Part shown: positions 1 to 41,278 of the stretch, one piece after another
Position numbering within the stretch: position 1 is the first letter of the stretch
How the letters are laid out: each line of letters begins with the position of its first letter
DNA from: a virus
Length of the DNA: 41,278 nucleotides
Virus record (IMG/VR): IMGVR_UViG_3300045988_142835
Span: 1 to 41,278 of that record
Reading direction: 5' to 3' (one strand)
Made by a program: the position numbers and the translations under genes
Notes under the pieces: generated by a model
Database searches by the model: none
What the model saw: only the letters and a program-made list of their open reading frames with translations
What the model was told of the DNA's origin: nothing

Positions 1-55
1 TCGGACGCATGTTCGACGCCCTCACTCGCTATTCGGAGGATATGCGGGAGGGCCT
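1..55. repeat. Terminal direct repeat, copy 1 (contig circularisation overlap)
   Basis: tcggacgcatgttcgacgcc...gggagggcct is repeated exactly at 41224-41278. Confidence 0.95.
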
Positions 56-272
56 GACAACGCACGACGCCGATTCTCAGGCCAAGGAACACGCGCTGCA
101 CGCGAGGAAGGTCGCCAAGCCCGGCGACAAATACATTCTCGGGAAGCCCGCCGATCATTTGAAAATCGACATCACCATGGCTGACGTGCTCGCTCATGAG
201 GCGGCGTCGGACATGCGGGCTCTCGGCTGGGATCCGTCCGACACGGGCGGAATCGTCACGTTTTCTTGGTGA
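1..272 (+). CDS. terL: Terminase large subunit, C-terminal part (wraps from 41278)
   Basis: ORF 9..272 is in frame with the open frame running off the 3' end of the window. Stop TGA 270-272. Confidence 0.9.
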   Translation, partial: GRMFDALTRYSEDMREGLTTHDADSQAKEHALHARKVAKPGDKYILGKPADHLKIDITMADVLAHEAASDMRALGWDPSDTGGIVTFSW

Positions 273-1702
273 AAGGAGGGGCTTTGCCTGCTTTGAATGA
301 CGACGATCTGAAAAAGCTGAGGAAGGCTTTGGCTTTCCTCGCGGGGAAGTCCCCGGAGGATCGCAGCAACCGCCTCTACTACATGGGTAGGCAAGTTCTA
401 ACCCACATGGGACTTGCCGTCCCGGCGGCGATGCGTCAGCTCGAGGTGGTGATCAACTGGCCGCGCGTGGTCGTCGACACGATCGAGGAGCGGCAGGACG
501 TCAAGTCGATTCTTGTCCCGCAAGACGAGGGGGCGGCGGACACGCTGCGCCGCCTGTATGACGCGAACGACCTCGAATCTGAACTCTCCTCGTGGAAACG
601 CGACCGACTCATTTACGGGCGCGGCTTCCTTTCCGTCGGAGCGAACGAGGAGGACCCGTCGACGCCGATCCTCCAAGTCGAATCTCCCACACAAATGTGC
701 GTGAAGATCGACCGTCGCCACCGGCGCGTAGCCTACGCCGTGCGCCTCCTCAAGTCCGAAGAGATTGAGGAACCGGACATCGCGACCCTGTACACCCCGG
801 ACTATACGGTCATCGCTCGGAATCGCGGCGGAATCTGGACCGAGGAAGACCGCGACGACCACAAGCTCGGCGTCGTCCCCGTTTTCCCGTCTTTTAATCG
901 CCGCATGACCGGCGAATACGTCGGGCAAACAGAGATGGCAGACGTAATCCCGCTTACGGACGCCGCGCTGCGCACGATGACGAACCTCCAAGTGGCCGTG
1001 GAGGCCCTGGCTGTGCCTAAGCGTTGGATCTTCGGTATCAAGCAGGGCGACTTCGCCTCGCTTGACGGCTGGTTCAACTACCTTCAGCCGTTCCTCGCTC
1101 ACGCGAACGCCAACGCGAAGGCTGGACAGTTCGCCGCCGCCGATCTGAAGAATTTCCACTCGACGCTTGAGTCCTACGGGAAGTTGTGCGCTTCAGTGAC
1201 CGGGTTCCCGGCCCGCTATTTCGGCATGACCACGGCGAATCCCCCGGCGGAAGGCGCGATCATCGCCGAGGAAGCAAAGCTCATCAAGCGGGTTGAGCGC
1301 GTCAACGCCGAAGCTGGGATCGCGCTTTCGGCGGCGCTGCGCTTCGCTGCGAAGCTCGCCGGGAAAGACATCCCCGCCGGTTTCGTCAACATTAAATGGC
1401 ATGACCCAGCAACGCCGACGTACGCGCAGAAAGCCGACGCGGTGCAAAAGCTTTCCGGCGGCAAGCCGCTTCTCTCCCGTGAGGGGGCGTGGGACGAGCT
1501 CGGCTGGGACGACTCCCGCAAGGACCAGGAGCGCGAGTACTTCCGCGCTGAGGCCGAGGATCCCGCCCTCGATTCGATGATGGAGAAGCTAGCAAATGAC
1601 GAGGATACCGGCGGCGACGTCGCGGATGTACCGGTCGATGCTGAGCGTGCAGACCGAGCTAATGAGGGCGTTTCGGGGCCTGTGGGGCGGCGTCGCCGCT
1701 AA
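266..1702 (+). CDS. Portal protein
   Basis: 478-aa ORF directly after terL with SPP1-type portal-like size and sequence. Start uncertain: TTG 266, or TTG 284 just after AAAGGAGGGG at 272-281. Confidence 0.85.
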   Translation: MVKGGALPALNDDDLKKLRKALAFLAGKSPEDRSNRLYYMGRQVLTHMGLAVPAAMRQLEVVINWPRVVVDTIEERQDVKSILVPQDEGAADTLRRLYDANDLESELSSWKRDRLIYGRGFLSVGANEEDPSTPILQVESPTQMCVKIDRRHRRVAYAVRLLKSEEIEEPDIATLYTPDYTVIARNRGGIWTEEDRDDHKLGVVPVFPSFNRRMTGEYVGQTEMADVIPLTDAALRTMTNLQVAVEALAVPKRWIFGIKQGDFASLDGWFNYLQPFLAHANANAKAGQFAAADLKNFHSTLESYGKLCASVTGFPARYFGMTTANPPAEGAIIAEEAKLIKRVERVNAEAGIALSAALRFAAKLAGKDIPAGFVNIKWHDPATPTYAQKADAVQKLSGGKPLLSREGAWDELGWDDSRKDQEREYFRAEAEDPALDSMMEKLANDEDTGGDVADVPVDAERADRANEGVSGPVGRRRR

Positions 1703-2954
1703 CAGGCTCGAATCGTCGTGGGACGCTGCGCTCGACATCGCCGTCGCCCGTGCCGAGGAGGCTCAGGCGAAAGCCGCTCTGCTGGGGACGTCCTACGTCG
1801 CGGAATCGCTTGGCGAGCTTGGCGACTATGTGCCTCCGACGGCTTTCCCGACGGCCGCGCCGCTTGTCGGCGTCGCCCCGGACGGGCGGTCCCTGCGAGG
1901 GCTTCTCGAGACGCCCCGCTTTCACGCCGTGCGCGCTCTCGGGAACGGGCTGGGCGTGTCGGAAGCGCTTAGCCGAGGCAGGAACTCGCTCGACGTGATC
2001 GCACGGACGCTCGTCGCCGATACGGCGCGTCAAGCCGCGTCGATCGACGTCGCCGCCCGCCGCACGGTCGGCTACGTCCGCATGCTCAACCCGCCGTCGT
2101 GCTCACGCTGCACGATCCTCGCCGGGCGTTTCTACCGCTGGAACGCAGGGTTCCTCAGGCACCCGAGATGCGATTGCGTGCACGTCCCGGCGACGGAGAA
2201 GAGTGCTCGCGGCGGACGGGCCGAAGGGCTCATTTCTAACCCGTACGAGTATTTCGACTCGCTCAGCGAGGCAGAGCAGGCCCGCCAGTTCGGGAAAAAC
2301 TATGCTCAAGCTATCCGAGACGGCGCGGATATCTCTCAGGTGGTCAACTCGAAGCGTTGGCGGTCGGAGAATGGCATTTTCACGTCGGAGGGCATGGGGA
2401 AGCACGGGAACGCTCGGCGGCTTCTCAAGCCTGGACAGCGACGGCTGACGCCGGACGGGATCTACCGTCAGGCGCAGCGTTTCAATCTGTCCCGCGAGGA
2501 AACGCTCGGGCTGCTGCGCGAACACGGCTATGTTCTTCCCGGGGGCAGGAACCCTCTTGGCGCGATACGCGGTCAGCGTGAGGGTTTCGGAGCGCTCGGG
2601 CGTGGCGGATCTCGGAAGCGGGCGGCAGCTGCGGTGGAGGAAGCCCGCGCGCACGGCTGGCGTACCCCGTCGTCCGTGTACACGATGACCGCCGCCGAGC
2701 GGAGAGTGTTCGAGGCTATCCGCGATTGGGAAGAAGTTCAGGCCGGGCTGAACCCCTATACGGAGGCGGCTATACAGCGACGGCAGGGCGTCCGACCGTG
2801 GTCGGTGGACCGTCCCCTGAGGGACGTTGAACGCGTCCGCGCCGAGATCGAGTACCGTGCAGCCCTCGAGACGACGGGGGCCTCGTTCACTCCCGAAGGA
2901 CGCTCGCTCGCGGGCGCAAGAAAAGCATGGAACAAGGCTCTAAACGGGCGATAA
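1596..2954 (+). CDS. MuF-like minor capsid / head morphogenesis protein
   Basis: Follows the portal; conserved Cys cluster NPPSCSRC...HPRCDC typical of actinophage MuF-like proteins. True start is probably an internal ATG (1626-1661), which would reduce the overlap with the portal gene. Confidence 0.75.
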   Translation: MTRIPAATSRMYRSMLSVQTELMRAFRGLWGGVAANRLESSWDAALDIAVARAEEAQAKAALLGTSYVAESLGELGDYVPPTAFPTAAPLVGVAPDGRSLRGLLETPRFHAVRALGNGLGVSEALSRGRNSLDVIARTLVADTARQAASIDVAARRTVGYVRMLNPPSCSRCTILAGRFYRWNAGFLRHPRCDCVHVPATEKSARGGRAEGLISNPYEYFDSLSEAEQARQFGKNYAQAIRDGADISQVVNSKRWRSENGIFTSEGMGKHGNARRLLKPGQRRLTPDGIYRQAQRFNLSREETLGLLREHGYVLPGGRNPLGAIRGQREGFGALGRGGSRKRAAAAVEEARAHGWRTPSSVYTMTAAERRVFEAIRDWEEVQAGLNPYTEAAIQRRQGVRPWSVDRPLRDVERVRAEIEYRAALETTGASFTPEGRSLAGARKAWNKALNGR

Positions 2955-3026
2955 CGCCCACATTAAGCTTCCGCCTTAGCGCGATGCCAAGGACGGATCA
3001 ACCCTAGCGATTAGGAGACTAAAGTC

Positions 3027-3521
3027 ATGGACGGAAAGACAGAAGCCGCAGCTGCGGCGACGTCGGATGAAACTCTCGGCGAGGGCGGCAAGAAGGCCCT
3101 CAGCGCGGAGCGCGACGCCCGCAAAGCCGCAGAGAAGGCCCTCGCGGACATGCGAGGAGAATTCGAGGCATTCAAAGCCTCTATGAACGAGCAAATATCA
3201 AAACTCACGGAGGATCGCGACGCCTCAGCGCTGAAAGCCCTTCGGGGCGAGATCCTGCACGCGTCAGGAGTGCCTGACAGGCTCGCCGCCTACGTGCAGG
3301 GTAAGACCAAGGAGGAGCTGGAAGCCTCCGCGAAGCAAGTCCTCGCGGACTTCACGCCTCCCACACCGACGCCAAGCGGGCAGCAAGAGACGCCGCCCGC
3401 GCCGACTCCGCTCGGCATGCGCCCGGACATGACCCAAGGCAGCTCTTCGGATCTGCCGCTCAACGGCGACCCTCTCACTGAGGCGCTTACCGCCGCTCTC
3501 GGCATCACACAAACAAGCTAA
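3027..3521 (+). CDS. Capsid scaffolding protein
   Basis: 164 aa, charged coiled-coil N-terminus, Pro/Thr-rich linker, immediately upstream of the capsid gene. SD aggagac at 3011-3017. Confidence 0.75.
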   Translation: MDGKTEAAAAATSDETLGEGGKKALSAERDARKAAEKALADMRGEFEAFKASMNEQISKLTEDRDASALKALRGEILHASGVPDRLAAYVQGKTKEELEASAKQVLADFTPPTPTPSGQQETPPAPTPLGMRPDMTQGSSSDLPLNGDPLTEALTAALGITQTS

Positions 3522-3532
3522 GGAGAAAAACA

Positions 3533-4429
3533 ATGGCGATCACCGCCGCAAAGAAGACCACGGATTTTAGTGGTTTTATCAAGCCGGAAATGGCAAAGCC
3601 CATTTTCGATCAGGCTATCAGGCAGTCTGCTATCATGCAGCTTGCCCAGCAGGTCCCGCTCGGCGCGTCCGGCGTCGAGATCCCCGTGGTCACGACCAAG
3701 CCCACGGCGAACTGGACGGCTGAGGCGGGCAAGAAGCACACGACCCAGATGGATCTCGGGCTCGTCAAGATGCAGCCGAAGAAGCTCACCGCGATCGGCG
3801 TGACGTCGACGGAGGTCATTCGCGCCAACCCCGGCGGCTACTCGGAGAAGTTTCGTGAGCTTCTTTCCGAGGCTTTCGCCCGCGCGTTCGACTACGCGGC
3901 CGCTTTCAACGTCGGCGGCGACGGGACGGGCACCGGCCCCTTCGACCACTACCTCGAGGAGACGACGAAGAAGATCACGCTCGGCGCAGATCTTTACTCG
4001 GATTGCGTTTCCGCGATCGGACTTCTCGTCAACGACAAGAAGAAGGCACGTGGTTTCGCCTTCGACGACACGATGGAAGTAGACTTCCTGAACGCGAAGG
4101 ACAAGGAAGGACGCCCGCTGTTCGCGAATCCGGTCTATGACGAGACCGTGACGAGCGTCCAGAAGGGCCGCCTGCTCGGGCGCACGTCCTATATCGCTGA
4201 GGACTTCCGTCACGATAAGGTTGTCGGCTTTGTCGGCGACTGGTCGAAGGCGGCGTGGGGCGTCGTCGGCTCGGGCATCACCTTCGACGTCTCGACCGAG
4301 GCGACGGTCACGATCGGCAGCGAGCTTGTCTCCCTGTTCGAGAACAACCTTGTCGCGATCCGCGCCGAGGCAGAGTACGGATGGGTCATGCAGTCCGCCG
4401 ACCACTTCGCGAAGTTCGAGCGTGCATGA
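3533..4429 (+). CDS. Major capsid protein (HK97 fold, no delta domain)
   Basis: 298 aa after the scaffold gene; sequence typical of actinophage major capsid proteins. SD aaggag at 3520-3525. Confidence 0.9.
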   Translation: MAITAAKKTTDFSGFIKPEMAKPIFDQAIRQSAIMQLAQQVPLGASGVEIPVVTTKPTANWTAEAGKKHTTQMDLGLVKMQPKKLTAIGVTSTEVIRANPGGYSEKFRELLSEAFARAFDYAAAFNVGGDGTGTGPFDHYLEETTKKITLGADLYSDCVSAIGLLVNDKKKARGFAFDDTMEVDFLNAKDKEGRPLFANPVYDETVTSVQKGRLLGRTSYIAEDFRHDKVVGFVGDWSKAAWGVVGSGITFDVSTEATVTIGSELVSLFENNLVAIRAEAEYGWVMQSADHFAKFERA

Positions 4430-4611
4430 TGGCGATCGTGAGGGAACCCGTAGAAACGGTCGATCTTATCTCACCGTCCGGCTCGCTCGCGACCGTCGAC
4501 GCACGCATCGCCGAACAGTACCTCACGTCGGGCTGGACGCCCGCCGCCGGGTACGGCGAAAAGTCAGAAACGCCTGAAACGGCGGCGGACAAGGACAAAA
4601 AGACCAAGTAG
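4426..4611 (+). CDS. Small hypothetical head-associated protein (61 aa)
   Basis: ATGA start/stop overlap with the capsid gene. This is the C-terminal part of track ORF 4255..4611. Lys-rich tail. Confidence 0.5.
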   Translation: MMAIVREPVETVDLISPSGSLATVDARIAEQYLTSGWTPAAGYGEKSETPETAADKDKKTK

Positions 4612-4619
4612 GAGGAGCC

Positions 4620-5027
4620 ATGGCGCACGCAACCTTATATGACGTAACAGTCACCCTAGGGCGCGCTATTGAAGACACCTTCGAGCAAGAGCAAATTAAC
4701 GCCTGGCTCGCTGACGTCGAAATGTGCATCCGCGTGCGCCTTGGCAGCCTCGACGGGCTCGACGAGCAGGTCCTCCGCTTCGTTGAGAAAGAGGCGGTAG
4801 CCCGCCGATTCCGCAACCCCGAGGGCAAGACTTCGGAGAGGATCGACGACTTCTACCAGACTCTCTCGAGCGAGGCGGCGAAAGCGTCCCTATATATCAC
4901 GGACGAGGAATGGGAGATGCTGCGCCCCCGAGGCGTCAGCATTTCCCCGGCCCCGCTCACTCCACAGTGGTGGACGTCCGGCGGCCCGCTCACCGAGCCC
5001 GGCGCGACGATTGACGGCTTCGCATGA
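4620..5027 (+). CDS. Head-tail connector / adaptor protein
   Basis: 135 aa, first of four coupled small genes between the capsid and tail genes. SD aggagg at 4610-4615. Confidence 0.7.
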   Translation: MAHATLYDVTVTLGRAIEDTFEQEQINAWLADVEMCIRVRLGSLDGLDEQVLRFVEKEAVARRFRNPEGKTSERIDDFYQTLSSEAAKASLYITDEEWEMLRPRGVSISPAPLTPQWWTSGGPLTEPGATIDGFA

Positions 5028-5425
5028 TCCGCCGGACCGTGGAAAGCGGGCGACGCGCCGCCGAGAAGATCATGACCGCGACCGTGGAGGTCAGGCGCTA
5101 CACGGGGGAAACGACGATCGACCCGGACTCCCTGAAAGCCGTCCGCGCGCACTCCGTCGTCTACAAGGGCAAAGCGAAGATCGCCGCCTACGAGGCCTTC
5201 GAGTCGAAGCCGGATATCGCTGGCGCGGTAGTAACCGTAACCCGCCTCCGCGCCGACTTCCCCGTCGGCGCATTCAAGGCGCAGCCGGGCGACGAGATAC
5301 ACGTGATTGGAGACAAGATCGATCCGAACCTCGCCGGAAAGGTTGTGAGGATCGCCGTCCCGTCGCCGTACAAATCTCACGCGACGGCTTACCGCGTCGC
5401 CGTCGAGGAGGTCGCGCATGGTTGA
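5024..5425 (+). CDS. Head closure / head-tail joining protein
   Basis: 133 aa, ATGA overlap with the upstream gene. Assigned by position. Confidence 0.6.
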   Translation: MIRRTVESGRRAAEKIMTATVEVRRYTGETTIDPDSLKAVRAHSVVYKGKAKIAAYEAFESKPDIAGAVVTVTRLRADFPVGAFKAQPGDEIHVIGDKIDPNLAGKVVRIAVPSPYKSHATAYRVAVEEVAHG

Positions 5426-5795
5426 CGTCGATCTAACCGAGGTTCGCGAGCTCGCAGTGGTCTTTTCCCGTGTGCCAGACCGGCTGAACGAGAAAATCCG
5501 CCCGGCTATCAAAAAAGCCGGAGTGAACATCAAAAACCAGCTGCGCGACGAAATGGCGCGCTCACGTCATTTTCGGGCCGCCCCGTCGATAAGCTTCGAC
5601 GTGATCGACGGCGGGCTCGGCGTCGAAGTCGGCCCCCGCAAACAAGGCGCGGGCAACCTCGCGAACATCGCCTACTTCGGCGGCGTGCACGGCGGAGGCG
5701 CGACCGTGCCTGACCCGAAAGGCGCGCTCGAAACCGAGGCGCAGAATTTCGAGGATTGGGTAGGGAAAGCGATCGAAGGGCTTCTCAATGGATGA
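5418..5795 (+). CDS. HK97 gp10-like neck / tail completion protein
   Basis: 125 aa; sequence resembles the HK97 gp10 family (NIAYFGGVHGGG region); overlapping start. Confidence 0.65.
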   Translation: MVDVDLTEVRELAVVFSRVPDRLNEKIRPAIKKAGVNIKNQLRDEMARSRHFRAAPSISFDVIDGGLGVEVGPRKQGAGNLANIAYFGGVHGGGATVPDPKGALETEAQNFEDWVGKAIEGLLNG

Positions 5796-6186
5796 AATCA
5801 TTGCAGCGCTTCGCACGCTCGGCTACAAGGTGTGGGACACAGACGCTACAGGCGCAGACCTTAAGCTCGATTCCCTCCCCTACCTGCTGGTGCTCGGCTC
5901 TTCCGGGGAAGCGTCCCGTGAGCGAACCTACTGCGACCGGGACGCCGTCGACGAAATCACCGTCCGGCACGTGGGCGCTACACGGCAGCAAGTCGAAGCA
6001 CTCGCCGCACGGACAAGCCGAATCCTCGACCGCTCTCGCCTAACAGGAACCGGTTTGATCGTCGACGTCGTGCGCACACACGTGCGCGCCGCCGCGCATG
6101 ACCCGGAAGTCACAATACCGGGCACCTCCCAGCACCCGATATTCCTCGATCACGTCTACCAGGCGTGGACTCAAAAGACTAGATAG
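5788..6186 (+). CDS. Tail terminator-like protein
   Basis: 132 aa, the last connector gene before the major tail gene. Assigned by position. Confidence 0.55.
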   Translation: MDEIIAALRTLGYKVWDTDATGADLKLDSLPYLLVLGSSGEASRERTYCDRDAVDEITVRHVGATRQQVEALAARTSRILDRSRLTGTGLIVDVVRTHVRAAAHDPEVTIPGTSQHPIFLDHVYQAWTQKTR

Positions 6187-6195
6187 GAGGCGCAC

Positions 6196-6372
6196 GTGAT
6201 ACGCGTACGCAATAGCGCAGGGGATATTCAGTGGATCCCCGAGCACTGGCTCGATCATCCCGAGCTGAAGAAGGGCTTCACCCGTGAGGATGCGCCCGCC
6301 GAACCGACGTCCGGGCAGACCCCGGCGGCTCCCGCGCCGACGCCGTGGAGCGAACAGGAAAAGGAGGGCTGA
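6196..6372 (+). CDS. Small hypothetical protein (58 aa, below the ORF-track cutoff)
   Basis: GTG 6196 lies 5 nt after AGGAGG (6185-6190). Open to TGA 6370-6372; fills the gap before the major tail gene. Confidence 0.55.
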   Translation: MIRVRNSAGDIQWIPEHWLDHPELKKGFTREDAPAEPTSGQTPAAPAPTPWSEQEKEG

Positions 6373-6373
6373 A

Positions 6374-6880
6374 ATGCCTAAAGCACTCGCCGACGGGCGG
6401 ATTCTCCTTACGGCGCTAACCACGCCGCCGAAGGATATCAAGAACATCAAGCTTGAGGAGATTAAGGCAGGGAAAAAGATATCTTGCCGCATCCTCAAGT
6501 CTGACTATCAGCTGGGCGCGTCCGGCTCGGATACGGTGGAGGAAACCGAGCTGTGCAAGATCGGCAAGGGGCAAGCTGCCGGTCTGACAACGTACGAGGG
6601 GCAGCTGACGATTTTCCGCTACCTCGACAATGCGGGCAAGGCCGTGCAAGACGAAGACTTCGCTTTCGAGCTTTTCAAGGCGAAGGGCACGGAGCTCGTG
6701 CTCGTCGAGCGTGAGGGTCCCGAGGAGTCGAAGGAATGGGCGGAGGGCGACGAGTACTCCGCCTACCTCGTGACGACCGACGCGATGCAGAAGCCGTCGG
6801 ACCGCACGTCCGGCTATATCAAGCGGACGGTCCCCCTCAAGGTCTCGGACGCTGCCGAGGACCGCAAGATCGTGGCCTGA
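6374..6880 (+). CDS. Major tail protein
   Basis: ATG 6374 preceded by AAGGAGGG (6361-6368). The 168-aa product begins MPKALADGRILL. The 5' part of track ORF 6284..6880 is Arg-rich out-of-context sequence. Confidence 0.8.
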   Translation: MPKALADGRILLTALTTPPKDIKNIKLEEIKAGKKISCRILKSDYQLGASGSDTVEETELCKIGKGQAAGLTTYEGQLTIFRYLDNAGKAVQDEDFAFELFKAKGTELVLVEREGPEESKEWAEGDEYSAYLVTTDAMQKPSDRTSGYIKRTVPLKVSDAAEDRKIVA

Positions 6881-6892
6881 CGGGCCGCTTCC

Positions 6893-6938
6893 GGGTGCGG
6901 GCGAGTTTTTGTGTGTTCCCTCGCCTGCACCCATTTTC
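6893..6938 (+). terminator. Stem-loop after the major tail gene
   Basis: GGGTGCGGGCGAG (6893-6905) pairs with CTCGCCTGCACCC (6920-6932) with one mismatch, followed by ATTTTCC. Confidence 0.5.
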
Positions 6939-6976
6939 CGCCAGGAACACGCCACTTCACTTGAAAGGAACCACAC

Positions 6977-7501
6977 ATGATTGAAGACGAAATGAGCTTG
7001 GACGAGAAGACTCCCGCCGAGAAGGAATCGGATCTCGAAGAGCGCGCCCGCAGCTTTGACCTCGAAGCCTGGCTGAACGGTCTCTCGCGGCTCCGCCGGG
7101 CGGTCACGCTCTACAGCGACCTTGGCGCGAACGCCGAGCTCGACGTCCTACGCACGCGCGAGACGGAGCTTCGCGAGTCCGGCGCTTCCCGCGACGAGAT
7201 CGAAGAAGTCGCCGCCCGCCGCCGCCAAGTCGCCAAGCGCATCACCGACAGCGCCGTCGACGTCGTGCTCGAAGGGCGCTCCGCCGAGTGGCTGAACGAG
7301 ATGCAGCGCAAGGTCACGGCGGAAGGCAAAGATCCTACGGCTGGGCTGCTGGAGATCATCGCCGCGCAGATTGTTCAGCCCGAGGGGATCACCGCCGACG
7401 TTCTCGCCGTGATCAATGAGAAGTCGCCTGGGCAGATGGCGAACCTCATGAACCAGTGGAAGCAGCTGCAAACGGAGAGCGGCGTCGAGCTCCCTTTATA
7501 G
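6977..7501 (+). CDS. Tail assembly chaperone (gpG-like, zero-frame product)
   Basis: 174 aa, acidic, between the major tail protein and the tape measure. Confidence 0.8.
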   Translation: MIEDEMSLDEKTPAEKESDLEERARSFDLEAWLNGLSRLRRAVTLYSDLGANAELDVLRTRETELRESGASRDEIEEVAARRRQVAKRITDSAVDVVLEGRSAEWLNEMQRKVTAEGKDPTAGLLEIIAAQIVQPEGITADVLAVINEKSPGQMANLMNQWKQLQTESGVELPL

Positions 7502-7875
7502 CGATCGCCCTCGAACTTCCACGCTGGGGGTGGGTGCGTACAATCGTGGAGACGGCGCGGGAGTGGAAGGTCCCGCCCTCGACGATCTACGGCACCGGGA
7601 ACGGCGAGTGGACGGAGACGGACCGTTCGCTCGCCCTTGCCTACACGATGTACGAGAGGGCGCTCTGCCCGTGCGGTTGCGGTTTCCCGCGCCGCATCGC
7701 GCAGAATGACAATATCGACGGCTGGATAGAGGCCGAGGAAACTGTGTGCTACGTGCGCAAAGCCCTCGATCAATGGTCGGACGAGCACGCGAAGGACAAA
7801 GAGCCCGGCGTGCTTGTAGGTCCGATCGACACGAGGGACGAAAAGGACGTCGCCGAGGGGCGCGTGCCCGCCTAG
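6977..7875 (+). CDS. Tail assembly chaperone, -1 frameshift fusion (gpGT-like; 6977..7498 joined to 7498..7875)
   Basis: Slippery heptamer C CCT TTA (7492-7498) sits one codon before TAG. The -1 frame reads on as IAIALELPRWGW... to 7875. Confidence 0.75.
7492..7498 (+). promoter_or_regulatory. Programmed -1 ribosomal frameshift slippery site CCCTTTA
   Basis: X XXY YYZ pattern in the zero frame CTC CCT TTA TAG. Confidence 0.7.
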
Positions 7876-8045
7876 GCTCCCGTGAGGATCCCGGCGGCTA
7901 GGACGCCGACGAAGCCAAGGAAGCCGATCAGAGCCGCTATTTTCCAGAAGAAAATACGGCGGGCGCGCACCTCGTACGCCATGTACGCGGTCTGTTCATC
8001 CATCTTCGCTAGAAGCTGGTCAAGTTTGTCGTTGGTGAGTTCCAT
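7872..8045 (-). CDS. Small tail-anchored membrane protein (57 aa), reverse-oriented inside the tail module
   Basis: MELTNDKLDQLLAKMDEQTAYMAYEVRARRIFFWKIAALIGFLGFVGVLAAGILTGA. This is the last 57 codons of track ORF 7872..8687. High GC3; occupies the chaperone-tape measure gap; one C-terminal TM helix. Confidence 0.6.
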   Translation of the reverse strand: MELTNDKLDQLLAKMDEQTAYMAYEVRARRIFFWKIAALIGFLGFVGVLAAGILTGA

Positions 8046-8051
8046 GTGCGG

Positions 8052-8060
8052 AGCATACCA
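8052..8060 (-). promoter_or_regulatory. Extended -10 promoter candidate (TGgTATGCT) for the reverse small gene
   Basis: On the minus strand, TGGTATGCT ends 6 nt before the ATG. There is no SD, which is consistent with a leaderless mRNA. Confidence 0.35.
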
Positions 8061-8078
8061 CGGTTTGGGGGTGCCAAA

Positions 8079-11039
8079 TTGGCCGATAGGTCCGTAAAGG
8101 TTGTTTTCAGGGGCGATTCCTCGAATCTTGTGAGCGCTACGAACTCCGCGAAAACGGCTATGGAGGGGCTGGGAAAGTCCAGCGGGGAAGCCGCGAAGAA
8201 GGCTTCCGAGCATCAGTCTCAGGCTGAGAAGAACGCGATCGCGTGGAAGACGGCGGGGACTGCTGCCCTCGGCTTCGGCACGGTCGGCGCTGCGGCTTTC
8301 GGCGGGATGATCAAAACCGCCGCCGATTTCGAGTCGAAAATGTCGTCCGTGCAGGCCGCGACGATGGCGTCTTCCGGTGAGATCGAGCAGCTTCGCGAGG
8401 CGGCTCTGAAGGCTGGCGCGGATACGGCGTTCTCGGCGTCGGAGGCGGCGCAGGGCATCGAAGAGCTCGCCAAGGCTGGCGTTTCGACGTCGGACATCCT
8501 TAACGGCGGACTGCGCGGAGCCCTCGACCTTGCGGCTTCCGGGAATATCTCGGTCGCCGAGGCCGCCGAGTCTGCGGCGTCGGCCATGACCCAGTTCAAG
8601 CTCGAAGGGTCCTCCGTCCCGCACATCGCGGACCTCCTCGCCGCTGCCGCCGGTAAAGCCCAAGGCGGCGTGCACGAAATGTCGCAAGCCCTGAACCAGG
8701 CGGGCTTGATCGCCGCAGGTGCCGGGCTTTCAATCGAAGAGACCGTCGGCACCCTGGCGGCTTTCGCGTCCGCCGGGCTTCTCGGCAGCGACGCGGGCAC
8801 CTCTTTTAAGACGATGCTCCAAAAGCTGCAAAACCCCTCGAAGCAGTCGGCGCAGCTCATGAAAGAGCTCGGACTGCACCTGTACGACGCGTCAGGGAAC
8901 ATCGTCGGAATGGCGAACCTCGCCGGGCAGCTGAAGGAAAAGCTTAGCGGGATGACGGCGGCGCAGCGCGACGCCGCGCTAGCCCAACTGTTCGGCTCTG
9001 ACGCCGTGCGCGCCGCCAACGTGCTCTACCAGCAGGGCGCGGAGGGCATCTCGAAGTGGACGAAGGAAGTCGACGAGTCGGGGTACGCGTCGAAGCAGGC
9101 GGGCATCCGCATGGGCAACCTCAAGGGCGCGTGGGAGGAATTCAAGGGCTCCCTCGAGACGCTCGCGATCTCGCTTGGCGGGACGTTCCTTCCGATGCTC
9201 ACGACAGCCGCGAAGGGGCTGACGTCGCTCGTCAACGCGTTCAACTCGCTTCCTGGCCCGGTCAAGACGACGATCGCCGCTATCGGCGGGCTGGTGACTG
9301 CGGGCGCGCTGGCGTTTGGGGCGTTCCAGAAGATCAAGACCGGCGCGTCACTCGTGAAAGCTGCTTTTGGGAAGATCGCCGAGGGAAACATCCCTCTCCT
9401 CTCGAAAGGCATCGCAGCGATACGCGACAACGCCGGAACCGTGGGAGCGCACCTCGCGTCGCTCGCGCCGAAGGCGGGGCTCGCCCTTGGCGGGTTCACG
9501 GCGCTTGCTGGCGCGGCCGTCGGACTCGGCAAGGCCCTTGCCGGAGTCGATCGCCATGTGGATTCGGTGGACAGGCTTCAGTCGAAGCTTGCGAACGTCG
9601 CCAAGAGCGGCGGCTCCTACTACAAGGCGCTCATCAAAGATATCGGCGATATCAACACGGAACGTTTCGGCAACCTCGCGGAAACGTTTATGCGCGTAGC
9701 CCGTCCAAGCATCGGCGATAAGGTCTTCGGCAAGAACTTCTTCGATACCACCGGTTTCAAAGAGGTTTCGGCGCAGCTGGAGAATCTGGACAAGCAGTTG
9801 TCTAATCTCGCCGGGTCGAACGTCCGGCAAGCCACCGCTGCCTTCGCCGCAATGTACAAAGAGGCCGGTTCGACTTCTCAAGCGTTTAGCGACATGAAGG
9901 CAGTCATGCCGGATTACGTCGACAAAATGCACGCGCTGGCGAACGCTCAAGGCGTTACCGTCAATTCCTCGAACGAGCTACAGCTCCTCACGGGGCAACT
10001 GAACGATCAGCTCGAGGGGACGTCGGCGGCAACGGGGAAAGCAGCCGACGGGCAGAAGCAAGCCGCCGGGGCGATGAACGAAGCGAAGGACGCGGCGCAG
10101 TCCGCCGCCGACGCCTGCAAATCGTACCTGGACGTCATGCAGAAGTTCGGCGATATCAACATCAGCGCCGATCAGGCAGCGTTGAAATACGCGGAGACGC
10201 TGGCGAAAACCGGCGACGTCTTGCAGCAGAACTCTTACAAGCACGCTGACGCCGCGACGCAAGCCCTCATGCAGAAAGCAGCGCTCGGCGAGCTCGCCCA
10301 GTCTGGAAACAAGGTCATTGAAACCATGTATAACCAGGCGCAAGCAAACGGAACGCTTGGAAGCGTTTCACAACAGCTCGGGCAAAAAGCAATCCAACTA
10401 GCCAACAATTTCCTTGATCAGGCAGGGAAGATGGGCATAACCGGCGATGCCGCGATCGCCCTCGCCGCCGACTACGGCGTGATCCCGCGCGACGTCCGCA
10501 CAAGGGCGGACTTCGACAAGTGGAAAGCTGAGACGAACGCGAAGGGCTACACGGCGACTATCGAGGGGATCCCCTCGAAGAAAAACACGACGCTTTCGGC
10601 GACTCCGCTTCTTGACGGGATCAGCAGGTTCATGGGAAGTCTCGCATCGATCCCGAAGCAGGTGACGACGTACGTGAAAGCAACCGTCGGCAAAGTCCTT
10701 GGCTTCGCTGAGGGCGGCTACACGGGGCCGGGAGGAAAATACCAGCCCGCCGGAGTTGTGCACGCCGGGGAGTACGTCTTCTCCCAGCGCGCCGTGAAAC
10801 GGCTAGGCGTCCCCTACCTGAACTCCCTGCACCAGCAGGCGCGAGGGTACGCCGACGGCGGCCCGGTTGTCGCCGCTTCGTCGATCCGCGCGCCTAGCGT
10901 GAACGTCGCCGCGCCGAACCTCGCCGGGCTGACCATCGCCGGAAGCCTCGACCTTGGCGGCGTGCTCGTCCCCATCATTGACGGGCGCATCGAAGCGAAT
11001 GACCGGCGGCGCGCACGGATAGGAAGGGCTGGAAATTGA
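8079..11039 (+). CDS. Tape measure protein
   Basis: About 986 aa, Ala/Gly-rich, with a conserved TMP core (SAxEAAQGIEELAKAG). Likely TTG start 8079 (M-ADRSVKVVF) after GGGGGTG. Track start 8046 would overlap the reverse small gene. Confidence 0.9.
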   Translation: MADRSVKVVFRGDSSNLVSATNSAKTAMEGLGKSSGEAAKKASEHQSQAEKNAIAWKTAGTAALGFGTVGAAAFGGMIKTAADFESKMSSVQAATMASSGEIEQLREAALKAGADTAFSASEAAQGIEELAKAGVSTSDILNGGLRGALDLAASGNISVAEAAESAASAMTQFKLEGSSVPHIADLLAAAAGKAQGGVHEMSQALNQAGLIAAGAGLSIEETVGTLAAFASAGLLGSDAGTSFKTMLQKLQNPSKQSAQLMKELGLHLYDASGNIVGMANLAGQLKEKLSGMTAAQRDAALAQLFGSDAVRAANVLYQQGAEGISKWTKEVDESGYASKQAGIRMGNLKGAWEEFKGSLETLAISLGGTFLPMLTTAAKGLTSLVNAFNSLPGPVKTTIAAIGGLVTAGALAFGAFQKIKTGASLVKAAFGKIAEGNIPLLSKGIAAIRDNAGTVGAHLASLAPKAGLALGGFTALAGAAVGLGKALAGVDRHVDSVDRLQSKLANVAKSGGSYYKALIKDIGDINTERFGNLAETFMRVARPSIGDKVFGKNFFDTTGFKEVSAQLENLDKQLSNLAGSNVRQATAAFAAMYKEAGSTSQAFSDMKAVMPDYVDKMHALANAQGVTVNSSNELQLLTGQLNDQLEGTSAATGKAADGQKQAAGAMNEAKDAAQSAADACKSYLDVMQKFGDINISADQAALKYAETLAKTGDVLQQNSYKHADAATQALMQKAALGELAQSGNKVIETMYNQAQANGTLGSVSQQLGQKAIQLANNFLDQAGKMGITGDAAIALAADYGVIPRDVRTRADFDKWKAETNAKGYTATIEGIPSKKNTTLSATPLLDGISRFMGSLASIPKQVTTYVKATVGKVLGFAEGGYTGPGGKYQPAGVVHAGEYVFSQRAVKRLGVPYLNSLHQQARGYADGGPVVAASSIRAPSVNVAAPNLAGLTIAGSLDLGGVLVPIIDGRIEANDRRRARIGRAGN

Positions 11040-11776
11040 GCGTCTTGTCAGTGGAAAGCACGCGGACTGGCGTGCGCATCAGCGTCAACTACTACGGCAG
11101 TTGGGTGCTCACGCGCGACGGGCAGCGTGTGCGCGGAGGGTCGGGAGACACGCCAGCAGTGTTTTCCGACCCGATGTGCCCAATTGGGAAATGGTGCACG
11201 TATAAGCTCGAAACGGACTATGCGTCCGAAGAGGCTTATACGCGCCGAGACGCCTTCGAGCACGTCATTTCCTCGCTGGACGGTCTCACCGTCGCCTATT
11301 TCAAATGGTTAGGCGACGGTGAAATGACCCTCGAACCGCGAGCACATGCGACGACGGTTCCGGGTCGGGCGCGTCCGGTTTTGCGTCTTCAGCCGACGGC
11401 TGGCGATGGTGTGATGTCGTTGACGGCGCGTACGTCGCCGTTGGGGACGTCGACGTTGCGGACGCTTTTCAAATCGAATGAGCCGCTGCTAATTTTCCAC
11501 AATCTTGCTCGGTGTGAGGTGCCGAATTGCGATATTCCGCCGGTTGAGGTGTTTTTCCCTGAGGGCTCGTCGATTAAGTCGAGGCGGACTGGGCATCTTG
11601 ATACGGCGGTTCGGGATTGGGATCTTGAGCTGCGGCTCGTCGATATAGGCGATTGGGATTCGCGGATCGGCGTCGGAACGTGGACCGAGCTCGAAAACCT
11701 CTCGTACACGTGGGGCTTCGTCGAGGACTTGAAGCAGCCGTGGACGCAATTCGAGGAAGGCAAGTGGAATGGGTAA
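11036..11776 (+). CDS. Minor tail protein (distal tail protein by position)
   Basis: 246 aa, first gene after the tape measure, TTGA overlap. Confidence 0.6.
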   Translation: MSVLSVESTRTGVRISVNYYGSWVLTRDGQRVRGGSGDTPAVFSDPMCPIGKWCTYKLETDYASEEAYTRRDAFEHVISSLDGLTVAYFKWLGDGEMTLEPRAHATTVPGRARPVLRLQPTAGDGVMSLTARTSPLGTSTLRTLFKSNEPLLIFHNLARCEVPNCDIPPVEVFFPEGSSIKSRRTGHLDTAVRDWDLELRLVDIGDWDSRIGVGTWTELENLSYTWGFVEDLKQPWTQFEEGKWNG

Positions 11777-12848
11777 CCCTAAGGTCGCTGGCGCTTTGGC
11801 GACTACTGCGAAGTGGTCATGCACGATCGCAGCATGGTACGGCGGTAAATATAACGGGGTTGTTCCGGCGTCGTCTGGACGGGTGACGTGGTCGACGTCG
11901 CGGGATGTCCCGGGGACGATCTCGATTGAGGTTCCGGTGAAGGACCAGTCGGGGAAAGTGTGGGATCCGGGGACGGATCCTTTGCATCCGCTTGCCCGGT
12001 ATGGGCAGGAGTTGACGGTCGATATTGCTGTGAAGGATCCGGTTTCGGGTGTGGAGGAGCAGTTTTCGGCGGGCCGCTACATGTTGACGGACTGGTCGGT
12101 TGACGGGGCGGTCGTCACCATTAGCGGGGAGTCGATGATGCGGCGGATCTCGGAAGACCGGTTCCTTTATCCGGCGTCGACGCGCCCGGACTCCTCGGTG
12201 CATGTGGAGGTCGGGAGGCTTGTCTCGGTCGGGGTTCCGTATCTGATTGACTCAGCTTTGAAAAATCGGCGCACGCCGTCGATGTCGTGGGACGAGTCGC
12301 GGATCGATTCGATGAAAGAGCTTGCTCAGGCGTGGCCTGCCAGGCTTCGTGAGACGCGGGACGGTGTTGTTGCTTTTCTCGCGCCGCTGCCTGAGGTTCC
12401 CAAGCCGGAGCTTTATTTCGCGGACGGCGAGGGCGGCACGGTTGTGCGAGCTCCGTACGAGGACAAGCGCGAGGGCGTCTACAACATCGTGGTTGCCCGC
12501 GGGCAGGAGAACGGGGAAGACGGGAAGCCGTCTTTCCAGGCGGCGGCGTCGCAGGATACCGGGCCGATGCGCGCCTCTGGCCCGTACGGACGGGTGCCCA
12601 AGTTTTTCTCATCGAAGCTGATCACGAACTACGATGAGGCGTTCTATACGGCGCGGACGATGCTCGCGTCGTCGATGCGCCGTGCGGCCGTGCGGAAGGT
12701 GACGTGCGCACCGGATCCGCGCCTGTGGATTGATACGCCGGTCTCTATCAAGGCTGGTGGGGTTGAGAACTGGGGGTACGTCTCTGGATTCGAGCTCCCG
12801 CTTTTCGCTGACGATGACATGACCGTGGAAGTGGAGGTGGCGGAATAA
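11769..12848 (+). CDS. Minor tail protein (baseplate hub / Tal-like by position)
   Basis: 359 aa, second gene after the tape measure; resembles actinobacterial prophage tail proteins. Confidence 0.6.
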   Translation: MGNPKVAGALATTAKWSCTIAAWYGGKYNGVVPASSGRVTWSTSRDVPGTISIEVPVKDQSGKVWDPGTDPLHPLARYGQELTVDIAVKDPVSGVEEQFSAGRYMLTDWSVDGAVVTISGESMMRRISEDRFLYPASTRPDSSVHVEVGRLVSVGVPYLIDSALKNRRTPSMSWDESRIDSMKELAQAWPARLRETRDGVVAFLAPLPEVPKPELYFADGEGGTVVRAPYEDKREGVYNIVVARGQENGEDGKPSFQAAASQDTGPMRASGPYGRVPKFFSSKLITNYDEAFYTARTMLASSMRRAAVRKVTCAPDPRLWIDTPVSIKAGGVENWGYVSGFELPLFADDDMTVEVEVAE

Positions 12849-13669
12849 TGGATCAGCTCGCTATGATCCGGGAGGCGTCGACGGGGGCGTTGCTTCCGCA
12901 ACCGGCGGGTGACCGGTCGGCGACGGCGACGGCGGTTCTTGTGAGGACCGGCCCAGGTTCGCTTTCCCTGTGGGTATCCCTCTACGGCGGCGATCCCGTT
13001 CTGCTGCCGTGCCAACCGGCATCATATGTGGGGATCTCGACGGTGACGGTCCTCGTGCAAGCCGGGCGTCCCGTGCACGTGCTCGGCCCAGCAGGCGCGC
13101 CGAAGATCGACGATTCCCTGCTGGCGGCGAAGAGGGACGCGATAGACAAGCCGATAGAACAGCTGCGCTCAATTTCCGGTGCGCTTGTGCGTCCCGTGTG
13201 GTCGGGGACGCACCGGTCCGACCGGCGTGCGTGGGACGCGTGGAACACCTCGTTTTTCGGGGGGCGCGGCGACGTCTACCAGGGCGTGCAAGGCGGCGTT
13301 CAGCTCACCGGCTGTGCGGTCTACGGCACCGGCGTTACCTCGCTAAATGCAGAGTCGATCCAGCGCATGACGCTCTCGATCACGCCGAACGGGTCCGAGA
13401 AGGGCGCGTCTGCCGTGCTGAGCGTGCAAGCCGTCCGCGACGGCGACGCCCCGTCCGGCATGCCGAACATCTACGGGAACGCTTATTCCACGCCGGCGGT
13501 AGCCGCCGGGACGACGACCTACTGGGAGCTCCCAGAAGCTCTCAAGGAAGACCTGAGGACCGGGCAAGCGCGAGGGCTTGCCTTCTCTGGGCCTCAACGA
13601 CAGGGCGTGTACGGAACGTCCCGCCCAGACGGGCTTTCCCTCACCATCGATTACACCACTAAAAGATAG
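12848..13669 (+). CDS. Minor tail protein
   Basis: 273 aa, coupled start (TAATG) with the upstream gene. Confidence 0.55.
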   Translation: MDQLAMIREASTGALLPQPAGDRSATATAVLVRTGPGSLSLWVSLYGGDPVLLPCQPASYVGISTVTVLVQAGRPVHVLGPAGAPKIDDSLLAAKRDAIDKPIEQLRSISGALVRPVWSGTHRSDRRAWDAWNTSFFGGRGDVYQGVQGGVQLTGCAVYGTGVTSLNAESIQRMTLSITPNGSEKGASAVLSVQAVRDGDAPSGMPNIYGNAYSTPAVAAGTTTYWELPEALKEDLRTGQARGLAFSGPQRQGVYGTSRPDGLSLTIDYTTKR

Positions 13670-13675
13670 GCTGAA

Positions 13676-14278
13676 ATGGGTATTTACCTGAAAGACTCGG
13701 CGATCAACGCCGAGGCAGGGCAGACCGTCTCGAGGCAGTCGGTGCGCCGTCTCATACAGGCGTCGGACGCGATCACGGCGGCGACGTCGGAGACCGCGCA
13801 GAATCGGCTTCTCTCGGAGGCCCGTTCCGCCGGTGTTCCGGTCTCGGCGACGTCCCCGTTCTACGTGTACCGGACAGATCGCGGAGAGCTGTGGGCGCAC
13901 GACGGCAGCTCGTGGAATCCGCTCACGCCGGGCCTCGTCGATCAACGAAGCCTGCCGTTCACGCACCAGTGGACGGTATCTGGTGTTTTCATGAAAAGGA
14001 TCGGCGGAATCGTGTTCTGCGAGGGCGTGCTCAAAAACGGCGGGACAATACCTGCCGGGCAGTCCTCGAACATCGGCGTCGTCCCCAACGGGTGGATTCC
14101 CGCCTCAATCATTTACGGCGGCTCCTACGCCACGCCGATCACCCGGTTTGTCAACGGAGGCACGCCGCCGTTCCGAGCTGATTCCACCATGTGGATACAG
14201 ACGTCGAACGGGAATATCAATATCCAGACGCAAGACGTCGCCTCCGAGATCCGCATATCCGCGCACTGGATGATCTGA
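13676..14278 (+). CDS. Minor tail protein, candidate receptor-binding protein
   Basis: 200 aa, the last tail gene before the lysis cassette. Assigned by position only. Confidence 0.45.
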   Translation: MGIYLKDSAINAEAGQTVSRQSVRRLIQASDAITAATSETAQNRLLSEARSAGVPVSATSPFYVYRTDRGELWAHDGSSWNPLTPGLVDQRSLPFTHQWTVSGVFMKRIGGIVFCEGVLKNGGTIPAGQSSNIGVVPNGWIPASIIYGGSYATPITRFVNGGTPPFRADSTMWIQTSNGNINIQTQDVASEIRISAHWMI

Positions 14279-14287
14279 GGAGACAAA

Positions 14288-15088
14288 ATGAGTTTCTGGC
14301 TTGGTTGGACGGTGCATAAGCCGCTCAAAATTAATTTCACGCCCAAGTCTCGGTCTCGGACGGACGGGATTATTCTTCACGTCGCCGCGAGTGAGGCGGC
14401 GTCGCTGCACGGCTGGTTTTCAAATCCGAAGGCTGCGGCTTCCTCGCACCTGTACGTGCGCAGGGACGGAACGGTCGAGCAGTACGTCGATCTTGATCAG
14501 ATCTCGTGGGCGTCGGTGCGCGGGGATCTTCGCTGTATCTCGGTGGAGACGCAGGGCGGCGCGACGGGCAGGTGGACTGAGCAGCAGGTCTCGGCGCTTG
14601 CCCGGATTGTGCGGGAGACGTCGGCGCGGTACGGCTATCCGCTGCGGACTATGGGTTCGTCGGCGGCGTCGGAGCGTGGCGTGGGCTGGCATGCGCTTGG
14701 TGTGCCCGCGTCGCGGTCGCAGCGGGCGGCGGGCGTGTCGCAGACGGGTGGTGAGCTGTGGTCTGGCGCGCCTGGGAAGGTTTGCCCGGGGGCTGAGCGT
14801 GTGCCTCAGATTCCGGGGATTGTGGAGCTCGCGCGGGGTGGGCTTCAGGAAGGAGAAGACGAATTGACTAGTGAGCAGGCGCGGCAGCTTCAGATTGCGG
14901 CTTCGGCGGCGGGGAAGCTTGATTACGCCCTCGATAATATTATTTTGCCTACTTTGACGGCGTTGAATGCTGCGAGGGTTGGCAATGAGAACACTCTGAA
15001 CGCGATCCGTGAAGAGCTCAAAAATGCGAATCAGCTTTTGGCGGAGTTGGCGAAAAACGTCGGGGAGCTGATCAAGCATGCCTCGTGA
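14288..15088 (+). CDS. Endolysin, N-acetylmuramoyl-L-alanine amidase (amidase_2/PGRP-like) with C-terminal coiled coil
   Basis: N-terminal GIILHVAAS...SSHLYVRRDGTVEQYVD pattern. The C-terminal 80 aa is heptad-like and follows an EDELTSEQARQL linker. Confidence 0.75.
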   Translation: MSFWLGWTVHKPLKINFTPKSRSRTDGIILHVAASEAASLHGWFSNPKAAASSHLYVRRDGTVEQYVDLDQISWASVRGDLRCISVETQGGATGRWTEQQVSALARIVRETSARYGYPLRTMGSSAASERGVGWHALGVPASRSQRAAGVSQTGGELWSGAPGKVCPGAERVPQIPGIVELARGGLQEGEDELTSEQARQLQIAASAAGKLDYALDNIILPTLTALNAARVGNENTLNAIREELKNANQLLAELAKNVGELIKHAS

Positions 15089-15743
15089 TCCGGCGGCGGC
15101 GATTGCGTGGGCTCGGGCGTGGAAGGGGTCTACCGCTTGGAGCGGGCGGTGTGAGTCTTTCGTCAGGCAGGCGCTCGACCTTAAGAGCATTTACCCGTCG
15201 GCGAAGGTCGCGTGGGAAGCCGCTGGGGACAAGCATCCGGGGGATTTTTACCCGCCAGCCGGGGTGCCGGTGTTTTGGGCGCTTACGGGCAAGAATGAGC
15301 CGTATGGGCACGTAGCCCTTTCTCTTGGCGGAGGGAAGGCTATCTCTTCGTCTGACGAACGAGGGCATCCGTTTGTCTCGGAAATTTCGATCCCAGATTT
15401 CACGGACGAGACGGCACCGTTCCTTGGCTGGGCCGGTTTCTATCATGACGTTCAGCTGGATTACACGCGGGGGAATTCCTCGGTCGCGTCTGAGGGTGGA
15501 GAGGAGGTGGAGGAGTTGACTCCAGAGCAGGCAAAGCAACTGGTTCAGCTGGTAGAGCAGTCGAACCTTACGCTGCAATCTCTTGGCGACGTTGCGCAGC
15601 GCGCGTACGCCCTCGAGCAGAAGGTCAATCATATCGAACAAGTGGTCGATCACACGCTGACCGCCCTCGGGCAGACCGCACAGAACGCGTGGGGTGCGAA
15701 TGAGCACGCCCGCGACGCCGTTCAGGCGCTTAACAACAAGTAA
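15078..15743 (+). CDS. Second lysin, Cys-His peptidase (CHAP / NlpC-P60-like) with C-terminal coiled coil
   Basis: Candidate catalytic Cys in WSGRCESFV and His in PYGHVALS. The C-terminal coiled coil follows a VEELTPEQAKQL linker. Confidence 0.55.
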   Translation: MPRDPAAAIAWARAWKGSTAWSGRCESFVRQALDLKSIYPSAKVAWEAAGDKHPGDFYPPAGVPVFWALTGKNEPYGHVALSLGGGKAISSSDERGHPFVSEISIPDFTDETAPFLGWAGFYHDVQLDYTRGNSSVASEGGEEVEELTPEQAKQLVQLVEQSNLTLQSLGDVAQRAYALEQKVNHIEQVVDHTLTALGQTAQNAWGANEHARDAVQALNNK

Positions 15744-15763
15744 AAGAAAGGTAATCACCACCA

Positions 15764-16090
15764 ATGGCTATTGATCAATTCACGGTGCCCGCTCTTGCGG
15801 GCGTCGTCGCCCCGTTCATTATCGCGGTTCTGAATCGCGTCGGTTGGAGCGCGAAGGCGAAGACCGCCGTCGCCGGGATCTTCTATGCCGTCGTCACGGC
15901 TGGAGTTCTTTTCGCCCAGTCCTACCCCGCCAAGTGGCAGGTAGTCGCGGGCGTTCTCCTGACGGTGGCGATCGCCGGGCAGACCGCATTCTCGGCGCTG
16001 AAGCCTTCCGGGATCCTTGACGGGATCGAGCGGGCGGTCAACCCGGGTAAGCGTCCGGGGGATATCGAGCCGCGCACGCTGGGCGAGTGA
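15764..16090 (+). CDS. Holin (three predicted TM helices)
   Basis: 108 aa with three hydrophobic stretches and a charged C-terminus, directly after the lysins. Confidence 0.7.
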   Translation: MAIDQFTVPALAGVVAPFIIAVLNRVGWSAKAKTAVAGIFYAVVTAGVLFAQSYPAKWQVVAGVLLTVAIAGQTAFSALKPSGILDGIERAVNPGKRPGDIEPRTLGE

Positions 16091-16587
16091 GGCGACGCCG
16101 GGTGAGTCTCATGGAAAAGCTGCTCGTGAACCCTGAGTTCATCGGCGCTACGGTCTCGCTCTTGTCGGGTGTGGCGCTTTGGGTTGGCGTGCTGGTCCGC
16201 CGGGCGCTCACCCGGCTTCAAGCCTCGCATGAGGAGACGAAGGCGGACGTGGCTCGGGCGGCTACGGCCGCCGAGTCTGCCGCCGTACAGGTGAACAACA
16301 CGCACACGACTAATTTGCGCGATGATCTTGATCGAGTGATTGCCGGGCTGGAAAGAGTGCAGTTCTCGATCGATGAATCGGACGCGAAAGATACCCAATG
16401 GCGTGAGGATCATGCGAAAAAGCATGACGAGGAGCGGCGCGACCGTGCGGATCGCGACACGCGGAACGAGACGCAGATCGACATGCTGCGCCGGGACGTT
16501 CAGCAGCTCACGGAGCAGTCGGCGCGGGAGCATGAGCTCCTGCACCAGCGGATCAACCGCATAAAAGAAAAAGGCGGGCTGGACTAG
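16087..16587 (+). CDS. Membrane-anchored coiled-coil protein (lysis accessory candidate)
   Basis: GTGA overlap with the holin stop. One N-terminal TM (FIGATVSLLSGVALWVGVLV), then about 120 aa of charged coiled coil. Alternative start ATG 16111. Confidence 0.55.
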   Translation: MRRRRVSLMEKLLVNPEFIGATVSLLSGVALWVGVLVRRALTRLQASHEETKADVARAATAAESAAVQVNNTHTTNLRDDLDRVIAGLERVQFSIDESDAKDTQWREDHAKKHDEERRDRADRDTRNETQIDMLRRDVQQLTEQSAREHELLHQRINRIKEKGGLD

Positions 16588-16708
16588 CCCGCGAGCGCCT
16601 GCTAGACTGTGGAGTGCACCAGATGGTGTTTTAGCTCCCGGCGCGGCGGTGCGTGCTGTACCGGGTTTATGCGACTGCTAGGACCTGAAATCCTAGTGCG
16701 TTGACTGC

Positions 16709-16746
16709 GAGGGGGGACCCATTGGGTCCCCCCTCTGCTTTCGTTT
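16709..16746. terminator. Strong terminator between the convergent late operon and the leftward accessory genes
   Basis: Perfect 12-bp stem GAGGGGGGACCC/GGGTCCCCCCTC with loop ATT, followed by TGCTTTCGTTT on the + strand. Confidence 0.75.
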
Positions 16747-17377
16747 ACGGGCGGTTTTTCAGCCATTCGCTGGGGGACATCATCCCCTGCCCGCCGTTTC
16801 TCAGGCGGGAAGCTCCCGCCGCCTGAGTAATCCCCGTGACGCGCGAGCACGCCACTTGGGTGAGGCCAGGATGCATGGCGCAAAGCCACCGGACTAGCAT
16901 CGTCCAGTGCTTCGGCTTCGCGCCACGCAACGCCTCAACAACGTCGTCCGTGAAAACGTCGGCGTATTTTTCGGGGATCACGCCCAGCAGATCCCTTTCT
17001 CTGGCGCGGCTTCTGCGATGGGCGTCTGCGGCGCAGACTCGGCATTGGACTGCCCCGGTGGTGCGGATCCTCCGCCCGTACTTCCTCAGGGAATGTCCGC
17101 GGGAGCACATGGCGTCCGCGTCGACGTCTTCCAGCTCATACGGCACGCGGGTTTCCGACATGTGCGACGGGTTCACGCATGCGGGGTTCCCACACGCGAC
17201 GGGGAAGAGACGAGGCGGGGCGTTTCTCCCGGTCACCGCCTCATAGACAAGTTTTCTAACGCCCCTGTATCCCTTTTCCGGGATGAGAACTCGCGGGGAC
17301 GAATCGTACGCGACTTCCCCGTACCAGGGCCAGCACGCCGTCTCTGCGGCGCGGGCCTCGTAGTTCCTGTAGTCCAT
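16745..17377 (-). CDS. Degenerate His-Me finger (HNH_3-like) protein with Zn-loop and C-terminal HTH
   Basis: Start MDYRNYE one nt after the upstream stop. CWPWYGEV...GYRGV and VACGNPACVNPSHM resemble the HNH_3 signature but lack the usual His/Asp. CSRGH...CRVC loop; HTH CSRVTGITQAAGASRL. Confidence 0.55.
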   Translation of the reverse strand: MDYRNYEARAAETACWPWYGEVAYDSSPRVLIPEKGYRGVRKLVYEAVTGRNAPPRLFPVACGNPACVNPSHMSETRVPYELEDVDADAMCSRGHSLRKYGRRIRTTGAVQCRVCAADAHRRSRARERDLLGVIPEKYADVFTDDVVEALRGAKPKHWTMLVRWLCAMHPGLTQVACSRVTGITQAAGASRLRNGGQGMMSPSEWLKNRP

Positions 17378-17378
17378 C

Positions 17379-17762
17379 TCAGATCCTATCCTCGGCGGCT
17401 TCGAGAACGTCGTCGAAATCTGAGCCAGAGTAGAAAATGTCGACAAGTTCGCCGACAACCTCGAAGAATTCCTCGTCGTCGTCGATGATCTCGGCGGTCT
17501 CGGGGAGGATCAGCACCTCGCCCAAGGTGGCGTCCACGGGGCGGTCGGGGGACTTGGGTCCCTCGATCTTGACGAGGACCGGGGATCCGGCGTCGATGCC
17601 GGATGTGGCGACGTAGGCGGCGAGTTCAGCGAGCGTCCGGCACCCGCTGACGCCCCGGCGGACTTCATCATCCGCGCCGCCCATGGGGTAGGACCACTGG
17701 TTCTCGGCGACGGTGAGGTCGGCGACGTTGCGGTCTTTGTCTTGGATCCTGTAGGCGATCAT
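17379..17762 (-). CDS. Hypothetical acidic protein A (127 aa)
   Basis: MIAYRIQDKDRNV... ATG 17762 preceded by GGAAAGGAAG. The upstream part of track ORF 17379..17864 covers the promoter/leader. Confidence 0.6.
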   Translation of the reverse strand: MIAYRIQDKDRNVADLTVAENQWSYPMGGADDEVRRGVSGCRTLAELAAYVATSGIDAGSPVLVKIEGPKSPDRPVDATLGEVLILPETAEIIDDDEEFFEVVGELVDIFYSGSDFDDVLEAAEDRI

Positions 17763-17778
17763 TTCGATCTTCCTTTCC

Positions 17779-17840
17779 GTCTTGCTGGGACCTTCCCTTG
17801 CTGACACTTCTAGTCTACAGGCTTGCAGCACACACTGCAA
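17779..17840 (-). promoter_or_regulatory. Cassette A: promoter TTGCAG-17-TAGACT plus 5' leader stem-loop
   Basis: Minus sense: -35 17840-17835, -10 17817-12, then GTC agcaa GGGA agg TCCC agcaa GAC (17805-17779). Confidence 0.6.
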
Positions 17841-17848
17841 GCCTGTAG
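17815..17848. repeat. 34-bp perfect palindrome (14-bp arms, 6-nt spacer)
   Basis: CTACAGGCTTGCAG cacaca CTGCAAGCCTGTAG. Overlaps the -35/spacer/-10 of cassette A and lies 13 nt past the stop of gene 17861..18235. Confidence 0.9.
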
Positions 17849-17860
17849 GTGTGGGGCGAG

Positions 17861-18235
17861 TCACTTATAATCGTGGAGGCGGGCGTACCCGGCCTCCACG
17901 GAGATCCCCGAAGCGCGCGAGCAGTCAGCGATCGATGCTCCACGGTGCCGGTCCACTAGCCGCCGCACGATCGCCGACCACTCCGCCGGGCAATCGACGA
18001 CGCCGCGCAGCTCGGCGACGTCGTTCTCCGAAATGCCCTCCTCGCTTCGGAGCCCGGCCACCCATTTGCCGATGGTGAGCCGGTGGACGCCGGTCGCCTC
18101 CGCGATCTCCGTCGCTGTCTTCCCGCTCTGCCACGCACGCTGCACGCGCAGCGCGAGCCTGGCTTTGGCGTCATCGGCGACTTTCTGGGCGGCCTTGTAG
18201 GACGCGGCGGCGTCCGCGAGCGCAGCATCGCTCAT
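17861..18235 (-). CDS. DNA-binding protein with two HTH motifs
   Basis: 124 aa; KTATEIAEATGVHRLTIGKWV and CSRASGISVEAGYARL. ATGA overlap with the upstream gene. Confidence 0.6.
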   Translation of the reverse strand: MSDAALADAAASYKAAQKVADDAKARLALRVQRAWQSGKTATEIAEATGVHRLTIGKWVAGLRSEEGISENDVAELRGVVDCPAEWSAIVRRLVDRHRGASIADCSRASGISVEAGYARLHDYK

Positions 18236-18633
18236 TTAATATTCTCCTTCCATTCGGCCCGGACGTTGACGCCGTGCAGCGCTAGCCCGGTCATGATCGC
18301 GGCGACGGCGGCGGAGTGCTCATAAAGCGTCTCGCCGCCGCCTTCGTCCGCAGCGTGTGCTTCGGGAGTGCGGTAGGCGTGGATGGTCACGCCATCGCAC
18401 GCTTCCTCGCCCTCTTCGAAGAGAAGTTCAAGCGTCCCGTCGATCCCGGACATTACCCGGTCGACGAACCGCCGCCACCATTTGGTGACAGACTCGGCGG
18501 CGTCGTCGGGGACGGGGACGCGCCCAGACTCCCAATCGTTGAGCGTATCCTTCGACACGCCGAGCCGGGCGGCGACGTGGCCTTTCGGGATGCCCATCGC
18601 CCGCCGCCGAAAGGCGAGCGTTGCACCGGTCAT
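18232..18633 (-). CDS. XRE-family HTH protein with unknown C-terminal domain
   Basis: 133 aa; N-terminal RRRAMGIPKGHVAARLGVSKDTLNDWESGR. SD AGAAAGGA upstream. Confidence 0.65.
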   Translation of the reverse strand: MTGATLAFRRRAMGIPKGHVAARLGVSKDTLNDWESGRVPVPDDAAESVTKWWRRFVDRVMSGIDGTLELLFEEGEEACDGVTIHAYRTPEAHAADEGGGETLYEHSAAVAAIMTGLALHGVNVRAEWKENIK

Positions 18634-18652
18634 TTTGATTCCTTTCTGTAGT

Positions 18653-18678
18653 GCGGGGGAGCCCTAGGGCTCCCCCGC
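18653..18678. terminator. Perfect GC-rich hairpin downstream of gene B
   Basis: GCGGGGGAGCCC ta GGGCTCCCCCGC. The T-rich tail is on the + strand only. Resembles the 16709 hairpin and its flank. Confidence 0.55.
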
Positions 18679-18687
18679 TTCCTTCGT

Positions 18688-19338
18688 TTACTCGGTTGCG
18701 GCGCGGATCTCGCCGATCAACCAGTTAGCGTACTTTGCGGCAAGATCAGACTTCCTCTGATCGTCGGCAAGCTCGTTCCCTTCGAGGGAATCCTGGAAAT
18801 TTTGATCGAAGTAGGGGGCGGGCTCCCCGTCCTCGCGGTAGTAGGTGGAGATGAAATAGAATCCCGCACCTTCGAAATCCTGGAAGTCGACCGACACGCC
18901 GAACCCTCCAACTTCGATTCCCCTGGCGGACCCGTCTTCGTCGGCGAAGATTTCGGTTTCCTCGATCTCGGCTTCGGGGAATTCAACTTCCACCCTTTCG
19001 TAGATATCGTCAAGAATTTCTCGGGGGAAGTCGAAGTCTTCCTGCCAGCCGAGAAGGTACTCCACGAAGTGGTCGACGATTGCCTCATCGTAGTTGTCGG
19101 ATTCGGCACTGGAGGGGATGATTTTCATTCCCTCGTAGTCGAGGGTGACGTGGCACGAGTCGTTAGGCCACGCGATTCCTGGGACGATGCGGAGGTTGCC
19201 TTCGCGGTCTTTTGTGACTTCCACGAAGCGTTGGTGGTTCGAGACCACCGTATCCCCTTCGGTTTTCGTGTCCCTATCAAGGTAGTCCTTGAGAGAAACC
19301 GCTACCTGGATTTCTTCGATGAGTTCTTTGGTTTCCAT
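18688..19338 (-). CDS. Hypothetical highly acidic protein B (216 aa)
   Basis: METKELIEEI...; hand count 54 D/E versus 17 K/R. Visibly lower GC than its neighbours. Has its own promoter and hairpin. Confidence 0.7.
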   Translation of the reverse strand: METKELIEEIQVAVSLKDYLDRDTKTEGDTVVSNHQRFVEVTKDREGNLRIVPGIAWPNDSCHVTLDYEGMKIIPSSAESDNYDEAIVDHFVEYLLGWQEDFDFPREILDDIYERVEVEFPEAEIEETEIFADEDGSARGIEVGGFGVSVDFQDFEGAGFYFISTYYREDGEPAPYFDQNFQDSLEGNELADDQRKSDLAAKYANWLIGEIRAATE

Positions 19339-19355
19339 TTGGATCAGTCCTTTCT

Positions 19356-19421
19356 GTCTTGCTGGGAGGCTTTCTCCCTTGCTGACGCCTCTAGTCTACA
19401 GGCGCGATGCACGTACGTCAA
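19356..19421 (-). promoter_or_regulatory. Cassette B: promoter TTGACG-17-TAGACT plus 5' leader stem-loop
   Basis: Minus sense: -35 19421-16, -10 19398-93, then GTC agcaa GGGAG aaagc CTCCC agcaa GAC (19386-19356). Confidence 0.65.
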
Positions 19422-19522
19422 ACCTTTGCGACAAAAAGTGGCACACGTCATGTCGTTGTGAAAAGCCCCAGCACTACCCCCACACTACCGCCAGCGCAAT
19501 CGTGTACCCGTTTTGTGCGATT

Positions 19523-19544
19523 TGGCTAAAAGAGTGGCTAAAAA
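19523..19544 (+). repeat. Arm-type site candidates, pair 1 (TGGCTAAAAG ag TGGCTAAAAA)
   Basis: Direct repeat with 12-bp periodicity. Confidence 0.6.
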
Positions 19545-19708
19545 CGACACCTTTCGCACCCATTGAAAGAGCCGAAACGTTCGAGATGCAAACCGCGAGC
19601 GTGCGCGAAAGGCGATGGGATAGGAGAGAGAACTCGCTCACCACCCTAGCGACATCGGGTTGATAACGCCATGCGATAGACTGGAACCGCGCAAACCCGC
19701 AGAATACC

Positions 19709-19730
19709 GCCAAAAGATGACGCTTTTGGC
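19709..19730. repeat. Candidate attP core: GCCAAAAG atgacg CTTTTGGC
   Basis: Perfect 8-bp inverted repeats around a 6-bp spacer, the geometry expected for tyrosine-recombinase core sites. Confidence 0.4.
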
Positions 19731-19772
19731 ATTGCGAAAAGCCGTGGTGGTACGCTGGGAACACGCCCACAA

Positions 19773-19794
19773 TGGCTAAAAGAATGGCTAAAAG
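19773..19794 (+). repeat. Arm-type site candidates, pair 2 (TGGCTAAAAG aa TGGCTAAAAG)
   Basis: Same 10-mer and spacing as pair 1, 15 nt upstream of the int start. Confidence 0.6.
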
Positions 19795-19808
19795 AAAGGA
19801 TCACGGGA

Positions 19809-21026
19809 ATGGCTCGCCCCAAATACCAGCTGCCCCACGGCGAGGGCAGCTTCTACCACCGCACAAGCGACGACCGGTGGGTCGGCGTCCTCGAAGCCGG
19901 ATGGACCGCGCGCGGCACCCGCCGCCGCATCACCGTCACCGACAAAAACAAGCAGCGCTGCTGGGACAAGCTGACCGTCAAGCGGAAGCAGCTCGCGAAG
20001 GAAGGCGCAGCGCCCGACGGCGTGCGCGCCGGAGCCACCGTCGCCTCATGGGCCACCGAATGGCTCGCACGCGGCGAGAAATCCATGAAACCGTCCACGT
20101 ACAAAGCGTACGCGGCTACCGTGCGCACCTGGATCATCCCGACGGTCGGACGCCGCCGCCTCGCCCAGCTCGGCCCGCAGGACATGCGCGCCCTCACCGG
20201 CGCGATGGACGCCGCCGGACGCTCGTCGACGTCGCAGGGGCAGGCGCAGCGGCTCCTCGCGAAAATACTCCGCGACGCGATCGTCGAGGGACACGACGTG
20301 CCCCAGCGGGCGCTCCTCGCCCCCGCCCCGAAAAACGCCGTCACCGCCCGGTGCGCGATCCCGTTCGAGGACGCCATGCGAATCCTCGACGTCGTGCGCG
20401 CCCGCCCGGACGCCTCCCGATGGGTCGCCGCCCTGTTGCAGGGGCAGCGGCAGGGCGAAACGCTCGGCCTCACATGGGAGTGCGTAGACCTTGACGCCGG
20501 GACGATCACGGTCGCCTGGCAGCTGCAAAAGCTCAAGTACACGGACCGGGAGGCGGGGGCTTTTCGCGTCCCGGCGGGCTATGAGACTCGGCAGTTGCAC
20601 GGCGCGTGGCATCTGGTCCGCCCGAAATCGAGGGCGGGCTGGCGGACGACGCCGATCGTTCCGTGGATGCGCGCCCAGCTTGAGGCGATCCGCCCGGCGG
20701 ACGCGACCGGGCTCGTGTGGCACCGGCCCGACGGTCGCCCGCTCATCCCAGAGGAGGATCGACGCGAGTGGCGGGCGATCCAGGACGCCGCCGGAGTCCA
20801 CAAGGGCGGCAGCGGCACTCCTGAGGACCCATGGGTCTACTACGTGCTCCACGAGGCGAGGCACACGACGGCGACGCTTCTCCTCGCGGCGCACGTGGAC
20901 CCTGAGGTGATCAAAGCGATTCTCGGTCACTCATCGATCGTCACCACCGCTGGGTATCAGCACGTCGACGTCGGCATGGCCCGGTCCGCGCTCGACGGGC
21001 TCGCGTCCCGGCTCGGCCTCCAATAG
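19809..21026 (+). CDS. int: Tyrosine integrase
   Basis: 405 aa; catalytic pattern R (LQGQRQGETLGL), HxxR (LHEARHTTAT), H...Y (LGHSSIVTTAGYQHV). SD GAAAGGA upstream. Confidence 0.9.
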   Translation: MARPKYQLPHGEGSFYHRTSDDRWVGVLEAGWTARGTRRRITVTDKNKQRCWDKLTVKRKQLAKEGAAPDGVRAGATVASWATEWLARGEKSMKPSTYKAYAATVRTWIIPTVGRRRLAQLGPQDMRALTGAMDAAGRSSTSQGQAQRLLAKILRDAIVEGHDVPQRALLAPAPKNAVTARCAIPFEDAMRILDVVRARPDASRWVAALLQGQRQGETLGLTWECVDLDAGTITVAWQLQKLKYTDREAGAFRVPAGYETRQLHGAWHLVRPKSRAGWRTTPIVPWMRAQLEAIRPADATGLVWHRPDGRPLIPEEDRREWRAIQDAAGVHKGGSGTPEDPWVYYVLHEARHTTATLLLAAHVDPEVIKAILGHSSIVTTAGYQHVDVGMARSALDGLASRLGLQ

Positions 21027-21063
21027 AAAAGAACCCCCTCCCGATATGGGAGGGGGCTTTTTC
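21027..21063. terminator. Bidirectional intrinsic terminator between int and gene C
   Basis: GAAAAGAA CCCCCTCCC gatat GGGAGGGGG CTTTTTC: 9-bp stem with an A-run on one side and a T-run on the other. Confidence 0.85.
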
Positions 21064-21554
21064 TACTTGAGCGAGTTCACACATTGCCTCGCCCATTGTC
21101 TACCGCCCGGGTAGACTTCCATGCGGACGCCCGGCGGGAAAAACCGGGACGATTTGATCTTGGTCGTGTGGACGCCCGCCGCGAGGTCGTCGACGTCGAT
21201 GTGGAGTTCCTGGTCGCCGCGCCGCCAGATGTGCGGCGCGAGGTCCGCGTCGACGTCGATCCCCTGCCGGTCGATTTCCGCCTCGATGAATTCGACGAGC
21301 GACTTGTAGGGCTCGTAGTCGTCGCGCCAGCCGTTCAGGTAGGCGGCGGCCTCGTCGACTCGCTCCTCGTCGGTTTTCGACGACGGCTTCCCGTCGCCAA
21401 ACTCCCACACAAGCTTGTCCGCGCCGTCGTCCCAGACGTTGACGTACCGGGACGCGACCCAGACTTGGTAGAGCCCAACATGCTCGGTGATTTGCGCCCC
21501 GGGCACGGCGTCGCGAATCTCGTCGGCGAACCATTCGGCGTCAGTCTCGATCAT
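21063..21554 (-). CDS. Hypothetical acidic protein C (163 aa)
   Basis: MIETDAEWFADEIRD...; hand count 33 D/E versus 18 K/R. ATG 21554 overlaps the stop of a 10-codon upstream ORF. The upstream part of track ORF 21063..21659 covers the leader. Confidence 0.6.
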   Translation of the reverse strand: MIETDAEWFADEIRDAVPGAQITEHVGLYQVWVASRYVNVWDDGADKLVWEFGDGKPSSKTDEERVDEAAAYLNGWRDDYEPYKSLVEFIEAEIDRQGIDVDADLAPHIWRRGDQELHIDVDDLAAGVHTTKIKSSRFFPPGVRMEVYPGGRQWARQCVNSLK

Positions 21555-21583
21555 TCTCCCGCCACCCTTGAGGTAGTTTCCAT
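21551..21583 (-). CDS. Upstream leader ORF METTSRVAGE (10 codons), coupled to gene C
   Basis: ATG 21583 lies 8 nt after GAAAGGA. Its stop TGA overlaps the gene C start as ATGA. The first 8 nt, ATGGAAAC, match the start of gene B. Confidence 0.4.
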   Translation of the reverse strand: METTSRVAGE

Positions 21584-21600
21584 TTTTGTTTTCCTTTCTT

Positions 21601-21666
21601 GTCCGTGTGGGGGACCGTCCCCCTCGCTGACGTCTATAGTCTAGTAGTGTAGGCTTCACCCCTCAA
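21601..21666 (-). promoter_or_regulatory. Cassette C: promoter TTGAGG-17-TAGACT plus 5' leader stem-loop
   Basis: Minus sense: -35 21666-61, -10 21643-38, then GTC agcga GGGGGA cgg TCCCCC acacg GAC (21631-21601). Confidence 0.6.
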
Positions 21667-21700
21667 CTCCGCGTGTGTGAACTACTACACAACTTTAGGC

Positions 21701-21768
21701 TTGACGTGGTGGTTGCGAACCCATAGACTAGAGATGTCAACACGGAGGGACAAGCCCTCCACCAAGAC
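21701..21768 (+). promoter_or_regulatory. Cassette D: promoter TTGACG-17-TAGACT plus 5' leader stem-loop
   Basis: -35 21701-06, -10 21724-29, then GTC aacac GGAGGG acaag CCCTCC accaa GAC (21736-21768). Divergent from cassette C. Confidence 0.65.
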
Positions 21769-21786
21769 CCATAGGAAGGAAGTCAA

Positions 21787-22578
21787 ATGGACTCCGCAAT
21801 CATCATCCCAGATTTCAACATCGTCTCTCCCCGCCGCGTTCCTGCGGTGCGCGGCTACTGGTTCTCCGAAAGCCAGGAAGACCTAGACGCCCGCGAAGCC
21901 CGGCTCCGCGCCGGGAACTTCGTCCACCTACACAAGCGCGGCGAGCAGCCCCGCGACCTCGAAAAGTCTCCGTACCCCAAGCCTTGGGCTTGGGAAGCAC
22001 TCAAAGCGGCGGAAGCGGCAGAAGCCGCCGCACACGAGGCCGAGCGCTGGATCTCCGACCTCGAAACAGCTGTAGGCCGCACAATCGCCGACGCCAAAGG
22101 CGTTGACCAGTCGCGGGCGGACTGGTTCACGCCCAAGATCGAAATCGATCTCAATGGTCCTTATGGGATGCAAATGGTCTGGATCAAGTCTGATCGCGGG
22201 CTGAAGGTCCGCACATCGGCTGATAGCCTGACCCTTTCTGAAGCTGTGCGCCTCACCGGGTATCTTCAGGAACGCCTGGATGGCTGGGAGCGCGAGATCC
22301 TTGGATCGTTCCCGGCGGACGCGCTCGGACTCGCGGCGTCATACGGCACCGCGCTCGGCGAGCGAGCCACCCATATCCTTCTCTACGCCGACGGGGAGTG
22401 CATTGGGCACCTCCCGGCGACCGGCACCTACGAGGAAAACCTGGCGGAGGCGCAGCGCGTCTACCGCGAGATAGAAGCCTCTTGGGCAATGGTCACGCCC
22501 AAGTACCCCCGCTCACCGTGGTCGGCGGACTCTGCCGAGTCCCCGTGGACGCCGGACACGCCAGAGTTGGCGGAGTGA
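21787..22578 (+). CDS. Hypothetical protein D (263 aa)
   Basis: SD GGAAGGAAG upstream. Central region VWIKSDRGLKV...GYLQERLDGWEREI resembles B and C. Confidence 0.65.
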   Translation: MDSAIIIPDFNIVSPRRVPAVRGYWFSESQEDLDAREARLRAGNFVHLHKRGEQPRDLEKSPYPKPWAWEALKAAEAAEAAAHEAERWISDLETAVGRTIADAKGVDQSRADWFTPKIEIDLNGPYGMQMVWIKSDRGLKVRTSADSLTLSEAVRLTGYLQERLDGWEREILGSFPADALGLAASYGTALGERATHILLYADGECIGHLPATGTYEENLAEAQRVYREIEASWAMVTPKYPRSPWSADSAESPWTPDTPELAE

Positions 22579-22678
22579 CCTACCGCCCGGGGTTGGCGTA
22601 GTCGGGATCGTTCCCCGACCCCGGGCCTATCCTCCCGTGCGACGGGCGCGCGGGAGACTGATTGAAAGGAAAACAAAA

Positions 22679-22996
22679 ATGGATTACGTGAAGAACGACG
22701 CCCAATGGGCGATGGTAACGCTCGGGATGATGATCAGGGTTGAGGGGATCGAGCCGGTCATGGAGAACCGGAAGAAGATCCCAGCGAACCTCATTAGCTG
22801 CACTGAGCGCCTTTGTGGAGTGAAGATGACTCCCGAGCGGATCGCTCAGTCCGTCTCCTACGCGACCAATCTCGCCGACGACGATCCCGTCGGCGACAAG
22901 ATGCGGGAGGAGGCAGACGCCTACTCCAAGGCGTACAACGCCCAGAGGCAAACTGACCTCCAATGGGCGGACGCCATTCGAAACGGGGCCGTCTAG
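22679..22996 (+). CDS. Hypothetical protein E (105 aa)
   Basis: MDYVKNDAQW...; ATG 22679 after GAAAGGAAAACAAAA. Shares a transcription unit with D. Confidence 0.6.
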   Translation: MDYVKNDAQWAMVTLGMMIRVEGIEPVMENRKKIPANLISCTERLCGVKMTPERIAQSVSYATNLADDDPVGDKMREEADAYSKAYNAQRQTDLQWADAIRNGAV

Positions 22997-23006
22997 CAGC
23001 AAGTTT

Positions 23007-23095
23007 GAAGCCCGCTCCTCGTGCGTGTGAGGGGCGGGCTTCTTTGCGCCCGAAGTGCGTGTTTCGGGCGGTTCAGGGTTGTTTTTTGGGGTTTT
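23007..23095 (+). terminator. Tandem hairpin terminators after gene E
   Basis: 14-bp stem 23007-20/23029-42 and 8-bp stem 23047-54/23063-70. Both have the loop GTGCGTGT and are followed by T-runs (GTTGTTTTTTGGGGTTTT). Confidence 0.7.
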
Positions 23096-23124
23096 CGCGG
23101 CGTAGAAGGGGAAGGGCGGTTGTT

Positions 23125-23373
23125 TTACGCGGTTCGCCGTTCCGCAAGTTCGAGGACGTCGACGGGCGCGAGGTCGAGTGTCCGGCAGATTGACTGGAAC
23201 TCGCCGATGGTGACGGGCGATTCCATGGCGAGGATCTTGCGGAGGCGTCCGCGTGTGATCCCCGCGTAGTCGGCGAGTGAGCGCACGCTCATGCTGACGG
23301 CGCTCATGCGCCGCGTGACTTGTCCAACAATATCTTCCTCGACGGAGGAAGTTTCCAGCCGCTTCGTTCCCAT
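23125..23373 (-). CDS. CI-like immunity repressor candidate (XRE HTH, 82 aa)
   Basis: SVRSLADYAGITRGRLRKIL HTH; divergent from a cro-like gene across a 128-bp operator region. Confidence 0.65.
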   Translation of the reverse strand: MGTKRLETSSVEEDIVGQVTRRMSAVSMSVRSLADYAGITRGRLRKILAMESPVTIGEFQSICRTLDLAPVDVLELAERRTA

Positions 23374-23388
23374 ACCCTCAGTGAATCA

Positions 23389-23403
23389 TATCTGAGTCGG
23401 ATA
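23389..23403. promoter_or_regulatory. Operator candidate O1 (TATCTGAGTCGGATA)
   Basis: TATC-N7-GATA within the direct repeat CATATCTGAGTCGGATACAC. Overlaps a minus-strand TATGAT -10 candidate (23390-85). Confidence 0.5.
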
Positions 23404-23412
23404 CACAATGGG

Positions 23413-23442
23413 TTGCGTTACCCATATCAGATCTGATACACT
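23413..23442 (+). promoter_or_regulatory. Early rightward promoter candidate TTGCGT-18-TACACT
   Basis: -35 23413-18, -10 23437-42. Operator O2 fills the spacer. Confidence 0.5.
23425..23438. promoter_or_regulatory. Operator candidate O2 (perfect palindrome TATCAGATCTGATA)
   Basis: 14-bp perfect palindrome within CATATCAGATCTGATACAC, a repeat of the O1 context. Confidence 0.55.
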
Positions 23443-23456
23443 CTTGTGCGCAAGGC

Positions 23457-23472
23457 GGGCTCAATTGAGCCC
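23457..23472. promoter_or_regulatory. 16-bp perfect palindrome GGGCTCAATTGAGCCC in the cro leader
   Basis: Lies between the -10 candidate and the cro SD (AGGAAGGAGG). Either a second operator type or an RNA hairpin. Confidence 0.4.
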
Positions 23473-23501
23473 ACCACTCACCACAACAGGAAGGAGGCTC
23501 A

Positions 23502-23717
23502 ATGAGCATCGCGAGCGAAATCCGCGCCGAAATGGCCCGGAAAAAGCTCACCGTCGCCGAACTGGCGGACGGCGCGGGCATCTCCCGCGCGTCCCTCAGC
23601 CGCAAGCTCCACGAGCACACCGAGTTAACACTCGCCGAGCTTGTGCGGATCGCGTACATCCTCGGCACCACCGCATCGGATCTCATGCGCCGGACAGAGG
23701 TCGGGGAAGCCGCATGA
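23502..23717 (+). CDS. Cro-like HTH regulator (71 aa)
   Basis: LTVAELADGAGISRASLSRKL HTH; strong SD; first gene of the rightward operon. Confidence 0.7.
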   Translation: MSIASEIRAEMARKKLTVAELADGAGISRASLSRKLHEHTELTLAELVRIAYILGTTASDLMRRTEVGEAA

Positions 23718-24025
23718 GAGCCCGCGAAGAAGCCGCCGCTTACGCGGGCCGTGCTTGGCTCGAAATGAGCCGCGCCGACCGCCGCCGGGCTGTGAGGCTC
23801 ATGCGCCGGATCCGTGCCAACAAAGCGGCTCGGCAGCTCAGGCCCGGTTGCAAGGGGCCGTCGGCGTTCCTGCAAGCCGCTCACTGGCGGCTCCTGGCCG
23901 AGTTTTTCGCCCTCATCGAAAAGAGCGAGCGGCGACTCTATACGTCCAGGGAAGCTCGGGAAACCGCCGAAAAATGCGCGTACATCTACCACACGCAAGC
24001 CAACAAGAAAGGAAAACCGGAATGA
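23714..24025 (+). CDS. Hypothetical protein (103 aa)
   Basis: ATGA overlap with cro. MRAREEAAAYAGRAWLEMSRADRRRAVRLMRR...; paralogous to the next gene. Confidence 0.55.
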   Translation: MRAREEAAAYAGRAWLEMSRADRRRAVRLMRRIRANKAARQLRPGCKGPSAFLQAAHWRLLAEFFALIEKSERRLYTSREARETAEKCAYIYHTQANKKGKPE

Positions 24026-24336
24026 AATACAGAGACAAGGCCGCCAGCGTCGCTGGTACCGTGTGGGACGAGCTGACGCCTGAAGAGCGGCGTCAAGCCA
24101 TCCGGCTCACACGTCGCGCCGCGCACGCTAAGAGGGCGGGGAAGCTTGCCCTCAAACTTGGGGCGAGCAAGCGGGTCGTAAAAGCCGGTCTGCGCGGAGT
24201 TTCCGCGCTGATCGACCGACAGAAAATTTACCTCGCCGCCGCAAAGCGGGTGAAAGCCCGCGCCACAGCCGAGGTCGCAATCCTGCTCTTCCTGGAGGCT
24301 AAAAGACTCCGTGAGGAGGGCGAGCAGGATGCGTGA
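24022..24336 (+). CDS. Hypothetical protein (104 aa), paralog of 23714..24025
   Basis: ATGA overlap. WDELTPEERRQAIRLTRRAAHAKRAGKL matches WLEMSRADRRRAVRLMRRIRANKAARQL. Confidence 0.55.
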   Translation: MKYRDKAASVAGTVWDELTPEERRQAIRLTRRAAHAKRAGKLALKLGASKRVVKAGLRGVSALIDRQKIYLAAAKRVKARATAEVAILLFLEAKRLREEGEQDA

Positions 24337-24619
24337 GACGCCGGAGGAGAAGCTGCTGTTGGCGGAGAACCGCCGCCGTATGCGGCAAGTCGACGCCCAG
24401 ATGGACGTCGTTCGCGCGAAGATCGCGCCGGACCTCGCCGAGCTGGACCGGCTCACCAACGTGAAGGGCGAGCTCGTCCGGGAGAACGCGCGCATCCAGT
24501 GCGCGTCCGCCGCCAGGATCGCACGCCGTATCAACGAGCGTGCACTCGCGGCTAAAAACAACGCCCCCGCCGCCGGGGATGGCGACGAGGGCAGAAAGGA
24601 AAACGAAAATGGGAAATGA
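24329..24619 (+). CDS. Hypothetical coiled-coil protein (96 aa)
   Basis: ATG 24329 lies 8 nt after GAGGAGGG and overlaps the upstream stop. Confidence 0.5.
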   Translation: MRETPEEKLLLAENRRRMRQVDAQMDVVRAKIAPDLAELDRLTNVKGELVRENARIQCASAARIARRINERALAAKNNAPAAGDGDEGRKENENGK

Positions 24620-25430
24620 GATAACCCAATTTCACTACGAGGGTACCACGATTCGTACCCTCACGGTAGACGGCGAGCCGTGGTTCGTCGCCACCGACGT
24701 CGCCCAAGTCCTCGGCTATAGGAAAGCGTCAGACATGACGCGGATCCTCGAAGACGACGAAAAGGGGGCGCAAATCGTGCGTACCCTTGGCGGCGACCAG
24801 GAGGTCACCGTCATCTCCGAGCCGGGCCTGTATCGGCTGATCGTCCAGCGTCAGGCAGGGTACGTCAGCGACGCTGGGAAGCGGGAGTACGTGCGGCGCT
24901 TTCAGCGTTGGGTGACGCACGACGTGTTACCGCAGATTCGCCGTACTGGCGGCTACCAGTCCGCGCCGGAGTTGTCCGGGCCGGAGCTCATGGCAAAAGC
25001 CCTGCTGGAGGCGCAGGCTACACTCGAAGCCCGCGCCGAGCAGATCGCCGCCCTCTCCGCGAAGGCGGAGTACGTCGACTGTTTCGTTGTCGCCGACGAC
25101 CTCCGTACCGTGCGGAACGTCGCGAAGTCCCTCGGGATCCGCGAATCAATCCTCCGCCAGGCTCTCCTCGAGCATGGCTGGATCTACGTCGAAAAGCGGA
25201 CGTACGGCCCGAACGAGGACGGCATCTACCGGCTCCGCCGCCGCTACTCGGCGTACGCCGACAAGACCAACTATTTTGTCCCGATCCCGGCGCATGAGGC
25301 CCCGAAATTCGGCGACGAAGTTGACCACACGCTCAAGGTCACCCCGGTTGGGGCGGCGGCTATCGCCCGCGCGGCCCGCCGCTGGGGCCTGATCGACGAC
25401 GACGCGGAGATCGAGGGGGTGGCGTCCTAA
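24609..25430 (+). CDS. Antirepressor (Bro-N domain plus ANT/KilAC-like C-terminal domain)
   Basis: MGNEITQFHYEGTTIRTLTVDGEPWFVATDVAQVLGY... is a Bro-N signature. ATG 24609 follows GAAAGGAAAAC. Confidence 0.8.
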   Translation: MGNEITQFHYEGTTIRTLTVDGEPWFVATDVAQVLGYRKASDMTRILEDDEKGAQIVRTLGGDQEVTVISEPGLYRLIVQRQAGYVSDAGKREYVRRFQRWVTHDVLPQIRRTGGYQSAPELSGPELMAKALLEAQATLEARAEQIAALSAKAEYVDCFVVADDLRTVRNVAKSLGIRESILRQALLEHGWIYVEKRTYGPNEDGIYRLRRRYSAYADKTNYFVPIPAHEAPKFGDEVDHTLKVTPVGAAAIARAARRWGLIDDDAEIEGVAS

Positions 25431-25762
25431 TGCGCCCCGACGACGCCCTCATGTACCTACTCGCTCACGTCACGAGCGAGCTCCAAGCCGCTCTCCTCCA
25501 CACGGGAGACCACAAAAAAGCAGACCCAATCTTGTGGGCGCTGATCCGCGACGTCGAAGAAGTGATTCTCGAACGCCTCGAATCCGCCTACGGAAAAGGA
25601 TTCGACCCGAGCGTATACCTCGACGGCACACAGGTGTGGGTCACCGCGAAATCCGGGACGCTCAACCGAGCCGTGAATCGGATCCGCAAACCTGGGGACC
25701 CGCAGGGGCTCTCCGACGCCGAGAAGGCGTGGCTCGAAGGAAAGGACCTCGAAGGAAAATGA
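25430..25762 (+). CDS. Hypothetical protein (110 aa)
   Basis: TAATG coupling with the upstream gene. Confidence 0.55.
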   Translation: MRPDDALMYLLAHVTSELQAALLHTGDHKKADPILWALIRDVEEVILERLESAYGKGFDPSVYLDGTQVWVTAKSGTLNRAVNRIRKPGDPQGLSDAEKAWLEGKDLEGK

Positions 25763-25965
25763 CCACGCAACCTGCCGCGCCGCTTCTCATGACGGTCGCG
25801 GAATTCGCGAAACTCCACGGGCTTTCGGAGTCGACGGTGCGCAAGTGCATCTCGGGCGACTCGGAGTCCTACCCTCCCCTCTCAGCCAAGCGGGCCGGGA
25901 ACGGGCGCATTTACATCACCACAGAGCAGGCCGCCGAATGGCGAGCCAGCTTCCAAGACGCATAA
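25759..25965 (+). CDS. Excisionase-like HTH (HTH_17/MerR-like) protein (68 aa)
   Basis: LLMTVAEFAKLHGLSESTVRKCI...IYITTEQAAEW pattern; ATGA overlap. Distance from int makes the Xis role tentative. Confidence 0.5.
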   Translation: MTTQPAAPLLMTVAEFAKLHGLSESTVRKCISGDSESYPPLSAKRAGNGRIYITTEQAAEWRASFQDA

Positions 25966-25975
25966 GGAAAACGAA

Positions 25976-26203
25976 ATGAACGAATACGTCATCACCTTCG
26001 GGCCGGACCACGCCGAGTTTTTCGGCTTTGAGGACTACAGGTCCTACGCCGTGATCGTCGCCGACAACGCAGAGGAGGCGCGGAAGACTGCTTTCGCGGT
26101 CTATGGGGACCGCTGGTGCAACCTGCACCGCGCAGACAAGGTTGACCTTTCCCGCTTCCCCGGCGGGCAGGTTTCCATCCTCGAGACCGTCGAGGAGGTG
26201 TGA
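25976..26203 (+). CDS. Hypothetical protein (75 aa)
   Basis: SD AAGGAAAAC; dense operon context. Confidence 0.55.
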   Translation: MNEYVITFGPDHAEFFGFEDYRSYAVIVADNAEEARKTAFAVYGDRWCNLHRADKVDLSRFPGGQVSILETVEEV

Positions 26204-26469
26204 CCGTGGAGCGATTCAGGATTGCTTTCGAGCCGCCGACGGCGCGGATGCCGTACACGGTCTCCCCGGACGGTTGGGTCGAGATCTGGGCTTCCTCGGA
26301 GGCGCACGCCCGGAAGATCGCCGAGAAGTGGTTCGGGCCTGAGGGGTATTGGCACATGCTCGGACCGGACGCCGACGAGGCTACACACCCGCTGGGCCGC
26401 GTCGGCTCCGCGTCGACGTCGATGCTCGTGTGGGACGCCGCCGAGCGCGGAAGGCAGGTAGCCGCATGA
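26200..26469 (+). CDS. Hypothetical protein (89 aa)
   Basis: GTGA overlap. Weak similarity to the previous gene (xxAEEARKxA versus SSEAHARKIA). Confidence 0.5.
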   Translation: MTVERFRIAFEPPTARMPYTVSPDGWVEIWASSEAHARKIAEKWFGPEGYWHMLGPDADEATHPLGRVGSASTSMLVWDAAERGRQVAA

Positions 26470-26642
26470 AAATCATCCTCTACCCCCTCGCCGGAGTAGC
26501 GGCGGCGACGTCGTTCGCCGTGCTGATCACCGCAGCCGCCGAGCAGGGCGGGCTGCTCGGGCTCGCCCTCGCGGCCGCGTCCGTCCTCACCCCCATCGTC
26601 ATCGGCGGCGCGACAGCCGCCATCCTCGGAAAGGAAAACTGA
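26466..26642 (+). CDS. Small membrane protein (58 aa, two TM helices)
   Basis: MKIILYPLAGVAAATSFAVLITAAAEQGGLLGLALAAASVLTPIVIGGATAAILGKEN; ATGA overlap. This is the tail of track ORF 26349..26642. Confidence 0.55.
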   Translation: MKIILYPLAGVAAATSFAVLITAAAEQGGLLGLALAAASVLTPIVIGGATAAILGKEN

Positions 26643-26644
26643 AA

Positions 26645-26920
26645 ATGATTACATCCGTGCAGACAACGGCTGACGGGAAGGTTGCGTTCCGGTTCGGAGC
26701 CGACGTTTTCCCGGTCACCAAGCGGGAGGCGGTGCGGCTCGCCGTCTCGGTTCTCTCCGCCGTCGGCGGCGTCCCCGAAGCCGAATGCGACGCGCCAGAC
26801 GGGATTCTGCTCACGTGGCTTCCCGGCTGCTACCAGCAGATCGGTTGGCGCGACGCCGAAGAGCTGTACCACCAGATCGGCGACGCGATCTGGGACGACC
26901 AAGGCGGCGACGCGGCGTGA
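26645..26920 (+). CDS. Hypothetical protein (91 aa)
   Basis: SD GGAAAGGAAAAC upstream. Confidence 0.55.
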   Translation: MITSVQTTADGKVAFRFGADVFPVTKREAVRLAVSVLSAVGGVPEAECDAPDGILLTWLPGCYQQIGWRDAEELYHQIGDAIWDDQGGDAA

Positions 26921-27183
26921 GCAGAGGCGACGTTTTCAAAATGTATTTCCCGATCGAGGACGAGACGCGGGAATCCGCCGATCTGATCGGCGAGGCGAAG
27001 CGGCGCGCGATCGTCGACGCCACCTCCCGGGGGCTCTCCCCCGTGGCACTCAAGGTGAAGTCCTTCATTAATCACGCGCATCGTCGTGTGGAAGTCACTG
27101 TCCCGTGCAGGATTTCCGCGCCGGACCTGTGGGGGAAGCCGCTCCTCGAAAAGCTCCCCGTCGAGGGGAGGGTTGTCCTGTGA
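26917..27183 (+). CDS. Hypothetical protein (88 aa; alternative start ATG 26941)
   Basis: GTGA overlap with the upstream stop. Tail of track ORF 26785..27183. Confidence 0.45.
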   Translation: MSRGDVFKMYFPIEDETRESADLIGEAKRRAIVDATSRGLSPVALKVKSFINHAHRRVEVTVPCRISAPDLWGKPLLEKLPVEGRVVL

Positions 27184-28025
27184 CCGCACACGCACTGAGC
27201 GGCGTGGAAGGCGTCGTCGAGAATATGGCAGACCGCGTGTACCACGCGGACAAGACCACGCTCTCCTCCTCGGGAGCACGGTCGATCCTCAAGTCCCCGG
27301 CGCTCTTCCGTCACCAGCAGGACAATCCGGGTGCCTACAATCCGGTGTTCAACCTCGGGCACGCTGCCCACACGGCGATTCTCTCCGCCGGGGCGGATGT
27401 CCAACGACTGGAATGGGATTCGTACCGGTCGAAGGACGCCCGCGCGGAGCGCGACTCGCTCATCGATGCGGGGATTACCCCACTGCTGCCGAAGGAATGG
27501 GAGCAGGTCGCGGACATGCATCTCGCGTGCCTTGACCATCCCGTGGTCGGACAGCTGATCACGCGCACCGACCTTGTTCGGGAAGCAAGCCTGTTCTGGC
27601 AGGACGCCGCCACCGGCGTCCCCTGCCGGGCGCGCCCAGACCTCGCCACGGCGGACTGGTCACTCCTGATCGACTACAAAACGACCGTGGACGCCAGCCC
27701 CGCCGGATTCGCGAAGTCGCTCGGGAATTTTTGGTACCACTGCCAGCAAGCTTGGTACATGGACGCTGTGAAGCATTTCACCGGGCGCGACCCGGCCTTC
27801 GTTTTCATCGCGCAGGAAAAGATTCCCCCCTATCTCGTCGGCGTCTACGTCGTGGACCAGACCGCGATCGAGCTCGCCGACGCAATGAACCGCAAAGCAC
27901 GCCTCACCTGGAGGCGCTGCACCGAGACCGACGACTGGCCCGGCTACACGCCCGAGCCGACCGTCGTCCCCCTACCCGCCTGGTCAGAAAAGACCCTCAC
28001 CGAGGAATACATCGACAATGAATAA
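27180..28025 (+). CDS. PD-(D/E)XK exonuclease (RecB/Cas4-like, RecE-type role)
   Basis: LIDYKTT (D-x-K) and QQAWY (QxxxY) motifs. GTGA-coupled start 27180. Precedes the annealing-protein gene. Confidence 0.75.
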   Translation: MTAHALSGVEGVVENMADRVYHADKTTLSSSGARSILKSPALFRHQQDNPGAYNPVFNLGHAAHTAILSAGADVQRLEWDSYRSKDARAERDSLIDAGITPLLPKEWEQVADMHLACLDHPVVGQLITRTDLVREASLFWQDAATGVPCRARPDLATADWSLLIDYKTTVDASPAGFAKSLGNFWYHCQQAWYMDAVKHFTGRDPAFVFIAQEKIPPYLVGVYVVDQTAIELADAMNRKARLTWRRCTETDDWPGYTPEPTVVPLPAWSEKTLTEEYIDNE

Positions 28026-28848
28026 CCCTATCGTCCCCGCCGTTTCAGTCTCGCCGGTCGCCCGCGCCACCTCGCAGGCCACCACGATCGAGCAGACCCG
28101 CGCGATCGCCGACGTCCAAGCCGCCGCGCAGATGGCCCGTGCCTTCCCCCGCGACGAAGCCGCCGCCCTCGCCCGCGCATTGGAGGAGTGCTCGAAAATT
28201 GAGCTCGCCGAGCGCGCATTTTTCAGCATCAACCGGAAGGGCGGCGCGGTCACCGGCCCGACCGTCCACCTCGCCAAGCAACTCGCTCGAGCCTGGGGAA
28301 ACATCACCTTCGGGCTGAAAGAACTCCGCCGCGACGCTGGGCAGTCAGAGATGATCGCCTTCGCCTGGGACCTCGAAAGCAATATCCGCTCGGAGTCCAC
28401 ATTCATCGTGGAACACCGCCGCCCCGGCGACAAAGCCGAGACGCTGAAATCCACTACGGCGATCCAGGAGAACAATACTAGTATGGGCGCACGCCGCCTC
28501 CGTGAGATGATCTTCGACGTCCTCCCGAAGAGCTTCACCGAGCAGTCCATGGCGAAATGCCATGAGACACAGCAGAAAGGCGGAAGCGAGAAAACCGTCG
28601 CCGAACGCCGCGCCGGAATGATCGCCGCCTTCGAAGAGCTCGGCGTATCCAAAAAGCGACTCGAAGACAAGATCGGCGCGCCGTCCTCGGAATGGACACA
28701 GAAGGATATCGCCGATATGGCGATCGTCTACAACTCGATCCGCGAGGGCGAGGTCCGCGTCGACGAGGCATTCCCCCGCACGCAGACCGTGACCGCCGCC
28801 GACCTCACCGGCGTCAACCCCAAAACAGGGGAGGTGACCGGCAAATGA
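28018..28848 (+). CDS. Putative single-strand annealing recombinase (family not resolved)
   Basis: 276 aa directly coupled to the exonuclease gene, the classic exo-SSAP pair. I could not place it confidently in RecT, Erf or Rad52-like families by eye. Confidence 0.5.
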   Translation: MNNPIVPAVSVSPVARATSQATTIEQTRAIADVQAAAQMARAFPRDEAAALARALEECSKIELAERAFFSINRKGGAVTGPTVHLAKQLARAWGNITFGLKELRRDAGQSEMIAFAWDLESNIRSESTFIVEHRRPGDKAETLKSTTAIQENNTSMGARRLREMIFDVLPKSFTEQSMAKCHETQQKGGSEKTVAERRAGMIAAFEELGVSKKRLEDKIGAPSSEWTQKDIADMAIVYNSIREGEVRVDEAFPRTQTVTAADLTGVNPKTGEVTGK

Positions 28849-29129
28849 CCACACTCCTCGACCTCATCCCGCCCGTCGAAGACTGGCAGGAAGGCGCACT
28901 CTGCCGCCAGATCGGCACCTACCTCTTTTTCCCAGAGAAGGGCAAGTCAGCCACGCCCGCACGGCGGGTCTGCGCCGAATGCCCCGTCTTCGAAGAATGC
29001 CGTAAATACACGGATCGTATCGAGACGAATATCCCGGATGTGAGTTTCATTCAAGGGATCTTCGCGGGGGAGACCCCGCAGGAACGCCTCGACCGCCGCC
29101 GCGTCGAAAGGGAGGATCTAGCCGCATGA
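28845..29129 (+). CDS. whiB: WhiB-family transcription factor
   Basis: Four Cys in WhiB spacing (ALC...VCAECPVFEEC) and a basic C-terminus. ATGA overlap. Confidence 0.85.
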   Translation: MTTLLDLIPPVEDWQEGALCRQIGTYLFFPEKGKSATPARRVCAECPVFEECRKYTDRIETNIPDVSFIQGIFAGETPQERLDRRRVEREDLAA

Positions 29130-30367
29130 AACCCTACTACAGCGAAGATCTCGCCGCCGTCTACCACGGCGACTGCATCGACGTCATGCGCGAGCTGCCC
29201 GACGGCAGCGTCGACGCCGTGGTGACTGACCCGCCATACGGGATCCGTTTCATGGGCGAGTCATGGGACGGCGCGGATATCGTGAAGCGGCAGGAGCGCG
29301 GCAAGGCGACCTCTCCGATGCCCGCCGGGGTAGGCGGCCCCAACGGCGGATATCGTTCCCTCGCCGCCGAAGCCGGACGGTATAACCGCTCCCTGAAAGC
29401 CTCCTTGGCGTTCATGAACTGGTCTAAGGAATGGGCGTCCGAGTGCTACCGACTGCTCAAGCCGGGCGGTCACCTACTCGCTTTCGGCTCCCCGCGCTGC
29501 TACCACCAGCTCGGCATGGGGATCGAGCTCGCGGGTTTCGAGGTGAGGGACACGATCGCCTGGCTTTTCGGGCAGGGATTCCCGAAGAGCCTCGACGTCG
29601 GAAAAGCCGTCGGCAAGAAAGAACGCGAGGCGGAGCGGACGTGGGCTGGCTGGGGAACCGCACTCAAGCCTGCTTTCGAGCCGTGCGTGGTCGCCCGCAA
29701 GCCCATTACAGGCTCGGTCGCCGATAACGTCCTCGCCAACGGCGTCGGCGCGCTCAACATCGACGCTACACGCGTAGCAATGTCCGACGCCGACGCCGCA
29801 GCAATCGACGGGATGGGAGGCTTCGGCAAGCACAAGGTCGAAGCCGCCGTGTACGGAGAATACGGGCACACCGACTCGCACGCACACCCGGACGGCAGGT
29901 GGCCTACGAACGTCGCCCTCGACGTCGCGGCCGCCGACGAGCTCGACGCGCAAACCGGCGACCTCTCCGACGCAAAACCCCACACCCTTCGCCGCAGGGG
30001 GATCGGGTACGGATCCGGCTCCACCGGCGGCGACGTCGAACTTGGCTACGAAGACTCTGGCGGGGCATCCCGGTTTTTCCCGGCATTCCGGTACGAGGCG
30101 AAAGCCTCCAGCGCCGAGCGCCCGAAAGTCGGCGGAGTCCAACACCCAACCGTGAAACCACTGGACCTCATGCGCTGGCTCGTCCGCTTGGTCGCCCCAC
30201 AAGGAGCGACCATCCTCGAGCCCTTCGCCGGGTCCGGCACCACCATCGAGGCGTGCATCGCTGAGGGCATGCGCTGCATCGCAATCGAACGCGAGGAACA
30301 ATACCTCCCGCTCATACTCGACCGCATCTCCAAACCGATCGACGTCCCCCTGCCGATCGGGATCTGA
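29126..30367 (+). CDS. DNA methyltransferase, N6-adenine/N4-cytosine type (beta class, orphan)
   Basis: DPPY motif near the N-terminus (VVTDPPYG); AdoMet motif EPFAGSGTT near the C-terminus; HPTVKP motif. No adjacent endonuclease. Confidence 0.85.
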   Translation: MKPYYSEDLAAVYHGDCIDVMRELPDGSVDAVVTDPPYGIRFMGESWDGADIVKRQERGKATSPMPAGVGGPNGGYRSLAAEAGRYNRSLKASLAFMNWSKEWASECYRLLKPGGHLLAFGSPRCYHQLGMGIELAGFEVRDTIAWLFGQGFPKSLDVGKAVGKKEREAERTWAGWGTALKPAFEPCVVARKPITGSVADNVLANGVGALNIDATRVAMSDADAAAIDGMGGFGKHKVEAAVYGEYGHTDSHAHPDGRWPTNVALDVAAADELDAQTGDLSDAKPHTLRRRGIGYGSGSTGGDVELGYEDSGGASRFFPAFRYEAKASSAERPKVGGVQHPTVKPLDLMRWLVRLVAPQGATILEPFAGSGTTIEACIAEGMRCIAIEREEQYLPLILDRISKPIDVPLPIGI

Positions 30368-30378
30368 AAGGAAAACAA

Positions 30379-30696
30379 ATGGGAAAGCCAATGAAACTCT
30401 ACCTATCCGGCCCTATGACCGGGCTACCCGACCACAACCGGGAAGCGTTCTATAAGGCTGAAGAAAAGCTTCGCGACTGCGGGTACGACGTCGTTAACCC
30501 CGCCCGGGCAGAGTTCGGACCCGACGCAGACTGGATCACCTACATGCGTGCCGCGATGAGGCAGATCGCCGACGTCGACGCGATAGCCCAACTCGACGGC
30601 TGGACAGAATCGCACGGTGCACGCCTCGAAGCCTCGTGGGCCGCATCCCTCGGCATCCCCGCCGAGGACGCCGACACGTGGACATGGAAGTGGTGA
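30379..30696 (+). CDS. DUF4406-like (nucleoside 2-deoxyribosyltransferase-fold) protein
   Basis: MKLYLSGPMTGLPDHNREAF... N-terminal signature. Possible start at ATG 30391. Confidence 0.6.
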   Translation: MGKPMKLYLSGPMTGLPDHNREAFYKAEEKLRDCGYDVVNPARAEFGPDADWITYMRAAMRQIADVDAIAQLDGWTESHGARLEASWAASLGIPAEDADTWTWKW

Positions 30697-30748
30697 AGAT
30701 GTACATCCCCAAAATTTCCGAGTGCAGCAAATGCGGAAAGGAGACGAA

Positions 30749-31780
30749 ATGAGTTACACGATCGGGTCCCTCTTCACAGGTTACGGAGGACTCGACATCG
30801 GAGTAGCAGAAGCCCTCAACGAGGAATCAAAAGTCCTCTGGTGCTCCGACGTCGCCCCCGGCCCGAGAAAAGTCCTACCAGTCAGGGAACCAGACGCGCC
30901 CAACCTCGGCGACATCACCCAAATCAACTGGTGCGAAATCGAACCCGTCGACGTCCTCGTCGGCGGCTCCCCCTGCCAAGACCTTTCCCTAGCAGGACGC
31001 CGCGCCGGCATGCACCCCGGAACCAGGTCCGGCCTGTGGGAATCAATGCTCGGCGCAATAAACATCCTACGTCCACATCTAATTGTTTGGGAGAACGTCT
31101 ATGGGGCGCTATCGGCGTCGGCTTTTAGCCTTCTGGAATCCAGCGAGGGACATTTGGGAGTCCACGGCTGTGGACCTGCTCTCCGGGCTCTCGGACGTGT
31201 ACTCGGAGACCTTGCCTCCCATGGGTACGATGCGTGGTGGACGATTGTACGCGCTAGCGACGTCGGAGCCCCACACCGGAGAGCAAGGCTCTTCCTCGCC
31301 GCTTCCGACTCCCACCGCGAACCTTGGTACCAACGGTGGCAGCCAATGCCCTCAAAAACGTCGCGCGGGAGGACACTCACCGAATCTAGCGGACGTAGTG
31401 GAAAAGAGCTAAGGCTCCTGCCGACGCCGACGTCCTCACAGATGGACGGACGCAAATCGCCCGGGTTCTCTGGAAGCGGCTCCTTCTATGACATTGTGCA
31501 CGGCGGCAGACCTGGGATTATCCCGTACATTCGCGGGATCGTACGTTGGGAGAAAGCGTTTCGTGAAGCGCCGTACCTCACCGACGACAACGGCCGGCTT
31601 TCCACGAGCTTCGTCGAGTGGATGATGGGCCTCCCCGAAGAATGGGTGACCGCCCCGGAACTCGGACTATCCCGCCGCGAACAGCTCCAAACCTTGGGCA
31701 ACGGCGTAGTCCCACAGCAAGCAACCTACGCTATCCGCATCCTCGCCGAAATCGCGGAAGCAGTTAAGGAAGGTGAATGA
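30749..31780 (+). CDS. dcm: DNA (cytosine-5)-methyltransferase (orphan)
   Basis: Motif I FTGYGGLD, motif IV GGSPCQDLS, ENV, LGDLASHGYDAWW...GAPHRRARLF, and GNGVVP. ATG 30749 follows AAAGGAGACG. The 5' part of track ORF 30617 is upstream read-through. Confidence 0.85.
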   Translation: MSYTIGSLFTGYGGLDIGVAEALNEESKVLWCSDVAPGPRKVLPVREPDAPNLGDITQINWCEIEPVDVLVGGSPCQDLSLAGRRAGMHPGTRSGLWESMLGAINILRPHLIVWENVYGALSASAFSLLESSEGHLGVHGCGPALRALGRVLGDLASHGYDAWWTIVRASDVGAPHRRARLFLAASDSHREPWYQRWQPMPSKTSRGRTLTESSGRSGKELRLLPTPTSSQMDGRKSPGFSGSGSFYDIVHGGRPGIIPYIRGIVRWEKAFREAPYLTDDNGRLSTSFVEWMMGLPEEWVTAPELGLSRREQLQTLGNGVVPQQATYAIRILAEIAEAVKEGE

Positions 31781-32118
31781 TGCGATCCTCTGTCTCAATT
31801 CGGAAGCGTAAGTTGCCGCCCGTCAAGTTCGAGCTGCAATCCTACGACCCAATTCTGCCGCCCGAATGCCTATACGTGGAAGACCCATACACGGGCGAAT
31901 TCGTGGATTACCGATGGGTATCTACCAGGACGATCGCGTGCGCGTTCTGCGGACGAAGATTCTACCTCGGGTACAACAAACCAGGCGGGAAAACCAGGTA
32001 CAGCTGCCCCCATTGCGGCGCAGTCTTCATCCCACTTGCACACCGCTTTGTGCTCAAACGCCCGCTCGAAAACAAGAAAGGAGTCCCGCGCCATGTCTCG
32101 AAATCGCCAGTCCGCTAA
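31777..32118 (+). CDS. Hypothetical zinc-ribbon protein (113 aa)
   Basis: CAFCGRR...CPHCG pairs; ATGA overlap. Confidence 0.5.
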   Translation: MMRSSVSIRKRKLPPVKFELQSYDPILPPECLYVEDPYTGEFVDYRWVSTRTIACAFCGRRFYLGYNKPGGKTRYSCPHCGAVFIPLAHRFVLKRPLENKKGVPRHVSKSPVR

Positions 32119-32461
32119 GAAGGCAGGCTCCAGCTTCGAGCGTCTTGTCGCGGACTATCTACGTGACGCCCTAGGGGACGACCGGATCGACCGGCGTCCC
32201 CGCCACGGGGCGAAAGACCGCGGCGATATTGGCGGAGCCCAACACATGGGCGGACGCCTCGTCTTCGAATGCAAAAACACCACCAGGATCGAGCTCTCCC
32301 GCTGGCTCGCCGAAGCTGAGACCGAGCGGGGAAACGACGACGCCTTGGCGGGGATCGTCGTTCACAAACGCCGCGGCAAGGCCGCGCCGGAAGAACAATA
32401 CGTGACCATGCGGCTCGGCGACCTCGCCGCCCTACTCACAGGAGATAGAAACCATGCCTAA
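32093..32461 (+). CDS. PD-(D/E)XK Holliday-junction-resolvase-like nuclease (122 aa)
   Basis: ATG 32093 lies 8 nt after AGAAAGGAG. GSSFERLV...DRGDIGG...LVFECKNT pattern. Confidence 0.6.
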   Translation: MSRNRQSAKKAGSSFERLVADYLRDALGDDRIDRRPRHGAKDRGDIGGAQHMGGRLVFECKNTTRIELSRWLAEAETERGNDDALAGIVVHKRRGKAAPEEQYVTMRLGDLAALLTGDRNHA

Positions 32462-32717
32462 ATGCGACTACTGCGGGATTCGGGACGACATGTGCATGGA
32501 GGACGCCGACGGCACGTTCTGCATCTACTGCCGCACCCTCGCCCTAGAAATGCAGGGATACGACGTCCCGATGCCCGACGTGGAGACGATGGAGCGGTAC
32601 GCGGAGAACTGGAAAGGCGAACCGAACTATTCGGGGATCCGCTGCGCCGACTTCCTCCGCCGCCGCCGCGCCGCAAAAGACGACAAAGAACGGGAGACCA
32701 ACCATGACGATTCTTGA
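32454..32717 (+). CDS. Hypothetical Cys-rich protein (87 aa)
   Basis: CDYC...C...CIYC motifs; overlapping start. Confidence 0.5.
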   Translation: MPKCDYCGIRDDMCMEDADGTFCIYCRTLALEMQGYDVPMPDVETMERYAENWKGEPNYSGIRCADFLRRRRAAKDDKERETNHDDS

Positions 32718-33042
32718 TTCTTGGCGACGCAAGTCGAGAGGGAAGGTACGGTGCTCTCTCTGTGGGACTACCATTTCGAAAGGAGTGGAGTATCTAGTGC
32801 AGAAGACCGTCGACGCCGGAACCCTCTGGGAGGACAAAACCTGCCCGGAATGCGAGGAGGCCCTCGCCCTCTACTGGCGTCGCAACCAGGACTACTACTT
32901 CTCCTGGGACGACTTCGAGAACGCGCACGTAGAGGAGGACTTCTACGACGCTCTTCAGCACCCATCCCCGGATCTCACGGTCCGGGACGCCCGGATCATG
33001 TGCGCCTACCTCGCACGCATCGGAACGGAGGAGTACAAGTGA
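32704..33042 (+). CDS. Hypothetical zinc-ribbon protein (112 aa)
   Basis: CSLCG...CPEC pairs. Confidence 0.5.
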   Translation: MTILDSWRRKSRGKVRCSLCGTTISKGVEYLVQKTVDAGTLWEDKTCPECEEALALYWRRNQDYYFSWDDFENAHVEEDFYDALQHPSPDLTVRDARIMCAYLARIGTEEYK

Positions 33043-34031
33043 CTAGGCCTTACGCGAAGATCGACGTGCTGTGGGCTCAGTCTCCCAAATGGTTCGCCGT
33101 GGACGCCTACCTGAGAGAAGCTTTCCAGTCCGCCATGCCCGGCGCGACCAAAGCCGAAATGCAAACAGCAATGCAACTTGCATTGCAGAATGCAATGCAC
33201 CTGCATTTGGTGAGCATCCTCTACAGCGCCCAAAATATGACTGACGGCACATTTCTGGTCGCGGCAGTCAAAGGCATAGGAAGGTGTGTATACGAGGAAT
33301 CCGTAGACGCACTATTCCATAGCGGACTCTGGGAGAACCTTCCCGGCGGACTGGCGCAAGTACACGACTATCTCGACTATCAGACATCCGCGAAAGCCCG
33401 GAAAGAAGCCTCCGAACGAGGCAGAAAAAAGGCCGAAAGCAGATGGTCTCAAAAAAACTCCGATGCAGACTGCAATGCAAACAGCAATGCAAACTGCAAT
33501 GGTAAGAATAAGAATAAGAATATATATGTAGTAGATACTGACGTATCTACTACGTTAAACGTTCAAGATTCGCCTTCGGAGCCGAAACCAGCCGAGACGC
33601 CCACACCCGATCCCGAGCCCGAACCACGCCCCGACGTCGACGCCGTGATCGACGCCTTCCAGGCATCCCTCACCGCCCGAGGCGTCAAACGCGGACGCGT
33701 CACCAAGACCTGGCGGGAAGCCGCGAGGCTCATGCTCGACCGCGACGGACGCACCGTCCCCGAGATCCAGGCCCTCTGCGAATGGCTCGTCGAGGATGAC
33801 TTCTGGCGCAAAAACGTGCTCGCCCTGCCCAAGCTGCGCCAGCGCTACGACCAGCTCCGCCTCGCCATGGAAGCCCCCCGCCGTCGCGCCGACGGGACAA
33901 CAGCGCTCATGTCCCGAGGGCAACGCGCCGCCCTCGCAGACTTCCAGCGCTCCCGTGCCGAACGCCTCGCCCGCGAAGCAACCGCCCCCACCCAGCTGCT
34001 ACTCGGCCCCGCAGGAGGCGACGCCGCATGA
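33039..34031 (+). CDS. Putative replication initiator / replisome organiser (330 aa)
   Basis: GTGA-coupled start. Two domains joined by a low-complexity linker (CNANSNANCNGKNKNKNIYVV) encoded by an iteron/AT-rich DNA segment. Function inferred from this lambda-O-like layout. Confidence 0.45.
   Translation: MTRPYAKIDVLWAQSPKWFAVDAYLREAFQSAMPGATKAEMQTAMQLALQNAMHLHLVSILYSAQNMTDGTFLVAAVKGIGRCVYEESVDALFHSGLWENLPGGLAQVHDYLDYQTSAKARKEASERGRKKAESRWSQKNSDADCNANSNANCNGKNKNKNIYVVDTDVSTTLNVQDSPSEPKPAETPTPDPEPEPRPDVDAVIDAFQASLTARGVKRGRVTKTWREAARLMLDRDGRTVPEIQALCEWLVEDDFWRKNVLALPKLRQRYDQLRLAMEAPRRRADGTTALMSRGQRAALADFQRSRAERLAREATAPTQLLLGPAGGDAA
33158..33553. repeat. Candidate origin of replication: two iteron clusters, AT-rich tract, 11-bp inverted repeat
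   Basis: 12-mers ACAGCAATGCAA (33165-76, 33481-92), ACTGCAATGCAA (33469-80), ACTGCAATGGTA (33493-504), and inverted CTTGCATTGCAG (33177-88). Then AGAATA x3 plus TATATATG, and GTAGTAGATAC tgac GTATCTACTAC (33528-53). Confidence 0.55.
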
Positions 34032-34600
34032 GCATCCTCGATCGCATCTGCACGCAAGCCGCCGCCGCCGGAATCGCCCCGACCGCGCCGATCGACGCCG
34101 AGGGCATGAGCGTGATCCTCACGAAAGCCGAAAACCTCGGGCTTCTCGTCTACCGGCCCGGCATGCACGAGGACTGGCTGGACTCGCTCAAGCTCTGGGT
34201 CCACGAGCACCACGAGGCCCCATGGACCTTCCGGGCAGTCGCCGCCGCCGTCCTCCAGCTCAGCGTCGACGCCGAGCAAGGCTTCATCCGGCCCCGCCAG
34301 CTGTGGACCGCCGTCGCCACCTGGCAACGCCGCAACCTCAAAGCCGCCCTCAAGGGCTCCCACGGCCCCGAGATCCCGCCCGAGCTCGGCGGCAACGTCA
34401 GGGCCGAGCTCGCCTACCGGCAAGCCTGGACCCGCGCCGCCGCCACCACCGGAAACCGCGACCAAGCCACCACCACCGCACGCAAAACCGCCGGGCTCCC
34501 AGCAGCCGCCCCCCAACTTCAAACCGCCCCGGCACCCGCCGGAATCACCACCCGCCTAGCCCAGCTAGGCACCAACCTCACGAAGGAGAACAAGAAATGA
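34028..34600 (+). CDS. Hypothetical protein (190 aa), replication-module position
   Basis: ATGA overlap with the initiator-like gene. No NTPase motif seen. Confidence 0.5.
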   Translation: MSILDRICTQAAAAGIAPTAPIDAEGMSVILTKAENLGLLVYRPGMHEDWLDSLKLWVHEHHEAPWTFRAVAAAVLQLSVDAEQGFIRPRQLWTAVATWQRRNLKAALKGSHGPEIPPELGGNVRAELAYRQAWTRAAATTGNRDQATTTARKTAGLPAAAPQLQTAPAPAGITTRLAQLGTNLTKENKK

Positions 34601-35100
34601 CCGCAACCGTAACCGTCACCGGCAACGTCGGGCAAGACCCCGAAATCCGGTACACGCAGACCGGCAAAGCCGTATGCACCCTCAGCGTCGCCGCAACCCC
34701 CCGCAAACAAACCCCCGCCGGGGACTGGGACGACGACGGCGAGCCCCTGTGGCTCCGAGCCGACTTCTGGGAGCGCGACGCCGAGACCGTCGCCGACGCC
34801 GTGCGCCGAGGCGACCGGATCACCCTCGCCGGAACCCTCGCCCTCGACGCCTGGCAGGGCACCGACGGGCAGCGCCGGGAAACCCTCGCCCTCCGCCGAG
34901 CGAAGTTCCTCGGCATCGTCCCCCGCCCCGGAAACGCCCCTCAGGCTTCGCAGGAGCCGTTCTCAGCCACGAACAGGGCCGGAGGGTACCCCGGTGCCAA
35001 CAGCGCCGGGAACGCCCCTCAGAACGCCGCACAGGCGTTGCCCGGCGAATGGGGACAACCCAGCCCCCGCGGCTACGACCAATCCCGAGCCCCGTTCTAA
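34597..35100 (+). CDS. ssb: Single-stranded DNA-binding protein
   Basis: MTATVTVTGNVGQDPEIRYTQTGKAVCTLSVAATPR OB-fold start, Gly/Pro/Gln-rich tail ending RAPF. Only the last 167 codons of track ORF 33796..35100 are real. Confidence 0.85.
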   Translation: MTATVTVTGNVGQDPEIRYTQTGKAVCTLSVAATPRKQTPAGDWDDDGEPLWLRADFWERDAETVADAVRRGDRITLAGTLALDAWQGTDGQRRETLALRRAKFLGIVPRPGNAPQASQEPFSATNRAGGYPGANSAGNAPQNAAQALPGEWGQPSPRGYDQSRAPF

Positions 35101-35155
35101 GCGTCAGACGTTGCTCCCGAGACAAAACTTTTCCAACCCAAGCTAGGAGACCAGA

Positions 35156-35530
35156 ATGACCACATCCACCTCGAAACCCACAGCTGAGCAAAACGAAGAT
35201 ACCCGTAGCGTGGACGTGAGCGGCGACGAGTACACCGCAAGCGGCCCCTACGAGCGCGAGACCGTGATCACCACCAGCGACGGCGACGAACTCGTCACCA
35301 TCGAAACCTGGCAGCGCGGCTACCTCGGCAAACTCCGCCGCGACCACCGCTTCACCGAAAAGCCCGGCGGAACCGACGCCCACGGCGTCTTCACCATCCC
35401 CCGCAACCGATGGACCCCGACCGGAGGCGCGAAACGCTCCGTCAAACTCACCGAGGAGCAAAAAGCCCGGGTGGCAGAGCGACTGAAATCCGCACGAGCC
35501 AAACTCCCCACCTCCGCCACCGACAACTAA
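35156..35530 (+). CDS. Hypothetical protein (124 aa)
   Basis: SD TAGGAGAC upstream. Confidence 0.55.
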   Translation: MTTSTSKPTAEQNEDTRSVDVSGDEYTASGPYERETVITTSDGDELVTIETWQRGYLGKLRRDHRFTEKPGGTDAHGVFTIPRNRWTPTGGAKRSVKLTEEQKARVAERLKSARAKLPTSATDN

Positions 35531-35553
35531 TCCAACACGAAAGGAAAACTACA

Positions 35554-36060
35554 ATGGAATATGCGATGATCCTCCCCGACGAACCCGAAGGTCGCCTCTG
35601 GGACGGGCGCGGCCGCGAATGGGAACGCTGGTTCGACGGCTTCTGGCGGCTAGTAGGCCCCGACGACATGTGCCCTACACGGTGGAGAAACCTCCTCAAA
35701 TCGGAAGGCACGCTCTACGACGCCCCGCCCCATGAGTCCACGTGGAAGGACGTAGACGCCAACCGCGCCTACTTCGCCGAGATCGACATCCTCGACGACG
35801 GGAACGACCCCCTCCGTGTCAAAGGTCTATTCACCTCCGTCGACGGGGAAAGCCTCACCTCCGCATCCGGGAAAATCTACAAGCGAGGTGAAGCGATCGT
35901 CGTTTCCCTCCACGAGTACGGGAACAAGGAATACGAAGAGCTCGCCCGTCGCGTCCTCGACATTCAACTACCATCGCCGGGCTACGCCTGGACCTTCGAC
36001 AATGTAAAAGAAGGCTTCGCGACCATCGCCGCGATTCAACGCGACCTGACACGCCCCTAA
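35554..36060 (+). CDS. Hypothetical protein (168 aa), member of a local paralog set
   Basis: ATG 35554 follows GAAAGGAAAAC. The N-terminus ILPDEPEGRLWDGRGRE resembles 36743..37288. The C-terminus resembles 36331..36600. Confidence 0.6.
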   Translation: MEYAMILPDEPEGRLWDGRGREWERWFDGFWRLVGPDDMCPTRWRNLLKSEGTLYDAPPHESTWKDVDANRAYFAEIDILDDGNDPLRVKGLFTSVDGESLTSASGKIYKRGEAIVVSLHEYGNKEYEELARRVLDIQLPSPGYAWTFDNVKEGFATIAAIQRDLTRP

Positions 36061-36091
36061 CCACTACCAAAACGAAAGAAGGAACTGGGAA

Positions 36092-36331
36092 ATGAAACTA
36101 GCGAACATCACGCTCGCGAACGGCGACGTCGCCACACCACTACCCGAAGCACGGTGCATTGCCTGCGATACCCGTAATTGCGTCACCGTCGACAAAATCA
36201 TCTCCGACTTCCCCGACGCCGCAGTATCCGGTCACGGCGCAATCCCAGCCCACAAGGAAACGCTCATCCGCTGCCTCGACTGCGGCGAGGAAGAGCCCCT
36301 CCGACTCCACCTGAAAGGAACCGAGAAGTAA
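36092..36331 (+). CDS. Hypothetical zinc-ribbon protein (79 aa)
   Basis: CIAC...C and CLDCG motifs. Confidence 0.5.
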   Translation: MKLANITLANGDVATPLPEARCIACDTRNCVTVDKIISDFPDAAVSGHGAIPAHKETLIRCLDCGEEEPLRLHLKGTEK

Positions 36332-36600
36332 TGATCACGGTAACCGAGGTGCGCGCCGAGCTCCGCCGCGCCGTCGCATACGGGGAGAGTCTACGGGCAA
36401 TCAGCCCCGAGCACGATCGAGCTCTCGCATGCGCTAGGCGCACCCTCGAAATCGTCGACGAATACGAGCAGTTGGTCCACCGCCTGCTCGATATCGACCT
36501 GCCAGCAACAGGGCCAGGCACCGTCTATGACTTCGTCGACGACGCAAGCGCAATCGAAGCAATAGCCGAACTCCAAAGGGACTACCGGTGGAAACCGTAA
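36331..36600 (+). CDS. Hypothetical protein (89 aa)
   Basis: TAATG coupling. RLLDIDLPATGPGTVYDFVDDASAIEAIAELQRD matches the C-terminus of 35554..36060. Confidence 0.55.
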   Translation: MITVTEVRAELRRAVAYGESLRAISPEHDRALACARRTLEIVDEYEQLVHRLLDIDLPATGPGTVYDFVDDASAIEAIAELQRDYRWKP

Positions 36601-36746
36601 TACCTCCCATATGGGACTGCCCAGCCTGCACCAAATGTGCAGGCTGCGGACAGCCCGTCACACTCACATGGACCCAATCATGTATGGGACAATTAATCTA
36701 CCACTACGACTGCTACCAGGCAGCAAAGAAAGGAAAACAACAATGA
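36588..36746 (+). CDS. Small Cys-rich protein (52 aa, below the ORF-track cutoff)
   Basis: GTG 36588 lies 6 nt after AAAGGGA. Product VETVIPPIWDCPACTKCAGCGQPVTLTWTQSCMGQLIYHYDCYQAAKKGKQQ. Stop overlaps the next ATG as ATGA and fills an otherwise empty 140-nt gap. Confidence 0.5.
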   Translation: METVIPPIWDCPACTKCAGCGQPVTLTWTQSCMGQLIYHYDCYQAAKKGKQQ

Positions 36747-37288
36747 AATACCAAGCCAACATCCCACAAGAACCCGACGGGCCACTATGGGACCAAGATG
36801 GAAGAAAATACGTCAAACTAGAAGCGGGACACATATCCGCAAAAAACGGATACCGCGTATGGGAACTTGTTGCCCCAACAGAAAGGGAAACCCCCTACTA
36901 CACCTGGGCAGAACTCATCACAAGCGTTGACTACCTCCGAGACAACGCCCAAGCCGTCGAAAACTGGCAGAAGGCCAAAATCGGCGGGCTCTATTGGGCC
37001 GAAGGAAAAGAAGGCGGATTCCTACGCGACGTGAAAGGCGTCGCCATCGCCACCAAGAACCGAACCCTCCGCGTCCCCTCCACTCGTGACGTCTTCGACG
37101 ACGGCATACTCGGCGAAGACGACCAAGACAACTTCTACGAAGTAACTCCCGTACTCGCCGTACCCGCCGACGACCTCATCAAACTATTCTCCACCGACGA
37201 AGAACCGACAATCGACCACCTCCAAGCCAAAATATACGACTGGCTAGAAGACCACCCACAAGTCCACTGGGAGGAACGCTCCAAATGA
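36743..37288 (+). CDS. Hypothetical protein (181 aa), paralog-set member
   Basis: ATG 36743 follows GAAAGGAAAAC. N-terminus NIPQEPDGPLWDQDGRK. Confidence 0.6.
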   Translation: MKYQANIPQEPDGPLWDQDGRKYVKLEAGHISAKNGYRVWELVAPTERETPYYTWAELITSVDYLRDNAQAVENWQKAKIGGLYWAEGKEGGFLRDVKGVAIATKNRTLRVPSTRDVFDDGILGEDDQDNFYEVTPVLAVPADDLIKLFSTDEEPTIDHLQAKIYDWLEDHPQVHWEERSK

Positions 37289-37560
37289 AACTATCAACCC
37301 TCATCGCTTCACTCCAACGTGATCTTGATACGCGCGGAGACGTCGACGTCGCCATCCTCCTCGCCGCAGCAACCCACGACGAAACCAACGGGGACTCCAC
37401 CCCCTTCTTCATCTGGGCATACCTCGTCTACGCGTTCGGAGTAGGGATCGTCCTCTGCGACACCCCAGACAAGGACGTGACCCGCGACTGCACCATACAT
37501 AAAGAAATAAGAGACACCCGCTACTGCGACGGCGTTGTCTACGAGAAAGGAAACAAATGA
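37285..37560 (+). CDS. Hypothetical protein (91 aa)
   Basis: ATGA overlap. Central hydrophobic stretch FFIWAYLVYAFGVGIVL. Confidence 0.5.
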   Translation: MKLSTLIASLQRDLDTRGDVDVAILLAAATHDETNGDSTPFFIWAYLVYAFGVGIVLCDTPDKDVTRDCTIHKEIRDTRYCDGVVYEKGNK

Positions 37561-37811
37561 CAGCGCAAATACCCAACTTCGACATAGAAGAACCAGACGG
37601 CGAAGAAATGAAAGCCTTCGCCGACCGGATAGCAAAACACCGGAACCCAGGTTGCCAGGCCGCATCCTACGTCTTCCTAGTCGATGCCGAATGGCTCGAC
37701 GCCGACGGCGAATCCTACAACGACCTCGTAGCCGCCAGAGGCGGCTCCGTATACGCATGCGAAGGACTCGCCCACGCCTACCTCCGCACCGCACGCGAGG
37801 ACGAAGACTAA
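37557..37811 (+). CDS. Hypothetical acidic protein (84 aa)
   Basis: ATGA overlap. Confidence 0.5.
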   Translation: MTAQIPNFDIEEPDGEEMKAFADRIAKHRNPGCQAASYVFLVDAEWLDADGESYNDLVAARGGSVYACEGLAHAYLRTAREDED

Positions 37812-37821
37812 ACAGACCGGC

Positions 37822-38037
37822 ATGATCCATCTCGTACCAGTCGGGGAGGCGCACCTGCACAGCAAACAAGAATGCAGGTGCGCCCCCACCATCACGCAAC
37901 GCACCAACGATCGAGGCGACTATCCCGTCGCCCACCACCACCACCTGAAAGACCCACACACATGGAAAACCCCACACCAACCCGAGAACTCCTCCAACAA
38001 ATCACCCAAATGGAACGCGCCCTCCCCGACGCCTTAA
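37822..38037 (+). CDS. Small His/Cys protein (HxxxxxCxCxP...HHHH), 3' end uncertain
   Basis: MIHLVPVGEAHLHSKQECRCAPTI...VAHHHH resembles a recurrent small actinophage protein. The last 25 codons overlap the next gene. Confidence 0.4.
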   Translation: MIHLVPVGEAHLHSKQECRCAPTITQRTNDRGDYPVAHHHHLKDPHTWKTPHQPENSSNKSPKWNAPSPTP

Positions 38038-38678
38038 CCTCAATCCTCGACCTCCACGCCATCCCAATCAACAGCGGCGGAGGACACGGCAATGGAAGCG
38101 ACGGGACCCCCGACCCGGTAGGATCCATCGTCCACCAGGCAATCCAGACGCGAGGAATCCTCACCCCGCTAGACGACCTCGCCGTCGAATGGGCCGTCAC
38201 CAAAGGGGAAAAACCGAAAGGCCCCGCATCCGTCTACCTCGCATCCCGCATCGACTGGGCCAAGAAACAATGGCCCGGCTACGACGTCGCCGAGCAAACC
38301 ATCCGCGACGTGCACGCACGCCTAGCCAAAATCACCGGATGGTCCGCCGACGTCGGCGACCGCCACTGCCCCTACTGCAACCGCGCCCTAACCCGCCAAC
38401 CCGACGACGACGGACTACCCGACGTGTGGACCTGCACCCGATGCGACCGAGCCTGGCTCATCACCACCGAACACGACGGGCTGCTCGACACGCAGCGAGC
38501 CATGCTCGCAGAACAAGACGCATGGGTCAGCAAAGCCGACGCATGCACCATCCTCAACACCACCCCACACCGCATCGCCGTATGGGTCAACAGAGGAAAG
38601 ATCAAGGTGAAGCAAGGGAAGATCAACCTCAAAGAATGCTCTGCACTCTTACGGAAAGACACACCAGCCGCAGCTTGA
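37962..38678 (+). CDS. Zn-ribbon plus C-terminal HTH protein (238 aa), late-gene regulator candidate
   Basis: Start MENPTPTRELL. HCPYCNRAL...WTCTRCDRAW zinc ribbon; VSKADACTILNTTPHRIAVWVNRGKI HTH. Last early gene before the promoter/hairpin region. Confidence 0.55.
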   Translation: MENPTPTRELLQQITQMERALPDALTSILDLHAIPINSGGGHGNGSDGTPDPVGSIVHQAIQTRGILTPLDDLAVEWAVTKGEKPKGPASVYLASRIDWAKKQWPGYDVAEQTIRDVHARLAKITGWSADVGDRHCPYCNRALTRQPDDDGLPDVWTCTRCDRAWLITTEHDGLLDTQRAMLAEQDAWVSKADACTILNTTPHRIAVWVNRGKIKVKQGKINLKECSALLRKDTPAAA

Positions 38679-38716
38679 CTAACAACGTCATAGTGTGAGA
38701 CACTTTAACCGAACAA

Positions 38717-38755
38717 CTGTACCCGCCAGGCGACCTCCACACCCGGCGGGTACAG
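38717..38755 (+). terminator. Stem-loop after the early operon (11-bp stem, 17-nt loop)
   Basis: CTGTACCCGCC ... GGCGGGTACAG. No T-run. Confidence 0.4.
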
Positions 38756-38762
38756 TCATACC

Positions 38763-38820
38763 TAGACTCCGCAGTCGGGGACACACACCACAATCCCATA
38801 ACCCGGTCCCCGGACTGCGG
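38763..38820 (+). promoter_or_regulatory. -10-like TAGACT followed immediately by a 14-bp bulged hairpin (late control region candidate)
   Basis: TAGACT 38763-68 with no recognisable -35. CCGCAGTCGGGGAC (38769-82) pairs with GTCCCCgGACTGCGG (38806-20). Confidence 0.35.
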
Positions 38821-38867
38821 TACCCACCCACACCCCACACCGGCGCAGAGGGGAGCCACACCACCCC

Positions 38868-39206
38868 ATGAGCATGCGACGCTGCCCAGCAAGCAAATGC
38901 CCAAGACTAATCAACAACAACCAACGCTACTGCACACAACACCAGGCAGAGTACGAGGCACGGCGCGGCACACCCACACAGCGCGGCTATGACGCAAGAC
39001 ACAGAGCGCTAAGAAGACAATGGCAAGCACACTTGCAACAACAAGGCAGCATGACATGCAACGTATGCAACCAACCAATAACACCACAACAATCATGGGA
39101 CCTAGACCACACCGACACTAGGGGCGGGTACCTAGGGCCAGCACACGCCACATGCAACCGCTCAAAAGGCGGAACAAAAGGCGCAAAAACAAAAAATAAA
39201 AAATAA
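38868..39206 (+). CDS. HNH endonuclease (terminase-associated)
   Basis: 112 aa; Cys pairs, DLDHTD...GPAHATCNRSKG core. Position immediately upstream of terS, as in HNH-dependent cos phages. Confidence 0.85.
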   Translation: MSMRRCPASKCPRLINNNQRYCTQHQAEYEARRGTPTQRGYDARHRALRRQWQAHLQQQGSMTCNVCNQPITPQQSWDLDHTDTRGGYLGPAHATCNRSKGGTKGAKTKNKK

Positions 39207-39266
39207 AAACAAACAAAACACACACAACAAACAAAAAAACAAACACACACAACACGAAAAAACCCA
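39184..39266 (+). repeat. A/C-only low-complexity tract with two about 18-bp imperfect direct repeats
   Basis: About 80 nt with only one G and two T on the + strand. AAACAAAACACACACAACAA and AAACAAACACACACAACACG repeats. Spans the HNH stop. Confidence 0.9.
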
Positions 39267-39279
39267 GGGGGAGGCCCCC
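39267..39279. other. GC-rich element GGGGGAGGCCCCC, cos-end candidate
   Basis: Immediately follows the A/C tract, between HNH and terS where cos sites of HNH-type phages usually lie. On the minus strand it reads as a hairpin plus a T-run. Confidence 0.25.
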
Positions 39280-39373
39280 AAACCACACCAAGCCACACCG
39301 CCGGTGAGGTGAAAAAAGAGCGCGGAGGGTTCAAAAGGTTGTAGTTTCACATTCAATCGAGGGGGTGAGCAAG

Positions 39374-39874
39374 ATGCCACGTGGCGGAGCGAGAAACAGG
39401 TCCGGCCCGCCGTTGGATCCGACGTCGGAGCGTTCGGAACGGCGAGGCATCAAGCTTGGTGTTCTTCCTCGTGAGGGCTACAAGGGCAAGGCTCCGAAGT
39501 TCCCTATCCCTGCCCCGGTGGATTGTGATGGCGTCACGATCGGTTCCGTCCTGTATGACCGGGCGGTTGCGCTGTGGAAGACGCACTGGAAATCGCCGCA
39601 GGCTTGCGCTTGGTCCGCCGAGCCTTGGCGGCACACGATCATTGCCGAGATGTGTATGGTGGAGGCTTCCGTGCACAGCTCGCCGTCGTCGTCGGCGGCG
39701 CTTATCGGGCAGTTGCATCGTTTCCGTGATCAGCTAGGGCTGACTCCTGCTGGGATGCGGGAGAATGGGTGGACGATCGGCGACGTCGACGAGGATAAGC
39801 GCGAGGCGAAGCGTGAGGAGGCTAGGCCTTCGACGTCTTCGCGTGCGCGGATGCGGTTGGTGAGCAATGGGTGA
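39374..39874 (+). CDS. terS: Terminase small subunit (P27-like)
   Basis: MPRGGARNRSGPPLDPTSERSERRG... N-terminus. ATG 39374 lies 8 nt after GAGGGGG (track start GTG 39365 is also possible). Overlaps the terL start. Confidence 0.8.
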   Translation: MPRGGARNRSGPPLDPTSERSERRGIKLGVLPREGYKGKAPKFPIPAPVDCDGVTIGSVLYDRAVALWKTHWKSPQACAWSAEPWRHTIIAEMCMVEASVHSSPSSSAALIGQLHRFRDQLGLTPAGMRENGWTIGDVDEDKREAKREEARPSTSSRARMRLVSNG

Positions 39875-41278
39875 GCCGTCTTGGGTGGTGGATTTTCCGA
39901 CGCTTGGCTTCCTCGCGGCCGATTGGATCGAGGCGCACTGCATTGTCGCTGACGGCTGGTCGATGGGCGAGCCTTTCGTGCACGACGGCTGGCAGCTGTG
40001 GTGCACGACGTCGTTTTACCGGGCGAAGAAGGGCGCGGTTTTCAATCCTCAGCGTCCGGCTGGCGCGTCGATGTTCCATTACCGGCGGGCGCTGGTGGTT
40101 GGGCCTCAGAAGGCCGGTAAGTCGCCTTGGGGGGCGTCTCTGGCGTGCTTTGAGGCGGTTGGCCCGTGCGTTTTCGCTGGCTGGGCTTCGGGAGGCGAGG
40201 TTTACCGCTGCGCCGATCATGGATGCTCGTGCGGTTTCGAGTTCGTGTACGAGCCTGGGGATCCGATGGGGATTCCTCGTCCTATGAGCAATATACAGTT
40301 GCTTGCGACGTCGGAGGATCAGACGGATAACATTTACCGTCCGTTGCAGGAGATGGTTCGGCGCGGTCCGTTGCAGGAGCAGATGAAGGTCCGTGAGGGT
40401 TTCATTCGGCTTCCTAACAATGGGCGGATTGATCCGATCACTTCGGCTCCGAATTCGAAGCTTGGTAATCCTATTCATTTCGCGATTGCCGACGAGTCCG
40501 GTATTTACACGGGGAAGCTGAAGAAGGTTTGGGACACCATGCGGCGCGGTCTTGCGGGCATGGGTGGTCGCGGGCTGGAGATCACGAACCCGTGGGACCC
40601 GATGGATAATTCTTCGGCGCAGCAGACGTTCGCGTCTCGGTCGAAGGATATTTTCAGGTTCTATAGGAAGCCGCCGTCGAAGTGGAATTTTGACCACAAG
40701 GCGGATCGGCGGAAGATCCTTGAATATGTCTATGAGGGCTCGCCGTGGGTTGGGCTTGACGACGTGGAGGCGGAGTCGGCGGAGCTTTTGCAGAGTGACC
40801 CGGCTCAGGCAAAGCGGTTTTTCGGGAACATGCTAGTCCAGAGCTTGGGCGCTTTCATGCCTGAGGAGCTGTACGATCAGCGCACGGACGCCGAGCGGGA
40901 GCTTCCGCCGGAGGGCACCGAGATCTGCCTCGGCTTCGACGGGTCCCGGTCCGGTGACTGGACGGCGCTCCGTGCGGAGACGGCGGACGGCTACCGTTTC
41001 AACATCCCGTACGGGCCGGACGATCGCCCGTCCTACTGGAATCCTGCGGAGTGGACGGACGGACGCATCCCTCGGGGCGAGGTGAACGCGTGCGTCGCCG
41101 ACGTTTTCGCCCGCTACAACGTTCAGCGCATGTACGTTGATCCTCGGCATTGGGAGACTCAATGCGACGCGTGGGCCGCCGACTACGGCGACGACGTGGT
41201 GGTTCAGTGGCCGACGAACCAGGTCGGACGCATGTTCGACGCCCTCACTCGCTATTCGGAGGATATGCGGGAGGGCCT
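39867..41278 (+). CDS. terL: Terminase large subunit, N-terminal and central part (continues across the circular junction into 56..272)
   Basis: ATG 39867 overlaps the terS end. Absent from the ORF track only because there is no stop before the window end. Walker-A-like GPQKAGKS; frame is continuous with ORF 9..272 (41232 equals position 9); total about 542 aa. Confidence 0.9.
   Translation, partial: MGEPSWVVDFPTLGFLAADWIEAHCIVADGWSMGEPFVHDGWQLWCTTSFYRAKKGAVFNPQRPAGASMFHYRRALVVGPQKAGKSPWGASLACFEAVGPCVFAGWASGGEVYRCADHGCSCGFEFVYEPGDPMGIPRPMSNIQLLATSEDQTDNIYRPLQEMVRRGPLQEQMKVREGFIRLPNNGRIDPITSAPNSKLGNPIHFAIADESGIYTGKLKKVWDTMRRGLAGMGGRGLEITNPWDPMDNSSAQQTFASRSKDIFRFYRKPPSKWNFDHKADRRKILEYVYEGSPWVGLDDVEAESAELLQSDPAQAKRFFGNMLVQSLGAFMPEELYDQRTDAERELPPEGTEICLGFDGSRSGDWTALRAETADGYRFNIPYGPDDRPSYWNPAEWTDGRIPRGEVNACVADVFARYNVQRMYVDPRHWETQCDAWAADYGDDVVVQWPTNQVGRMFDALTRYSEDMREG
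41224..41278. repeat. Terminal direct repeat, copy 2
   Basis: Identical to bases 1-55. Confidence 0.95.

Follow-up and report, generated by a model that had tools for sequence, protein, structure and literature searches.

Morons of lambdoid phages are units composed of a promoter, an ORF, and a terminator that are expressed from the prophage, a concept of Juhala and Hendrix. Phage SP82 contains a polypurine 5' stabilizer of the Bacillus type. According to PMC3997798, the ompA, papA, and aprE mRNAs are stabilized by 5'-terminal stem-loops (Emory et al., 1992; Bouvet and Belasco, 1992; Bricker and Belasco, 1999; Hambraeus et al., 2002) and the RppH of B. subtilis requires at least two unpaired 5' nucleotides; the STAB-SD of Bacillus (Agaisse and Lereclus, 1996) is also referenced there. 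The actinobacterial RNase E cleaves on the 5' side of cytidines, with a preference for 5' UTRs (PMC10641625). Among actinophages, the SAS of Cluster K mycobacteriophages is a 13-bp motif, GGGATAGGAGCCC, located 3-7 bp upstream of start codons (PMC3203893).

The locus compared here with these systems was found in a window of 41,278 nucleotides (the whole stretch of DNA analyzed, IMG/VR virus record IMGVR_UViG_3300045988_142835) from a temperate actinophage of a high-GC Gram-positive host. The architecture TTGNNG-17-TAGACT-N6-GTC-N5-stem-loop-stem-N5-GAC occurred in exactly four copies in the window, all in the lysogeny region (Table 1), and the four paralogous promoter-plus-leader units of the original prediction were recovered at their positions and on their strands. 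The core TAGACT-N6-GTC was present four times against 0.21 expected, a count reached by none of 100 shuffles, and an independent repeat finder paired cassette A with B and with D. A covariance model built from the relatives, when scanned over the window, matched only the four copies at 45-59 bits, with the next-best match at 13 bits. As had been supposed, the layout corresponded to no family in Rfam or the literature: the whole window had no Rfam match at the gathering threshold, and positions 16500-21900 had just two chance-level matches (E 0.13-0.19). The cassette was likewise missing from GenBank phages and from 185,579 representative genomes, in which no prophage copy was found either.

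Table 1. Positions of the four cassettes, their cargo genes, and adjacent elements in the window.
Feature	Position	Strand	Details
Cassette A promoter	17812..17840	minus	TTGCAG-17-TAGACT; -35 17840-17835, -10 17817-17812
Cassette A leader	17779..17805	minus	GUC AGCAA GGGA agg UCCC AGCAA GAC; covariance model 45.5 bits
Cassette A predicted +1	17805	minus	G; from promoter geometry
Cassette B promoter	19393..19421	minus	TTGACG-17-TAGACT; -35 19421-19416, -10 19398-19393
Cassette B leader	19356..19386	minus	GUC AGCAA GGGAG aaagc CUCCC AGCAA GAC; covariance model 59.4 bits
Cassette B predicted +1	19386	minus	G
Cassette C promoter	21638..21666	minus	TTGAGG-17-TAGACT; -35 21666-21661, -10 21643-21638
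Cassette C leader	21601..21631	minus	GUC AGCGA GGGGGA cgg UCCCCC ACACG GAC; covariance model 53.9 bits
Cassette C predicted +1	21631	minus	G
Cassette D promoter	21701..21729	plus	TTGACG-17-TAGACT; -35 21701-21706, -10 21724-21729
Cassette D leader	21736..21768	plus	GUC AACAC GGAGGG acaag CCCUCC ACCAA GAC; covariance model 47.5 bits
Cassette D predicted +1	21736	plus	G
Cargo gene A	17379..17762	minus	127 aa, ORFan; Shine-Dalgarno GGAAAGGAAG at 17778-17769
Cargo gene B	18688..19338	minus	216 aa, ORFan; then 12-bp-stem hairpin 18645-18670
Cargo gene C	21063..21554	minus	163 aa, ORFan; ends at bidirectional terminator 21032-21058
uORF of copy C	21551..21583	minus	10 codons, METTSRVAGE*; opened by cassette C ATG (21583)
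Cargo gene D	21787..22578	plus	263 aa, ORFan
Inverted repeat	17817..17846		Perfect 12 bp, ACAGGCTTGCAG-N6-CTGCAAGCCTGT; over promoter A -35 and spacer
Palindrome	21676..21691		TGTGAACTACTACACA; midpoint of divergent promoters C/D

The hairpin of the cassette has a GUC/GAC base of 3 bp, a 5x5 internal loop in which copies A and B could form a 2-bp GC helix, an apical stem of 4-6 bp (G/A on one arm and C/U on the other), and a loop of 3-5 nt. A purine-rich linker leads from each hairpin to the Shine-Dalgarno sequence and the ATG: it is A-rich, spans 16-19 nt, carries the Shine-Dalgarno AGAAAGGA, and is composed of 82% purine, 6% T, and 12% C, compared with 32% C genome-wide. The Shine-Dalgarno/ATG part (AGAAAGGAAAAC..ATGG) is a phage-wide consensus that also precedes non-cassette genes at 22664-22682, 24007-24025, and 24594-24612. 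Hairpins were likewise observed before the Shine-Dalgarno of non-cassette genes (18645-18670, 22632-22657, 23975-23997, and 24562-24593).

Upstream of the hairpin, the comparison of 10 variants of each promoter type revealed an invariant TTG..G and TAGACT, while most of the variation fell in the first six spacer bases and the 6-nt discriminator. At the sequence level this is a promoter-like pattern, and a primary-sigma-type promoter would drive each unit; the match to the promoter consensus was 9/12 for B and D. The fixed -10, 17-nt spacer, and 6-nt gap claimed earlier withstood the wider comparison, as the gap after the -10 had zero length variation among 39 cassette variants. In every case the base before GTC was T or C, with G at the predicted +1. 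Going by the promoter geometry and by the rule of a pyrimidine at -1 and a purine at +1, the transcript is predicted to start most likely at the G of GTC, the first paired base, 7 nt after the -10.

The stems of all four window copies were perfectly paired, and the same cassette was present in approximately 15 related metagenomic phage contigs, giving 26 distinct leaders. Among these, 97.8% of the stem cells were paired, in contrast to 43-63% when the partners were slid, which bears out both the conservation in homologous phages that the original prediction had called for and its claim that pairing is maintained despite changes in stem sequence. Its appeal to covariation as the sign of a selected structure stood in part: double changes between G-C and A-U occurred at three of the six apical pairs, but the argument was overstated, as independent events were few because the leaders include only four to five stem classes that were exchanged as blocks. 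The stem changes followed a G-C/G-U/A-U path with purines retained on the 5' arm, and the apical loops varied in both sequence and length (AGG, CGG, CAC, CAG, AAAGC, ACAAG, and AUAAG). Indels were tolerated in the stem and loop, whereas the 6-nt gap and the 5x5 loop had none. The outer GUC/GAC helix was invariant in all 26 leaders, and is therefore uninformative on covariation either way.

Folding of the first 45 nt of the nascent transcript, with +1 at the G, predicted nucleotides 1-3 to be paired with a probability of 0.81-0.98 (0.97 for the outer helix of cassette A), whereas among random 45-nt windows drawn from the genome a value of 0.8 was reached in only about 10%. The Shine-Dalgarno region was predicted to be 77-99% unpaired in the nascent leader. 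In folds of 150 nt, the probability of the outer helix dropped to 0.33-0.58 for A, C, and D, and the individual fold z-scores were modest (-1.3 to -2.3). The distance from GTC to GAC varied between 27 and 33 nt, the flanks are direct repeats (AGCAA..AGCAA) rather than inverted ones, and the orientation always follows transcription; together, these features fit an RNA element and not a dimer-binding DNA site.

Among the relatives, the cassette headed at least 11 unrelated families of ORFan cargo in the same four fixed slots around attP/int, in agreement with the claim of autonomous, moron-like units with variable cargo and their own predicted promoters. A further claim, that a hairpin or terminator lies downstream of each unit, was overstated in that just two units have a canonical terminator: terminators with a U tract close units C (21032-21058) and A (16709-16735), whereas the strong end hairpins of units B (18645-18670) and D (23008-23043) lack a proper U tract. 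The hairpin of unit B is followed by the Shine-Dalgarno and ATG of an HTH gene (18232..18633), and unit D runs on into a second gene (ATG 22680, end 22996) before its terminator-like hairpin. In copy C, the stop of the uORF overlaps (ATGA) the true gene start at 21554; relatives lack the uORF, and their cassette ATG is the start of the gene itself.

The preferred reading, given a probability of about one in two, is that of a portable moron expression cassette, in which a 5' RNA hairpin would shield the mRNA end and keep the ribosome site free. The four elements are paralogous copies, each heading an autonomous accessory-gene unit that could be expressed in the lysogen. The interrupted hairpin would begin at the first nucleotide of the transcript and act most likely at the RNA level, where burial of the triphosphate 5' end would slow 5'-end-dependent decay by an RppH-type pyrophosphohydrolase, RNase E, and RNase J. 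Its folding on itself would leave the ribosome site single-stranded regardless of the cargo that follows. The outcome would be robust, context-independent expression of frequently exchanged genes. The module probably represents a phage-specific form of the 5' stem-loop already known to protect mRNA.

The low C content of the linker counts in favor of this reading, as do more distant phages, with integrases 53-60% identical, which had the same layout with unrelated sequences. Two leaders of L036 fold from nucleotide 1, and three leaders of L103 fold from nucleotides 4-6; the latter leave 3-5 nucleotides unpaired at the 5' end, which counts against 5'-end protection. In addition, the outer helix has just 3 bp across a 5x5 loop; should it fail to form in vivo, eight unpaired 5' nucleotides would abolish protection in the E. 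coli paradigm. The hairpins before the Shine-Dalgarno of non-cassette genes mean that the cassette hairpin may have a more general role than 5'-end capping.

An unlikely alternative is that the GUC/GAC helix and the A-rich 5x5 loop form a site for a trans-acting factor, such as a phage or host RNA-binding protein, a ribonuclease, or a small RNA, which co-regulates the accessory units post-transcriptionally. An invariant base with an internal loop that was always 5x5 and a freely varying apex is the usual signature of a recognized basal module, and one element on four units would make a regulon. The invariance of GUC, GAC, and TAGACT exceeds what pairing and the -10 require, which could point to recognition of the sequence itself or just to recent common descent in one narrow phage group. 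However, the internal-loop sequences differ between classes (AGCAA/AGCAA, AGCGA/ACACA, and AACAC/ACCAA), and a Pfam search of the neighbors recognized HTH proteins only and no RNA-binding protein. A conserved candidate small RNA lies near the cassettes (16615-16745), but no specific duplex between it and leader A, B, or D was predicted. More speculatively, and rather improbably, the hairpin base with its 5x5 loop could be the operator of a dedicated post-transcriptional regulon, recognized by an RNA-binding factor of phage or host that switches all swappable accessory, possibly defense, genes of the prophage on or off together; the cassette would also serve as a recombination handle for new cargo.

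It is similarly improbable that the hairpin serves mainly in translation, as an insulator or standby element that ties up the G-rich and C-rich bases of the leader in a local fold and so keeps the Shine-Dalgarno and AUG accessible for any cargo, with little effect on decay. The predicted openness of the Shine-Dalgarno region, the highly variable cargo, the occurrence of the hairpin-then-Shine-Dalgarno layout before internal genes away from 5' ends, and the short overlapping uORF that couples translation in copy C would all suit such a role. Nevertheless, it does not account for the distance of exactly 7 nt between the -10 and the hairpin base that all variants keep, and a short unstructured A-rich leader would suffice without a hairpin.

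A DNA-level element, either a repressor operator or a homology patch for cargo recombination with a hairpin of no RNA function, has a still smaller chance of being correct. Promoter types, stem classes, Shine-Dalgarno spacers, and cargo were reassorted among the relatives, whole stem modules were swapped between cassettes, and the homology extends through the ATG and two codons (MET, MIT, MIA, and MTT) common to unrelated proteins. Since the breakpoints are scattered through the cassette instead of being confined to one site, the exchange looks like ordinary homologous recombination. Inverted repeats also stay "paired" as DNA in any case. Such exchange, however, is compatible with an RNA function and no substitute for it, the variable arm spacing and direct-repeat flanks are unsuited to a dimeric DNA binder, and homology patches do not explain why L036 and L103 have unrelated hairpins at this position or close to it. 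It is very improbable that the hairpins have no selected function and are passengers of a recently duplicated promoter region, as the stems differ but stay paired while loops and promoter spacers drift, indels tolerated in the stem and loop spare the 6-nt gap and the 5x5 loop, and analogous hairpins occur in distant phages, even though the family is confined to a single phage group, most of it from the same set of human metagenome assemblies, and independent compensatory events are few.

Two further elements adjoin the cassettes. The inverted repeat over promoter A comes shortly after the stop codon of the HTH gene at 17861 and is likely the terminator of the upstream operon and/or an operator. 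In relatives its center varies while its arms are kept, with a compensatory double change of the arms in one of them. The palindrome between C and D, which is a candidate site for a dimeric regulator, lies 9 nt from each -35, is centered at -52.5 of both predicted starts, and was conserved in 10 of 10 C/D variants. It resembles the CRP/GlxR consensus, of which it is the sole match in the window against 0.16 expected, a resemblance that is weak by itself.

If the portable-cassette reading is true, the locus would represent a natural "standard part", in which one promoter-hairpin-RBS module is reused for many unrelated, exchanged genes, and would show how morons come to be expressed reliably once they arrive in a new genomic context. 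Poorly tractable Actinomycetaceae-like hosts would gain a ready-made expression cassette, and the ORFan cargo would be flagged as likely prophage-expressed candidates for defense or exclusion. No new mechanism would be opened, as 5'-hairpin protection and morons are both established concepts.

Several known systems were set aside in the comparison. An intrinsic terminator or attenuator was rejected, given the purine-rich, T-poor linker after the hairpin and a terminator scan that was silent on it. A solitary CRISPR-repeat mimic (RNA anti-CRISPR, PMC10651486) was rejected for the AGCAA-flanked types: their hairpin-only pattern had 61 scattered single matches in the 185,579 genomes, none in a CRISPR array and none homologous. 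Like the lambda nut site (boxA/boxB), the cassette encodes a small hairpin just downstream of phage promoters. However, boxB has a conserved loop bound by N, whereas the cassette loops vary among copies and relatives and no N-like protein was recognized; this identity was rejected, and boxA is missing, with no room for it because the hairpin starts at the predicted +1.

The cassette shares with STAB-SD and polypurine stabilizers a purine-rich, Shine-Dalgarno-like run (GGAGG or GGGAG) near the 5' end of the leader and upstream of the true Shine-Dalgarno. Unlike in STAB-SD, a stable hairpin sequesters this run in its 5' arm, so that ribosomes are unlikely to bind there as long as the stem stays closed. 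Similar to the SAS (PMC3203893), the cassette is a short, lineage-specific actinophage repeat just 5' of the starts of non-structural genes of different families, in large intergenic gaps, and in the extended SAS, too, a Shine-Dalgarno-like core is preceded by an inverted repeat whose spacer varies. The arms of the extended SAS do not support RNA pairing according to its authors and the SAS has no fixed-distance link to a promoter, in contrast to the paired, promoter-tied cassette; the SAS motif had no match in the window with two or fewer mismatches, and a Cluster K SAS/ESAS identity was rejected.

Like lambdoid morons, the units have their own sigma-70-like promoter, predicted from a -35/-10 footprint, a downstream hairpin or terminator, a location next to integration and immunity genes, and polymorphism in presence and cargo, with replacement among related phages in the same slots. 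Classical morons have no standard promoter-leader module, whereas the four slots here share one cassette family whose homology reaches into the first codons. As in E. coli ompA hp1, papA, and the B. subtilis aprE leader, a short hairpin, here at the predicted 5' end, precedes a ribosome-binding region predicted to be single-stranded, the element is portable to other coding regions, and structure rather than sequence is conserved, with variable loops and few independent events. Unlike these stabilizers, with which it has no sequence homology, the cassette has an interrupted hairpin and a predicted 5' end, is fused to its own promoter, and is repeated four times per genome before diverse cargo; it is a lineage-specific instance of a known principle.

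The original prediction that four transcription units around int/attP share one architecture was confirmed by reading the region and by an alignment of the four stretches, each written in the direction of transcription (cassettes A, B, and C on the minus strand and D on the plus strand). Each consists of TTGNNG, 17 nt, TAGACT, 6 nt, GTC, 5 nt, one arm of a 4-6 bp apical stem, a loop of 3-5 nt, the complementary arm, 5 nt, GAC, 2-5 nt, a Shine-Dalgarno sequence (SD; GAAAGGA or AGGAAGGA), about 8 nt, and ATG. The combination TAGACT-N6-GTC occurred four times in 41 kb, where 0.21 occurrences were expected, and four or more were found in none of 100 shuffles. An independent repeat finder matched cassette A to B over 51 nt (78%) and to D over 58 nt (71%). 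A covariance model, built from related phages, gave these four sites scores of 45-59 bits; no other place in the window exceeded 13 bits. All four leaders folded as the proposed hairpin (-8 to -16 kcal/mol, z -1.3 to -2.3). In copy C, the cassette ATG at 21583 starts a 10-codon uORF (METTSRVAGE*). Gene C itself starts at 21554, where its ATG and the uORF stop overlap as ATGA, and this arrangement is either a natural translational coupling or an indel or assembly difference. Among the relatives, gene C is joined straight to the cassette ATG and the uORF is absent.

The genome is complete, temperate, and siphovirus-like, with about 62% G+C, and carries portal, capsid, and tail genes, an Amidase_2 lysin, a tyrosine integrase, and an attP with arm-type repeats. 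Units A-D are placed between the lysis genes and a divergent HTH/cro-like immunity switch. Among GenBank phages, megablast and distant blastn searches returned integrase fragments only and no close relative. The named relatives were all Actinomycetaceae: Schaalia has an integrase 54% identical to that of this phage, with further integrase matches in Bowdeniella and Arcanobacterium, and Arcanobacterium canis has a lysin that is 53% identical. These nearest integrase and lysin sequences suggest a host from the Actinomycetaceae. No tRNA was found at attP. A 45-nt attP block adjoining promoter B was nearly invariant in six phages.

Coordinates of the features discussed (window positions unless a contig is named)
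Feature	Position (strand)	Content or context
Unit A	terminator 16709-16735	gene A and an HNH-like gene; terminator at end
Unit B	hairpin 18645-18670	gene B, followed by the hairpin and a pair of HTH genes
attP and int		between unit B and bidirectional terminator/gene C
attP elements	19466-19510, 19523-19545, 19773-19795 region	paired arm-type repeats TGGCTAAAAGANTGGCTAAAA, 250 bp apart, and the 45-nt block adjoining promoter B
Exchanged stretch	19546-19665	swapped out in two relatives
Gene C	terminator 21032-21058	adjoins this bidirectional terminator
uORF of copy C	21551-21583 (-)	
Unit D	hairpin 23008-23043	gene D and one further gene, then the hairpin
HTH/cro-like switch	23125-23717	divergent
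Immunity switch region	23374-23501	between 82-aa HTH gene (minus) and 71-aa cro-like gene (plus)
Hairpin-then-SD before internal genes	18645-18670; 22632-22657; 23975-23997; 24562-24593	
Candidate small RNA	16580-16748 (+)	between lysis genes and accessory cluster
Perfect 12-bp inverted repeat	17817-17846	variable 6-bp centre; over promoter A -35 and spacer
Palindrome TGTGAACTACTACACA	21676-21691	exact midpoint of divergent promoters C/D; each -35 box is 9 nt away
Long inverted repeat CCGCAGTCGGGGAC ... GTCCCCGGACTGCGG	38763-38822 (+)	directly after another TAGACT hexamer
Distant cassettes, L036	3343-3480, 1600-1740 (-)	beside attP
Distant cassettes, L103	5536-5680, 5976-6120, 4396-4540 (-)	beside attP

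Several further elements were observed in the window. The candidate phage small RNA has a promoter-like TGGACT-17-TAGACT followed by about 130 nt with four hairpins and, at the end, a strong terminator whose tail is U-rich (16709-16735). Its minimum free energy is -66 kcal/mol (z = -5.3; 0 of 200 shuffles equally stable), and the segment is found in all relatives at 85-96% conservation, with compensatory double changes at four pairs. It had no Rfam match, and its predicted duplexes with leaders A, B, and D were no better than those of shuffles. The 12-bp inverted repeat comes directly after the stop codon that ends the HTH gene upstream and shows a compensatory double change of its arms in one relative; it is probably a B-operon terminator overlapping promoter A, or an operator. 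The palindrome between promoters C and D resembles the CRP/GlxR consensus TGTGA-N6-TCACA, is the sole such site in the window, and is conserved in all relatives. In the immunity switch, the repeats CATATCTGAGTCGGATACAC and CATATCAGATCTGATACAC are likely operators, and a hairpin GGGCTCAATTGAGCCC lies within the rightward leader. The region of the long inverted repeat (36-39 kb) has a strong A-over-T and C-over-G skew.

Relatives were collected by pattern and protein scans, and the cassette appeared to be confined to one narrow group, composed of IMG/VR contigs from dataset 3300045988 together with human-metagenome assemblies in ENA. The full cassette pattern had no match in 185,579 representative genomes, while the hairpin-only pattern, which speaks for the AGCAA-flanked types, gave 61 scattered chance hits in the same set, none of them in an array. 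Since these were only chance singletons, host copies, a CRISPR-array origin, and mimicry of a CRISPR repeat were ruled out for these types. The variant set included 39 distinct cassettes and 26 distinct leaders. Inside each of four promoter types, TTG..G and TAGACT were unchanged, and variation fell in the first six bases of the spacer and in the 6-nt discriminator. The length of this 6-nt gap was constant, with a pyrimidine always before GTC and the next base always G. Judged from sequence, this pattern of conservation is that of a promoter.

The original prediction had also taken the differing but perfectly paired stems as covariation, and this stood in part. Pairing was kept in 97.8% of the cells of the leader alignment (A2), compared with 43-63% with slid partners, and G-C/A-U switches were observed at three of the six apical pairs, but independent compensatory events were few. 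This scarcity is explained by the reassortment of modules: the stem classes GGGA, GGGAG, GGGGGA, and GGAGGG occur with different promoter types, and the SD spacers with different cargo. The apical stem ranged from 3 to 6 bp among relatives, with variable apical loops (AGG, CGG, CAC, CAG, AAAGC, ACAAG, and AUAAG). Its 5' arm was exclusively purine, as expected from a G-C/G-U/A-U mutational path.

At least 11 unrelated protein families were found behind cassettes in the same four slots, and the cassette homology extends into the ATG and two codons at the cassette starts of L001-L034, the related contigs. These first codons are common to unrelated cargo (ATGGAAACC, MET; ATGATCACC, MIT; ATGATCGCC, MIA; ATGACCACC, MTT), which suggests either that recombination junctions fall within these codons or that the early coding sequence is under selection. 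With unrelated cargo in the same slots and homology through the first codons, the cassette is a portable expression module and a homology patch for cargo exchange. The first genes of units A-D are ORFans, with nothing found in Pfam, PHROGs, PADLOC, NCBIfam, or PDB sequence searches, and the cargo families of the relatives had no Pfam matches. Single-sequence AlphaFold models were unusable (pLDDT 42 for gene D and 36 for gene B).

In sigma-70-type promoters, the -10 hexamer lies at -12 to -7, and a pyrimidine at -1 and a purine at +1 are preferred. From this geometry and preference, +1 is predicted to be the seventh base after TAGACT, the G of GTC, at which the outer helix (the GUC/GAC base of the hairpin) begins. 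When the first 45 nt from that G were folded, nucleotides 1-3 were paired with a probability of 0.81-0.98 and the SD region was 77-99% unpaired; among 45-nt windows drawn at random from this genome, only about 10% reach a pairing probability of 0.8 over the first three bases. The pairing probability of nucleotides 1-3 was lower for A, C, and D in 150-nt folds, which identifies the weak 3-bp base as the soft spot of the model.

Comparable cassettes were found in the more distant phages L036/L037 and L103, whose integrases are 53-60% identical and whose accessory genes lie at the same place. Their promoters are different and include TTGCAT-17-TAGAGT with a palindrome CCCTAGCG-N-CGCTAGGG, located in the promoter spacer in L036, as well as TATACT, TACACT, TAAACT, and TAGAAT forms, each followed by 6 nt, a hairpin, an SD, and ATG. 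Two L036 leaders were paired from nucleotide 1 and three L103 leaders from nucleotides 4-6; two of the L103 leaders are paralogous cassettes (GGCAAGGGG-loop-CCCCAGCC) with a terminator ahead of each. Since the covariance model scored the L103 and L036 leaders at chance level only (8-12 bits), they are analogues and not demonstrable homologues. As analogues, they argue for selection acting on architecture rather than sequence. In L104-L106, relatives identified by their lysin, comparable cassettes were absent.

The best-supported reading is a 5'-terminal hairpin that acts in the RNA, as in ompA, papA, and aprE. Hairpins of this type make it harder for pyrophosphohydrolase and 5'-end-dependent RNase E/J to gain access, and B. 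subtilis RppH requires at least two unpaired 5' nucleotides (PMC3997798). The linker from hairpin to ATG is 82% purine and 12% C. Actinobacterial RNase E cleaves 5' of cytidines, often within 5' UTRs (PMC10641625), and a purine-rich, C-poor linker would give it few sites. An added role as a translational insulator is plausible, because a hairpin followed by an SD also precedes internal genes and the SD-ATG stretch is a consensus across the whole phage. That the hairpin protects or insulates in cis is given a probability of about 0.5; a more modest claim, of an RNA structure under selection as part of a promoter-leader cassette, can be made with good confidence.

An operator bound at the hairpin by a trans-acting factor would account for the outer GUC/GAC helix and the 5x5 size of the internal loop, both of which are invariant, but the variable internal-loop sequences and the lack of a candidate binder speak against it. 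A DNA operator or recombination site is disfavoured, as the element varies in span from 27 to 33 nt, its flanks are direct repeats, and unrelated analogues exist; recombination breakpoints are scattered through the cassette and not fixed, which also led to the rejection of an integron attC-like site. A hairpin without function is hard to reconcile with pairing that is kept while loops and spacers drift. An intrinsic terminator (no U tract), an RNase III site (stem too short), and nut/boxB (variable loops) were rejected.

The earlier statement that no described element with this layout was known held: Rfam gave no match at gathering or permissive thresholds, and no description of the cassette was found in full-text literature searches. 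Among actinophage repeats, the Cluster K SAS/ESAS come nearest, which according to their authors lack RNA pairing (PMC3203893); their motif is absent from the window, and this identity was rejected. In function, the cassette most resembles 5' stem-loop stabilisers and morons, the autonomous accessory-gene transcription units of prophages. It appears to be a lineage-specific case of a known principle, with its function and start site predicted, and what is unusual about it is its form as a standardised, multi-copy, cargo-independent module.

What the first reader, a model, noticed from the sequence alone, without database searches (positions are those of the whole stretch)
18688..22578. A family of divergent, strongly acidic paralogs (B, C, D) flanks the integration module
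Genes B (216 aa, 54 D/E versus 17 K/R by hand count), C (163 aa, 33 versus 18) and D (263 aa) are each driven by one of the conserved cassettes. They share a recognisable segment. B: VTLDYEGMKII...DNYDEAIVDHFVEYLLGWQEDFDF. C: VNVWDDGADKLVW...TDEERVDEAAAYLNGWRDDYEP. D: VWIKSDRGLKV...LTLSEAVRLTGYLQERLDGWEREI. The pattern is a beta-strand-like x-V-x-x-D/S-x-G-x-K-L/I-V followed by Y-L-x(1-4)-G-W-x-E/D-D/E. B sits at one edge of attP. C and D sit between int and the repressor, the usual place for prophage-expressed defence or exclusion genes. B also looks lower in GC than the rest of the genome. The extreme negative charge is reminiscent of DNA-mimic anti-restriction proteins, but nothing in the sequence proves that. 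A threefold-diversified family under one regulatory element may be an undescribed phage-host interaction system.
Basis: partly seen in the sequence, partly recalled or inferred. Interest (0 to 1): 0.7.

Follow-up and report, generated by a model that had tools for sequence, protein, structure and literature searches.

The report
Orphan acidic phage genes in swappable slots
Three unknown-function genes beside the integration module of an uncultivated mouth-bacterium phage are not one family (only B and C share a short acidic segment). All three sit in interchangeable, identically wired expression slots, one of which carries a regulator resembling an anti-CRISPR-associated protein, so they are candidate counter-defence genes, unproven.

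Summary
The three genes, their coordinates and the hand-counted charges are real. B has 54 D/E against 17 K/R (pI 4.06), C has 33 against 18, and B's GC is 54.7% against about 62% for the genome.

The "threefold paralog family" is only partly right. B and C share a 45-55 aa acidic segment, predicted helical in B (YLxGW[QR][ED]D). It scores p about 1e-4 against shuffles, and C is the only non-self hit of the B profile among 633 ORFs. D shows no detectable relation to either and belongs to its own diversified family.

None of B, C or D matches Pfam, PHROGs, NCBIfam, PADLOC or GenBank phages, and the B and D models have no significant Foldseek match to PDB. The B family is a single cluster among 1.84 billion representative proteins.

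Exactly four copies of one cassette drive A, B, C and D. The cassette is a TTGnnn-17-TAGACT promoter followed by a 5'-leader hairpin with compensatory changes. In close relatives (integrase 88-99% identical) the same slots carry other orphan genes. The gene after B is a remote, sub-threshold Aca2/YdiL-like HTH. In a second phage lineage, B-like and D-like genes replace each other in one early-operon slot.

Best reading, with confidence about 0.4: accessory counter-defence cargo under Aca-type control. The rival is prophage-expressed defence.

The parts
18688..19338 (-). Gene B, 216 aa. Orphan protein, net charge -37, pI 4.06, GC 54.7%. The predicted fold has two alpha+beta halves joined by an acidic helical hairpin at residues 80-119.
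   Evidence: ORF. Composition. 12 homologues at 48-94% identity, all from metagenomes. A single cluster among 1.84e9 representatives. AF2 pLDDT 73.9. No significant Foldseek, PDB, Pfam, PHROG, NCBIfam or PADLOC hit.
18934..19104 (-). Segment of B (residues 79-135) shared with C: DEAIVDHFVEYLLGWQEDFDFP...VEVEFPEAEI. This is the most acidic part of B.
   Evidence: The residues invariant in the B family (Y94, L95, W98, D101) coincide with the identities to C.
19339..19425 (-). B cassette: -35 TTGACG (19421-19416), 17-nt spacer, -10 TAGACT (19398-19393), a leader with hairpin GGGAG-AAAGC-CTCCC, RBS GAAAGGA, and ATG at 19338.
18232..18633 (-). HTH133: an N-terminal Xre-type HTH plus a C-terminal domain, remotely Aca2/YdiL-like. 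It is conserved at 90-99% identity in the close relatives (69-71% in the L001-L004 element), also where the B slot holds other genes.
   Evidence: Pfam HTH_31 E 2.7e-7 and Aca2_YdiL E 0.038, below threshold. All 6 family members hit Aca2_YdiL, best E 0.0027. The best PDB sequence hit is Aca2 7ezy, E 6.9e-4 for the single sequence and 3.5e-4 for the profile, spanning residues 10-112 and including WESGRxPVPDD. Conservation across loci.
17861..18235 (-). HTH124, a second HTH protein. Its start overlaps the stop of HTH133, so it belongs to the same transcription unit as B.
17379..17762 (-). Gene A, 127 aa. A fourth cassette-driven orphan, also very acidic (net -19, pI 4.05). Not related to B, C or D.
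   Evidence: No family hits.
17763..17847 (-). A cassette: -35 TTGCAG, -10 TAGACT (17817-17812), leader hairpin GGGA-AGG-TCCC. A perfect 12-bp inverted repeat ACAGGCTTGCAG-N6-CTGCAAGCCTGT spans the promoter.
   Evidence: (repeat D19).
21063..21554 (-). Gene C, 163 aa, net -15, pI 4.53. Residues 57-104 match the acidic segment of B. The family is tiny: 3 database hits, all near-identical.
21551..21666 (-). C cassette: -35 TTGAGG (21666-21661), -10 TAGACT (21643-21638), hairpin GGGGGAC-GG-TCCCCC, RBS. The RBS-proximal ATG at 21583 opens a 10-codon uORF (METTSRVAGE*) whose stop overlaps C's ATG as ATGA.
   Evidence: In relatives this ATG is in frame with C.
21701..21786 (+). D cassette: -35 TTGACG (21701-21706), -10 TAGACT (21724-21729), hairpin GGAGGG-ACAAG-CCCTCC, RBS, ATG at 21787. 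It lies back to back with the C cassette.
21787..22578 (+). Gene D, 263 aa, pI 4.90. It belongs to a separate, more diverse orphan family whose most conserved block is THILLY..GxCxGHLP. The N-terminus is disordered, followed by a long helix and a small alpha/beta core.
   Evidence: 21 homologues at 36-90% identity. AF2 pLDDT 68.8. No Foldseek PDB hit with E below 1. Not related to B or C.
22510..22578 (+). C-terminal disordered acidic Ser/Pro/Thr tail of D (SPWSADSAESPWTPDTPELAE). It is shared by most D-family members and by one B-family member, P0012.
   Evidence: In L020 against L022, DNA homology resumes inside the tail-coding sequence.
19426..19808 (.). Low-GC intergenic region between B and int, the presumed attP. 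Direct repeats TGGCTAAAAGA at 19523, 19773 and 19785 look like arm-type sites.
   Evidence: The core is not identified, and there is no match to the tRNA-Leu attB of the related element.
19809..21026 (+). Tyrosine integrase, 405 aa.
   Evidence: Pfam Phage_integrase E 1.4e-13.
21032..21058 (.). Bidirectional terminator-like hairpin between the convergent int and C genes.

Best explanation
B, C and D are three of four accessory, moron-type orphan genes (with A). Each sits in an interchangeable expression slot built from one cassette: a host sigma-70-type promoter (TTGnnn-17-TAGACT), a structured 5' leader and a fixed RBS-to-ATG spacing.

They are not one protein family. B and C share a roughly 50-aa acidic segment, predicted to be a helical hairpin in B. 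D belongs to a separate, diversified family.

The B slot has the anatomy of an anti-defence (acr-aca-like) operon: a strong promoter, then variable orphan gene(s), then a conserved Aca2/YdiL-like HTH.

The most likely working model is as follows.
1. The cassette genes are expressed early from host RNA polymerase.
2. They act as stoichiometric inhibitors of host defence or DNA-binding complexes. For B, the inferred mode is charge or DNA mimicry by its highly acidic surface.
3. The Aca2-like HTH feeds back on the shared promoter/leader element of all four slots.

Shown: the gene anatomy, the local B-C similarity, the separateness of D, the cassette copies and hairpin covariation, cargo swapping between close relatives, and the remote Aca2 resemblance.

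Inferred: timing of expression, regulation by HTH133, and any anti-defence activity or target.
For: Accessory and interchangeable:
- In phages whose integrase is 88-99% identical, the B slot holds a 107-aa zinc-ribbon gene plus a 129-aa gene.
- The A slot holds an 85-87-aa gene (a 112-aa gene in the L001-L004 element, whose integrase was not compared).
- The C slot holds 460/436-aa or 362-aa genes or a D-family gene.
- The D slot holds divergent D-family genes. The cassette is retained throughout.

The cassette:
- There are exactly four copies in the window.
- The leader hairpin is paired in 95% of cells across 19 distinct copies, and 3 of 6 pairs show double compensatory changes. Slid controls reach at most 77%.

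The regulator:
- HTH133's best PDB hit is the anti-CRISPR-associated Aca2, over nearly its full length.
- All six family members give sub-threshold Aca2_YdiL hits.
- The published architecture of Aca-regulated operons matches. A DNA motif overlaps the promoter, the RNA hairpin motif starts just after the TSS, and the start-codon position is conserved. An Aca2 'actino-motif' exists, and one Aca is predicted to control several neighbouring operons (PMC13551039).

Other context:
- In the L020/L022 lineage, a B-like gene (P0012) and a D-like gene (P0025) replace each other in the same slot near the head of the early operon (ERF, WhiB, methylase).
- B's extreme acidity is conserved across the family, with net charge -29 to -37 in the four members computed.
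- A related element in Peptidiphaga / Actinomyces oral taxon 848 carries a solo Cas8e homologue. This points to conflict with type I-E CRISPR in this group.
- No defence-system HMM matches.
Against: - The Aca2 assignment is weak. Pfam is below its gathering score, and the PDB E-values are only 3.5e-4 to 7e-4. Xre-type HTHs are ubiquitous in phage switches.
- No B, C or D homologue has a known function, and no structural match to any known Acr, Ocr or ArdA was found.
- B (216 aa) and D (263 aa) are larger than most Acrs.
- Only B's slot contains an HTH gene.
- Binding of HTH133 to the cassette is untested, and the promoter-overlapping inverted repeat is clear only in the A slot.
- The position between int and the repressor, and promoters lacking the rep/cro operator-like repeats, fit lysogenic expression equally well.
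- Acidity is not general among alternative cargo.
Confidence: 0.4

Rival explanations
1. One reading: the genes are prophage-expressed defence or superinfection-exclusion genes. They would be transcribed constitutively in the lysogen from host-type promoters flanking the integration module, and would protect the lysogen against heterotypic phages.
For: - C and D lie between int and the divergent HTH pair, and B lies at the other side of the presumed attP.
- The promoters are sigma-70-like and lack the rep/cro operator-like repeats.
- The slots are hypervariable between close relatives. Variable central regions are reported for Cluster N mycobacteriophages (PMC6544188), and a Cluster N prophage (Butters) defends against another phage (PMC10700106); both from abstracts listed.
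Against: - No PADLOC, Pfam or NCBIfam defence domain matches.
- The proteins are soluble and acidic, with no sequence or structure match to any known enzyme family.
- B-like and D-like genes sit near the head of an early operon, with no integrase in the stretch examined, in another lineage.
- The gene following B is Aca2-like.
Confidence: 0.25
2. The genes are other accessory functions unrelated to defence conflicts. Examples are host-takeover factors, modulators of the lysis-lysogeny or integration-excision decision acting with the two HTH proteins, or selfish morons with no strong phenotype.
For: - B is co-transcribed with two HTH regulators next to attP and int.
- All cargo is orphan, with no functional signal.
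- Many early phage genes are dispensable (general knowledge).
Against: - Cargo is swapped between phages with near-identical integration and immunity modules. This argues against a role inside those modules.
- Strong conserved expression signals and conserved family-specific residues argue for selected functions.
Confidence: 0.25
3. B, C and D are true paralogues of one ancient family, diverged beyond sequence detection for D, and work together as a single three-component system.
For: - There is local B-C similarity.
- B-D gives a marginal score, p about 0.05.
- The models of B and D both place beta strands before a helix ending in YL..W.
- B- and D-type proteins share a C-terminal tail and one slot in L020/L022.
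Against: - Profile-profile comparison and HMM tests find no B-D or C-D relation.
- Aligning the D motif needs two indels within 25 residues, and its acidic positions are not conserved in the D family.
- Relatives carry any subset of B, C and D, for example C and D without B, or D without C. They are therefore not an obligate set.
- The shared tail lies in conserved flanking DNA, so it may come from recombination and not from common descent.
Confidence: 0.07

Closest known systems
acr-aca2 anti-CRISPR operons (for example acrIF8-aca2 of Pectobacterium phage ZF40) and Aca2-regulated multi-operon anti-defence loci
   Same: - A strong promoter, then small variable orphan gene(s), then a conserved HTH with an Aca2/YdiL-like N-terminal HTH and C-terminal domain.
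- A structured hairpin directly after the predicted transcription start.
- A fixed start-codon position.
- The same regulatory element repeated before neighbouring operons that lack the HTH (PMC13551039).
   Different: - HTH133 is only a remote, sub-threshold match.
- There is one hairpin, where ZF40 Aca2 binds two.
- No comparison with the published 'actino-motif' was possible.
- The cargo is larger than typical Acrs, and no CRISPR inhibition is known.
- The locus flanks the integration module of an actinophage.
DNA-mimic anti-restriction proteins (T7 Ocr, ArdA)
   Same: B is cytoplasmic and has a comparable negative charge density (25% D/E, net -37, pI 4.06). It is an accessory gene behind a strong promoter.
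   Different: There is no sequence or fold similarity. Its surface charge geometry was not examined. C is only moderately acidic and D is ordinary.
Prophage-mediated defence loci of Cluster N mycobacteriophages and similar morons between int and the repressor
   Same: A hypervariable set of orphan genes near the integration and immunity modules of a temperate actinophage, each with its own promoter (PMC6544188 and PMC10700106, from the abstracts listed).
   Different: - No known defence domain is present.
- An Aca2-like regulator is present.
- The same families occur in an early operon elsewhere.
Start-associated sequences (SAS/ESAS) of Cluster K mycobacteriophages
   Same: A conserved element immediately upstream of start codons of a subset of genes, combined with an inverted repeat with a variable spacer. 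Its function is unknown but is linked to gene expression (PMC3203893).
   Different: Here the element includes a full sigma-70-type promoter, occurs only four times, and marks only swappable accessory genes. Sequence similarity to SAS/ESAS was not tested.

Membership tests
   BLASTP E 4e-5. Block-shuffle p about 1e-4. The B HMM hits C at E 0.0018 among 633 ORFs. The similarity is limited to about 50 aa.
   The D-family alignment conserves the W and an aromatic-Leu pair, with variable spacing and no conserved acidic positions.
   Only B and D could be modelled (pLDDT 73.9 and 68.8). No pairwise structure-comparison tool was available, and C was not modelled.
acr-aca2 type anti-defence operon | An Aca2 (DUF1870/YdiL) HTH gene in the operon | tested here: inconclusive
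   Pfam Aca2_YdiL E 0.038-0.0027, below the gathering score. The best PDB hit is Aca2 7ezy, E 3.5e-4 to 6.9e-4, near full length.
acr-aca2 type anti-defence operon | Variable small gene(s) directly upstream of the conserved HTH, on the same strand, behind one promoter | tested here: met
   Either B or the 107-aa plus 129-aa genes lie upstream of an HTH133 that is 90-99% identical.
acr-aca2 type anti-defence operon | A promoter-overlapping inverted repeat plus a conserved 5'UTR hairpin bound by the Aca | tested here: inconclusive
   The hairpin is present and covaries. A clear promoter inverted repeat is seen only in the A slot. Binding was not testable, and the published actino-motif was not available.
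acr-aca2 type anti-defence operon | The cargo inhibits CRISPR-Cas or another defence | not testable with these tools
   This needs phage plating or interference assays.
DNA-mimic anti-restriction proteins (Ocr/ArdA) | Homology or fold similarity to Ocr or ArdA | tested here: not met
   No Pfam, PHROG or NCBIfam hit. No Foldseek hit in PDB or BFVD.
DNA-mimic anti-restriction proteins (Ocr/ArdA) | Surface carboxylates arranged like a DNA backbone | not testable with these tools
Only the bulk charge is known.
Known anti-phage defence systems (PADLOC) | A match to any defence-protein HMM | tested here: not met
   0 families for A, B, C, D and g119 at E up to 1.

The most novel reading that the evidence does not exclude
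The four cassette-driven slots form an Aca2-type anti-defence regulon of oral Actinomycetaceae phages. B, and C through the shared acidic segment, would found a new family of charge-mimic inhibitors of a host DNA-targeting defence, for example type I-E Cascade or a restriction complex. The D family would be a second, independent inhibitor family that can replace B at the same locus.
Probability: 0.25. Interest if true: 0.65.

Novelty: new member of a known kind. Interest (0 to 1): 0.45.

Why it matters
If the model holds, this locus supplies several new, structurally unmatched candidate anti-defence protein families from phages of oral Actinomycetaceae, whose close relatives are absent from GenBank phage records.

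It also supplies a compact example of one Aca-like regulator wired to four swappable cargo slots. The conserved cassette is then a practical search handle: any gene found behind it in related phages becomes a counter-defence candidate.

If the model fails, the result is still useful. It shows that the apparent three-member paralogue family is really one two-member segment sharing plus an unrelated family.

Tried and rejected
- **Family libraries.** Pfam, PHROGs, NCBIfam and PADLOC scans of A, B, C, D and g119 gave nothing meaningful. The only hits were sub-threshold chance matches: ChaN for C and DUF7158 for D.
- **GenBank phages.** megablast of 17-24 kb and tblastn of B, C, D and HTH133 gave no match. 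Only the portal showed it is an actinophage.
- **Structure searches.** Foldseek of the B model against PDB and BFVD, and of the D model against PDB, gave no hit with E at or below 1e-3. B gave only half-length matches to uncharacterised small phage proteins, plus low-TM PUR/Whirly/RnlA-type noise.
- **PDB sequence searches.** Profile searches with the B, C and D families gave nothing credible.
- **Exhaustive HMM search.** The B profile against 1.84e9 representatives returned only its own cluster.
- **GTDB genomes.** Scans for B and D found no relatives.
- **Internal duplication in B.** None found.
- **Wider motif search.** The YLxGW-type motif does not extend to the 460-aa and 362-aa alternative cargo or to the D family.
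- **Rfam.** No family matches the cassette.
- **Aca2 reference material.** The Aca2 Nature paper and the supplements with the actino-motif could not be read.
- **attB.** The tRNA-Leu attB of the related element L001 does not match this phage's presumed attP.
- **Repressor operator.** The operator-like repeats between rep82 and cro71 do not occur in the cassettes.
- **Metagenome scan.** The cassette pattern gave mostly chance matches. After filtering, it added only two new cargo types, both orphan.

Full report
**What the window is**

The 41,278-nt window carries an exact 55-nt repeat at both ends. It is therefore a circularly assembled, complete genome of about 41.2 kb. Its portal protein is 47% identical to that of an Arthrobacter phage and about 35% identical to those of Mycobacterium phages, but the 7-kb stretch tested (17000-24000) has no nucleotide match among GenBank phages.

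Close relatives all come from metagenome assemblies or IMG/VR viral contigs; one contig name states a human oral metagenome. One related element is integrated at a tRNA-Leu. Next to it lies the fhaA-fhaB-pstP-ftsW cluster of a bacterium whose proteins fall in the same 90%-identity clusters as those of Peptidiphaga gingivicola and Actinomyces sp. oral taxon 848. The phage is thus a temperate siphovirus-type actinophage of oral Actinomycetaceae.

**Checking the observation**

- The hand counts are exact: B 54 D/E against 17 K/R, C 33 against 18, D 43 against 29.
- Against a rough gene set for this genome, B (net/length -0.17) is an outlier. C (-0.09) is moderately acidic and D (-0.05) is ordinary.
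- B's acidity is conserved in its homologues.
- B's GC is 54.7%, against 64% for C and D.

**Are B, C and D one family?**

B and C are related, but only locally.
- BLASTP gives E 4e-5, 33% identity over 82 aa.
- Smith-Waterman scores 75, against 34+-5.5 for global shuffles and 35+-6 for 10- or 20-residue block shuffles that preserve local composition. That gives p about 3e-5 to 1e-4.
- An HMM of the 13-member B family, run against all 633 stop-to-stop ORFs of the window, finds C as its only non-self hit (E 0.0018; the next is E 11).
- One of 2000 block-shuffled and none of 2000 fully shuffled C sequences reaches the real score.
- The signal lies entirely in B 79-135 / C 57-104: DEAIVDHFVEYLLGWQEDFDFP...VEVEFPEAEI against DEERVDEAAAYLNGWRDDYEPY...VEFIEAEI. 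Residues invariant in the B family (Y94, L95, W98, D101) coincide with the identities.
- In the AlphaFold model of B (pLDDT 73.9), this is the acidic helical hairpin H80-96/H106-119 that joins two alpha+beta halves.

D is not demonstrably related.
- BLASTP is not significant.
- Shuffle p is 0.04-0.06 for B-D and 0.15-0.18 for C-D.
- hhalign of the family alignments finds nothing in the motif region.
- Neither the B nor the C HMM finds D.
- A joint B+C segment HMM finds no D-family protein among 4641 ORFs of related phages.
- In the 22-member D alignment the supposed motif reduces to [YF]L-x(4-6)-W, without conserved acidic positions.

D belongs to a family of its own. Its most conserved block is THILLY..GxCxGHLP. 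That family has paralogues in relatives: a D-type gene sits in the C slot of L014, and two tandem D-type genes sit in the D slot of L019.

**What the proteins resemble**

Nothing known.
- Pfam, PHROGs, NCBIfam and PADLOC give no credible hit.
- tblastn against 50,697 GenBank phage records gives nothing.
- PDB sequence profiles give nothing credible.
- The B and D models have no Foldseek match with E at or below 1e-3 in PDB. B has only half-length matches to uncharacterised phage proteins of about 100 aa in BFVD.
- An exhaustive HMMER search of 1.84 billion representative proteins with the B profile returns one cluster, its own.

**The regulatory cassette**

Exactly four copies of one element occur in the genome, before A (17379-17762, a fourth very acidic orphan), B, C and D. 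Chance expectation is 0.16.

Each copy has TTGnnn, a 17-nt spacer and TAGACT. A conserved GTCAGCAAGG box follows, then a G-run/C-run hairpin, AGCAAGAC, a GAAAGGA-type RBS and the ATG.

Across 19 distinct copies from this phage and its relatives, the six-pair hairpin is paired in 95% of cells. Three pairs show double compensatory changes, and slid controls reach at most 77%. Folding extends the stem through the conserved flanks. No Rfam family matches.

**Cargo swapping**

In phages whose integrase is 88-99% identical and whose HTH133, repressor and cro genes are 76-99% identical, the cassettes stay while the cargo changes.

| Slot | Cargo found |
|---|---|
| A | A, an 85-87-aa protein, or a 112-aa protein (the last only in the L001-L004 element) |
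| B | B, or a 107-aa zinc-ribbon protein plus a 129-aa protein |
| C | C, 460/436-aa or 362-aa proteins, or a D-type protein |
| D | Divergent D-type proteins |

None of the alternative cargo has a Pfam domain, and acidity is not general among them. The cassette is therefore a portable expression module for interchangeable accessory genes. It is not a signature of one protein family.

**The neighbour of B**

HTH133 follows B after 54 nt and overlaps the next HTH gene.
- Its best match among all PDB sequences is anti-CRISPR-associated Aca2 (7ezy). E is 6.9e-4 for the single sequence and 3.5e-4 for a six-member profile.
- The alignment covers residues 10-112 and includes WESGRxPVPDD and the C-terminal YRT region. 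Three further Aca2 entries appear lower in the list.
- All six family members give sub-threshold Pfam Aca2_YdiL hits.

This is suggestive, not proof.

The literature held here states the following about Aca2 (PMC13551039).
- It represses acr-aca promoters through an inverted repeat.
- It also blocks translation by binding hairpins in the 5' UTR.
- An 'actino-motif' exists.
- The RNA motif starts directly after the TSS, with a conserved start-codon position.
- Single Aca proteins are predicted to control several neighbouring operons, most of whose genes are uncharacterised.

The anatomy here fits that description. I could not obtain the motif models to test membership.

**A second lineage**

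In syntenic contigs L020 and L022 (early operon with ERF, DUF3799, two WhiB genes and a methylase, divergent from the terminase), a B-family protein (P0012) and a D-family protein (P0025) occupy the same slot, three to four genes into the operon. DNA homology between the two contigs stops before the slot. It resumes inside the sequence encoding the shared acidic Ser/Pro/Thr C-terminal tail.

This explains why hhalign linked the B and D alignments only through that tail. B- and D-type proteins are thus exchangeable alleles, which may indicate similar roles. They are not homologues. They can also sit in an early lytic operon.

**Interpretation**

The anatomy is firm. The function is inferred. 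I favour early-expressed counter-defence cargo under Aca-type feedback, at about 0.4. B would be a charge-mimic inhibitor.

The slots flank int and attP, and the promoters lack the operator-like repeats of the rep/cro region. Other accessory roles cannot be excluded.

A solo Cas8e (Cse1) homologue (Pfam E 1e-34) lies inside the related prophage L001. It shows that this phage group interacts with type I-E CRISPR-Cas in some way.

**Verdict**

The locus is best filed as a new member of the known kind "Aca-associated / moron accessory gene cassettes", carrying previously undescribed protein families. Interest is moderate.

Noticed in passing
L001 13784-15148 (-), with tRNA-Leu(CAG) at L001 16417-16502: A related prophage in Peptidiphaga / Actinomyces oral taxon 848 carries a solitary Cse1/Cas8e homologue (Pfam E 1e-34), with no other cas gene called within about 3 kb. 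It is flanked by HTH124-like and HNH-like phage genes, just inside the tRNA-Leu attachment site. It might be a Cascade decoy or anti-CRISPR.
   Followed up: partly
window 21551-21583 (-): The RBS-proximal ATG of the C cassette opens a 10-codon uORF (METTSRVAGE*) whose stop overlaps C's ATG as ATGA. In relatives this ATG is in frame with C (METLRGVRMIETD... or METLWVADE...). The window therefore carries an indel at C's 5' end, which could reflect translational coupling, early decay or an assembly error.
   Followed up: partly
window 22510-22625 (+); L020 1402-1470; L022 7688-7756: A disordered acidic tail (SPWSADSAESPxTPDTPESAGSAE) ends most D-family proteins and one B-family protein. In the window it is followed by a hairpin with a conserved ATCGTT loop (GGCGTAG-TCGGG-ATCGTT-CCCCGA). 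Similar hairpins recur between early genes of L020 and L022. It may be a recombination boundary or an RNA element.
   Followed up: partly
window 17818-17847 (-): The A-slot promoter is spanned by a perfect 12-bp inverted repeat, ACAGGCTTGCAG-N6-CTGCAAGCCTGT, from the -35 to just before the -10. Relatives keep the repeat with variable spacer sequence, which looks like an operator.
   Followed up: no
P0023 (database protein; int-like N-part, D-like C-part): A 291-aa protein in public assemblies fuses an internal part of the integrase (from about residue 93) to the C-terminal third of D, at a shared 'PADA' microhomology. It is probably an assembly chimera or a deletion between int and D. It made the D-family HMM hit int.
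   Followed up: no
window 33158-33209 and 33462-33501: Two clusters of 12-nt-spaced AATGCAA(A/C)... repeats, about 280 nt apart, in the early region. They look like iterons and may mark a replication origin (family D2).
   Followed up: no
window 39175-39262: A stretch of about 90 nt of A/C-rich low complexity (CAAAAACAAAAAATAAAAAAT...ACACACAAC), in a region of low GC and strong AT skew, near a strand switch.
   Followed up: no
window 22664, 24005, 24594, 35539, 36726 (+): A recurrent translation-start context, GAAAGGAAAAC-N4-5-ATG, precedes several early genes as well as the cassette genes. It may be a shared strong RBS or a start-associated sequence (families D3, D5 and D12).
   Followed up: no
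window 23388-23445 (+): Two operator-like repeats, ATATCTGAGTCGGATACAC and ATATCAGATCTGATACAC, lie between the divergent 82-aa and 71-aa HTH genes, the putative repressor/cro switch. Nothing similar occurs in the four cassettes.
   Followed up: partly
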